From Octopus vulgaris (lineage: Eukaryota), in assembly GCA_951406725.2 (NCBI GenBank), contig OX597819.1, positions 132,928,001 through 132,992,000 on the forward strand: 64,000 nucleotides of DNA, written 5' to 3'. The translations under genes were made by a program, and so were the position numbers. Below are positions 1 through 64,000 of the stretch, in pieces. Each line of letters starts with the position of its first letter. The stretch's first letter is position 1. The notes beneath the pieces were generated by a model. That model saw only the letters and a program-made list of their open reading frames with translations. It ran no database searches and was not told the origin of the DNA.

Positions 1-90
1 AAATTTATATCATTAGAGTTATTTACTATCGATAGAGTTTTGTATGTGTGTGTGTGCATACATCATATATGCATGCGTATATTATGCCTG

Positions 91-139
<49 letters not shown>

Positions 140-377
140 GTGTGTATGTGTGTATATATGTATATAAATGTATGTATATAATATATATATACATACATCA
201 TACATACCTACATACATACACCTATATACGCGTATGCATATACAAATGAAATCTGAATTGTCTGTATAGTTGATAGTAAATAAGAAATCCGTGACGCCCA
301 CCATCTGCGTGTCAATAAGAATAGCAGTGAAAGTTCGAGTCCTTTTTGTAAATCGGTTACACATTATGAAATATTGG

Positions 378-572
378 TTCCAAATTTTGGTGCAAGGCCA
401 GCAATTTCGCGGGAGAAGCAAGTCGGATACTTTGATCCCCAGTACATGACTGATACCTATTTTATGACCGTGAAAGGATGAAAGACAAAATCAACCGCGG
501 CGGAATTTGAAATCAAAATAAAGATGGATGAAACAGCATTCTTCCCGGCGTGGTAAAGATTCTGACAGCTCA
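378..572 (-). mobile_element. SINE family A copy (diverged)
   Basis: Reverse complement matches the family A sequence best seen at 55239-55450 (gagctg-cagaat...ttcaaattccgccg-ggt-ga...ctggggatc...gaaattgctggccttg-ccaaaattt). Confidence 0.7.
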
Positions 573-874
573 CTTCCCTCACATAAAGAAATATTAATAT
601 ATTAAAATGTTGCTCGTTAAATGCAGAAAATTTGTGAGTAGACATAGTGAATGGGATCGGCTTTCCACCATGTTCAGTGGGAACACTAAGGTCGGGCGTC
701 TGCTATATATATATATTGATAAATATATATATTGATAAAAACGGTAAGATAACAAAAGAAAGAGACCTCAATATTATGTAAATAGAGGAAGAGATGGTGG
801 CGTGGATTTCCACCTCGGCATCCGAAACCCGGAGTTTTATCTTGGCTACCGAATAATTGTCACATATTACTTTT

Positions 875-876
875 AC

Positions 877-936
<60 letters not shown>

Positions 937-1007
937 ATGTATGTATGTATGTATGTATGTATGTATATGTGTGTGTGCGTATATGTATATATGTATGCAT
1001 GTATGTA

Positions 1008-1080
<73 letters not shown>

Positions 1081-1125
1081 GTGTGTACAAGTGTGTGTGT
1101 GTGTGTGTGTGTGCATGTGTGTGTA
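875..1125. repeat. Compound (TA)n/(TG)n/(TATG)n microsatellite, representative of dozens of similar tracts in the window
   Basis: Directly visible; accounts for the [12 protein letters not shown] ORFs. Confidence 0.95.
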
Positions 1126-2174
1126 TGGTCGTGTTTGCGTGCTTGTGAGTCTGTATGTCTATCACCAGCATAAACATATTTATGTAAATTAGTATTCTAT
1201 TGATTTTTCCGGCCGCTCCCTTTCCATCTCTAATGTCTTTAAGCAAGACATGAATGTTAATAGTCTCATTCGTTCGTCACATAAAACCTCCATGTTTGTA
1301 CGGATGGAGGAAATTAACAATCTGGGTGAGACGACGACGCTCTACTGAACCTAATTTGGTGCTAGCGTTTCTGTCATAATTGATTGTTATTATGTTCACG
1401 TATAAAGTTGTTACGTCATATTTTATGTTCTTATTTCATAACCACGACAATCCAATATAGAAATCAAATTAATAGAGGTATAAAAAGTGTAACACCCTTC
1501 CCAGAATCAATATTGTTTCGATCCTCGAACGCCACCTCAGTAATGTCATCGGGATTGTAGAGAAATTTACCGCGTTTGCAAAAATGTTTATCAGCAAGTT
1601 TTTGGATTCGTAGAATGTTAATGTTCCAAAGTAGCAGTAATGAAGTGAAAGAATTGAAAATCCAAGAAATATAATGGAATTCGTATAACTAAAATATAAT
1701 CAACGAGAAATACATTTTCAGAATCTGATATTTCAACGGATGATGATAAAATAATCTTCTTAAAACTAGAATAATCCGATATGATATAATAAATCCAATT
1801 ATCATCTTAGAATCAGAGCAGGTACCTTAGAGCTTGGTTTTAAACCGCCCCAAAGAGGAGGCAGTAACACTTACAGGGATTTCAAGTATTTCAACTTCTA
1901 AAGCAAAACCAGGCAATCTTTAAGAAAATCACCAAATTTTTATTGATAAGGAAAGAATGGAATAAGAATTATTTTCAGTATGTTTGGCATCAGATGTCTC
2001 TTGGTACTGTATCTGTTTAATGTTTGTCACTAAGAGAGAAACAGTAACAGTTGATACATTTTTAGTTGAAATAAATCTTTATAGATAAAACATCTACGTG
2101 CTATCTGCTGTGGATATTGCCTTTGAAGATATCCTTTAAAACGATCCTGCTGAAAGGTTTAAGCAATATGTATA

Positions 2175-2306
<132 letters not shown>

Positions 2307-2532
2307 ATGTATGTATATATATGTACATATTTACATACATGCATACATATACATGTTCGAAAATATAAGGACGCAGATAGTGCGTCGATAGTCAGCTGGA
2401 GACGATGTTTCCTGGGGCTAAATAAAAGTAACAGTGTCCTAATCAGGCCTGCCACACTATCTTGACAAATAATCTTTATTCTATAATACTGTTACTGAAA
2501 ATTTCTCGTCCAGAAATTTAGAAATAATGATT

Positions 2533-2599
<67 letters not shown>

Positions 2600-2601
<2 letters not shown>

Positions 2602-4461
2602 CTTAGAAAGGTTTTGGCCAGTATTGGCCCAGGCCATGTCTAACTTAATAGCACCACCTGGCGAAGTCTTTCAATTCAGGATTTGGGCACCAAGGCCCAT
2701 TCGAGCAGAGAGTTATTGTTTGCGGAGACATATCCGGGTGTGGGTGGTTTGTCCGAGACTGTTTAAAGGAATTTGTCCAAAGACTTCTTGAATTTTGTGT
2801 GGTTAGTTTCTTTTTTGACGTGTCCTGGTGTAATGTTGAAGAGAGCGGGTCCAATTGAGGTGAAATAGTTGTGCCGTATTGTCGTTATGTGATGCGATTT
2901 AGATTTTTGTTGTGTGACGGATGGCACGTGGTCCAAGCCTTGGATGTATTTTGAAGGTGATGCCAACATCATTTGGACAGTGCTGATGGAATATTTTCCA
3001 CAACATACAGATAATGTAGCGTTCACGGCGTCGTTGGAGTGAATACAGTTTCAGCTTCTCTAGTCTACCCCAGTAGTCAAGGTCTGACATGCCATCTATC
3101 TTTTGTGTGATTGACCTTTGAGGAGCTTCAATTCTCATGATATTTTGTTTTGTGTAGGGAGACCACAGTGGACAGCAGTATTCAAGGTGGGGTCGGGCAA
3201 AAGTGGAGAAAAGAAGGATAATAGTGTGGGAATCTCTCGACTGGAAGGTTCTGAGAATCCAGGAACACATTCTGCGGGCCATGTCAACTTTGCTGCTTAT
3301 ATGTGTAGCCCAGCTTATGTTGTTGTCCACTGTTACTCCCAAGTCTCTGATGTTGTTGGATGTCATGAGAATTTCTCCAGAAGGAAGGGAGTATGGGAGT
3401 TTCAGAGCGTCCTCCCTTCCAAAGTGGATCAGTTCGAATTTGTCTTCATTTAGCAACATGTTATTCTTTTCCGCCCATTGGACAACAGCCAGTAGGTCTG
3501 ACTGAAGGCTTATTCGGTCATCCACGCCATTGATGACCTTCTGGAGCTTGGAACCATCAGCGAAGGTTCTGATGTTACTGTGTTTGATGGTGTCAGTAAT
3601 ATCATTTATGTAGATGATGAAGAGAAGTGGGCCCAACACAGTGCCTTGTGGGACACCACTGCTGACTTTGGCTGGGCTGGATTTGACTCCTTCGACTACA
3701 ACATGTTGGGTTCTGTTAGACAGAAAGCACTTGATCCACTGCAGCAGCTTTCCAGTGACACCAATATTGGACAGCTTTCTCTGAAGGATCTTATGATCAA
3801 CCCTGTCAAAGGCCTTGCTGAAATCAAGGTAGATGACATCAGTGTTGGAACCCTCTCCCAAGGCTCTCAAAATGTCATCAAAATGATGCAGTAGCTGCGT
3901 CAGGCAATCTCTCCCATTACGGAATCCATGCTGGTTGGAGTTCAGCATATTATGACTCTCAAGGAAGTGAGTCATACGCGATCTCAGCACCCTCTCAAAT
4001 ACCTTAATGATATGAGAGGTGAGTGAGATTGGACGGTAATTCACGGCAAGCGATTTGTTTCCTTTTTTGAAAACTGGAACAACAGACTGGGATAGAAGGT
4101 CTTCTGGTATATATCCAGCATCCAGTGAGTTCCGCCACAGATTGGCTAGAGGGAGTGCAAGTTGGTTTTGACACATCTTCAAGACACAAGCAGGGAACCT
4201 ATCGGGACCTACTGCTGAATTATGCTTCATTTCCTTTATTGCTGCTAAGACATCAGGTTATGTCCGATAAAGTGTATTGGGGAGTAACATCACTGATACA
4301 GCCCAGATCAGTCATATCAGGATTGCTGAAAACAGAGCAATATTGTTTCTGCAATATCTCTCCCATGGTTTTGGCATTATCTTGAAGAATACCATTTTCA
4401 TCAGTCAGAGGGCCAACAGTAGAACCAGTGACTCTGTGTTTTTTTTGCAAATGAAAAAAAC

Positions 4462-4462
<1 letters not shown>
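2600..4462 (-). mobile_element. 5'-truncated CR1-like LINE (RT domain plus C-terminus and 3' UTR) embedded in (TA)n
   Basis: ORF 2899-4230(-) has GPD, YRPISLTS, QHGFR, YLDFSKAFD, GVPQGTVLGPLLF, LEYCCPLWSP and LYSLQRRRER motifs. Frameshifted continuations lie at 2763-3026 and 4253-4450. (TA)n flanks both sides. Confidence 0.9.
2899..4230 (-). pseudogene. Reverse transcriptase ORF fragment of CR1-like LINE; catalytic FADD reads FADG
   Basis: 443-aa ORF with non-LTR RT motifs. The second catalytic Asp is replaced by Gly, and there are frameshifts at both ends. Confidence 0.88.
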
Positions 4463-4512
<50 letters not shown>

Positions 4513-4517
<5 letters not shown>

Positions 4518-4620
4518 GCCTGCTCGCTTAGCCAGCGGGGTGGCGTTATTTGAAGGCTAAAACAATGCGAAGCGCATTGTGACCAGCGATGTGTAGCAGC
4601 ATCTGATAGCCTGGTCGATC
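4513..4620 (+). mobile_element. 3' fragment of tRNA-derived SINE family C
   Basis: Near-identical to 15454-15561 (cctgctc-cttagccagcggggtggcgt...gcgaagcgcattgtgaccag...ctgatagcctggtcg). Confidence 0.85.
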
Positions 4621-4629
4621 AAATCAAAT

Positions 4630-4687
<58 letters not shown>

Positions 4688-4752
4688 AATGATTTTCGTA
4701 ATGAGATAAAAAACCAAGGCTGTGCAGAATTTAGAACATTTATAGATAGAAG

Positions 4753-4800
4753 GTCTTACAGCTGTTTCCAGGATATTTATTGTATCCCTTCATCAGAGAC
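4753..4800 (-). ncRNA. Minimal type-I hammerhead ribozyme motif (Penelope pLTR type)
   Basis: Minus strand reads GTCT-CTGATGA-a-GGGATA-caataaa-TATCCT-g-GAAA-CAGCTG-TA-AGAC: stem I GTCT/AGAC, full core, stem II, palindromic stem III CAGCTG, GUA cleavage triplet. Confidence 0.8.
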
Positions 4801-4994
4801 GGTGTGAAAGGATGGTTAAGAAATAGTTAATTCAGATAAGATACAAAATAGGGAGTGAGGTGGAAGAAAGAAAATAGATGTGAGATGTGTAGGGATATTG
4901 TATTTGCAGATCCATATTTTAGCCAGAATGGTATACATATAAGATTCCAATAACTTATGAGTAAAACCCAATATATTATCTATATGTATATATG

Positions 4995-5109
<115 letters not shown>

Positions 5110-6471
5110 GTATGTGTTTGTGTGTGTGTGTATGTGTGTGTGTGTGTGTATTGAGAAAAAGTTGAAAATGCATCAAGGGCAAATGGATAGTGGTATTAGC
5201 GTATCCATTTCTCCTTACCCATTGTATAATACTTCATTTTCGGTATACATATCCTCTTCTATAAGTTTGTCTGTTTATAACCTACAATTTATTGGTATTG
5301 GTACCTTACCTATCTTGTATCTGACTCTGAATAATCAACTCGCAAGATACTACCAATCTTTGATTATTGGTTTTATTTATCAGCGTTCTCATAAACTCCT
5401 TATTCTGCTTTATATCATTTTCTGAGTTCATTACCCCCCTCTATTTATTCCGCTTTGTTTAGTCCATAACTACCTCTAAGCCTCCTGATAGTTGATGTAT
5501 GATCCTTATTATTGCTGTTGGCTATTATGAATTATTATTGCGTCTGTATCTATATTTTCATAATTCATATAATGTCACCTATACCGTTTAGGTAATACTC
5601 TCGTTATTGTCACCACCATCTCCCGTTATAATCCCGAAATTCTATTTAAGCTCTTTCTCTTTCCCTTTAATTTTAAATAATTCTAAATATGTTTATGTTG
5701 CGCTCTTATTAAACGCTTAATTGCCTTAAGTATCCTCTGTGTTAGTTTCATCCCCATCTCAGATCCTTGTATAATAAACCTGGCATAAAATAAAACAGAA
5801 TCCAATAAAAGGAATAGCAGGGAGATGCATGTATAATTAACTCAAACATTGTCTTACAGGTTGCGACAAAGAACCAGACTGCCTGGCTCTTTTCTTTCTC
5901 CCACCCTTCACCTGCCCACTAACTGCCCTGAACCTATGAATTATTTGTTCTCCCTACTCACTAACTAACCTCTTAATGTCATGCTAGCTTCGCTTTGTTC
6001 CCTCATTCCATGCCAGCCTTGGCTCAAATCAGGTTTGGTTCACCAACTGTGGCCAAGTGTTGCTCTGATATTGTTTTGAAATGTATCATCTGAAGAAAGC
6101 GTTTTTTAAAGTTATGACGTGATGAACTCATTAATCTATATTTTAAAAACATCCGCTGGAAACAACTGCAATGATGGGACACTTGTTATTTATTTGTTCA
6201 TAATATACCCCACTAGAATCCCGACACGTCAGACATTCTGGAGTATGGCGAAAAACGTGGGACCAATACAACGTACACTTTTCGATTAGCTCTTAGGCTA
6301 TTAAATAAGGCTTTTAAATTCTCTGTATACATAAACTGAATATTTTACTGGATGCTCTTCAGTAGCCATGATAGCTTTTCGACTAGAGGTGCTGTTTACA
6401 AGTTATTCCGACCCAACCCGGTGCCTATCATTTAAGTACTTCATTCATTCTAATCCTTAATATTTTATGTG

Positions 6472-6521
<50 letters not shown>

Positions 6522-6840
6522 TATATATAGCTGAAATTTATAGAAAAATAAAAGACGAAGACAGGTGTATGAACAACAAGCAAGTGTATTAGTTTGATGC
6601 TCGGGAGGATGAGGAAATCTTTTACGTTTCGAGTAATAAGAGAAAATAGAGCGAAAATGATGAAAAGCTTGTAGATTTCAAGATACGTATATATATATAT
6701 ATATATATATAAGTAACAGAAAGGGAGGAATTTCGGTTATCTCCACGTGGTGAGTTGTAATATATATAAGAAATTAAAGAAGGAAAATGCATACATTTTA
6801 CATTTTGATATAATTTTAAAATATATCTTGTATTGTGTTT

Positions 6841-6872
6841 GTCGACCGGTTTCGCTTTCGCTCTTCATGATA
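6841..6872 (-). ncRNA. Decayed minimal hammerhead motif
   Basis: Minus strand reads atc-ATGAAGA-GC-gaaa-GC-GAAA-CCGG-TC-gac. The core C3 is mutated to A, stem III is palindromic (ACCGGT) and the triplet is GUC. Confidence 0.45.
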
Positions 6873-8528
6873 TTAACATTTATTTAAATACGTATTTAAA
6901 TAAATTCTATATATTTGCACGCATTCCATTGAATTATTAAATAGTTTCATTGCTTTATCCTGGGTTGAGTGAGATGCTGGACGTGATATGCTATGTGTCC
7001 TGTAATACAAAGAACTAGTTTTTACGCTTGCACTATGCCGTTAAACGCTGTGTGACTTGATAACTGAAACTCAATCTGAGACTATTGTGGGAGAATTAAA
7101 TTTACTGATATATGTCCGAAAAATAAATCCCGTTTCGCCACGTGCCTCGATGAGCGAGTATTTCCTCGAAAAGGACCCAATAAGCGAAATACGTCAAAAA
7201 AATGTTGTAAAAAGACAAACGGTAGGTGCTTCTGTTGGTGTTGTAAAAGAAGCAGTTATTCGAATATTATTTGAAAGTTGTTCGAGATTTATTAAATGAT
7301 TTTCTTTTGGTGGTTAATAATTAAAAAAGAGTCCCGTTTTCTATGTTAGAGCGTGGTCTAAGAAATGTGAACAATAACGTGGCGCTTATATAATTTTATC
7401 AGAAACGTGACTTCCTAATTAGAACAAAGAAGAATGAAACAGAATGAAATATTATCTGAGAGACCGAAAGTGGTTTCGATGTGCGAGGAATAACAACCAA
7501 ATAACACATTACTGTTTTGGAAAAAAATAATGGACATATTGTGGAATGTAGTCGCGTAGGATGCATCGTACTTAAGACAAACATTTCAACAGTCATGATT
7601 CGAACATCTTTGATCACTGACTTGCTCTGTCGGTGCGCCCCGACTTCATCATCATCATCATCATCATCATCACCATCATCAAGAACATCATCTCCGTTAA
7701 AAAAACAATAACAATACATCAATAATGTAGCCATCCTTGTTGGTTTTATGTTTCTTTCAAAGAGTCACCGTTGTCATCTCTTTGGCTGATTTACAGTGTC
7801 TTAAGGCCATACAATTATATGAACGAGAAATGAAATACAATTCTGCATAATGATAATATAACACAATTATAATATTGAGTAACATACCTAATTCCTGGTT
7901 TGTCATTTTGACAAAAGGAATGACAATAAGTGATTAACTTTGCCAAACATTCGGTTACAATGTAGCATGCCTTTCCTAATATTTCTATGATTAGCAAGTG
8001 AAAAATTAACTCATTGTTTTTTTTTAATTATAATTTACGTTATGTTTCATAATTTCCATTCGTTCTGGTAATCTCCATTGCTATTCATCTGGTTTTGCCA
8101 TTCGAAGATAATGAGCTTCAAACTTAATTTGTAAGTTGAAACGAGATCTCATTAAACTGTCAGCTTATTTTAAACATGCGTTTAACAATCAGGAAACTAA
8201 CTGAAACGAAAATGTTGAAATTATGGGAAATTTATCGTCAAATCTACACAATTCAATATCTAGCTTCTAAAGTTAAACCTTTCTTTTAAATTTTATGCAA
8301 AATCCCAATAAAAAACAATTGTAAAAATATAAACAAATATAAAAATATAAGCAAGTATAAAAATATACAACATATACAGCTAGTATAACAACAGAGAGTG
8401 CATAGAAATATACGGCGTGTATAAAATTATATAGCGAGAATAAAAATATACATCGTGTATAAAATATATAGAAGTGTAGAAATATGCGAATTATAGAAAC
8501 ACATAAAACAGAAAGTTCGCGTGAGTTT

Positions 8529-8688
8529 AATAGCAATCGGGCGTTGGGCAATAGTGGCCATAGGGCGCTGGGCAATAATGGCCATAGGGTGCTGGGCAGT
8601 AATGGCAATAGGGTGATGAGCAATAATGGCAATAGTGCACTGGTCAATAATTGCCATAGGGAGCTGGGCAGTAATGGTAATAGGGTGT
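8529..8688 (+). repeat. 24-bp minisatellite (~6.5 units, consensus tgggcaataatggccatagggcgc)
   Basis: Visible tandem units; translate as 8-aa repeats in the ORF track (HRALGNNG). Confidence 0.85.
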
Positions 8689-8870
8689 TCGACAAAATGC
8701 TTAGCGGCATTTCGTCCGTCTTTACGTTCTAAGCTCAAATTCCGCCGAATTGACCTGGCCCTTTATCATTGCGAGGTCGGAAAAAATAGGAACCAGTTAG
8801 GCACTGGGGTCCATGTAATCCACTTACCCCAGCCCACACGAAATTGCTGGCCTTGTGCCAAAATTTAAGC
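8657..8870 (+). mobile_element. SINE family A copy
   Basis: caaaatgcttagcggcatttcgtccgtctttacgttct...caaattccgccg...ctggggtc...gaaattgctggccttgtgccaaaattt matches 55239-55450. Confidence 0.8.
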
Positions 8871-9060
8871 CCAATATTATGATTGGCAACGGAGGCAGGG
8901 GAGAAGCAGCTGGCTGACCTTAACCGCTACCATTGTAGCTTTCAGCAGAATCAATAGATATTTAATAAAAAGAACTAAAATATGCAGTTGCGTGTCTTGG
9001 CACACAGTAGTTGCCCACTGGAGAGGAAAGCAGTATATCTGGAGCACAGGATATGTGCTA

Positions 9061-9760
9061 TAAGCCGGATTAACCACTGTCCCCTGCGCTACACAACAAT
9101 ATCAACACTTCAACAGTAAAATAAAAGCATTATATTTCACTAAAAACAAACAACCATATAACATACTCAAACAAAACACTCACTGCTGAATGCCAGCACA
9201 CGCTTTCTTTGAATCTGAGAATGAATACATAATTTCCTGTCTAAAACGTGATCTGGATTTGATATTTTCCAAAAATCTCTTCGCATGTTATTAATGTATC
9301 TATTCCGTTATTTCTTGTGATAAAGAAGTGCATACTTATTTACTTCTCACCTGATCTATTCTTATGGAGTGAATTATTTTCAACTTCCTGAGAGAAATAA
9401 CTGCGTGATAGATATAAAATGTATGCAATAAAATAAAAGTGATGAGTGAGCCAAATTCTTTTCCATAACATGATTAATTGTCTTTTCTTCATGAGGGAAA
9501 GTCGCCCCCCCCCCGCGCAACATGGCTGCTATGTCTTTCGCTGCTAACAAGCCCTTTGACATTGTCTTCATTTTCACAAATTTCTATTTCATGGCATCTA
9601 TATTATTCCTTTGTCTTGAAGAATTCACTAAATCGCTTTGAATATCCTGGCACCGTACGCCTCCATTATTTCAAGTAAACATCTTATGGAAAACTGCCAA
9701 TGCTGCCAAAGAAATGCACTGTAGAACCTCAAGTGGCAACCACGATATTGCCAATACAAC
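9061..9760 (-). mobile_element. Possible highly decayed hAT-like DNA transposon remnant
   Basis: A terminus-like taagccggattaa occurs at 9061. A minus-strand SLRKLKII near 9375-9398 resembles the hAT dimerisation motif SFSKLKII. Evidence is weak. Confidence 0.25.
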
Positions 9761-10177
9761 AATCCATGGAATTATCAATTTCGCCATAGTTGAACATGTG
9801 CACCTTCAATACAACCTAAACAAAAGAACCGATGCAACGTTATTTCGAAAACAAAACAGCAACGTTTCACATCAAAAAATTAATAAAACGAATAGAAAAA
9901 CCTATAATAAGGGAAACCTCATCCTTCCTATTCTTGCTTTTAATGAACGGGTGGGGATATATCTAGGCCACGCGTGGGGGTTGAATAAATTAAATGAATT
10001 ACAAGTTAGATAAATTTGATATAAGACAAAGTGAAATAAGGAAAATTCCATCTCAGTAGAACATAACTTCAACGACTAAATGCTTGGTTGGCATTGAAAT
10101 GATTTTCATAATTAAAGTTTTCAATAGCAATCTATGTTACGATTATTGCTGCTGCTGTTGCTGCTACTACTACAACA

Positions 10178-10226
<49 letters not shown>

Positions 10227-10350
10227 TTACTACTTATAATTCATCGCCTCCGGAAGGACGAACAGCAAAGTTAAAATTTCCCCAAAGTAAAGAGGATGTC
10301 CGTCCTTCCAGGGCCGAAAACAACAAAAAAAAAATAGTTATGTTCCGGGT

Positions 10351-10528
10351 CGAAATTGCTGGCCTTGTGCTGCCTACTTCTTTCGTTCTGAGTTCAAATG
10401 CAGCCAGGATCAACTTTCTCCTTCATCCTTTCGACGTCGTTAAAATGAAGGAGCAGTCAATAGGTAATATAGTCGATGCAATCAACTTGCTCCATCTCCT
10501 AAAATTGCTGGCCTTGTGCCAACATTTC
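10351..10528 (+). mobile_element. SINE family A copy (diverged, with duplicated 3' motif)
   Basis: cgttctgagttcaaat...cttcatcctttcg...gtcgatgcaatc...aaattgctggccttgtgcc; the last motif also occurs at 10353. Confidence 0.7.
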
Positions 10529-10530
10529 CC

Positions 10531-12464
<1,934 letters not shown>

Positions 12465-12489
12465 AAACGTCGCACAATATACAATATGG

Positions 12490-14230
12490 TGAGGTTGTTG
12501 TGTCTACCCACGGTTTGTACTGTTTAATCTAGTCACAACAAGGACCTCAGACAGACAGTACTTTACGCAATATGCGTGGGGTACCGAGCAATGCCTACTT
12601 TTGCAATACATCTAGATTGTAGAGTATCTCTAAGGTTTTCGGATGCTTTTTTTCAGGTTGGGTGGTATTGAACCCAATGCTCCGATGACAATAGGGATAA
12701 CCTTTATGTTTGACTCCTGTAGCTGCCGCATCTTAGCGATCTCAATTCTCAGGTCTCTATATTTATCAACCTTTTCCTCTTCTTTCAAATGTTGATCTCC
12801 TGTCACTGCAATGTCACTTATGGGGCACTCTTGTTTGTCCCCGCTAAATGTTCCCATATTCGGCCTTCGGTGCTCTAATATCTTGTCTGACTGGAAGTCA
12901 AAGTCCCAGAGGATTTTTGCCTACCCCTTTCCATCCAACTCATGTTTTGTTGGAATTCCTGGAGTAATTCATGCTTAGCGGGCTTGCTGCCTGCAGCCGA
13001 CGGTGCCATGCTATCCGATCTTTACAACTACCTAATACTTTCCTGATTATTCTGGCCGTGCCAAGGAGGCAAAACATTTGTAACAGTTCTACTGGGCACT
13101 CTATTCCGATTTCCTTTATATTCCTCTTGATGTCTTCTGATACTGTCCCCAGGGCCTCAAAAATAATTGACACTATCTTCACCATCTACATTTTCCATTG
13201 CCCGACAATAAGAGGATTGTATATATCTATTTTCACGCTTTCCGTCTTGACTCTTCGTGGGTCAAAAGAACATGCACTATCAACTGTATAGCATATGTAG
13301 CGCGACTTGTCCCCACAACTAGGATCGGTTTGTTATGCTAGGGAATCTGATTCGTTTGGATGGGTAAATCCCACCGATTTTACAGGTCTCACTTTGGTTT
13401 GCGCTCATACCACGTTTCGCCTCTCTCTAGACCCCAATTTTCATATAGTTTCCAATGTAGCACTTTCGCTCCCTCCTCGTGTTGTCACAGCTTGTATTGG
13501 TTTTGGGCAAGCCGAGGTCATTCGTTTACCATTCGGGCAGTAGTTTCGTTTATTGCACATTCAGCACAGTGGAGACACCTGCTTATCCTAAATTTGACCC
13601 TCCAATTTGTGGCGAAATTTTGATCTTGCGCTAACCAGGTACAGTTCTGCCAATCTCTTTCCCCAAAGCTCCTTTCCTCAGCCAGTCCCGTCTATGTTCT
13701 CCAATAACTTCAGTTGTGGCTATACGAGGTTTATTCTTTAGTCACTTCTTGGGTAGAGCTTCTTCATGTCTTTCCTGTACTTGTCACTTTGTTCTTTTCT
13801 TTTTCCCTGATTTCAATCTGCCTCATCTCTAACGTCTCCTTAGCAAGGTTTCCTCAATCAGGCACAGATACCTCAGCTGGTTCTAAAGTTCGATATGCAC
13901 GCAGTCTTCCACAGTTACCAGTCCTCTTCCTCCATGTGGTCTCTTCATGTGTAGGCGATCAGTGTCCGTACGTAGACGATGGGCTCCATGCATTGGTGGC
14001 AGTTTTCCTCTCTACCGGTCCAACTTTTACAGCTCATCCTCTGTCCACTTCAGAAGTCCAGCGCCATACCAAACTACTGCGACCGCTCGCTAGTTTATTA
14101 CCGAAATTATGTCTCTGAATCCAACTTTAAATCCAATATATTTGTCACTCATTGCAGATACTCTTTCTTTATCTTTTCTGTTATATCATTGTGTTGAATT
14201 CCACCAGTCTCAAGAATTCCAAAAGAAATT
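12490..14230 (-). mobile_element. Decayed R4/Dong-type RLE retrotransposon 3' half, interrupted by a second R4/Dong fragment
   Basis: Minus strand gives WLRKG (13680), SPLC..C...LAQNQYK...KVLHWKL (13430-13580), ILWDFDFQSD and ISDIAV...KEEEKVDKYRDL...IPIVIGALG. Its 3' end abuts the (TAA)n array. Confidence 0.8.
12940..13280 (-). mobile_element. 3' fragment of a different R4/Dong family, nested in the above
   Basis: ORF 12940-13185 (IIFEALGTVS...LLQ..CLLGTARIIRKVL) is an RLE C-terminus; the sequence is related to 55570-55660. Confidence 0.75.
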
Positions 14231-15026
14231 GTAGCAATTGGAAAAACTTTATTGATTCTCCCTGGTTGGCTGAAAGTCACTTAGCATTTGATTGGCTGAA
14301 AGGTGGAACATCGAAGCTTAATTTCTGAAGTTGGATAAATTTTTTCACCCTAGAATAAGTTGAACTTTGAAAGATGTACACAAAGACGAGTCATACTACG
14401 AAGCTAAACAAATCATTAATTTCATTTAGTTTGTCATTCTTTTCACGACATCTTAACTGCTGGAAAAGGTTCATAGCAAAGTAGAAGCTTAAGGGTCAAC
14501 AGGCACATTGGTAGCTCAGAAAGATTAACAAATATTTTGAAAAGCAGCAAAGGTTTCATAGAATTATTTCGACATTTAAAGACTATACAATGCTTGAAAT
14601 ATTCGCCATTTATCTTTTGTCGCGCGGAATTTTTTTCAAATCATTTGTTTTCACCTTTTGTCTCGAGATGAGATTTAACGTCGTGTGAAAAATATTTCCA
14701 AAAAGTTGATATATTTCAGATATGTGTTCACTTAACCATAATGACAGTTTTTTTGTCGTTGTGAAGTGATTTTTTTTCATCATATCACTTTTGAGGATTT
14801 ATTTTTTTAGAGAAGCAATAATTCACAATTTGCGACATAAATAACATTCACTCTCTTGTATTCACTTATTCACAAAGTTATTTGTTTAACCCTCTTTCAA
14901 ATATCAAACCTTCTGCAACACACATATACATACACACACATACACACATGGGTATATACATATATATGTATATATCTATGTGTGTACAACTAAATAAATA
15001 TATAAATAAATAAATACCCCCCCCCC

Positions 15027-15072
<46 letters not shown>

Positions 15073-15188
15073 CTTGGCTTCGAAGATGTAAACAGGTAAA
15101 TAGAACTCAGAACATGTGTATATAATAGTTTTCTTTTTTATTTAACTGGCTAAAAGTAGAGAGTAAAGATCTATCTATCTATCTATAT

Positions 15189-15264
<76 letters not shown>

Positions 15265-15284
15265 ATATATGGATATAAATATAT

Positions 15285-15576
15285 GGAGGCGCAATGGCTC
15301 AGTGGTTATGGCAGCGGACTCGCGGTCGTAGGATCGCGGTTTCGATTCCCAGACCGGGCGTTGTGAGTGTTTATTGAGCGAAAACACCTAAAACTCTGGC
15401 AGTGGCGATCCCTGCTGTACTCTTTCGCCAGAACTTTCTCTTGCTTTTTCTTCTGTTGACCTGCTCACTTAGCCAGCGGGGTGGCGTCATTTGAAGGCTA
15501 AAACAATGCGAAGCGCATTGTGACCAGTGATGTGTAGCAACATCTGATAGCCTGGTCGGTCACGTGATGACGTGAT
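15285..15576 (+). mobile_element. Full-length tRNA-derived SINE family C
   Basis: A box TGGCTCAGTGG (15295-15305), B box GGTTTCGATTCC (15338-15349), body shared with 4513-4620, cacgtgat-like tail, inserted in (TA)n. Confidence 0.85.
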
Positions 15577-15850
15577 ATATATATATATATATCAGGCACC
15601 TGCCGTCAGTAATTACTCAGAGTAGGCAGTTGGTGAGATTTATGTAGTAAAAAACACACAAAAAAATAAGCGAAACACATGCTCGCGACTGAGTTGAAGG
15701 CAGATATATTCACCTCTTAAAGCTGCCAAGCTTCATCCGCGCTGAATGGAGTTTGGTTGCTGGAGCTACGTTAGGAATTTCTTGGTGCACGTTGAGTAAA
15801 TTCTAAATGATTGTTACGGAAGATTGTGCATTGGAAACTTTACTTATCAC

Positions 15851-15952
15851 GACGATCGTTTCGGCATACTTCTGCACTGCTCCCTTGTGGATGAGAAACG
15901 ATGTAATGAAATCGAACGCACCCCCACAGTGCGGAATAAACCTCATCAGCTT
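15851..15952 (-). ncRNA. Hammerhead motif with extended stem II, downstream of a Penelope-like ORF fragment
   Basis: Minus strand reads CTGATGA-gg...ttccgcactg[...]cagtgcagaa...cc-GAAA-CGATCG-TC. Stem III is palindromic and the triplet is GUC, but stem I pairing is not evident. Confidence 0.55.
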
Positions 15953-16214
15953 ACATAATTTGGCTTCTAAGTTATAAATTTTACATTTCGCTCATATGTG
16001 TTGCTGGATGGTGTTGATAGTATTGGTGTGTTGGAAGTAGTCGGTTACGAAGTAGATTGGTAGAGCAGAATAACTGTGCTGTGTATTCAGTGCTCGACGG
16101 GCAACAAATGGTTGATAAAAATGTAAAAAATAGAATGCAAAGAATAAAGAGTTAGTTCAGTCTTGGCAGGGTTAACTACTCTACACTCTATTATGAAAGT
16201 CTATTATGATGAAA

Positions 16215-16690
16215 GTCAGTGAAATATACGCCTCCCTCTTGACCAGACATTCAGTTCTTTTACCTACATTAAACGCGTTTGTGATGGTTTTAGCCTCCAT
16301 GTCAATAGCGTTATATGGATTTACAGCAGATTTCTTCTATTTATGCTCAATGGCATTAGTTAACAATTTATCATGTATGTCTGTATCTAATTCGAATGGA
16401 TTGTTAATCTTGTCCGAAAATATAAACTTACTATTAAAGTTTTTTTTTAATAGTCTTGTGTCTTTAGCCAATTTAGATCGGAACTGGTGAGAATAAATGC
16501 ACTCAGTAAACCTAATCAGCAGATCAGTTTCGAAGTGGATAAAGTCTTTGACACGTAGAAGAAATTTCCGTGATTTAATATCGAAATGTTCAGTGACTGT
16601 TTTTGGTAATTCTCCTTCAAACTGTACGGCCTTCGGTCGTGAACGTTTAATAAAGTTTTCTGTTCTCTCTATGAGCATTCACAAGTAAAT
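16215..16690 (-). mobile_element. Penelope-like element ORF N-terminal (pre-RT) fragment
   Basis: LIERTENFIKR..K...F...DIKSRK...FETDL...FIFSDKINN.FELD...HDKLLTNAI, followed by IDMEAK.I....V..RTECL.KREAYISL. This is the typical N-terminal region of Penelope-like RT proteins. Confidence 0.7.
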
Positions 16691-17344
16691 GCTGCTTGGG
16701 GTGTAGGAATGCTTCTGGCAGAGTAGTTCTGATGAAAGACATTCATTGTGGTGCAGGTACTTGTATCGTAGACCGCTCCACTGTCCTGGCTAAGCCACGC
16801 CAATCTAAAGACGCATCTGCGATGATCAACCCAGCACGGTAACAATAAATTATGTGGGACTAAATTATATAGTAATAAACCATGTAACAAGTACAAAAGC
16901 CCTCGATCAGCTAAGCGAATCTCTTTCATATGCACGATGGAAATGTGTGTAAGGTTTAGGGGTTGGTATTATTGTAAGGTTGCAATGTGTGCAGTGGTAC
17001 CATATGTGTGGCGTTTTCTGGGTTGTGGGCGGATGCCCACAAGTCACAGAAATACCTGAGTGTTCGTTTGTGTGTGTGTTTTGTGCCTGTTTTGCTTAGA
17101 TTCTTTTGAGTATTTCTGTAGGTATGGATTGTTGGTGGGGGGGGGGGGTATATTGAGGCGGGGGTGGAACAAGGATTTTGAGTGGATGTCCGCCCGTGTA
17201 AAGGCGCGGATGTGGTTGTAACTACGTCTGTGTATGTTTTGGTCGCTTTCCCAGGTTTCCAGGTATTAGTGGAGGAAGAGCCGCAGTTGGGGAACTGGCG
17301 ACTATAGTCATGATGGAGTACATAGGTATGACAGAATATATTTC

Positions 17345-17540
17345 CTTTCATATGGGCAAGGACTAAAAATTTCATTTCTACTGTTTAGATAGATGTATGG
17401 ATGCTGAGAGTTCCTTAATATGGATCTTCTCTCGGCTAAGCATAAACAACTCTTCCTGCAGCTATTGAAGCAAGTATTGTCTGCGATTAATATTCTCCAT
17501 TTTGTGTTTTATTCTGTTGTGTTTTCTTTCAACGTCATTA
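17345..17540 (-). mobile_element. Penelope-like GIY-YIG endonuclease C-terminal fragment
   Basis: Minus strand reads LKEN...KWRIL...FNSCRKSCLCLAERRSIL....YLNSRNEIFSPCPY, matching the W.I...C.LCL.EK..I...LN.R.E....C.H pattern. Confidence 0.65.
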
Positions 17541-18025
17541 TGTGTTTGGTCAGGGATGTGATGTATCGTCACTCCTGGATGTTGAAGGAGGAATTGTGGT
17601 TGTTGTATCTGGTTATGAGGTGACCTTCAGTCGCTCCCACATTCTTTCCCACATTTGGTCGCCCATTTGGACCAATTGCTGTAACCTCTGCCTCACTTAC
17701 GACGGTTTCTGTATTACAATTGGCTATAAAGGGATCATGTTGTGTTGTCCCTACATGAGCATCCTGCCTCTGTCTCAGGTGTGGGTCGACCCACTAATAT
17801 CTTTTTTAGTTGAGGTTCACGGCTAAAGGAAACCATCAGGGTGTGTCTATTAAATATTTAACTGAACCTATTTACACGAGAGAAGTGTTTGTCTACAAAG
17901 TTAAAGAAAATCTTACCAACGCGGATTTTTACGCTTAAGGAGAAGGATGGTATGAACTAGAACACTTTCTGGTGGTGTTTTCTCTTCGAGGGGTTACGGT
18001 CTAGCGGAGCGCTTCTTAAACGTAT

Positions 18026-18470
18026 TCATGCTGCTACCCTCAACTGTGTTTCCTGCCGTGAGTTAAGCTCATCTGGAGGCCTTGACAGAAGGAGATCGAG
18101 CTTTGTTTTAAAGACCCCTATATCCACACCATGCAGGTCTCTCAAGCATTTTAGAAGGATATTGAAGAGCTGTGGGCCCCTGAAACCCCAGCTGTTGCAG
18201 TATCTGGTCCTGTATTTTGATGGCGATGCTGGGATCTCTGGCACTATATAGTGACGATGATCCCAGCATCTCCATCAAAATACAGAACCAGCTACTTGCA
18301 AGTGTCCTAGTGGAGTGGTGCAAACACTCTTGTATTGCACATTCAGTATTTCACTGATACTCCGGGGGTCTGTAATCGTTGAGATATTTTCTTCGAATAG
18401 TGACCCTATTTTGTACCGTACTGAAGCAGACTCTCTTGCATGTCTATAGAAGACTCTCGGGTTTGTGTCA
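18026..18470 (-). mobile_element. Internally deleted CR1-like LINE fragment
   Basis: NPRVFYRHA...IGSLF...ISEILNVQYKSV (post-endonuclease region) is joined to SWGFRGPQLFNIL.K.LRDL.....FKTKLD.LL...PD (CR1 C-terminus). Confidence 0.7.
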
Positions 18471-18864
18471 ATATATATATATATATGTATGCGTGAGTGT
18501 GCGTGTGCAATAGTTTTTGGTAAACAGCGTCGATTTTTGCAATTCTGCAAATAATAATAATAATTGTATTTTATAAGCTTAAAGCTTAAAAACGATAATT
18601 GTGCGATGACTAAAGAAACTAGTCTAATAATGGGGCATAAAAACCCTTGATGGAAAAAAGGGTTTCTCCATGGTTTGCTTCAAAATTCGAAATCCCCGGT
18701 GATATGTCTATGTCTGCGACCGCAGGGAGCTTTGTCTTCCTTGTCAGCTTATTAAGATAGTGGTCTGGTGGCTAATGCGTCGATTTGGCTCTTATTTCTA
18801 GCAATCGCCGTACCAATTTGTAACCTCTCTCACTTTAGTTACGTCTATAAATTTGGCTTTAGGC

Positions 18865-19149
<285 letters not shown>

Positions 19150-19377
19150 GTAGATATATATATATATATATATGTATATGTATATATATGGCCTCAAAAA
19201 TACTTGAGGGTGTGGCCTCAACAATTAGACAAATTACAGAAGCTACATACATAATAGAAAATAAACCTGGCCTGAATAGAAAACTAGAATGGAGCACTAA
19301 CACACACCACAACATATGACGATAGAGGATCCTGAAAACATAATAAATACACAGATAAATAAACTAATAGAAATAAA

Positions 19378-19422
<45 letters not shown>

Positions 19423-20014
19423 TTTTTAAATTAATTTTTTTATTTATAATTTTTTTTTTCGATTCGATTTATTATTGTTATTACTAGTATTGTTGTTATA
19501 CATACAAGCATATGTAATGATAATAATAAGTGGATGTAAACACATGAACAAAATAAGAATAAACAAAAACAACAAAAACAAAAACAAAATACAAATTACA
19601 TAAACATATATAAACAGAAGATACAAATATTACAGGCATCCCCCCACACACACACTAAATAAACATAAACGCACATGCGCAAATGAAGACATACAATAGA
19701 AATACAAAATGGCTGACGGTTAGTAAGGAGAGACACAAATAAAAAAGAAGAAAACAAAAGACCACTGATGCGGTCACAGGAGTGTGACGAAAGAACTCTG
19801 GCCGAAATAAGATTAAGATTAATGTAAAAAATAAATAACACTGAAGCAAAATAACACCAAATATATAGTGCGTGTGTATTTATTGGCTAAACTGGCAAAA
19901 TGACCATTCCGAAATATAACAATATATATATTAAGACCGATTAAGTAAGTACTAGGCTTACAAAAATAAGTGTATATGCATGTGTGAGTGTGCGTAAGTT
20001 GAACTTATAGAATA

Positions 20015-20207
20015 GTTAGTGCGTCGAGCAAAATGTTTAGCTGCGTTTATTCCTATTTTTTAACTATTTGAGTCCAAATGTGTCGCAAATCTCAAGTTTG
20101 TTTCTCATGTTTTTTCTGATCGACACAATAAAGTACCATTCAACATTAGGGTCAATATGGTCAACCCCCTAACAAAATTCCCGACCTCCTGCCAAAAGTA
20201 GAAACAA
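20015..20207 (+). mobile_element. Old SINE family A copy
   Basis: gttagtgcgtcgagcaaaatgtttagc...tgagtccaaat...aagtacca...gggtcaat...gacctcctgccaaaagtagaaac; heavily diverged. Confidence 0.5.
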
Positions 20208-20211
20208 TTAA

Positions 20212-20279
<68 letters not shown>

Positions 20280-20283
20280 AATC

Positions 20284-20905
20284 TGTCGCCCGCCCGCCTG
20301 TCGGCCGTGTCTCTCGTGATAATTGCTCCGCCATTTTCCCTTATCCGGGAAGGCAAGGCAGACTTCATCGTACTGTTGGCCATGGTGAAAGAATGTGTGT
20401 GGTGGACTCGAGCGAAAGGATTAGAGACAAACACTTACCTCTCTGGCCAATCGCTCATCAATTTTTTCAAGTACCACTTGAAAAGGAAGGTGAGAATGGA
20501 GAGGCAGGTTTTGTCTCGCGAAAGTTTCAAAAAAAGGTGGGTGAATGTAGCAAAGATGGTGCGTGCGAGTAACGAAACCACTTTGAGTATGATCCTCTAA
20601 ATCGTAAAAGAGAGCGAGAGAGAGCACTTTCCACTCATGTGTTTATTCCCTCCCTACCTGAGGTTACCGTAGTCTTTTCCGTAGTCTTTTCTTTCCACGG
20701 ATAAATCTAATCTTGCTTCTTACATTTAAAAATTTCTTCTGTGATACACGATCTCTTTTGATTGCCTTTTTTCCCTCTGAGCCTTTTGATCGGTATTATA
20801 CTTTTTTCTGTTTTTTTCCCATTTTCTTTTTCATTTTCGGAAAGAAAAGCTCTACATTTGTATTTGCCCCTACTGTGTTCAGCCCTGTGTGGCCAATAAA
20901 GAAAG
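20284..20905 (+). mobile_element. 3' fragment of an L1/Tx1-like LINE inserted in a (TATC)n tract
   Basis: ORF 20307-20600 (LLAMVKECVWWTR...F...L..KVRMER..L..ESFKKRW) resembles Tx1-type C-termini. It has a T-rich 3' UTR with AATAAA at 20895, and (TATC)n on both sides (20212-20283, 20907-20981). Confidence 0.6.
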
Positions 20906-20906
20906 A

Positions 20907-20981
<75 letters not shown>

Positions 20982-20982
20982 T

Positions 20983-21023
<41 letters not shown>

Positions 21024-21332
21024 CGCTTCTTTCCCTTCAACCTTTAAATCTCTGGAACTACTATAAGAATCGATTTTGCCAACCTTCTCTTGACGAAGGA
21101 AGCCGGAAACCTTGTAATATCTCCTTGTATCTCTTTACTGGTTGCACACCCATGGTGCCTGCATTCTCCACCTGCAGGTTATGAAGTTTACCATTATTAC
21201 GTAAATTCCAGCAATTCTGAAACAGCTGCCGAGTTTAGAAATTACGTATCTTCTTCTCTTCTTAGTATTCCGTATTTTTATATTCGATGTAAATACATTA
21301 ATATACATACATACATTCATACATACATATAA

Positions 21333-21395
<63 letters not shown>

Positions 21396-21478
21396 CATAT
21401 ATACATATATAGGTGTATGTGTGAGTGTGCGTATGTGAATCCTAATTGTGTCTATCTGCACACACACACACACATATA

Positions 21479-21542
<64 letters not shown>

Positions 21543-23181
21543 ATAGAGCGCGAGTCAGATAGATAGAAAGAGAACGAGAGAGAAATTGAGAAAGAATGAG
21601 AGACATAGACAGCTATTTTATCAGTTTATCACAGCTGTACAGTGATATAGAAATCACACAGCGATTTTGTAGTTCGTAATAAAGATGGATGAGTGTAAAT
21701 AGAGTAAAACCATAACTTTCTGTTTGTTGTAAGAAATGAAGTTACAGTTTTCTTTTTTAAGGATTTCATCTATAAAAATACATCTTGTATGAATTAATCC
21801 GAAGAAAATAAGATGGATTCGTAAAAATAATAATAATTCCCCACAAAACCCACGTAAACAAAACAACAAAATCCATTTTCCAACGAAGTAAGCCTAGAAA
21901 CCGGGAAGTTAATTAAGATTATCAGGAAATATGTTCAACTAATGCTATTTCGAAGCCTCAGTAGTTTACAGAAAAAATATTTGATTGATATTATCTCGAA
22001 CAAAGTAATTTGTAGAACTGGGTAAATGTATTAGAGTGTGGTAAGGTGATTAAACTTTCGTTAATTACCCAGATGATCATGTGATTCTCCAGAGGTTTCA
22101 GGTGTACCACATAGATCTAGTAATTTCTTGTTTGTTTAGCTAAGAATGAAGTATAGTTTTGGTTAATGGGTACCAACTGCGGCCCCTCGACACCTACACC
22201 TACTTTTATAGGCAGGTGAAGAAGGCGGCGAGCTGGCAGTGTCGTTAGCACTTCAAAGAGAATACCTCACGTAATGAGTCCAAATCGTGTCAAGACCAAA
22301 CTTTTACCTTCGTTTCGAATTCAATGAAAATTTACCAAGCAAAGGCAGTGGAATGATGGAACTGTTAGGGTATCAAGCAGAATACTGTGAGGTATATGTC
22401 TTGTATGTTTGTGTTCAACCAGGTAGGTTTGCACGAACTCTGGCGCCACATTTGCTCGGCACTAAGGCAGGCGGCCTTTCCATTGGTTAACATAATCAGG
22501 TGTGAAGTAATTTACATGCATGGGCGTTTCTAGGTTTTCCTTAATGAATAAATAAATAAAGAAACCTGGCTTTTGTCTGTACATAGGGCGGTAGGCAAAT
22601 AGTCAACTGCGAGTTACGAAGGCCCTGGACAAAGTGAAGATGATCGAGCGACGAAAATGAGTAGATCGAATCGAAACCCTTAAGATTAGGTTCTATATGT
22701 GATCGAATTCTTTCGAGGTAACTTTCAATATTATTGAGAAAATATTAAATGCTTGAATGTATGCAACATTCAAAGTGTAATTTGTCTTAAACATATGTAT
22801 GTATATATTTATGTGGATTTGATTCATTCTCAGTCGAAAGACGCCTGTTCTTATTCCTTGTTGTTTGTTTTCGTAGTTGTGTACCATGTTCTCCGCCTTT
22901 TTTGTTTATTGTTTTTTTTTTGTCTTTGCTGCCGTACAAATGCGGCAGCTTTCTTACAAAGGGGTCTAACGCTCTTAGCTTAGATTTTTTGAGGGGGAAC
23001 CAGATCGAACTATCTCAAGTGTAACTGCCCGAAATGATCGTGACTTCTGGGACTTGACTGAAGAAAGAAAGCCAAGAATGACCCGCCTTTCTTTTACCTG
23101 TCCTTCTAATTGTTGTTCCTCTTGCCTACCTTTGTATCGTCGATCTGTCCAAACGTTTTAATGCACTCTATTGTGTTTTTG

Positions 23182-23217
<36 letters not shown>

Positions 23218-23232
23218 TATATATATACACAA

Positions 23233-23289
<57 letters not shown>

Positions 23290-24672
23290 CACACATGTGC
23301 ATACATACACGCACGCATACATGTATGTCTGTATAGAAGATATATTAAAAATATATATTAAAAAAAGATATATATTAAAAAAAAAACACTAGCGACTTAT
23401 TTCTCCTGAATGCCTTTCAAATATTCTGAGGAAGAATATCAATAATTCCTTTTAATGATCTGCTCATATATTTAAAGTCTGGTTGCCTTGAGTTGTACAT
23501 TCAACAAAAATTGAAAGCAGCAAATGTTAGATAGGCATTATGGCTTGTCTGTCAGAGTACCTTTCTTTTGAAAATCATCTTTATATTCATGTGTGAAAAG
23601 CTGGCAAACTGCCGGATGTGAAATTTTGGTTTGTATGAGTTTAGCAATGTTTAAGAGGGCCAATTTAATTGCTAACAGAATCTACAGGGAAACACGCCCA
23701 TGAAACTATTGCTATGGGGTTGGATGAACACTCGTTTATCTCGAAACGCTTATCGCCCCTCTGTCTAAAGATTTTAAATACTTTACAGGCCAAATAAACG
23801 TTTATCATTTTCTAGTCGTTAGATAAATCCAGGACAACCCATCAACATATCTGACATATATAAGGAAAATTACACCAATTCCAGCGCATGTAAGACGACA
23901 GTTGTTATTTCTGGTACAAGTTTCGATAATGTAGTTCTATAAAACATGGCTATTCATGTTTATTCCGGAGGTCAGAACATAAATTTCTATAACGTAGTCA
24001 GCTGCACAAAATAGTCTCTTTGAAGATATACAAAATATACAGCAGCAATTTCAACATTCACTAGACAATGCTACATAATACATTACAATGCTACTAAGAA
24101 TTGTACACTACAAGATTACATCTAACTGCAAAACTGCACAATACTTCTAATGCTGCGTTAGATCAGTAAAAGTAGATCTATAAGCTTTCAAAAAATATGT
24201 CTAAATGCTTGCGTCAGTAAAAGTCACAGATTTCTTTGTTCAGCAAAGTAAAAGATTTACAGAACAATTCTACACATTCTGTGTAGGAACTCGAAGACCT
24301 TTTTAGATTTATGTTAGCGAAATATCATTTGAAAGCGAGAGTGGCTTACTATGAGTGGTAGTATTATTAAAGTGTACGCGAGCTTAATGAAAGGAAGACA
24401 AGAAAACGGTGTCGATGGAGAGTGAGAGAGAGTGAGAGGAGGAAAGAAAGAGAAGTTGAAAGAGAAAACGAGAGCGAGAGAGAGTGGGAGGGGGAGGGAG
24501 CGGTGTTGATGTTTGTGGAAATTATCATTGTTATAGTATCGATTGAAGTTCAATGACATTTTATAAAAATGTTATTTCTGTCTTGTTTCCAAGAAATTCG
24601 ACATCGAGTAAAGTTGAACTAGGCGGCTCTCTTCTGCATTGTAACTGGTGTGACTGAAACTAAGAAATGATT

Positions 24673-24673
24673 A

Positions 24674-24751
<78 letters not shown>

Positions 24752-24820
24752 AATGATGATGATGCTGATGATAATGATGATGATGTGAAGAATGACGACG
24801 ATGACGATGATGCAACCACC

Positions 24821-24878
<58 letters not shown>

Positions 24879-24920
24879 ATGATAACAATGATAATAACAT
24901 CAACAACAACAACAATAATA
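24673..24920. repeat. Compound trinucleotide microsatellite (GAT)n-(GAC)-(ACC)-(ACT)n-(AAC)
   Basis: Directly visible. Confidence 0.9.
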
Positions 24921-25156
24921 ATTTTATTAGCCACAGGGCATTGATAAGGGCAGACAACAATTTGATAAAAGTTTGCATCGTATAAAAAGTACGTGAAAAC
25001 ATGACTTATGCAGACCTGATACAGGATAAACTCCAACTAGGGCCAATCAAGGAACCCTACAGATCCAGGATTACCTTGGCTACAAAAAGCACAGGCTTTC
25101 TCCCAAATATTTCTCTCCAATCTACAGGCGCATGCTTAGGGTAGGAATAATAATTC

Positions 25157-25300
25157 TTTCAATTTTGGCCCAAGGCCGGCAGTTTTGAAAGGGGGCACAA
25201 ATCGATTACTTCGATCCCTGTACTTCATTGGTTCTCCATTTTATCGTCCCAGACAGGATTAAAGACAAAGTTGATATCGGCGGAATTTCAACTCAGAACT
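25157..25300 (-). mobile_element. SINE family A copy, 5'-truncated
   Basis: ttttggcccaaggcc-gca...tcgattac-tcga-cc-gtac...tttatcg-ccc...aaag-caaagttga...cggcggaattt-aactcagaac is the reverse complement of family A. Confidence 0.7.
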
Positions 25301-28300
25301 TATCAATTCGGAAAAAAAAAATACTTCTCAACATTTTGTACGGCTGTTGGCAGGGCGATTGTTATATGATATCCTGGTCTACAACTATTCAATATGTCGG
25401 ACTGTCAACATATTCATATGAGGTCACATTTACATATGGTGTATAGTTTCAGTCGTTCATAGCAATGAATAAGTCGTCCATTAATTTTTATATCAATTTA
25501 AATTCGGTGTAACTACGCAGAAGTTTTCTTATGACATGATACAAGCGCGTTAAACAGGTCATTCGTTAGACTTCATCTACTCATTATAACCCGGAGCAAT
25601 CATGATGTGGACCTTTCGAATTCTCTGAAACATACAACTGTCATCTTTAGCTTTATGAGAAACTACAGATATTGCAACAACCGCTGTGCCTCTGAATAAT
25701 TAAGCTGAACTTCCATTCTGATACCACCAAAAGAGCTATCACTAGATTTTACAATTAATGAAGTGTATTTAATAAATTTTATTGAAATTGTTGATTTTGC
25801 TGCCTTTCTCAGAAAAGAAAGACAATCCAAACCTGACTACTGCATCAGAGTTGCCTGCCATTCCCTAGGTATCCGCCATTATGACATATAGTTATTGTAA
25901 TCCTTAGCAATCATCGAAGTTCTGATTCCATCACTTATGAACCAGTTAAGAGCAACGCTAATTAGACACCGTGATCGCTTCACAATTTCCCTGGGTTCAT
26001 CCTCAGAATCAAGAGAAGAAAAATTCCAACACATTAATTAGAATGTTGGACACACACACAAATGAAGAATTAATACAAAAACTTATTCCATAAACATAAA
26101 CCATGGATACTTGTGTTCAAATCTTTAACACCTTTCCAGAATTCTTTAATTATTTTCTGTTTCATATCAAAGGCCGTGACCATGCTGGGGCAATGCCAGC
26201 GTAATCAACTTTTCAATGGCAATTCTTATGCGATTGGCTTTTGGCGAAGAAAGGGACTTTCACGTTGCTGCCCCCTTTTGAATTTCTTGCAGGTTCATCC
26301 GGGACCTTGGACATCAGGTGATCAAGTTGTTTCTTGAAAACATCTGCGCCAACTCCATGATACTCTAGGGCATCGGTAGTAACCACTGGTCTGACATAGA
26401 GAGGTGTCAGAGGTGGCTACGCTGGATCATTTGTTGTTTACGGTGGTCTCGAGTGCTGGTACGTGTTGCTCAAACTCAATGTCTGATGAAGCCAGGTCAG
26501 TTGCCTTACAATCTCCTGTGCCATTTCCAAAAAGACCGCTGTTCGGTAGCTGCTGTCCACACTGAATCTACATTTTACTTCCTCTTAGGAAACTTCCGCA
26601 CATTTCCATGATAGGGGCATCGTGTTTTGTGACCGGGTCTTGTGGACTTGGGGTTGAGCAGTTCTACAGCTGGTCCTAATGTCTCCAAAGCATAAGGCAC
26701 CCTTTGCATAAAACTGTTTCAAGAATCTTGATGAAACACTTCGGTGGAAGTTGAAAGATTAGTCCTCAGGACCAGAATCTGTTTGCTGTCCAAGAATTCC
26801 AAATATTTTCATGTCTTTAATAATATTTTTTAGATCATAAGACGATTGGACGATATCTTGATTGCTTTCATCATCTTCGTTAATGACAGTATTCAGTCTA
26901 TCTACATTGGTCGTTTCTTTTGATGGAGTTACGGAAGGGGTTTCAATTGTTATGGGGTCAGAATTAGAATGGGAAGAGATTCTTGTGACAAAGTAGGCCT
27001 TTCATACAATTTCAATCAGAAATTACATGTAACTTAATTAAATACTTTATCAATTCAACCAAACTTTGATCCCATTGCTGCTCAGTTTGTTTTCTTAAAA
27101 TATTTTCTCATCAACAGAAATAGAACATTTTTACCGATTCTGAAATATAAATAAACATCTCTTCTGCAGAAATAAATGTTGCAATCATTTCACCTGGGTT
27201 TTTAATTCTAAATTAAGTTACAATAATCACTTCTTTTTTGCCTTCAAACTTTGAAGTAAAATTATTTGTGTTAAATGTAAACCATTCTTTAGTAATACCA
27301 GACCACCGGACCCTTATCTCTAGCCTTCAAAATAAGGACTTTTAAATGAGGCGTTTAGTAACAGAGTGTCTTAAGCGCTACCCCGGCCATTTTCGAGGTT
27401 ATTATTTCATTTTCTTTATCTAGACGTCTAGAATACGAAAAAGTTGGGAGGAAGAATCGGTGAGGCTTCGAATAAGGTCGAAAATCCGACTGAAACAATT
27501 GTACCTCGGCGCTATTGACACGACTCTCCCTCATCTTAAATCGGACAAGAGATTTTAGTAAAACACCATCGTAAGCACACACGCTCAATCAATAACGTTG
27601 GTCTCTGTATCGTTTTTCGAGCTCTTATGGCTCATTGTCAATTCCTCATTACCATCGGAACGATAATTGCCTGTTGTCTTACTATCTTGTCTTACCTCTT
27701 AAAGACACCTTGGTATATAAAAACTTAAACAATCCCTTTTGGATATCTCTGTATGCAATACACCGTTTCGTGGTACCGGTATATTCTACAAATTGAGAAA
27801 GACGCAGTCATTGTTTCATCCCTCAGATGAATACATAAATAAATAATAGCAAGTTCACACCGTTTTAGGCACAATATTACCTTATTACCTTATCATTAAT
27901 AACGGTAATAATACATCTTTATTTAAACTTATTCTTACTCAACATAGTTTTCTTTCAAACGGAGCGGGACTTTTAAAGTAAGGAACGCACACGAGCGAAT
28001 ATAGTGAATATTTTAGAAAAAGATGTTAAAATGTTATTTTCAACTGAAGATCCCAGAGAATGTTGGCCAAACAGAGGGTGAAATCAATTGGTATTGAAAT
28101 ATACATTTCTTACTGATGTATTCAACACAAAGGTAAGTCTATTTCTCATCCGTTCATTGCATTGCTCGTGTGTATCTTTATTCGTGGTTCTGGAGCCTCG
28201 GCTCTGATTTTAGCAACTGGTATTATATATCGAATTGAATCTAAATTTAGCTTATATTGTGCCTGTAACAATGCGAGCTTGTTAGCCATTCTATTATTAC

Positions 28301-28361
28301 CTTATTAATATCATCGTTAATGACGGTAATAATACAGCTTTATATGTATGCATATATATGC

Positions 28362-28398
<37 letters not shown>

Positions 28399-29086
28399 AT
28401 TTCCCGAAAGCTAGTCTAGGACCTTCTGTGATTCGCTCTGGATCTCGAAAACGTTGTTAAATCGGCGACCTTTCAAGAGGAGGTGAAAGTCCTCAGCGAT
28501 ACCATGTTGTTTTGGGCGAGAAACTCACGAGTGAGCAGATCTCGGTAACAGGGTACATTTTCGTAGTGAAGAATCCAGTTATTCACTCTCCGGATCCGGT
28601 CAATTTCGGCTCAAACGCTTTAAAAAGTCATTGATTGTCCTTCGAAGATTCTCATACACAAGCTCATGAATTTTCTCCACCTTTCCGGGGGTGACCCTCG
28701 TGGCAGGTCTTCCATATCACTCGTCGTCTTCCAGAGAACAGGGGTATTCTTCCACTTTTGAAGCGCACGTTTCACTCAAAACATTGCGTACGGCCCATTG
28801 CCTCATCGCCATAAGCTTGCTGAAGCATGCTCAATGTCTTTGTAGTAGAAACTTTCACGCTGGTTCTTTCTTCCAACTTCCTGTCCTTGACAAAATCGCA
28901 ATCTACAGCATACACGTGATGACAAAAGCACACATTTCAGAACTTGCGAAGTAAACGCAACAATGTTACTCGGCAAACTGTCTCACGGAGGTCATTGCTA
29001 GCTCTTACTACGTAGGCAACCGTGTGCTGCCACCTGTTAGCGTGCTACAGAACTAGTCCGGGGACTTGGTGATATCACCACGTGTA
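28399..29086 (-). mobile_element. Decayed, internally deleted mariner-like transposon (one TIR left)
   Basis: Minus strand gives NWILHYENVPCY..LLTREFLAQNNM (the WILHHDNAP region) and LKGRRFNNVFEIQSESQKVL. A TIR-like cgtggtgatatcaccaagtccccggactagttc lies at 29050-29082. Confidence 0.7.
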
Positions 29087-29244
29087 TAGTATATTCTATG
29101 AAGGTAAGATGAACAAAAATGTACTCATTCTGGTGAGAGATGAATAATATTATATATATATATATGTATATTATAAATATATATATATATATGTACAAAT
29201 ATTATATAATATTGTATAATATTATATAATATTAATATAATATG

Positions 29245-29284
<40 letters not shown>

Positions 29285-29288
<4 letters not shown>

Positions 29289-29540
29289 TTTAAATTTATC
29301 CAATGATGAAGAGAACAATTTAAATGCGCCATCTTAATTTAAGAGAATTTTGTCTCAACCTAAACGACTCAAAACTTGTTAGTGAAATTGGGAGTAACAG
29401 CAAATTGATTTAATTCGGTAAGATATGAAACCAAATTAAATTTGAGTGATGTGCCTCAACTTGTAACTCACTGTAAACATTATTATGAAGATTAAAATAA
29501 AATTACCCACCCCAATCCATTTCCACTAATTTTTTCAAGG
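29285..29540 (+). repeat. Dispersed non-coding repeat family D, copy 1
   Basis: Matches 30722-30899 (+) and 33730-33987 (-). All copies start at atcgtttaaattt and contain a TGATGAag...GAAAC-like relic. Confidence 0.85.
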
Positions 29541-29712
29541 GACCTCGAAACAGAAATATATATATATAAGGCTTCATCAAATAGAATAGCACTCAATGAG
29601 TTAAGAGAGTAAAGATATTAGAATTAGAAAGCAACAAGCCCTGCGAATTACACAGGGTCGTTGTATTTCAGAAGGCTTGTGATTTTTATAATAATAATAA
29701 TAATAATAATAT

Positions 29713-30690
<978 letters not shown>

Positions 30691-30721
30691 ATTATATTAT
30701 GATATAATTTAGCAAAACAAA

Positions 30722-30899
30722 ATCGTTTAAATTTATCCAATGATGAAGAAAACAATTTAAATGCGCCATCTTAATTTAAGAGAATTTTGTCTCAACCTAA
30801 ACGAATCGAAACTTGTTAGTGAAATTGGGAGTAACAGCAAATTGATTTAATTCGGTAAGAGATGAAACCAAATTAAATTAGAGTGATGTGCCTCGACTT
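30722..30899 (+). repeat. Repeat family D, copy 2
   Basis: Direct match to 29285-29462. Confidence 0.85.
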
Positions 30900-31799
30900 A
30901 AAAGGTTGGAATGTGTCAGCCACTAAAAGATTTTGTGGTCAAATCAATCAGACCATCTTGGCGTTGATTAGCTGTTAGAGATAGAGCTAATTATATGAAA
31001 GTGAACTATTTATCATATAAAATAACTTCACTTTGTGACTTGAAGAGTTTCTTATCTGTGGCCACCACCATTTATGAGACAGGCGCTGATTCTTGTCTTT
31101 TCACTTCAAACAATTTCTATCTTTCCACACTAGAGATAAGACTATGTTTAACAGGGACAGATTGGAAAATCGGAAGAATTTCATTTCGTGATACTCACTG
31201 ATGCCAGTATTTGGTAATACATCTGAGGGTGACGAACATATATTAGAATGGTAAACGGTTTATTTTAAAACAAAAAATAATCTTTCATATCTGCGTATAA
31301 ACGTTCTGATTGCAGTGTTCGCAAAGATTTATAGAAGATTTATATGGAAGAGAGAGAGACAGACAGAGAGAAAGGGAGAGTGGGGGAGAGAGATAGAGAA
31401 AGAGAGAAACATAGAGGAAGAGAAAGAGAGAGAGAAAGTAATGAAAGAGAGAGAGAAGGTGAGAGAGAGTGGGGAGATTAAACATAAACAATTGGAACAA
31501 AATCCAGACAAAGAGGATAAAATAAGAAGGAAAAAGCATCCGGTAGTTTCATAGAAAGGAATATATTGGAGACGCGTGGCAAAAGTAATTTAGATTCAGT
31601 TTTTATTATTGTAAACAACAGAAGAAATCCTAAGACAATTCCATAATTTGGGTTAGACACAGCGTGCCTACTTATATATATATACAGAAGGGGTCTGGAT
31701 AATTTGTTTGGATAATATGAAAGTGATGCATTTGTCGTTCGGATTACTGAAGCTCATGCATGCTACATACATACATACATACATACACACATACATACA

Positions 31800-32430
31800 A
31801 GACCTCAATAAAATCTAAGCACCACAGATCTGATATGATTCGGGATGGAGAAGAGAAGCTGTGGACAGTTGTGGGAATCAGCTGCCCAGCTGAAGATCAG
31901 TGAAGAAGAGAACACCTATGCTGAACTAATGAGAAATCTGCAGTTACTCTATCCAGATTACAAGTTCAGGTTTATACCTGTAATTATTAGGGCACTGGAA
32001 TAAGTAACCCATTGCTTAAATTCCAATCTTGAGAAATTAGGCTTCTCAAAACCAGAAAGGAGAAAGTTAATTCGAGGACCACAGATCCAATCCATCACTG
32101 GAAATGTAAAAATCGTCTTTCCAGTTTATCATTTAAATATATATGAGCATGTCTAGATATGTGGCTATATGCATGAGAAGACATACATAAAGCAAAACAT
32201 GCAAATCTGCACATATACATACATACACAGACACATACATACACACATACATACATACATATATACATACATACATACATACATACATACATACATACAT
32301 ACATACATACATACATACAAAAATACCCTGTTGTTGATGTTGAAATGCCAATGAAGGAGCCTTGGATCTAGGTTAGAAACCGGTTCTTTCGCTATTGGTA
32401 AGGAATCTTGAAATAAATTGAGTAATGACT
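31800..32430 (+). mobile_element. 3' fragment of an RLE-type non-LTR element associated with (TACA)n
   Basis: Decayed RLE C-terminus (ISCPA..KISEEENTYAELMRNLQLLYPDYKFRFIPVII.AL). The 3' UTR has internal (TACA)n and a hairpin gaaggagcc/ggttctttc. TACA repeats flank both sides. Confidence 0.65.
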
Positions 32431-33729
32431 TACATACATACATATATACATACATACATACATACCTATATTCACGTGTACGTATACATGTATGTATGAA
32501 TATATGCCTATATCTGTGTGTGTTCGTGGTGTGTGACTGACGACGAGTGACGATGAAGGAAACAAATATCCACTAAAAGAACCGGTGCTTTATGAATGAA
32601 ATCCCCGGAGATATTCAATCCGCCTCGAGTTACAGACACACCTTTATCATTATTTTTGAGAAACGTACTGTGAACAACTAATAATAAACTATTTCTCCCT
32701 GACCTCGGCGTTAAAATGAATCCTTGGCCTCACACATAGAATACATAGACTAGATCCTACATACCATATGACGCGCAGCTAAAAAAATTACCCTTAATTG
32801 TTGCTTGATGTACGAATGAAATATTAGGGAGACAGAGGGGGGGATGGACATCGCACAACGAAATTAGAAAATGTTCATAAACTGTTTGTTTTGAAAATAT
32901 CTTTGATTTTATGACGGAGAACTGAAGGGATGTACTATACTGGATTATGTTCCCAATTACTGTAGACTAGATGATATCGAGAGATTAAAGTCGTACGTAA
33001 TTCTGTGTAAACATAAGAGGAACACGTATAAAGCAACATAAAATTTTAATGTCATGAGTAACGGGCCATTATATTGTTATTTGAAAGGTTAAACGGTTTT
33101 GTTCTAACGATTCTTGTGAGAGAAATCTATCTTATTGAATATAAAAACGTTTTTAACGTAATTTTAGGAGGAAGATAAGATTAAATACATACAGACACTT
33201 ACACACATTCATATATACGCACGTTTATAAATATATGTACACACACACATATATATATATATAAAGCTATATTAATGTTTGTTTTTATGTTCTGTTATAA
33301 TAAAAACAATTTTACATTAATCTGATCGATTACCCTATACTTTTGAGGAGTACAAATTCATCATTCTTAAACAAGAATATCATTGACAGTGAATTTGAAC
33401 AAACACTCTATAAAGCCAAGATTAACTGAAATACATCGAAGTCGCACGACGACTTAAATGACCAAAACTTTGAAGCTTCTGTGGCCCTGTCGTAAGAAAT
33501 TCGCTTCCCACCGACTTGGTTCCAGTTTCAGGCCCACTGCCTGGCACCTGGGGCAAGTGTCTTCAAACGCTATGTCGGTGTGATTCCTGATTGAACTTTG
33601 CCTTCCACCATCAAAAATGTCGCTGCAGCTTATAGGCGGGTGACTGATAAAATTCCCGATTTGAACCTTGTAAGTCGGGGTTGCGTCTTAGAGTGAGGGC
33701 GTTTTATAATCGAGTATTTATGGTATATA

Positions 33730-34139
<410 letters not shown>

Positions 34140-34433
34140 GTAAATGGAAAACAGGACAAGTAAACACTGAGAAAGAACCCTTCATGAGCTTCCGGCTGTC
34201 CATCTGCTCCTCATTTCGAGTATTCAACGACGATGTGAATCTTCAAAGACAGTTGCTCCCATAAATTCTAAAATAAAATTTACGATTTATGGAGAATCAA
34301 AGTTGGGAACAAGAAAATGACATTGGAGACATACAAGGAAACCGAACGAGAACAAACATGGAGGGTCGTTGGACAAGAACGAGAGGAAAATAGTGAACCC
34401 TGGGAGAAAGATTTCTTTTGAAAAGAGGAAAGA

Positions 34434-34471
<38 letters not shown>

Positions 34472-34620
34472 AAACACGTCCGATCTTTGAAACGTCCGCG
34501 CAGAAAGATGGTCACGTGAAGAAAAGAAAGATGGACGATGTCACATGTGAGCAACGAGAGAGAGAGAATGAGAAAAAAGAGAAAGAGGGAGAGAAAGATA
34601 GAAAACGGTGAAGGAGCGAG
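34140..34620 (-). repeat. Dispersed repeat family E with internal (GA)n; partial second copy at 52420-52552
   Basis: aaatggaaaaca-gacaagtaa...aagaac--ccttcat-ag..cggctg.c.atct...cctcatt-cgag-att-aacgac is shared with 52461-52550. Confidence 0.65.
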
Positions 34621-34710
34621 CGGAGAAAAGGGAATTAGAGAAGGAAAGAGGAAGGAAGGAAACAGTGTAGAGTAGAGAGTTGCATCAAAAAGATGAAGAT
34701 AAACTTACTT

Positions 34711-34805
34711 GGAAATGAATGCAATTAAATAATAAATATATTATATAATATATGCAATTATATAATAAATATATTATAATAAATATATTATAATATATTA
34801 TAATA

Positions 34806-34846
<41 letters not shown>

Positions 34847-35430
34847 CATTAATAAATCTCTGAACGAGATATAAACAGTAACCGCTCGACAAGGTAAGGT
34901 GTACTCAGCCATCTGAATGTGGCCAGCCACTGGGGGTGGGGTGTTACTGATGCTTTTAGCCCCAGGAGATCAACGTCACCAGAGATTTATTATTGCTTTC
35001 AGACCGTTTTTCTAAATCAGTGACAGTGGTTGCTGTGAAAAACGTTAAATATTATTTGCAAGGTGACTCCTTCATCGAAGACCGGTGCTTACCATGCGTT
35101 GACGAGAGGCAATTACCTTGAAACTATAGTCCGTATGTAGTACTTAGGTCTTCGAGGGAGGATGACCTCCCTTTGCAAATAACACAAGGGCACTGAGATA
35201 GTGTCTAAAGTCCATCTGGTGATCGCCTGGGGCTAAAAGCATCAGTAACACCCCACCCCCAGTGGATAGCCACATTCAGATGGCTAGTACTCCTTACGTC
35301 GTTATATATATACATATATATATATACATATATATACATATATATATATATATATACATAATATATTATATATATGTATAATATATATTATAAGTTATTT
35401 ACTATTCATTATTTAATTGCATTGATTTCC
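34711..35430. mobile_element. ~720-bp foldback (MITE-like) element with long imperfect inverted arms
   Basis: Outer arms are ggaaatgaatgcaattaaataat / attatttaattgcattgatttcc. GC-rich arms 34907-34966 and 35226-35285 are complementary at 58/60. Inner complementary blocks (tcaccaga/tctggtga, ttatttgcaa/ttgcaaataa, tcgaagacc/ggtcttcga) continue to the centre. Confidence 0.85.
35093..35137 (+). ncRNA. Minimal type-I hammerhead motif at the apex of the foldback
   Basis: CATGCG-TTGACGA-GAGG-caatta-CCTT-GAAA-CTATAG-TC-CGTATG: 6-bp stem I, core with C3>U, 4-bp stem II, palindromic stem III CTATAG, GUC triplet. Confidence 0.72.
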
Positions 35431-36739
35431 TTATATATATATATATATATATAATATTATATCATTTATTCGTACGTCCTACTAATAATTTCATACGATG
35501 AAAACAACTCAGCCACCATTTTATAACACGTCTTGTGCTTTGATGCGATCCTCGGACTCTGTAAAACAGAAGGATCGCGTGACGTCATCACTTGTGCTAT
35601 GAAGTGCTGCCTGAGTCGTTTTCATCGCATGAAACTATCATTAGCTCATAAAAATATTCCCTTTGTTTATAAAATAATATTCATCTCTCGCCAGGATGAG
35701 TACATTTTCGGCGGCACATTTTGGGTGGAAATTACTCCAAACAATAATTTACTTCCTTTAAGTGCCATACGGTGTTGCGGATGGGGAATATCGCGTTGTA
35801 TAACGATGTGGCGAGGTGAACCATGGTCAGGGAGTGGCCAAAGGATTCACTCGGTGCAGGAAGAGTTAATGTCTGGCAGAGTTTAAGATGGAAGGTAAGA
35901 ATGAGTTGAGGGATACTTGAAGTGCCTGTGTGTCAGTCAGAGATGCATAAATGAGGTGAAAAAGAGGTTATAGGGAGTTGAGAGTTAGAAAAAGGATCGG
36001 TTTCGGTACTGGCAACATTATTGATAGATAACCAGGTCGAAAGATATTTGATTATGCATTGACCCCCGTGTTTCGGAGTGAAATAAGAGGAAGAAGGATA
36101 GCCTGGGCAGCAGTGAGTTGTGGGACAGTGCCGACAAGATAAACCTTCGCCAGGAGCCTGGTACGAACGCTTTCGAGACGAGTGCGCGCTGTGAGAAAAA
36201 TACACGCATACACAGACACACACACACACACATACGCAAACATGCACAGACACAAACACACGCTGAAGTTGCTTCTCCACTCTTTCTTTAGACTCATAAA
36301 TATATATATGTGCGTGTATGTGTGTGTGTGTGTGTGGGGGGATTTACGTATATCACAGAATTTCAATCTTAGACTTTTACCGTAATAATTTCTATGTTAG
36401 AATCTAACAGTGTCGGTATTAAGCATATTGGTTCTTCCATTTCTCACCTTCCATATATCTAAATTACTTATCATCATCAGGTCTCAATAGATACCTTGTC
36501 CTCGCTTATCTTCGTCTGACACTCTGCTGTTATAACTCACACCCAACACAACGCCGTTGCTGTCTTCTGCTAAAAAAAATAAACAGACGAAGATTATGTA
36601 ATCAACAGAATTCTCGAGCAAGCGGCGGCTCGGCGTATTTAGTGACATCCTTTTACTTCACGGGTTCAAATTCTACAAGGCTCGATGTAATCGTTAGACC
36701 TAATTGTCCCAATCCAATTCCTTGTCTTTAGTCCTAGCA

Positions 36740-36855
36740 GATCACCAGCGCCCGACCTGCAGCAGACCCTTCGAGGCATGCATCAGACTGACCAGTCACA
36801 ACCAGACACACCATGTAATATCCTTAGTCATCGTCGACAACGACGGATGAAGTAA
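36740..36855 (+). mobile_element. 3' tip of an RTE-clade LINE
   Basis: HQRPTCSRPFEACIRLTSHNQTH (decayed C-terminal C2H2-like motif), followed by the gtcatcgtcgacaacgacggatgaa stem-loop typical of RTE 3' ends. Confidence 0.55.
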
Positions 36856-37102
36856 TAGAAATAATAAATATATCGATGAAATAACGATCAGCACTCTCGT
36901 TCGATTTAACCGATTTTATTCTTCTTTACAAATATGTTCCTTCTGACCTGAGTTAATCCTCGGATTCAGAATACTTTTAGTTTATTTAAGTTTCCTTTCT
37001 CAAATGTCCATATAACGAATGTCAGTTACAGCGTTTAACTTAACTGGGATTAGAGAGAGAGAGAGGGACCATACCGTTTCTAATTTATAATACTTTAACA
37101 TA

Positions 37103-37517
37103 GGCGCAGGAGTGGCTGTGTGGTCAGTAGCTTGCTAACCAACCACATGGCTCCGGGTTCAGTCCCACTGCGTGGCATCTTGGACAAGTGTCTTCTGCTA
37201 TAGCCCCGGGCCGACCAATGCCTTGTGAGTGGATTTGGTAGACGGAGACTGAAAGAAGCCTGTCGTATATATGTATATATATATGTATATCTATGTATGT
37301 GTTTGTGTGTCTGTGTTTGTCAAGCATTGCTTGACAACCGATGCTGGTGTGTTTACTACCCCGTCACTTAGCGGTTCGGCAAAAGAGACCGATAGAATAA
37401 TTACTGGGCTTACAAAGAATAAGTCCTGGGGTCGAGTTGCTCGACTAAAGGCGGTGCTCCAGCATGGCCGCAGTCAAATGACTGAAACATGTAAAAGAGT
37501 AAAAGAGTAAAAGAGTA
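37103..37517 (+). mobile_element. tRNA-derived SINE family B, copy 1
   Basis: A-box-like TGGCTGTGTGG, B-box-like GGTTCAGTCC, CORE-like cttgg-caagtg, internal TA/TG microsatellite and (gtaaaaga)n tail; closely matches 44974-45390. Confidence 0.9.
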
Positions 37518-37529
37518 TATGTCTATTGC

Positions 37530-37589
<60 letters not shown>

Positions 37590-38203
37590 GAAGATGGTAT
37601 CTATTGGAATTTGATAAGAGAACGGTTGTACGAATATTATTTGATATTCCTTATCTTTGCAAAGCCGTATGTTTTCGCTACAGTATTGGCATGTACTCAC
37701 AGATAAACATGTTATTGCATGTGAAACACTATGTAAATTAGATTTTGTGAAAATTACATTGGGTTAGTTTCCAGAAGATATGAATTTAAAGATAGAGTCA
37801 AATTACTCTATATTAAGGATGTTACTGTGGTCATTATAAAAGGTAATTCCATCGCAGAGAACTAACAACAACCATTCAAAAGAATAATCTTCCGCATTTC
37901 TTAAGTAAAGAACAAACCATGCAACTGTCTTAATAATGTTATCTAAACCTCTCTAAAATAAATACAAATGAAATCGGACGCTGCGACTCAAGTTCACCTT
38001 GATTCGTTTTGATAATTACTTCAGTTTCCTTCGAGATCGAATTTCTCTTAGATCGGTTTTACTTGAAACATATCCAGATTAAGTAAACGATTTTCAATAA
38101 CACCATTATCAATAACACCATTATCAATAACACTCAACAATATTCCCTCGCACGGTGCAGGCTACAAATAACACACCATAACAAAAAACTACTTATACAT
38201 AAA

Positions 38204-38260
<57 letters not shown>

Positions 38261-38608
38261 ATGTGTGTGTGTGTGTGTGTATACACATGGCAAAAGAAAA
38301 AAGACGGAAAATGGAATTTATTATTAATCACCACAATTGTTTCGACACATCTAACATCGATCCATCTCGGGTGGGACACTCAACAACTGGTTCAGGAGCA
38401 TCCGGTAGTGCTGAGGTATCTCAGCAGGTGATAAATAAATACAACTCATTAAAATAACAGCTTCACAATGTATCTTCTCGTTTTGTAGAAAGAAATGCAC
38501 CCAGACTGAGGAAATATCTTTATTTACAAAGAACAAAAATAAAATCACAAATGGAAAAAGAGAAACGAACACGCAATACAGCGAGAAAAGTATATTTACA
38601 TATACATA

Positions 38609-38695
<87 letters not shown>

Positions 38696-38867
38696 GGATG
38701 TATTATGTGAGAGAGAGATGGATGGATGGATAGAACATTTCGAAGAATGCTTTGGTCCAGTGGTAGAATGTCTCTCATGCTTACAAAAGAATGAGTTGGG
38801 TGACAACCTTCAACTGTTTGAAAGTTTTATTTACAGCTTTATCTTCTTAGAATCTTACAGTTACGAC

Positions 38868-39100
38868 GCAGGCGCTAGTGATTGGGTGTCGCACTCACCT
38901 TCGCAAGATAGTGGATTGAAATCCTGGGTCGGGCGGCCAGTCGTGTTTTTGAGCAAAATATTTAATTTCACCTTGATCTACAATCTTTCCCACCTCTGAT
39001 TCCTGTGCAGGTAATATCGATTTGATGAATGGAGTGAGTTTATGTAAACACAAACGTTTGACCTCTATATACAAAGCATCTGTCTGGTTGATCGGTCAGA
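38868..39100 (+). mobile_element. Old tRNA-derived SINE remnant, possibly a family C relative
   Basis: Degenerate head (ggcgctagtgattggg...ggattgaaatcc...gtgtttttgagcaaaa) and 3' catctg...tcggtca. Confidence 0.35.
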
Positions 39101-40258
39101 AACTTCGGATCCCTCATCCATCGTTTGGCGACAGGAGAGTTCATAATTTCTATAAACATCCTCTAGCGGACAGTTAATTCAAGGGAGATAATCAGTTGTC
39201 TCCATAGCATTTGAATTTCTAATGAAGTAATACAGAAAAAGATGCATAGAATGCACCTATTTCATATATTCTTCAGTTTCTGATTTAGAATTCTTAGAAT
39301 GTTTTGTCGGAGGTAAACATAACACTATTTCATTCATTTTAGAAATCTTCAGAATTACATCACCTGAGATGTATTAATGAAACATTGTATGGAACAAGAG
39401 ATTTCTTAGAGATGGAAAATAGTCTGGAAGAAATTCATCGGGTATGTGGTTCTCTTTTTTCCTTTTTCTATGGAATTTCTCTCCTTCCCCCCTCTCTCTC
39501 TCTTAACCTATCTCTCACCCTCGCACACGCGCGCACGCACACACACACATTTATATATTAATATTTAACGCATGACATTAATTTGGTTTATTCAAAGGTA
39601 AAGAATAACCAAGTAGTGTTTATGAAAGCAATAACACGTTGCAATCGCTGACTCCAAACTACTCTTTTAACATATGTGGCCCATTGTTATATCTTTGCTA
39701 GACTCCAAACAAGCATGTCCGCCACATTTACGCATCAAACGTTCTTTCCTAACGTCAATCAGTATCCTTCGTCCCTCACAGAAGTAGAAAACATTGAAAC
39801 TCAGTAGAGATTCCTACAGCAAATAAGACTTATTAATAGAGGTTTAAATGAAGGAGGCTGTTTCAAGAGCCACTGTAGAGGAACACCCCGTAATTCTCTC
39901 GCATCGAGTGAGCCTGAGTATCTGGTAAGAATAACAACCAATTCGCCCTCAAATCAAACGGCCATGATTTAAATAGAAGTAAGACATACAAAATGACGTA
40001 GAACTATATAATTCTAGAAATACAGGAGATCCATACCAGTAACATATTTGATTATTTATGGATGCTTTTTTGCATTAAAAATAAGATAATTATTCAGTAA
40101 ACATTGATTAGTCACATTCGATAAGATGAAACGGAATTTCGATTATAAAAATTCCGACTATATATACACACACAGATGGCCACACATGCACATACACACA
40201 CGTCTTTGTATGTTTGTGTATGCATATGCATATGGACATCTATTTACTATTAGGAATT

Positions 40259-40354
<96 letters not shown>

Positions 40355-40639
40355 GTAAAGTTTTTTGTTTATTGTATACGCAGTATTCAGATGTACTCAG
40401 ATGAAAGACCCGAGATGCAAAGTTATAAAAAATTAAGGAGAATTTCAGATAGGTTCACCAATTTATATAAACATATATTCTGCCATGGATCGATGTATAT
40501 CAGTCTTTTAATATAGCAATGTATCAGTCATTGAAATATTAAAGCATATTAAAAAATCTATGAATACATAATTATATAAGAATTTAATATACATGTATAA
40601 ATAGGGGAGTGAAATTAGGTTAGAACGGCGTTGTAAAAA

Positions 40640-42293
40640 TTATTTAAGAATAAAAAATATGCCCTTACAAAAAGGTGAATAAAACAAAGCCTTCCGAAGA
40701 GCGAATAAAAAAACATCGTCGCGTTGAGATTGGATTTTGCAAAAAACAAATGTAAATAATGCAAGAGAATAAGTAATCCTGTTTAGGTAAACCGTTTGTG
40801 GTAATCCTCTTACGGCTGTTTCTGGGGCACAGTAATCCATAGATTTTATGGGTATTTTCACTCCAAAAATTAGATACTGCCTCCTTCATCAGAAAGTATT
40901 TTATTCAGGATCCACATTTGGTGCAATGTTGTACTAGGGAGATGAGATTTAGTTATATAGGGAGGTGCAGTTGTTAACAGGAAGAGGAAATGTTATAACA
41001 GGAATTATGGGAAATGCAATTTAGAAAATGTTATAAATGTTAAGCAAGTAATAATCGATCAATATAAAGTTTACAGGATGGCAGGAGTAAAGAGATTAAC
41101 TGAAATATAGATAATTAAAAAGTTAATGGTTAATTTATCGAGGTTTATTAAAATATTTAAATGTTGATCGGTATCTATGGTTACAGAAAAACGTAGCATC
41201 TGCAAACTTATTTAATGATGTTGGCTCATATCGACGAAGAATATTCATGGATTCTTTAATACACAATTTACATACACGCGTAATTGTATTGTATGGCGGG
41301 GAGCTTCTGCTATGACAGACAAAGATAATAAGTATTGTATATTTTTCAGTTTAAAGTTATTGTATATACGAAGCTAGCGTTGTAGAAGATTTATATTTAG
41401 CGCTAGTAAACGAGTTCAAATGGGCACTATATCGACGTTAAAAGTCTACAGTGCTTCCTGTATAAATTCCCACCCTCTGTGTAGCGGGGATTTCCACAGA
41501 GCACCTATATACTACATTATTACGTAAACAGGATCCGGCTAGCGGACACGACTCCTTAATTCAACAATTATATGTTTTCTACCCTCTCCGCGCATTACTA
41601 AAGGGCAGATCACCCCCGACTGTCAGGGATTGACCCGGCGTAATGTTTACGTTAGAGATAGTGTCAGATTTGGAGATTTAGAGTTCATTATAAAGATTTG
41701 TGTATATATATTTGTAGACGTCTTAAAGATGAGTTTAGAGCCTATTGATGGAAGCTATGACCGAACCTAAATTCTGAGTATTTTGAGTAAGACAATTTCA
41801 CAGAGGATTTATTAAAAATAAGATATTATTCTCCTTCAATACCTTAACAAATAATTTGGGTAAAGACTTGACCTGAAAAGAGTAGGGTGGGACAAACCAT
41901 AAAAATTCCCGTTTCCTAGGTTTTGAGTATTTGGTCTGATTAGATTGGTAGGGGATATAGGGTTTATATTTATGTGAATTCCTAAATGCCATGTTATTAA
42001 TTCGGGCCACATATCTAAATTGGGGGTCGTATTACTAGATTGTAAGCCAGTTCCATTAAAGATATTCGCAATTTTGGTCTTAAGAATTGCATCAGGGATT
42101 TAAAATATTTCTTTTTTAAAACCATTTAACTTTAGGGCTTGGTTACAATACGGTGCGTGCGTGTTGAATATCTCCTCGTTCGCTGATAAATTTAAGATTC
42201 TAATTGAAATAGCCGTTACCATACCATCGACGATTGATCTAGGATGGTTAGAAAGAACGTTAGGTACTGCACGATTCTTTTTCGGCTGAAGCA
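40640..42293 (-). mobile_element. 5'-truncated, decayed Penelope-like element (RT thumb, linker, GIY-YIG, pLTR)
   Basis: SNHPRSIV....ISIRI..LSANEEIFN..APY...L..NGF (42100-42294); RKREFLWFVPPYS (41798-42010); CPLAGSCL..NVVY.C.V...IYTGST..F..R...H..SF...SSTTLASYI...CKLCIKE...LNK.....CNH (41170-41570). Confidence 0.85.
40807..40896 (-). ncRNA. Hammerhead motif in the Penelope-like pLTR, long stem II
   Basis: Minus strand reads CTTT-CTGATGA-agg-aggcagta[...]tactgtgcccc-a-GAAA-CAGCCG-TA-AGAG. Same strand as, and 3' of, the GIY-YIG coding region. Confidence 0.7.
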
Positions 42294-43195
42294 ATGGACG
42301 TATTTACCAATGGCTACTGTGAAGCAGCTTCTCTGTATAGTAAAACCAACAATTTAATAGTAGTTGGGCTCTATAGGCCACCCCTGTCTCCTTTTCTACG
42401 CTTCAAGGGATGCTTCAACAGTATTAAGTGTTTCATCCATCAGTGTCATGCTGACAACATATTAATGATGGTTGACTTCAACCTTCCCAGTGTTGATTGG
42501 TTCACAAACAGCTTGAAACCAAGTTCTTCCACCTCGACCCCTGCTAAGGAAGCAACCGAACTGATTTTTGATTTCATGGATGAGTTTTTCCTGACTCAAC
42601 TTGTTCACGAACCAACAAGGTGTCACAAAGACACCTTGGACCCAGTGTTCAGTAACTACACAGACACTATCCTCAATATTGCAGCGGACAAAACACCACC
42701 ACTCTCAGACCATGACATGGTTCTCGGCAATCTGAGATTCTACCGCCCGAAGATCAGATCCAGTGACATCTCTCCAGCCCATTCATTTGACACTATGCAT
42801 CTTCATAATGCAGACTGGGATACGATCAATCGTGATCTTTTACAAGTTGATTGAGCCTTCACGCACGCACGCACACCCTTAAGCATAAACACATCGTGGC
42901 AGACATTTTTAGACACTGTGACAAATATTTGCGCAAAAGATACTCCATTACGATCAGTATACAAATCTAAGTGCAGAATACATAGAAATAGAAGAGCAAT
43001 TATGAGAAAAATAAAAAGAATTAACAGGAAAATCAACCAACTTAAATACTACCAGCAACAAAGCACCCCTTCGACCGCCAATGCATCACTCGAATCGAAA
43101 AACACGACCTCCAAAAATGCATGATGACCATCATTAACAGTCAAAGAGTAGCTGTGGAGAGTTGGGCCACTGAGAAAATAAAACTCAATCCCCCC
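42294..43195 (+). mobile_element. Internal fragment of CR1-like LINE (APE endonuclease and downstream region)
   Basis: VVGLYRPP, MVDFNLPSVDW, LTQLVHEPTR, TLDPVFSN and LSDHDMV are APE motifs, followed by ADWD.I...L..VDW. Confidence 0.85.
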
Positions 43196-43763
43196 AAATC
43201 GGAGAGAAATTATGGCATGACCTGATACACATATGCATCTCTAAATTTCTTTGCGTAATGTGTTTCCACAAATCAATAGCCATGACACATTTAAAAGTAC
43301 ACATACATAAATTACAATTAATCTCATAGCCCCTGTCCCCCAGGGCATCGAGCTTTAACTAGGGTCCATTTCGTCTTTTCATTTGGCTTTTAAATATGTA
43401 GGCCTTCCGCAACAAAAATTATCGTTGCCTTACCACTAGAAGAATTATTCGTATTGAAAAGTCTTAGTCGTCATGATACGGGAAAGCTGCAATATTTCGG
43501 CACCAACCTGTCTTCAGGGTGTAGAAGCTGTTCAGGAAATGGAGGTTTCCCTCGTTGCGAAAACAAGGATTACATATCAGTATCTCTCCAAATATAAACA
43601 TTTGAAATTCAACATTTTCGATCCATTAAAACTGTCGGAGTCTAGAATGGTATCGAACTACTGTTGACTCTATCATTTTAAAATCCTTAACACTGCTCTA
43701 TTGATATCGGCCACTTGCTCTAACCCTGTTTTACAGATATTCTATATCCAACACACTTCTAAT

Positions 43764-44090
43764 GTTGGTTTCAAATTTTGGCACAATGCCAGCAATTTCG
43801 AAGATCATTCGCTGGATTTGGATAACCATTAATACACATCTATACTCACTGCTCATACATACATATATACGGGACCAGTGTAAGAAATGATGTAAAAGGG
43901 AAGCTAGCCACGGGTCATGTGACAACAGCAGGGAGAGGAGAAAGACACCAACGGTTGCTTATTTTATCGACCCCGAAAGGACGCGAAGGAAAGTCAACCT
44001 CGGAGGAATTTGAACTCAGAACGTAAAGACAGACGAAATGTTGCTAAGCATTTTGTCCGGCATGCTAACGATTCCACCAGCTCTCTACCT
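43764..44090 (-). mobile_element. SINE family A copy with internal insertion and ~15-bp TSD
   Basis: Family A segments at 43767-43850 and 43958-44085; flanks are caacacacttctaat (43749) and caacacacttgtaat (44092). Confidence 0.75.
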
Positions 44091-44117
44091 TCAACACACT
44101 TGTAATATTGTCCAACT

Positions 44118-44255
44118 ATATTCCACCAAGATTGACTTTACCTTTCGACCTTCAGGGGTCGACAGCATAAGCACCATTTAAGCACCGGGGTTGATGAAAT
44201 CGACTTACACCTCTACCTGCACCCCTCCATACCCTGAACTTGTTGACCTTGGGCC
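44118..44255 (+). mobile_element. 5'-truncated SINE family A copy with 14-bp TSD
   Basis: gactttacctttc...ggggtcga...cggggttgatgaaatcgactt, flanked by aatattgtccaact at 44104-44117 and 44256-44269. Confidence 0.75.
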
Positions 44256-44973
44256 AATATTGTCCAACTGTATGATCTGATACCAAAGTTCAGTTAAGAA
44301 ACAAACCGAGCGTCTGGTTTATCTCGGCGGAGGCAAAGCAAGAAATGTTTTGGTTGTTGCCAACAAAATGTTAACATGGCAACAATCTATAGAATCTATT
44401 GAAGAGGAAAAAGAGAGAAAGACATGCAAGCATTGAGAGTGCCTTGTAACTTTCAACATGATAAATAGCAACATGAAATAGCAGACAATCTACACATATC
44501 TACAAACATATAACAACGCTAGTATTCATTATTAAGATATAGTTTGAAACCAGCCTCATCGCTCATAAAGACTTATTGTAAACTGTCTCTCGTCAGACAG
44601 ATCTCTCGTTATATTGTAAACTATGGGTAATATTAACATAAGCACAAACATTTCTAATTTATGTTGGAACAAAATTCAGAGATAAATCAAATTATCAGAC
44701 AGAAAGACTGATACTTAACACTTGCGCTAATATAAAATCTTCCATTTATTTTAGAAAGAATGTTTTAAGAATAGTGTGAAATGCACTTGCAGGTTATTTT
44801 CCATATGTGTGACATACTTTTTGAATCATCGGAGAATTTCTTTAAGACTTCCAGATTTGACCTCAATTTTAATTTTAGTCTGAATTATAATTTTATAGAA
44901 TTGTTATAAGTCTCTTTCGTTTCCATATTTAAGTACTTTTATAAATTTATTTATACAGAAACGCAAACAGATA

Positions 44974-45390
44974 GGCGCAGGAGTGGCTGTGTGGTAAGTA
45001 GCTTGCTAACCAACCACATGGTTCCGGGTTCAGTCCCACTGCGTGGTATCTTGGGCAAGTGTCTTCTGCTATAGCCCCGGGCCGATCAATGCCTTGTGAG
45101 TGGATTTGGTAGACGGAAACTGAAAGAAGCCTGTCGTATATATGTATATATATATATGTGTGTGTGTGTTTGTGTGTCTGTGTTTGTCCCCCTAGCATTG
45201 CTTGACGACCGATGCTAGTGTGTTTACGTCCCCGTCACTTAGCGGTTCGGCAAAAGAGACCGATAGAATAAGTACTGGGCTTACTTACAAAGAATAAGTC
45301 CCGGGGTCGATTTGCTCGGCTAAAGGCGGTGCTCCAGCATGGCCGCAGTCAAATGACTGAAACAAGTAAAAGAGAAAAGAGAAAAGAGAG
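44974..45390 (+). mobile_element. tRNA-derived SINE family B, copy 2
   Basis: Same architecture and sequence as 37103-37517. Confidence 0.9.
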
Positions 45391-45894
45391 ATATTATGAC
45401 ATCCAGTTTCCAAAAATGGTGTTCCGTTAACTACTTCCGCTTTAGTGAATCCAAATCTATAAAAGAATATGACAATCGGTTGTCAGAATCGGTAGATCAT
45501 CGGCTAACGTAACTTGCTTTATTTGGTTATGTCCATTTATGTTCTAAGTTCAAATCTCGCCTCCTCCTCCTCCTATACGCACTTTATCTTTCAACCTGAT
45601 TCTTCAATTCGCCACGGAAAAAAATAGTTCATGGCGAACTTATCTAAATTTTCCAGCTTCCCTTTCACTTGGCGACGCTAAGAAGCCAAGGAGAGCATCC
45701 TTCATACAAACGAATCTGAAATCTCTTTAATGCAGTATTAACACAAGAGTTAATTAGCATCGAATCGACATCACGTGACTTGTAACAGAGGAAGTCTCTT
45801 TCAGAGAATTAAGCTTGAAAGGGAGATAATTAAAAGCATTTATATGAGGAAAGACTAAAATATAATGTGAATAGGTGGACTTCAACGAACTGCG

Positions 45895-45955
45895 ATTTGA
45901 CAGAGGGATTTGACAGAGGGATTTGACAGAGGGATTTGACAGGGATTTGACAGAG
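45895..45955. repeat. 13-bp tandem repeat (atttgacagaggg), ~5 units
   Basis: Directly visible; one unit lacks 'ag'. Confidence 0.85.
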
Positions 45956-47518
45956 AGTATGAAATTCGTTTGACTGATTTCTCAAAAAGAGAAAAAAAAA
46001 AAAAAACTGGAGAGAAAGTGTTGAAACGTTGTTGCAGCAGATCTCTCGTTGCTTTAAAATTTATTTACATTCCCGAATGGATTCGTAATATTGGATTGAT
46101 ACAAAATTGGTCGAGAAGTGAATAGTTAAATATTGCTTAAATTGACGGAAGAATCCCAAACGTTACGGAGTGCCAGTGATATTCGACATAGCGTTGCAAA
46201 AAGATTTCTTAAAAATAATCCCCAATGTTTTTGACCTAAAAGCTTGACCCTGCGTAATATTTGCAGTTTCTATTTTCTAGCTCTGCCTGGATGTGAGTTA
46301 ATTACCGTCTAGCAACGGAGAAAGGAGCAATCACAATAATATAGTGAATCTCGGGCTTTCCATTTCTCTGTCTCCGTCTTTATCTGCCTGTCTGTCTCTC
46401 TCTCTGTCGGGAGAGAGAGTGAGAGAGGGAGAGAGAGAGAGAGTTCGATAGCCGTTTATCTATGCGACATCGTACTCTCTTTGATCCGATCCTGTATCAG
46501 TCACGTGTTCAATGCACATTACGAATTGTGTATAAATTTGCGAACAATGAGCAGAGGACAGATCCCCCCCCCCCCTCTCCAATTTGTTTCTTTGTAATAG
46601 ACCAGCAATCCATTTAATTTCATTTTCTTTCTGGTCTTTGTAAATCTGTTCTTATTATTCCACGCATATTTAACGCCGGTTTCTACTGAATAAATGAGAT
46701 TAAACTTATTAAAAGGTCTTCAGTACTTTTGGTATCCTTCGCTTCTATTAAAAACGTATAATATAGTAATGTATGTGTGTGTGTGTTGGTGTTCGGTTGT
46801 GAATGTATGTGTGTATGAAAGAGTGTCTCTGTAAATGTGGGTATTATTCGGTTGTGAGTGTACATAATGTATATATTATATAATAGAAGGGTTTACCTAT
46901 TCGACGGTATTTTGGTGAATAGACTTGATTGTTCGGAAAGAAAACTCTCCTGCAACGCCACACTATCTTAAAGATAGCGTGTTAAATCTAATCCATTCCA
47001 ATTATAATTTGTTAAGAACACGATCTAGCTATAAAAGAGACGTTATTTTAACTTCGCGTCTCGATAAGTTTTGTTTATATACATATTTGTTTGTTTAAAT
47101 CTATATTTAAATTCTGTTTTAAGAATGCAATTAAAATATTAATGCTTTCTTTTATGTATGTGGTTTTTATCTAAATATTATTTATAAATGTTTTTTTTAT
47201 TTGGTTTGTTTTGCATTTTTGATACATGGATAAATGTACAATCAAAAATAATGACTTCGAAGAGAGCAGAAGGAATAAGAAAAAGCAACAGTTTGAAAGC
47301 GAACCAGAAGAAAGAATATAATGATGAAATATTTAGTGCCAGAGCTTTGCTTTCGACTTTAGTGGTCGCCTCATAAATCTTGGTGTTTGGGAACTTCTCT
47401 CTTGCATTATTAATTGCTGCCAACAACAAAGGAAAACAAGCAAATATATATAACTGTATATGTGTGTGTGTGTGTGTGTGTATTTATACGCGTGCATATA
47501 TATATGTATATATATATG

Positions 47519-47549
<31 letters not shown>

Positions 47550-47616
47550 TATACCTTAATTTATACAGAAGCACACACAAATATATATATATACGTATGT
47601 ATATATACGTACATAC

Positions 47617-47744
<128 letters not shown>

Positions 47745-47761
47745 GTATATATATATATATT

Positions 47762-47824
<63 letters not shown>

Positions 47825-47825
47825 G

Positions 47826-47867
<42 letters not shown>

Positions 47868-49564
47868 TGCAGTCACACATACATACACACACATAGACAC
47901 ACACACTCACACACACACACGCACACTCACACACACACACACACACGGACCTCCACTCGTAATCATACTTCCACTCACGTATATATAATATATATAAACG
48001 TAGCCCGACTTTGAGAGTTGCAGAACGCTGCTCGAGTGCATCTGTGTATAAATGTTGAGAGGGGCGGATAAATTTCGCAACCGTTTCCCTTTGTAAGCGG
48101 CAGCATCTGCCATTCATGTTGGCAAGTGAACAATATATAATCAGGTATCTTTATCATTAAATGCAAATAAAGCCAGCTCATCGTTCATCAGACACTATTT
48201 TCCCCGTTCATAGCTTTTTGCTTGGATGACTTTACAATCGACTGCAATGGTTGTTTCAATATATCTGCCTTGATTTATTATTTTTAGTTATTTATTTGTA
48301 TTTTTCCAATGAATGGAAACTGATGGAATCCGATTAATTCTCCTCAGAATCCTACACAATATTAGTTTTCCTTTCTTAGAAGAAATATTAAAAGACATCC
48401 AGTAAGTTTCTCGGTGGTAGGGAAATGAAATATTGAAATACCAGAGTTCAGTCGGAATTATCTTCTATACATTCGCCATTATTATTTTCAAAGTTAATCG
48501 GAATGGAAAACATCGCCTTCGGCTTCTCCGTGTGTGTATGTGTGTACAATTCTTTGAATTCGAGGGCAAATGTAAAGTTTGTCGCTAATAAACTGTAATA
48601 ATAAGAATTCTTATATAATTTTTTAGATAACAATGGCTGGAGTTCTTAGAGCGAAATTAATTATATAGCAACATTCTTTCAATAGTGTGTAATTACCGAA
48701 TTTTTAATAACTGTTTTAGTATTAACAACAGCTTCCAAACAACTGTAATGATACAATCAGCAACAACAACCATAAACTCGCTTCGCATTACAGCAATTAT
48801 TTATAGTTTTTCTTTCTTTTATAAACTTTTATTTTTTATTTTCGCAAGTTATTTTCATGATAAAATTGTAGGTTTTGTAATAAATAATATTGCATTAGAA
48901 GAGCACATTTAAAGTCGGAAGACCGAAACTAAAAATAGAAGAATTTCTACTTGAAGGAAGCAGTAATGATTCTTTAAATAGACGGCCGAAGTGAAGCAGC
49001 CGTAAAAAAAGAAACAAAACTCGACTCGTAGACTTGGCCAACAAAAGCCAATTGATGGAATTTCTACCTTATTCATCTCCTACGCTACCAAATATCAGTT
49101 CCTGCCATTATGTTGCGAATAATTTACAGTTTAATTTCATTTCTTAAATGCAATAATAGAATTACTTTCAACTGAGAATAAAAACAAAGAGTGACGAGTA
49201 AATACATCTACACATAGTACCCTTCCTTATTATGGTATCCTTCCCTTTTTCTTAGCACTACCACCTGATCTTTATCTGTCTTTGAATTGAGATCCGGGCT
49301 CCTCTACGTCCTTGTTTCCCACCAGATATTAACCTGCAGAATTTCAGGCAGCGTATAATCTGTCTTAATCCTACGAATATAATGGGGACACTGAAGCTAT
49401 TATAAATCTTGCTAATTCGTTCCTGCTTAATTTTTTAAAAGAATATTTGCTTTTGGAGAATATATTTAATTCTATGCAAATATGAGATTGTGGTATTAAT
49501 GATTCTACAAATGACCTGAGAAGCAAGCTTAATTTACATAATTTAGAACCAATTCAGCCGATAG

Positions 49565-49630
49565 TGCCATCTGGTTAATGAGTGACTGCCATCTAGATAA
49601 TGAGTGACTGCCATCTGGATAATGAGTGAC
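49565..49630. repeat. 22-bp tandem repeat (tgccatctggataatgagtgac) x3
   Basis: Directly visible. Confidence 0.85.
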
Positions 49631-50195
49631 AGGTGGTCATAGAACAGCTTCTTTATATCTCATAATCATTTAGTGAATTAAGAATATTATATGTTGCGTT
49701 ATTGAATATCGAAAGTGATGTTGATCTCTCATCATTGGTGTCCTTTTTGTACCCAGAAAGCAGCTTTGAATGGAATAAATACAACAGATAAAGATTAAGC
49801 TAGAAATATTACAAACAGATTTCAAAGAGAAAATGGAGGGTCTAGAAGCTATTTGTAGAATCGAGTTGGTGTGCAGAGTATCTCCTGCAAAGTTTTCAAA
49901 ACTAATAATGCTTGTGAATGATATCTCTATAATTTTCCCTGAATACGAACACGTCTTTCATACTGAGTAATGACACCGAATATAAATAGTTTAATTAAAT
50001 CATAAACTCCAGGTGGTCCTGTCTCAACTTCATCTGATTTATACAGAACTGATTGAAATGAATTTCACAAAATGAAGAATGGATTTACCCTCCGGTTTCG
50101 CATCAGGTTTCGTATTACATTTCTAAAAGGCCGCAAATTTTCATGGAATGGAATCTTTACCGGTAAAACGTCTGCTATGTCTAAGAACGGAACTA

Positions 50196-51443
50196 CGAGG
50201 GGTGTTCAATAAGTAATGCCCCTGACCCACTTGCAGTTATTTGATCTAGCTGAAATTTTGCATGTACAATTATTTATATCTCTATAAATTAAATGGCAAA
50301 TTACAGCTCTGAACTAATTGTGGTTTCTGATTTACAGGTGTTTGAACTGAGTCAAGTGTGAAATGGAGCCTGTTGAGTGTCGAGCAGTGATCCGGTTTTT
50401 GTATTTGAAAGGACGCACACCACGGGAGACTTTTGATGAAATGAAAGTAACTTATGGTGATGATGCCCCATCATATGACCTTGTAAAACGCTGGCATCGT
50501 GAATTCAAACATGGTCGGAACTCTGTGGAAACAGCTCCCAGATCTGATCGCCCCCTTCTGCCATTGATGAGGCATCTGTCCGTCAAGTTGAGGCTGCCAT
50601 TTTGGAAGATTGACGCATAACTATTCGCGAAATAGCCTATGAGGTCAAGATTAGTACCAGGTCTGTGGAAACTATCATTCATGACCATTTGCATATGCAA
50701 AAGGTGTTTGCCAGATGGATTCCCAGGTTGCTCACATCTTTCCAGAAGCAAGAACGCGTCGAGTGCTCGAGGGTGAATTTGGGGATGTGCAAAGAAGATG
50801 AGTCAAAATTTTTCAAAAGACTGATTACACAGGATGAAACCTGGGTCCATCACTATGATCCAGAGACCAAAGCCCAGTCAATGCAGTGGACACACCGTAA
50901 CTCACCTCCTCCAAAGAAGGCAAGGGCCAGCCCTCTGCTGGCAAGGTCATGCTCACAGTCTTCTGGGACTACAATTACAGGAGCCTATTATGCTTCACTT
51001 TTGAGGAAATTAAGAGAAGCTATTAAAATCAAGAGGTGGGGCAAGATCAGCAAAGGCATCCTCCTCTTGCAGGACAACGCTCCGGTTCACAACTCGCGTG
51101 TCGCCAGATCAGAAGCACAGGCATGCGGCTATGAACTCCTCCCCAACCCCCTACTATCCTGACTTTGCACCCTCTGATTTTCCCCTCTTCCCAGCCATGA
51201 AGTTGTTTTTGAAAGGAAAGCGTTTCCCAGATGATGCAGCCTTGGTTTCTGAAGTCACGTCGTGGTTGGAGGACCAAGCTGGGGTCTTCTACAAAAACGG
51301 TCTTCAGAGCTGCATCAAACGATGGGAGAAATGCGTAACTCTGGGTGGTTCCTATGTAGAAAAAGACTAATAACTGTGCCAAGTTTCGTTGCTCTACTGC
51401 TGTGGGAAGTGGGCCAGGGGCATTACTTATTGAACGCCCCTCG
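50196..51443 (+). mobile_element. Mariner (Tc1/mariner) DNA transposon with both TIRs and TA target duplication
   Basis: 37-bp TIRs cgaggggtgttcaataagtaatgcccctgacccactt (2 mismatches between ends); TA at 50194-50195 and 51444-51445. Confidence 0.95.
50363..51370 (+). pseudogene. Mariner transposase, frameshifted
   Basis: HTH N-terminus RAVIRFLYLKG, WIPRLL (WVPHEL-like), ITQDETWVHHY, LLQDNAPVH and YYPDFAPSDF (YSPDLAPSD-like), split over three ORFs. Confidence 0.92.
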
Positions 51444-51641
51444 TAAATATTGAAAATATTACTTCGACTCCCTACACTTATGCTACCCTATTGTAATGTA
51501 TCAAAGGGTTAATAAAGTTAACGCATTATTACGCCGATTGAATTATTATTTTCAATATCGATGTTCGTCTTGCATTTCTGTCATACTGCTTTGTAGTTGA
51601 GTGGCTTGGTTTTGTCATCGAAGCAATGGGATCAATATTAT

Positions 51642-51675
<34 letters not shown>

Positions 51676-52333
51676 GTATACATGTGTGTGTGTTCGTGTG
51701 TGTTTGGTTTAAAACAGAGGCAGGTCTAATAATGCAAACATTATTAATATCAGATACTTAAAATGAGCGTTTTGTTTATGCGTATTATCAGCCGAAAGAT
51801 TTCGTTCAGGGAAATATCTCTTCAGCGCGTCAAATGTTAAAACCACCGGTCCACTCAAACCAAGCGAAATGAATCGACTTAGAGCATAAACTAAACACAT
51901 ACGTTAAGTGTCTGACATCGGTCTCGTTTACATTATTAGATCTGCTTCAAACTTCAAAATTTAATTTTGTTTAACTTGTGCGGCGCTGTGACACATCAGC
52001 AGATAGATATCACGCTATCTACATTATACACCTCAGACCCACAGCTCCAATTCGCTTCGAGGTGACTCGGGTATATGGCGCCGATAAGCTGCAATAACGG
52101 CAAAATGTAGACATCCACCGTCGGCTTTCACCTACTGCTCGATTCGTTTCGCCTGGATTGAGTGTTTCAACGTCTTTTAACACGCGAGGTTTCTCTGGAA
52201 GAAATCCCGTCTAAGCAAAAAACATGCATTCAGTAGGTGACGCCATCATTGCTGTGTGTGGGTCTTTCTGTTCGTGTGTGTCTAATATCAACTTAAAGTC
52301 AACACTCTTCACAATTGTAAAATTTAGCAAAAG

Positions 52334-52388
<55 letters not shown>

Positions 52389-52552
52389 GAGACACATACA
52401 CACACACACACACATAAAATACGAGAACAAATGAGTTGAATACGCAAACAACGAGCGAAACAAATGGAAAACATGACAAGTAACATAAAGAACGACCCTT
52501 CATCAGTTATCGGCTGCCTATCTACACCTCATTCCGAGCATTGAACGACAGC

Positions 52553-52590
<38 letters not shown>

Positions 52591-52694
52591 GCTCCCTCTC
52601 CAGAGTAACTTCTAAAAGGATTAACTCTACTATTATTTACATTATTTACTTTATTTACATTTGACGGATATTTGTCCTCATCTTGTTTGTTGTT

Positions 52695-52740
52695 AACACA
52701 ACGTTTCGGCTGATATACCCTCCAGCCTTCATCAGGTGTC
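52695..52740 (-). ncRNA. Minimal type-I hammerhead motif (inverted arm)
   Basis: Minus strand reads GACAC-CTGATGA-a-GGCTG-gagggtatat-CAGCC-GAAAC-GTT-GTGTT; palindromic AACGTT takes the place of stem III. Confidence 0.72.
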
Positions 52741-52975
52741 TTAGGGAAATTTCGAACCTGGGTTCTCGTTCCTAAGGTATTTTTCGATGTTATCATAATT
52801 TTTATTGTTCAGGTCACTGCCTGGAATTGGCGTAGTGGTTAAAAGCGCGGGCTACTAACCCCAAGATTCCGAGTTGGATACCAAGCAGTGACCTGAACAA
52901 CAACAACAACAATAATAATAATAATAACAACAGCAACAACATCGAAATGAGAACCCAGGTTCAAAATTTCCCCAA

Positions 52976-53021
52976 GACACCTGATGAAGGCTGGAGGGTA
53001 TATCAGCTGAAACGTTGTATT
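52976..53021 (+). ncRNA. Minimal type-I hammerhead motif (direct arm, two substitutions)
   Basis: GACAC-CTGATGA-a-GGCTG-gagggtatat-CAGCT-GAAAC-GTT-GTATT. Confidence 0.65.
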
Positions 53022-53139
53022 AACAACAAACAAGATGAGGACAAAATATCTATCAAATGTAAATAATGTGAATAATTCCTCATCTCTTCAATATAGAACT
53101 GTATTAACTCTACTAATTCCTTCCATTGAAGCTCTTTTA

Positions 53140-53255
53140 ACTCGTATCACATGATGGGATATAATTTATTTCCCTGAAACAGCTGTAAGACAACCTTTCT
53201 ATTTATAAATGTCCTAAGAATATCAAATTGCATTGGCTCTCTCATCTTATTTTAT
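53140..53255 (+). repeat. Decayed relative of the hammerhead-bearing unit at 4700-4800
   Basis: atgatgggata...tccctGAAACAGCTGTAagac...ttctat-tataaatgt-ctaa matches the reverse complement of 4725-4795; the CUGAUGA core is eroded. Confidence 0.6.
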
Positions 53256-53899
53256 TTAACACACACACACACACATACACACACACATACACACACGCAC
53301 ACATACACACACACATACACACACATGTATATCAAAGATATTCATAGTAGTACGCTTAGTATTAAAAAGTATATAAAATAAGATGGCAAAAGAAATAAAA
53401 TATAAAGTTTATATATTATTTAAACACAAAAGGAAAGTCTAAATCAATTGATAGATGCGTGTATACACATACACACGGATAGTCATTCTCATATATGCAT
53501 ATATATATATATATATTTATACATACACACACACACATATACTTATGTATTTATATATATATATATATGCATACATGTATATACACATATATATTGGTCT
53601 TTATAACACACACATACACATATGGTTGCATCATTCTGGAGTGTGTGTGTGTGTGTGCGCATGCGTGCGCAAGTGTATGCATCAATTGTTAGCAGATTGT
53701 TTTGCTATAAATAAGCCTCTTAATTTTTGTCTTCTGCAGTAAACTTCATTGTGCTGTATTTCTGTTGCTTTATAATCCTTAAAATTGTTGTAATTGTTGT
53801 TGTTGTTATCATTATGAATCATCATCATCATCATCATCATGATCGTCGTCGTCATCATCGACATCTTCGCCATCGTCCTTCTTCGGATGCCTTTCGCTG

Positions 53900-54830
53900 C
53901 ACTATCAAGCGAATGTCTGTATGTCTCGGTTATGTGCAGTGCTTCTTTGTTTCGCCTTTGTTTTGCTCTCCTTCCATTTACCCATCGCACATTTTCTCTT
54001 CTGTGTCTCGCAGTTCTGCCTTCTCTCGGTGTTGCATGTATTTATATGTCCTGAAGTTGTAGTTATGTATTTGTCAGCATCTTTTCTTTTCATCATTCCT
54101 AAAACATCTGTTATTGAGATTATTTCTCTTCCGATGCCCCGTATTCGGTTTATCTTTATTTGTTGATAATTTCTCTTGCTAGTTTTGAGAAAAATTATCA
54201 TCTGTTGAGATGGATTTGGTAATCATAAGGTATTTCTTTTCTTTCAATTCTTGACAACAATATCTGGTCAGTTATCCTTGATCTCTGTCGGTGTGTATTG
54301 TTATATTCGACAGTTTCGTTGCTTTGCTATTCCTGAAGACTTTTTCTGGTCTTTGAATCTGCCATTTCATTATGTTGGCATATCTTCCCGTCTAAGTTCT
54401 AACTCTGTCGTGTCTGTGACTGTATTCCTTCTAGGCTAAGACAGGGTAGCCATACATAAAGCGCCTTCTTCCTCCATCTTTATTTTCACACATATCTTGT
54501 AGTCTACTTCCTTATATTGTTTTGGTGGATTCTGATGGAGAGGATGCCGTCAAAAAATTCCAGTCTCTTCTTCATTCCTGCGTTTCTCATCATTTTAATT
54601 TGTCATTCTGTAGTCTCAGCTCTAGTTTAGATTTTATCTGCTTGGCAACTTCTGTCCTTGTTTCTCCATTGTCTTATGCAGTTCTTTGCTATTGGCAACT
54701 TTTGTTTTGTATTTGTTGTCCCTATTCGTATTTTAATTGTTCATATTTCTTTACTGAATACTTTCCAAGTCCTAAAATAGATACTTTGTAATAGTTTTGT
54801 AATAGCATAAACTCTCCATCGCCTTACATT
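53900..54830 (-). mobile_element. Heavily decayed non-LTR (probably R4/Dong-like) remnant
   Basis: Minus-strand LLQNYYKVSILGLGKY near 54760-54810 resembles the post-RT thumb (LIQFELAYKTTTIGLAKY in 57850-60921). The strand is A-rich; little else is readable. Confidence 0.35.
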
Positions 54831-55238
54831 TGTGGTAAATATTAATTTTAAATGTCAGACTTTAGGTAGTTATTATATTCCTTGTTTTCCTGTCTAGATT
54901 ATAACCGAGTTGGTTTTGTGTCCAATTGAAAAGACTAACATATTACGCAGACAACAAGAGTATTCATGTCGTCATAGTGTTTGCATTTATCTCTGTTTCG
55001 AATATTAGTCTACTTTTTGTATAATCCTTCCTAATCCTTTCTTTCGTAGCCATGTGATATACGCTCTTCATTAGACATCTAAGTATTTATATGGCTGTGT
55101 TTCAGGTGATTCTCTTATCCCAATTCTTTTTATCTTGTGTGATATTAGCGTTTTAACGTAATAACGTTTTAACATTATTATTATTAGTATTCTTGTTGTC
55201 ATTATTGTTATTATTTCTTTCATTATCATTATTACTAG

Positions 55239-55450
55239 TGCAGGGAGCTGGCAGAATTGTTAGTACGCTGGGCAAAATGCCGAATGGCATTTCATCCGTC
55301 TTCACGTTCTGAGTTCAAATTCCGCCCAGGTCGACTTTGCCTTTCATCCTTTCAGGGTTGATAAAATTAAGTACCAGTTGTGTACTGGGGTCGATGTAAT
55401 TGACTTACCCTCTCCTCCGAAATTGCTGACCTTCTGACAAAATTTGAAAT
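55239..55450 (+). mobile_element. SINE family A, best-preserved copy
   Basis: gagctggcagaattgttag (A-box-like), gagttcaaattcc (B box), gtcgactttgcctttcatcctttc, aagtaccag...ctggggtcgatgtaat. At least 8 related copies occur in the window. Confidence 0.85.
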
Positions 55451-55529
55451 CGTTTTTATTTTTACTTCTTTTTATTTCCGGTTTCGTTGGAACTCCTGGA
55501 GTCCTTCGTACGTAGCGTTCCTACTGCCC

Positions 55530-56500
55530 ACTGCCTACGGTACCGTGCTTTCTGTTCTTTTCAGCTCTCTAATACTTTCCTGATTATTCTGGCCGTACCA
55601 AGGAGGTAAACCTTTTGTAACAGTTCTACTGGACTCTGTATTCCGATTTCCTTTATATTCCTCTCGATGCCTTCTCATACTCTCCCTAAGGACCCAACAA
55701 TAATTGACACTATTATTATGTGGCATTTTTACATACCATGCTATGTTTGCATCCAAACATCTTCCCCCTCTTTTTCTTGGTACATACAGACTGCCTGTGT
55801 CACGTTTTGGGTGGAGTGACCCATTTCTAGTTAGCAACTTCCTTGTCTTTCTGTCTAAGCTGTTTAGTTTGTCTACTGTCCATGCGTTTACCCTTGCTTC
55901 ATATCTAAGGAGTGAAACCACCCAGGTGTTGATAGCTTCCATCTTATTCCATCCGTTTAATTTCGACTTAAGAATCAGTCTCAGTCTGCGTAAGTACTCC
56001 ATCTTAAAGTTTTCTGTCATTTCTTTCTCCGTGATTTTATCCATTTCCCAAATCCCCAAGTACTCATATCCCGTCTCTTCTATCTGCTTCATAACCTCCC
56101 CCGACGGTATCCTTAGCCCGTCCATACATTTGATTTTACCTCTCTTCACGACTAACACACCACACTTTCTCAGTCCAAACTCCATTCTGATATCAGCACT
56201 GAAGGTCTACTCCGTATCAACGAGGGAACTGACTTGCGCTTCATCTTTACCATAAAGTTTGAGGTCATCCATGAATAACAAATGGTTGCCTTTTTGTTGG
56301 CGGCTTTTAAATACATACCCAGCTTTTGCTTTCCTCAGAAGCAGTGTCAGTGGTATCAAGCATAGTACATAGATCAGTGAGGATAGGCAGTCCCCTTGGA
56401 AGATGCCCCTCCTAATTTCTACTGTCCCTCAACTTCTTCCGTATGCTGTCAGGTCCGTCCTCTAATTCACCCTACTTTTTCCAAGCAGTCGCTCAACATT
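55530..56500 (-). mobile_element. Decayed, internally deleted R4/Dong RT fragment
   Basis: GIFQGDCLS, HLLFMDDLKLY, MEFGLRKC, YEYLGI, LKSKLNGWNK..AINTW and LHPK.D...LYVPRKRGGR. Confidence 0.85.
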
Positions 56501-56569
56501 GTCATCATCGATCCCAGAATTTAGACTTTAGACTAGCACTTTATTCTATAGATTTCGGAAGGGTGGAAG

Positions 56570-56616
<47 letters not shown>

Positions 56617-56680
56617 GTACAACTCCAGCGTTAAAAGCTGTGCAAAGGCAAAGATGATGATGATAATGATGATGATGATG

Positions 56681-56745
<65 letters not shown>

Positions 56746-56747
<2 letters not shown>

Positions 56748-57310
56748 GGGGACGTTTAAGAGAAGAGAACACCGGGGACGTTTAAGATGTAAGAAGGAAA
56801 ATACAGAGCTCCAAAATCTATCCACAAACATCGAAAACAAGGACATCCTATGGAGCCAAAGATTTACTAACAAAGAATTGGACTGTATCCGAGTAAGTAA
56901 TACTAATTGAAATTTATTACTATTTTCGAAACGAAATTATGTATTTTGACTCGATATCATCTCCACCTCTAACACAACACATGTAAACATGCGTGGAACA
57001 TCACGATCATCCCCGACCCCAAACACCATGTACAAACGAACTACGAAGAAATTAAATGCCACCGATACTATTCAACCCAAGAATAACAATCGAGCGGTGC
57101 GTACATTAAACTTACAACAAAAAATGTACGAAAAACTACACGTGCGAAATAATGTGACAACAGAAATAAACGGACCGGTACCCTACGAAAATGACGACCG
57201 TCAAAATAATGGGCCGGACGTTGTACCTTATGTCCCGCAAATAAAACCCAAAAGACGTAAATGGACACGTGAGGAATACATTTCTATCTTACACGCATAC
57301 TTCACAGAAA
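56746..57310 (+). mobile_element. 5' UTR and ORF N-terminus of an R4/Dong element, starting directly after (TAA)n
   Basis: ORF from 56989 contains RRKWTREEYISILHAY, the N-terminal motif typical of R4/Dong ORFs. A 15-bp direct repeat cggggacgtttaaga sits at the 5' junction. Confidence 0.6.
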
Positions 57311-58079
<769 letters not shown>

Positions 58080-61000
58080 GTTAAATGAAATTATTTACGC
58101 TTCTGCTAGGGCAATTGAAACCAGCTGTATGCCCCCGAAAAAACAAAGAAAACAAAACCTGGGAAGAAATCAAACCTGGAGAAGTAAAATTGAAAAAGAG
58201 ATTGAATTTATGAGAGGGGAAATATCAATATTAAATGAACTAATATGTGGAAATGATGTAAGATCCAGAACAGGAAGAAAGATGAAGAGAAAATTTGGAT
58301 CCTCACCAAGAGAAGAACTGATATCAATAAAAGAAACGCTGAAACAAAAAGTCCAAGCAAAAGCCCAAAGAATACGAAGATTTGAGAAGAGAAACAAGTT
58401 TTACAAGCAAAATAAGCTGTTCACATCCAATGCCAAAAAATTCTACAGAGAAATAGGGAAGGAGAAAGTAACCGTTAAAGACCCCCCTCCCATGGAAGAA
58501 GTTCAAAACTTTTGGGAAAGGATTTGGAGTGACAAGAAGACGTACAACATAAATGCAGACTGGATTATACAAACTGAAGGATCCTACCAAAATTTACAAC
58601 AACAAGCATGGGAAGACATCACAATAGCAGACCTAAGAAAGGCACTCACGAAGGCCCATAATTGGAAATCCCCCGGTAAAGATAGGGTACCGAATTTCTG
58701 GCTCGCATCGCTCCCGTGCGCACACGGTAAGCTAGTTCAGCTGCTCAATGGAATTTTGAGAGACCCAAAGAAAACACCTGAATGGTTAGCAAGTGGCATT
58801 ACTTACCTACTCCCAAAGAATAACGAAACCAACCTTCCAAAAAACTATCGGCCTATAACCTGTCTATCCACCACGTATAAAATCCTAACATCTATCCTGG
58901 CGGAGAAAACATATGCATTCATGGAGAAGAACGATATTTTCCCCATTGAACAAAAAGGGTGCCGCCGAGGCTCTTACGGATGCAAAGATCAACTGCTAAT
59001 CAATCGTATGATCCTTGAGAACTGTCACAACAAGCGCAGAAATCTCAGCACCGCATGGATTGACTATAAAAAGGCCTTCGACAGTATACCGCATCCATGG
59101 ATCTTGAGATCGCTGGACATCTTTAAAATTTCCCCTGTGATTTCAAACTTCCTGAAGCACAATATGTCGTTGTGGAATACGAATCTCCAATTATACCACT
59201 CTAATGGAGTACTTGCCTCAGAAAATATAAACATCAACTGTGGAATTTTTCAAGGTGACTCACTTTCACCTTTAATATTCTGCATAGCCCTAATACCCCT
59301 TACAAGTGAATTAAACAGAACAGGGTATGGGTATAAAATTGCCAATAAAAAAATAAGCCATCTATTTTATATGGATGACTTAAAACTTTATGGTAAAGAC
59401 AATAATGAACTTGAAGGCCTATTGTGCACCGTGAAAGCATTCAGCGATGACATCGGGATGGAGTTTGGACTTGAGAAGTGTGCCAAGGCCACTTTCCAGA
59501 AAGGGAAAGTGAAGACCACAAATTCAGTCGTGTTAGATGTTGACACAGTCATAAGAGAGCTTGAGCAAGAACAGACATACAAATATTTAGGGATAAATGA
59601 AGGCTCTGGTATTCAGCATGCAAGCATGAAAGAGAAAATCAGGAAGGAATGTTATAGGAGAGTTCGTGCAGTCCTGAAATCTGAACTAAATGCACGTAAC
59701 AAGGTGTTAGCTATAAATTCCTTAGCAGTTCCAGTTGTTACTTATAGCTACAATGTGTTGAACTGGAATATGAGTGAAGTAAAGAATATAGATAGAAAAA
59801 TACGCAAGCTGCTGAGTTGTAATAGGATGCACCACCCAAAGGCAGACGTAGATCGCCTTTACCTTCCCAGAGCCCAAGGAGGTCGAGGCCTGATCCAATT
59901 TGAACTAGCTTACAAAACAACCACAATTGGACTGGCCAAATATCTCGAAATATCGAATGACTGGATGCTAAAGCTCGTGGAAAATCACGAGAGACGAAAG
60001 AAGCTTCATTCTATCATCAAGGAAAGCAAAAAATTTGCTATTGATCTCGTGCAGGATACCCAAACTGAACAACCCGAGGGAAGTACGGCAACTATTGTTG
60101 CAAAGAAGGTGAAAATGATGGCAATGAAAAAAGCGCACGAGCAATTGGCTGATAGGTGGGAGGAGAAACCTCTGCACGGCAAATATGTGACCCGCAGCAA
60201 ACAAGCTGATGTTGACCAGAAGCAAACCCATCAGTGGCTGCGGAGCTCAGGGCTAAAAGCAGAGAGCGAAGGTTTCATCCTGGCTGCTCAAGACCAAAGC
60301 CTATTAACCCGGAACTACCAGGCCAATGTGATGAAAAATGGAGCAGACCCAAAATGCCGATTCTGCAACGACATGATTGAAACAGTGGACCACCTAATCT
60401 CTGGATGTAAAGTCTTAGCACCAGTGGAGTATAAATTAAGACATGACAGAGTTGGCCAATATCTCCACTGGCTAATAAGTCGGCATTACAATATCAAAAC
60501 TGCCGACAAGTGGTATAATCACCACCCTGAGGCTGTAACTGAAGGAGAAAATGTAACCATTCTGTGGGACTTTCCAGTACATACAGACCGAACCATCAAG
60601 GCCAATAAACCAGATATTGTTGTGAAAGACCAAAACAATAAAGTTTGCTTATTGATCGACATGAGCATCCCCTGTGATCATAATATCTCAGCGAAAGAGT
60701 TTGACAAGCTCAGAAAATATAAAGACCTACTCATTGAAATTGAGAAAATGTGGCATCTCAAGGCGGTTACAATACCAGTGATCGTAGGAGCACTAGGAAT
60801 GATCAAGAAGGGAACCGAAAATTATATGAGAATTATCCCTGGCTTACCATCCCTGCAAGAAGTGCAAAAGATTGTCTTAACTGGTACATCACACGTATTG
60901 AGAAGAGCATTGTCGATGTGAGAACTGTTGCTGCTCATGTATTTTAATTTAACTTAAAAAAAAAAAAAAAAAAATGAACGAACTACTGAGTTTGGTTTAA

Positions 61001-61095
61001 TGGCCTACCAATATACACTATGAGTTTCTTTGCCCTAGGAGTCGGGAAGACACTCGGCAAGAAATGGAAGAAAATTTGAAAGAAGAAAAAAAAAA
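58080..61095 (+). mobile_element. R4/Dong family 1 element (young), ending in (TAA)n
   Basis: Intact frame, 3' UTR 60922-61095, TAA tail 61097-61195. Confidence 0.92.
58081..60921 (+). CDS. R4/Dong-clade non-LTR polyprotein (RT, CCHC knuckle, restriction-like endonuclease), uninterrupted, N-terminus missing
   Basis: WKSPGKD, YRPITCL, QKGC, WIDYKKAFDS, GIFQGDSLSP, YMDD, YKYLG, CRFC...ETVDHLISGC, RHD, KPDIV...LIDM...K..KY..L (PD-D/ExK). No stops over ~946 codons. Confidence 0.92.
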   Translation, partial: LNEIIYASARAIETSCMPPKKQRKQNLGRNQTWRSKIEKEIEFMRGEISILNELICGNDVRSRTGRKMKRKFGSSPREELISIKETLKQKVQAKAQRIRRFEKRNKFYKQNKLFTSNAKKFYREIGKEKVTVKDPPPMEEVQNFWERIWSDKKTYNINADWIIQTEGSYQNLQQQAWEDITIADLRKALTKAHNWKSPGKDRVPNFWLASLPCAHGKLVQLLNGILRDPKKTPEWLASGITYLLPKNNETNLPKNYRPITCLSTTYKILTSILAEKTYAFMEKNDIFPIEQKGCRRGSYGCKDQLLINRMILENCHNKRRNLSTAWIDYKKAFDSIPHPWILRSLDIFKISPVISNFLKHNMSLWNTNLQLYHSNGVLASENININCGIFQGDSLSPLIFCIALIPLTSELNRTGYGYKIANKKISHLFYMDDLKLYGKDNNELEGLLCTVKAFSDDIGMEFGLEKCAKATFQKGKVKTTNSVVLDVDTVIRELEQEQTYKYLGINEGSGIQHASMKEKIRKECYRRVRAVLKSELNARNKVLAINSLAVPVVTYSYNVLNWNMSEVKNIDRKIRKLLSCNRMHHPKADVDRLYLPRAQGGRGLIQFELAYKTTTIGLAKYLEISNDWMLKLVENHERRKKLHSIIKESKKFAIDLVQDTQTEQPEGSTATIVAKKVKMMAMKKAHEQLADRWEEKPLHGKYVTRSKQADVDQKQTHQWLRSSGLKAESEGFILAAQDQSLLTRNYQANVMKNGADPKCRFCNDMIETVDHLISGCKVLAPVEYKLRHDRVGQYLHWLISRHYNIKTADKWYNHHPEAVTEGENVTILWDFPVHTDRTIKANKPDIVVKDQNNKVCLLIDMSIPCDHNISAKEFDKLRKYKDLLIEIEKMWHLKAVTIPVIVGALGMIKKGTENYMRIIPGLPSLQEVQKIVLTGTSHVLRRALSM

Positions 61096-62570
<1,475 letters not shown>

Positions 62571-63235
62571 TGGAGTATAAATTAAGACATGACAGAGTTG
62601 GCCAATATCTCCAATGGCTAATAAGTCGGCATTACAATATCAAAACTGCCGACAAGTGGTATAATCACCACCCTGAGGCTGTAACTGAAGGAGAAAATGT
62701 AACCATTCTGTGGGACTTTCCAGTACATACAGACCGAACCATCAAGGCCAATAAACCAGATATTGTTGTGAAAGACCAAAACAATAAAGTTTGCTTATTG
62801 ATCGACATGAGCATCCCCTGTGATCATAATATCTCAGCGAAAGAGCTTGACAAGCTCAGAAAATATAAAGACCTACTCATTGAAATTGAGAAAATGTGGC
62901 ATCTCAAGGCGGTTACAATACCAGTGATCGTGGGAGCACTAGGAATGATCAAGAAGGGAACCGAAAATTATATGAGAATGATCCCTGGCTTACCATCCCT
63001 GCAAGAAGTGCAAAAGATTGTCTTAACTGGTACATCACACGTATTGAGAAGAGCATTGTCGATGTGAGAACTGTTACTGCTCATGTATTTTAATTTAACT
63101 TAAAAAAAAAAAATGAACGAACTACTGAGTTTGGTTTAATGGCCTACCAATGTATACTATGAGTTTCTTTGCCCTAGGAGTCGGGAAGACACTCGGCAAG
63201 AAATGGAAGCAAATTTGAAAGAAGAAAAAAGAAGC
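62571..63235 (+). mobile_element. 5'-truncated second copy of R4/Dong family 1
   Basis: Near-identical to 60425-61095 with few substitutions; flanked by (TAA)n. Confidence 0.93.
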
Positions 63236-63269
<34 letters not shown>

Positions 63270-63863
63270 GCAACAATAGCAGCAACAGCAGCATAACAAC
63301 GGCAGCAAGGACAACAACAGCAATATTAATCATGATATGATCTAATGAGGAAGTGAAGCCGTGTGACAACTCTCCCTCGTGATTTTCAAAGAGAGGAATA
63401 AATTTATATATAAATTCATTTGTGCATTTCTATTTCTCTAGAAGAGCTTGGAACCATCTTCTCGTCATTGGAAATTCAGTATTAAAAGAGTTCTGGCCAC
63501 CGTGCTGCGAACATTCGATTACTCTTTTAGATTCCCGATGTCGATATCAATAGAAGCTACGCTTTTAGGGCTCTTCTTTTTTTTTGTCGTGATTTTTCTG
63601 TGCTTCATCGATCTTTTATCGGTGACACAAAATTCGAAATTACTTTTGATTTTCAAACATATGCACAGACTCACACACGCACGCAAACACGCACACACAC
63701 ACACACACACACACATTCACATACGTATACTCTAAGAAAGATACACACACTAATACACACACGTGTGCACATACACATTCTGAATACACATTCACACACT
63801 CACACACACTCAGTCATACTCGCACATAGGAGCACTCACATATCCTGACATTCCCCTTGTGTG

Positions 63864-63898
<35 letters not shown>

Positions 63899-63956
63899 AT
63901 TAAATAAACGCACATCGATACCCGATACATATATACATATACACATTTACCAACTG

Positions 63957-63987
<31 letters not shown>

Positions 63988-64000
63988 GTATATATACACA

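Follow-up and report, generated by a model that had tools for sequence, protein, structure and literature searches.

The window analysed here is a stretch of 64,000 nucleotides of the Octopus vulgaris genome (contig OX597819.1, positions 132,928,001 to 132,992,000 of the forward strand), an assembly of 2.8 Gb in 227 contigs that is rich in microsatellites. Between positions 34,711 and 35,430 it holds a foldback in which two copies of one repeat lie head to head. The main arm (34980-35303, + strand) covers positions 1-330 of a repeat unit of ~355 bp (95.8% in blastn against a natural tandem copy), contains a 6-nt deletion near 35219 and ends at its 3' terminus without a tail, at about unit position 327. 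The second arm (34844-34983, - strand) is inverted and 5'-truncated, runs from unit position 236 through the unit junction to position 19, and shares a microhomology of 4 nt with the main arm at 34980-34983. Its outermost part (34844-34890, - strand) is a PLE-type 'tail' extending about 45 nt past the first 3' end and confined to this arm. On the left the insertion borders an (AT)n target tract (34805-34843), which resumes rightward from 35304 as (AT)n-like sequence. Further outward, the AT-rich arms at 34711-34733 and 35408-35430, which align with each other, form an inverted repeat of the host. With one mismatch allowed, their sequence has two matches in the whole genome, both at this locus, and thus it lies outside the element to which the original prediction had assigned it. 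The complete AT-rich inverted repeat (34711-34843, 35304-35430) is specific to the locus and centred on the (AT)n tract that took the insertion; it could represent a cruciform-prone target or an insertion by-product. Flanking host inverted repeats were also considered as a family trait and rejected, as only 2/64 mapped loci scored at least 20, with the rest at 10 or less, and the second of the two repeats does not adjoin the element. Elsewhere in the window, an uninterrupted frame of 1029 codons with a reverse transcriptase domain (57832-60921, +) belongs to a non-LTR retrotransposon, with related fragments at 29600-30013, 55535-57821 and 61342-63067. Pfam matches also identify a LINE reverse transcriptase fragment (2899-4257, -) and a mariner-type transposase fragment (50614-51162, +).

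The foldback is far from chance, since the segment 34885-35305, folded on both strands as had been proposed, reaches z -21.6 on + and -17.1 on -. It was originally read as a single rod, with complementarity running from the AT-rich arms through a GC-rich arm pair and bulged inner helices into a hammerhead at the apex. The foldback is real and so is the type I hammerhead motif, every motif listed was found in its place, and the GC-rich arm pair, described as 58 pairs out of 60, indeed measures 60 bp with 2 mismatches. The rod, however, is built of three layers, namely a conserved inner hairpin of ~130 nt, a GC-rich inverted second copy and the locus-specific AT-rich outer arms. With an inverted - piece lying before the + unit, the tcaccaga/tctggtga helix and the GC-rich arm pair both belong to a DNA-level duplicate that arose at insertion, and the helix is not, as had been supposed, an inner helix of an RNA rod. 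The inner hairpin (35052-35182, +), with the hammerhead at its apex, is intrinsic to the unit according to subfamily covariation and predicted folds. Here the suggestion of RNA-level symmetry held up: the spacer alone folds better on + (-75.4 kcal/mol, z -4.9) than on - (-61.8 kcal/mol, z -3.3), and compensatory changes occur between subfamilies. In a structure alignment of 32 copies from the window's subfamily and its sister subfamily, 97.8% of cells are paired, against 32-49% in controls with slid partners. The covarying stems sought in the family appear as 13/66 pairs changed on both sides, including 7/11 in the outer helix of the inner hairpin, although these changes amount to a few subfamily-level events and are scored on a structure derived from the same alignment. 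They provide moderate support for an inner hairpin kept by compensatory selection at the RNA level. A comparable long hairpin is predicted in 6/7 subfamily representatives, the oldest of which retains the outer helices only, while full units folded as circles are branched, 61-67% paired and more stable than chance (z -2.7 to -4.8 in 3/3 units), with + favoured over -.

The type I hammerhead motif (35093-35137, +) consists of stem I (35093-35098/35132-35137), the core UUGACGA (35099-35105), stem II (35106-35109/35116-35119), GAAA (35120-35123) and a palindromic loop III (35124-35129), followed by C17 at 35131, after which cleavage is predicted. Two wobbles, U3·G8 and G10.1·U11.1, occupy core positions that are normally Watson-Crick pairs; the canonical C3-G8 and G10.1-C11.1 pairs are absent from the window copy and most of its subfamily but present in related subfamilies. 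Rfam hammerhead models gave no match in the window at E<=1 and none in 34950-35250 at E<=10, and hence the assignment is founded on the motif itself and on homologues with canonical (C3-G8) or U3-A8 cores, together with dimer energies. The MFE structure of the window copy places the core in an inactive fold, in which the core GAC pairs with GUC. Helix III strands are self-complementary in this copy and in all four subfamilies examined, with three different sequences among them, so that two molecules could pair as a double hammerhead. For the window copy, this fold has a predicted energy of -20.4 kcal/mol versus -18.0 for two free monomers and -23.0 for an alternative dimer, which is the MFE, whereas in a sister subfamily with U3-A8 the double hammerhead is the dimer MFE.

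A search of the same genome at the DNA level recovered many copies over query positions 101-423 with 92-96% identity, a sister subfamily ~80% identical to that of the window and, altogether, thousands of relatives, so that the locus is not a unique inverted duplication. Copies are arranged head to tail with a period of ~355 bp (353-360 bp), and as many as five cores follow one another at intervals of 353-359 bp. A general motif pattern matches exactly at 2436 places in the genome, whereas its reversed control has 0 matches. No stop-free frame of at least 120 aa crosses the element. The unit is therefore a tandem repeat within the 150-450 bp range of retrozymes, devoid of LTR architecture and of a long ORF, and carries one type I hammerhead per unit, which Rfam models miss in the window copy. 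Thus, the ~355-bp non-coding repeat is a non-LTR retrozyme and the 720-bp rod is not the element. Young subfamilies (L189:1883-3313 and L186-L188) form near-identical tandem arrays whose C3-G8 hammerheads are fully canonical, with seven cores in two inverted arms at the L189 locus, and would be the most suitable ones for assays of cleavage and circles. Contigs from two sequencing runs guessed to be RNA match the family, including a join of tail to unit start, a pattern that circles, tandem transcripts and DNA would produce alike and that carries no RNA ends. In these two runs, the deepest contigs match only the 50 nt at window 35161-35210 and then continue as a more distant subfamily.

The anatomy of the insertions was mapped at 64 loci, which comprise the best DNA matches, the first core-pattern matches and some older variants, and include a few segmental duplicates. 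Two arms are present at 34/64 loci and a single arm at 30/64, and in all 34 two-armed loci the 3' ends point outward, head to head. These 3' ends fall into two windows for 90/98 arms: 52 end at unit positions 320-331 and 38 at positions 8-21, ~45 nt further, with a tail end paired with a tail-less end in 28/34 two-armed loci. Inner junctions are spread over unit positions 1-344 and arm length ranges from 47 to 1103 nt, with 32/98 arms longer than 400 nt. Outside (AT)n, flanking strings of 9-15 nt are shared in 12/14 two-armed loci versus strings of at least 9 nt in 1/13 single-armed ones, lengths that may be slightly high because the search window took in a few element bases. At the window locus, a target duplication would be masked, as both flanks are (AT)n. 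Of the defined ends and target duplications looked for in the original prediction, two fixed classes of 3' end and duplicated targets were found, while neither the inner junction nor the arm length is fixed. Across the loci, insertions thus display the features of PLE-type integration: two 3' ends with an optional tail, an inverted 5'-truncated arm, a short target duplication and an AT-rich target.

The same data bear on the proposal that the whole foldback of ~420-720 bp is the selected unit, as a MITE hybrid or a viroid-like rod. This was suggested by the strong fold and by the single hammerhead, and indeed a complete hammerhead is restricted to one arm in 21/34 two-armed loci. For this reason a lone ribozyme within a foldback is common in the family, and it came to lie at the centre of this rod by chance, through the way the copy was truncated. 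The arms represent an inverted duplicate peculiar to each copy, with a junction that may fall anywhere along the unit. A single arm is found at 30/64 loci, the tail distinguishes the two ends, and the outer arms are unique to the locus. Neither the fixed terminal inverted repeats and uniform length of MITEs nor the unbranched unit-length circle of viroid-like rods was found, as the predicted circle is branched. What stood from the original prediction is that the element is non-coding, present in many copies, retrozyme-like and equipped with a hammerhead motif; the rod as a unit is largely refuted already and very improbable.

Variation at pair 3-8 of the core provides a second line of information on the family. 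Among the 2436 motif matches, 1176 are C-G (obtained by subtraction), 635 U·G, 581 U-A and 44 C·A, so that 2392 are paired or wobble, and about half of the C·A matches belong to one near-identical subfamily. U3 had been explained either as decay of a C3 core in this copy or as a family variant. The latter is correct: the U3 pattern has 369 matches versus 10 for the C3 pattern, 7 of these 10 in the window's subfamily, and decay is rejected. An older relative has a C3-G8 core. In trees of 83 copies with the core and loop III columns excluded, a long, fully supported branch parts C-G subfamilies from a U·G grade that holds the window copy. Beyond this grade lie U-A copies with the old loop and then a U-A radiation, inside which one clade unites sister C·A and C-G subfamilies (100/99) and another toggles between U-A and U·G. 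Forcing the U·G group to be monophyletic is rejected (p-AU 3e-6, and 4e-5 in a later tree). One round of tree building kept 111/134 extracted stretches, of which 59 were drawn; the next left out 9 rows that were truncated or chimeric and 3 with long branches, and the last left out 6/20 new rows, with near-identical, long and possibly recombinant rows thinned. The subfamilies appear to record a ladder from C-G through U·G (the window copy) and U-A to C·A/C-G, an order subject to the caveats of two long branches, possible recombinants and a root placed on the oldest-looking subfamily, and in which C·A stands as the sister, not the demonstrated ancestor, of the new C-G group. A small amplified subfamily with the C3·A8 mismatch core, sister to a C3-G8 subfamily, is found at L205-L211. 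U3 cores account for 1216/2436 motif matches and are missed by canonical descriptors and Rfam, and consequently counts of animal retrozymes are probably too low. Literature searches showed no paper that treats this retrozyme family or a series of subfamilies with U3·G8, although Lunse et al. 2017, a study of hammerhead variants in PLEs, may already report U3·G8. The supplements of PMC4209133, PMC7229834, PMC8557442 and 10.64898/2026.07.22.740005 could list the family, and by term search the main text of a 2026 Octopus repeat annotation (PMC13282606) mentions neither hammerheads nor ribozymes.

A genome search for GIY-YIG domains revealed several PLE families with RT and C-terminal GIY-YIG, in which a cysteine linker precedes the GIY-YIG. 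Judged by sequence, and by the definition in the available text of PMC8557442, these are of Neptune or Nematis type. One young family (L091:2245-4590, +, and L094:641-5470) has many open frames of 781 aa encoding RT and GIY-YIG, another long open frame upstream, which measures up to 479 codons between stops, and a terminal repeat with a U3-A8 hammerhead-like motif; the family also has its own ~35-nt tail and (AT)n targets. At least three further families with C-terminal GIY-YIG lie at L165-L184, where a relaxed scan recognised no hammerhead nearby. A likeness by eye between the retrozyme tail and that of the young PLE was discarded after a windowed test (rank 542/1954 windows). The unit itself is no autonomous PLE, having neither an ORF for RT and GIY-YIG between pLTRs nor homology to one, and among 52 loci around GIY-YIG matches no autonomous PLE shares sequence with it, the only similarity being to neighbouring retrozyme copies. 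The unit might instead be the solo pLTR of a yet-unfound autonomous PLE, with the copies as truncated stumps, in line with the 5'-truncation of most PLE insertions and with the relationship between retrozymes and pLTRs reported in the consulted part of preprint 10.64898/2026.07.22.740005. We consider this improbable, as arms, once past the unit junction, continue in a further unit and not in ORF sequence, up to five cores follow one another, and no homology links the unit to the PLE loci compared.

We favour, with a probability of about 85%, the reading that the locus is a two-armed insertion of a ~355-bp hammerhead-bearing non-LTR retrozyme, likely copied in trans into (AT)n by a PLE reverse transcriptase-endonuclease. 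It builds on what was directly observed, namely a repeat unit that forms tandem arrays, two classes of 3' end, arms inverted head to head, duplications of the target site and covariation in the inner hairpin. In the proposed pathway, tandem copies would be transcribed, and two hammerheads would join through the palindromic helix III and cut slowly, yielding unit RNAs that may be circularised. A PLE protein would then nick both strands of AT-rich DNA ~12 bp apart, and cDNA would be primed from both nicks at two fixed internal sites ~45 nt apart, which the insertion ends place at some 175 and 220 nt downstream from the predicted ribozyme cut. The two 5'-truncated cDNAs would finally be joined head to head via microhomology, which implies that every insertion makes its own outer arms. 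For arms exceeding one unit in length, the template must be either circular or an uncleaved multimer.

This latter choice marks the main rival, in which element and PLE mobilisation are the same, the hammerhead is a weak or inactive passenger in this subfamily, and copies derive from uncleaved read-through RNA of tandem arrays without a circle. The two core wobbles, the inactive MFE and a double hammerhead that is not the dimer MFE agree with it. Moreover, only 2/98 5' ends lie at the predicted cut (unit 150-156), without enrichment, in a sample that was chosen for hammerheads and is thus biased for this count. Cleavage is perhaps dispensable for copying, because the C3·A8 subfamily also spread; ribozyme mutants leave PLE insertion unblocked in vitro according to the available text of PMC11167929, and cleavage was seen in 1/9 retrozyme dimers in the consulted part of preprint 10.64898/2026.07.22.740005. 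Nevertheless, the remaining core and the self-complementarity of helix III persist in all subfamilies seen, pair 3-8 is almost always paired or wobble, and lineages revert to Watson-Crick pairs, which renders the passenger explanation unlikely, if the strongest of the alternatives. The favoured trans-copying of a retrozyme could be extended, tentatively and at somewhat less than even odds, to a dated fossil series of one lineage. In this series, pair 3-8 would have passed from C-G to U·G, U-A, C·A and back to C-G, each state an amplified subfamily and wobble tolerated far better than mismatch, with copies written by a PLE enzyme that uses both nicked strands to prime at two internal positions of a circular RNA. 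If true, the genome would offer direct evidence that PLEs mobilise retrozyme circles in trans, and would hold a natural fitness landscape for the active site of a ribozyme.

PLE-type insertion yields the rod as an ordinary by-product, and the significance of the finding resides in the family. Most of what was found is explained by known biology, what is new being the core series with its wobble states and the explicit footprint of a PLE. In the texts available, PLE mobilisation of animal retrozymes has been inferred from co-occurrence and repeat homology, and the preprint 10.64898/2026.07.22.740005 leaves the mobilisation of retrozymes open in the part consulted; here, the insertion footprint is itself PLE-like and points to two priming sites. 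In addition, the near-isogenic natural subfamilies (C-G, U·G, U-A and C·A) are suited to a direct test of how much cleavage is needed for retrozyme spread.

Compared with known systems, the family most closely resembles the metazoan non-LTR retrozymes, as presented in the accessible parts of Cervera and de la Pena 2020 (PMC7229834) and Li, Clavereau and Pollet 2026 (10.64898/2026.07.22.740005). These are likewise short tandem repeats without coding sequence, each unit of which carries one type I hammerhead and measures about 350-390 bp in mussels, cf. ~355 bp in octopus, and both have a self-paired predicted circle and co-occur with PLEs. The octopus family thus conforms to those features of metazoan non-LTR retrozymes that can be judged from sequence, as set out in the available portions of PMC7229834 and PMC6765202. 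As a difference from these two accounts, its insertions bear the full PLE footprint, with a head-to-head inverted arm, an optional tail, a ~12-bp target duplication and (AT)n targets, and the window core combines U3·G8 with G10.1·U11.1, in a family known from genomic sequence; a term search of the accessible text of PMC7229834 did not return the word 'inverted'. In EN+ PLEs, insertions combine partial tandems with a 5'-truncated copy in inverted orientation, and one end bears a tail of 30-40 bp (PMC8557442, PMC3846280); this tail has been traced to two internal RT start sites, with both strands nicked and extended (PMC11167929). Within the sections consulted, these three sources also describe short target duplications, AT-rich targets and a hammerhead upstream of two 3' ends, all shared with the octopus insertions. 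In contrast to EN+ PLEs, the octopus element has no ORF, consists entirely of one 355-bp unit and showed no sequence link to an autonomous PLE. Finally, the minimal hammerheads of PLEs, as characterised in the available text of PMC4209133, share the type I fold, the short palindromic helix III and the dimer-dependent design. Natural U3-A8 covariation was already known from this source and from the accessible part of PMC3088659, and the U3-A8 variant is also present in sister subfamilies of the octopus unit. What sets the octopus family apart from PLE minimal hammerheads is that all four states of pair 3-8 have been amplified as subfamilies of a single lineage, with U·G alone in 635 matches.
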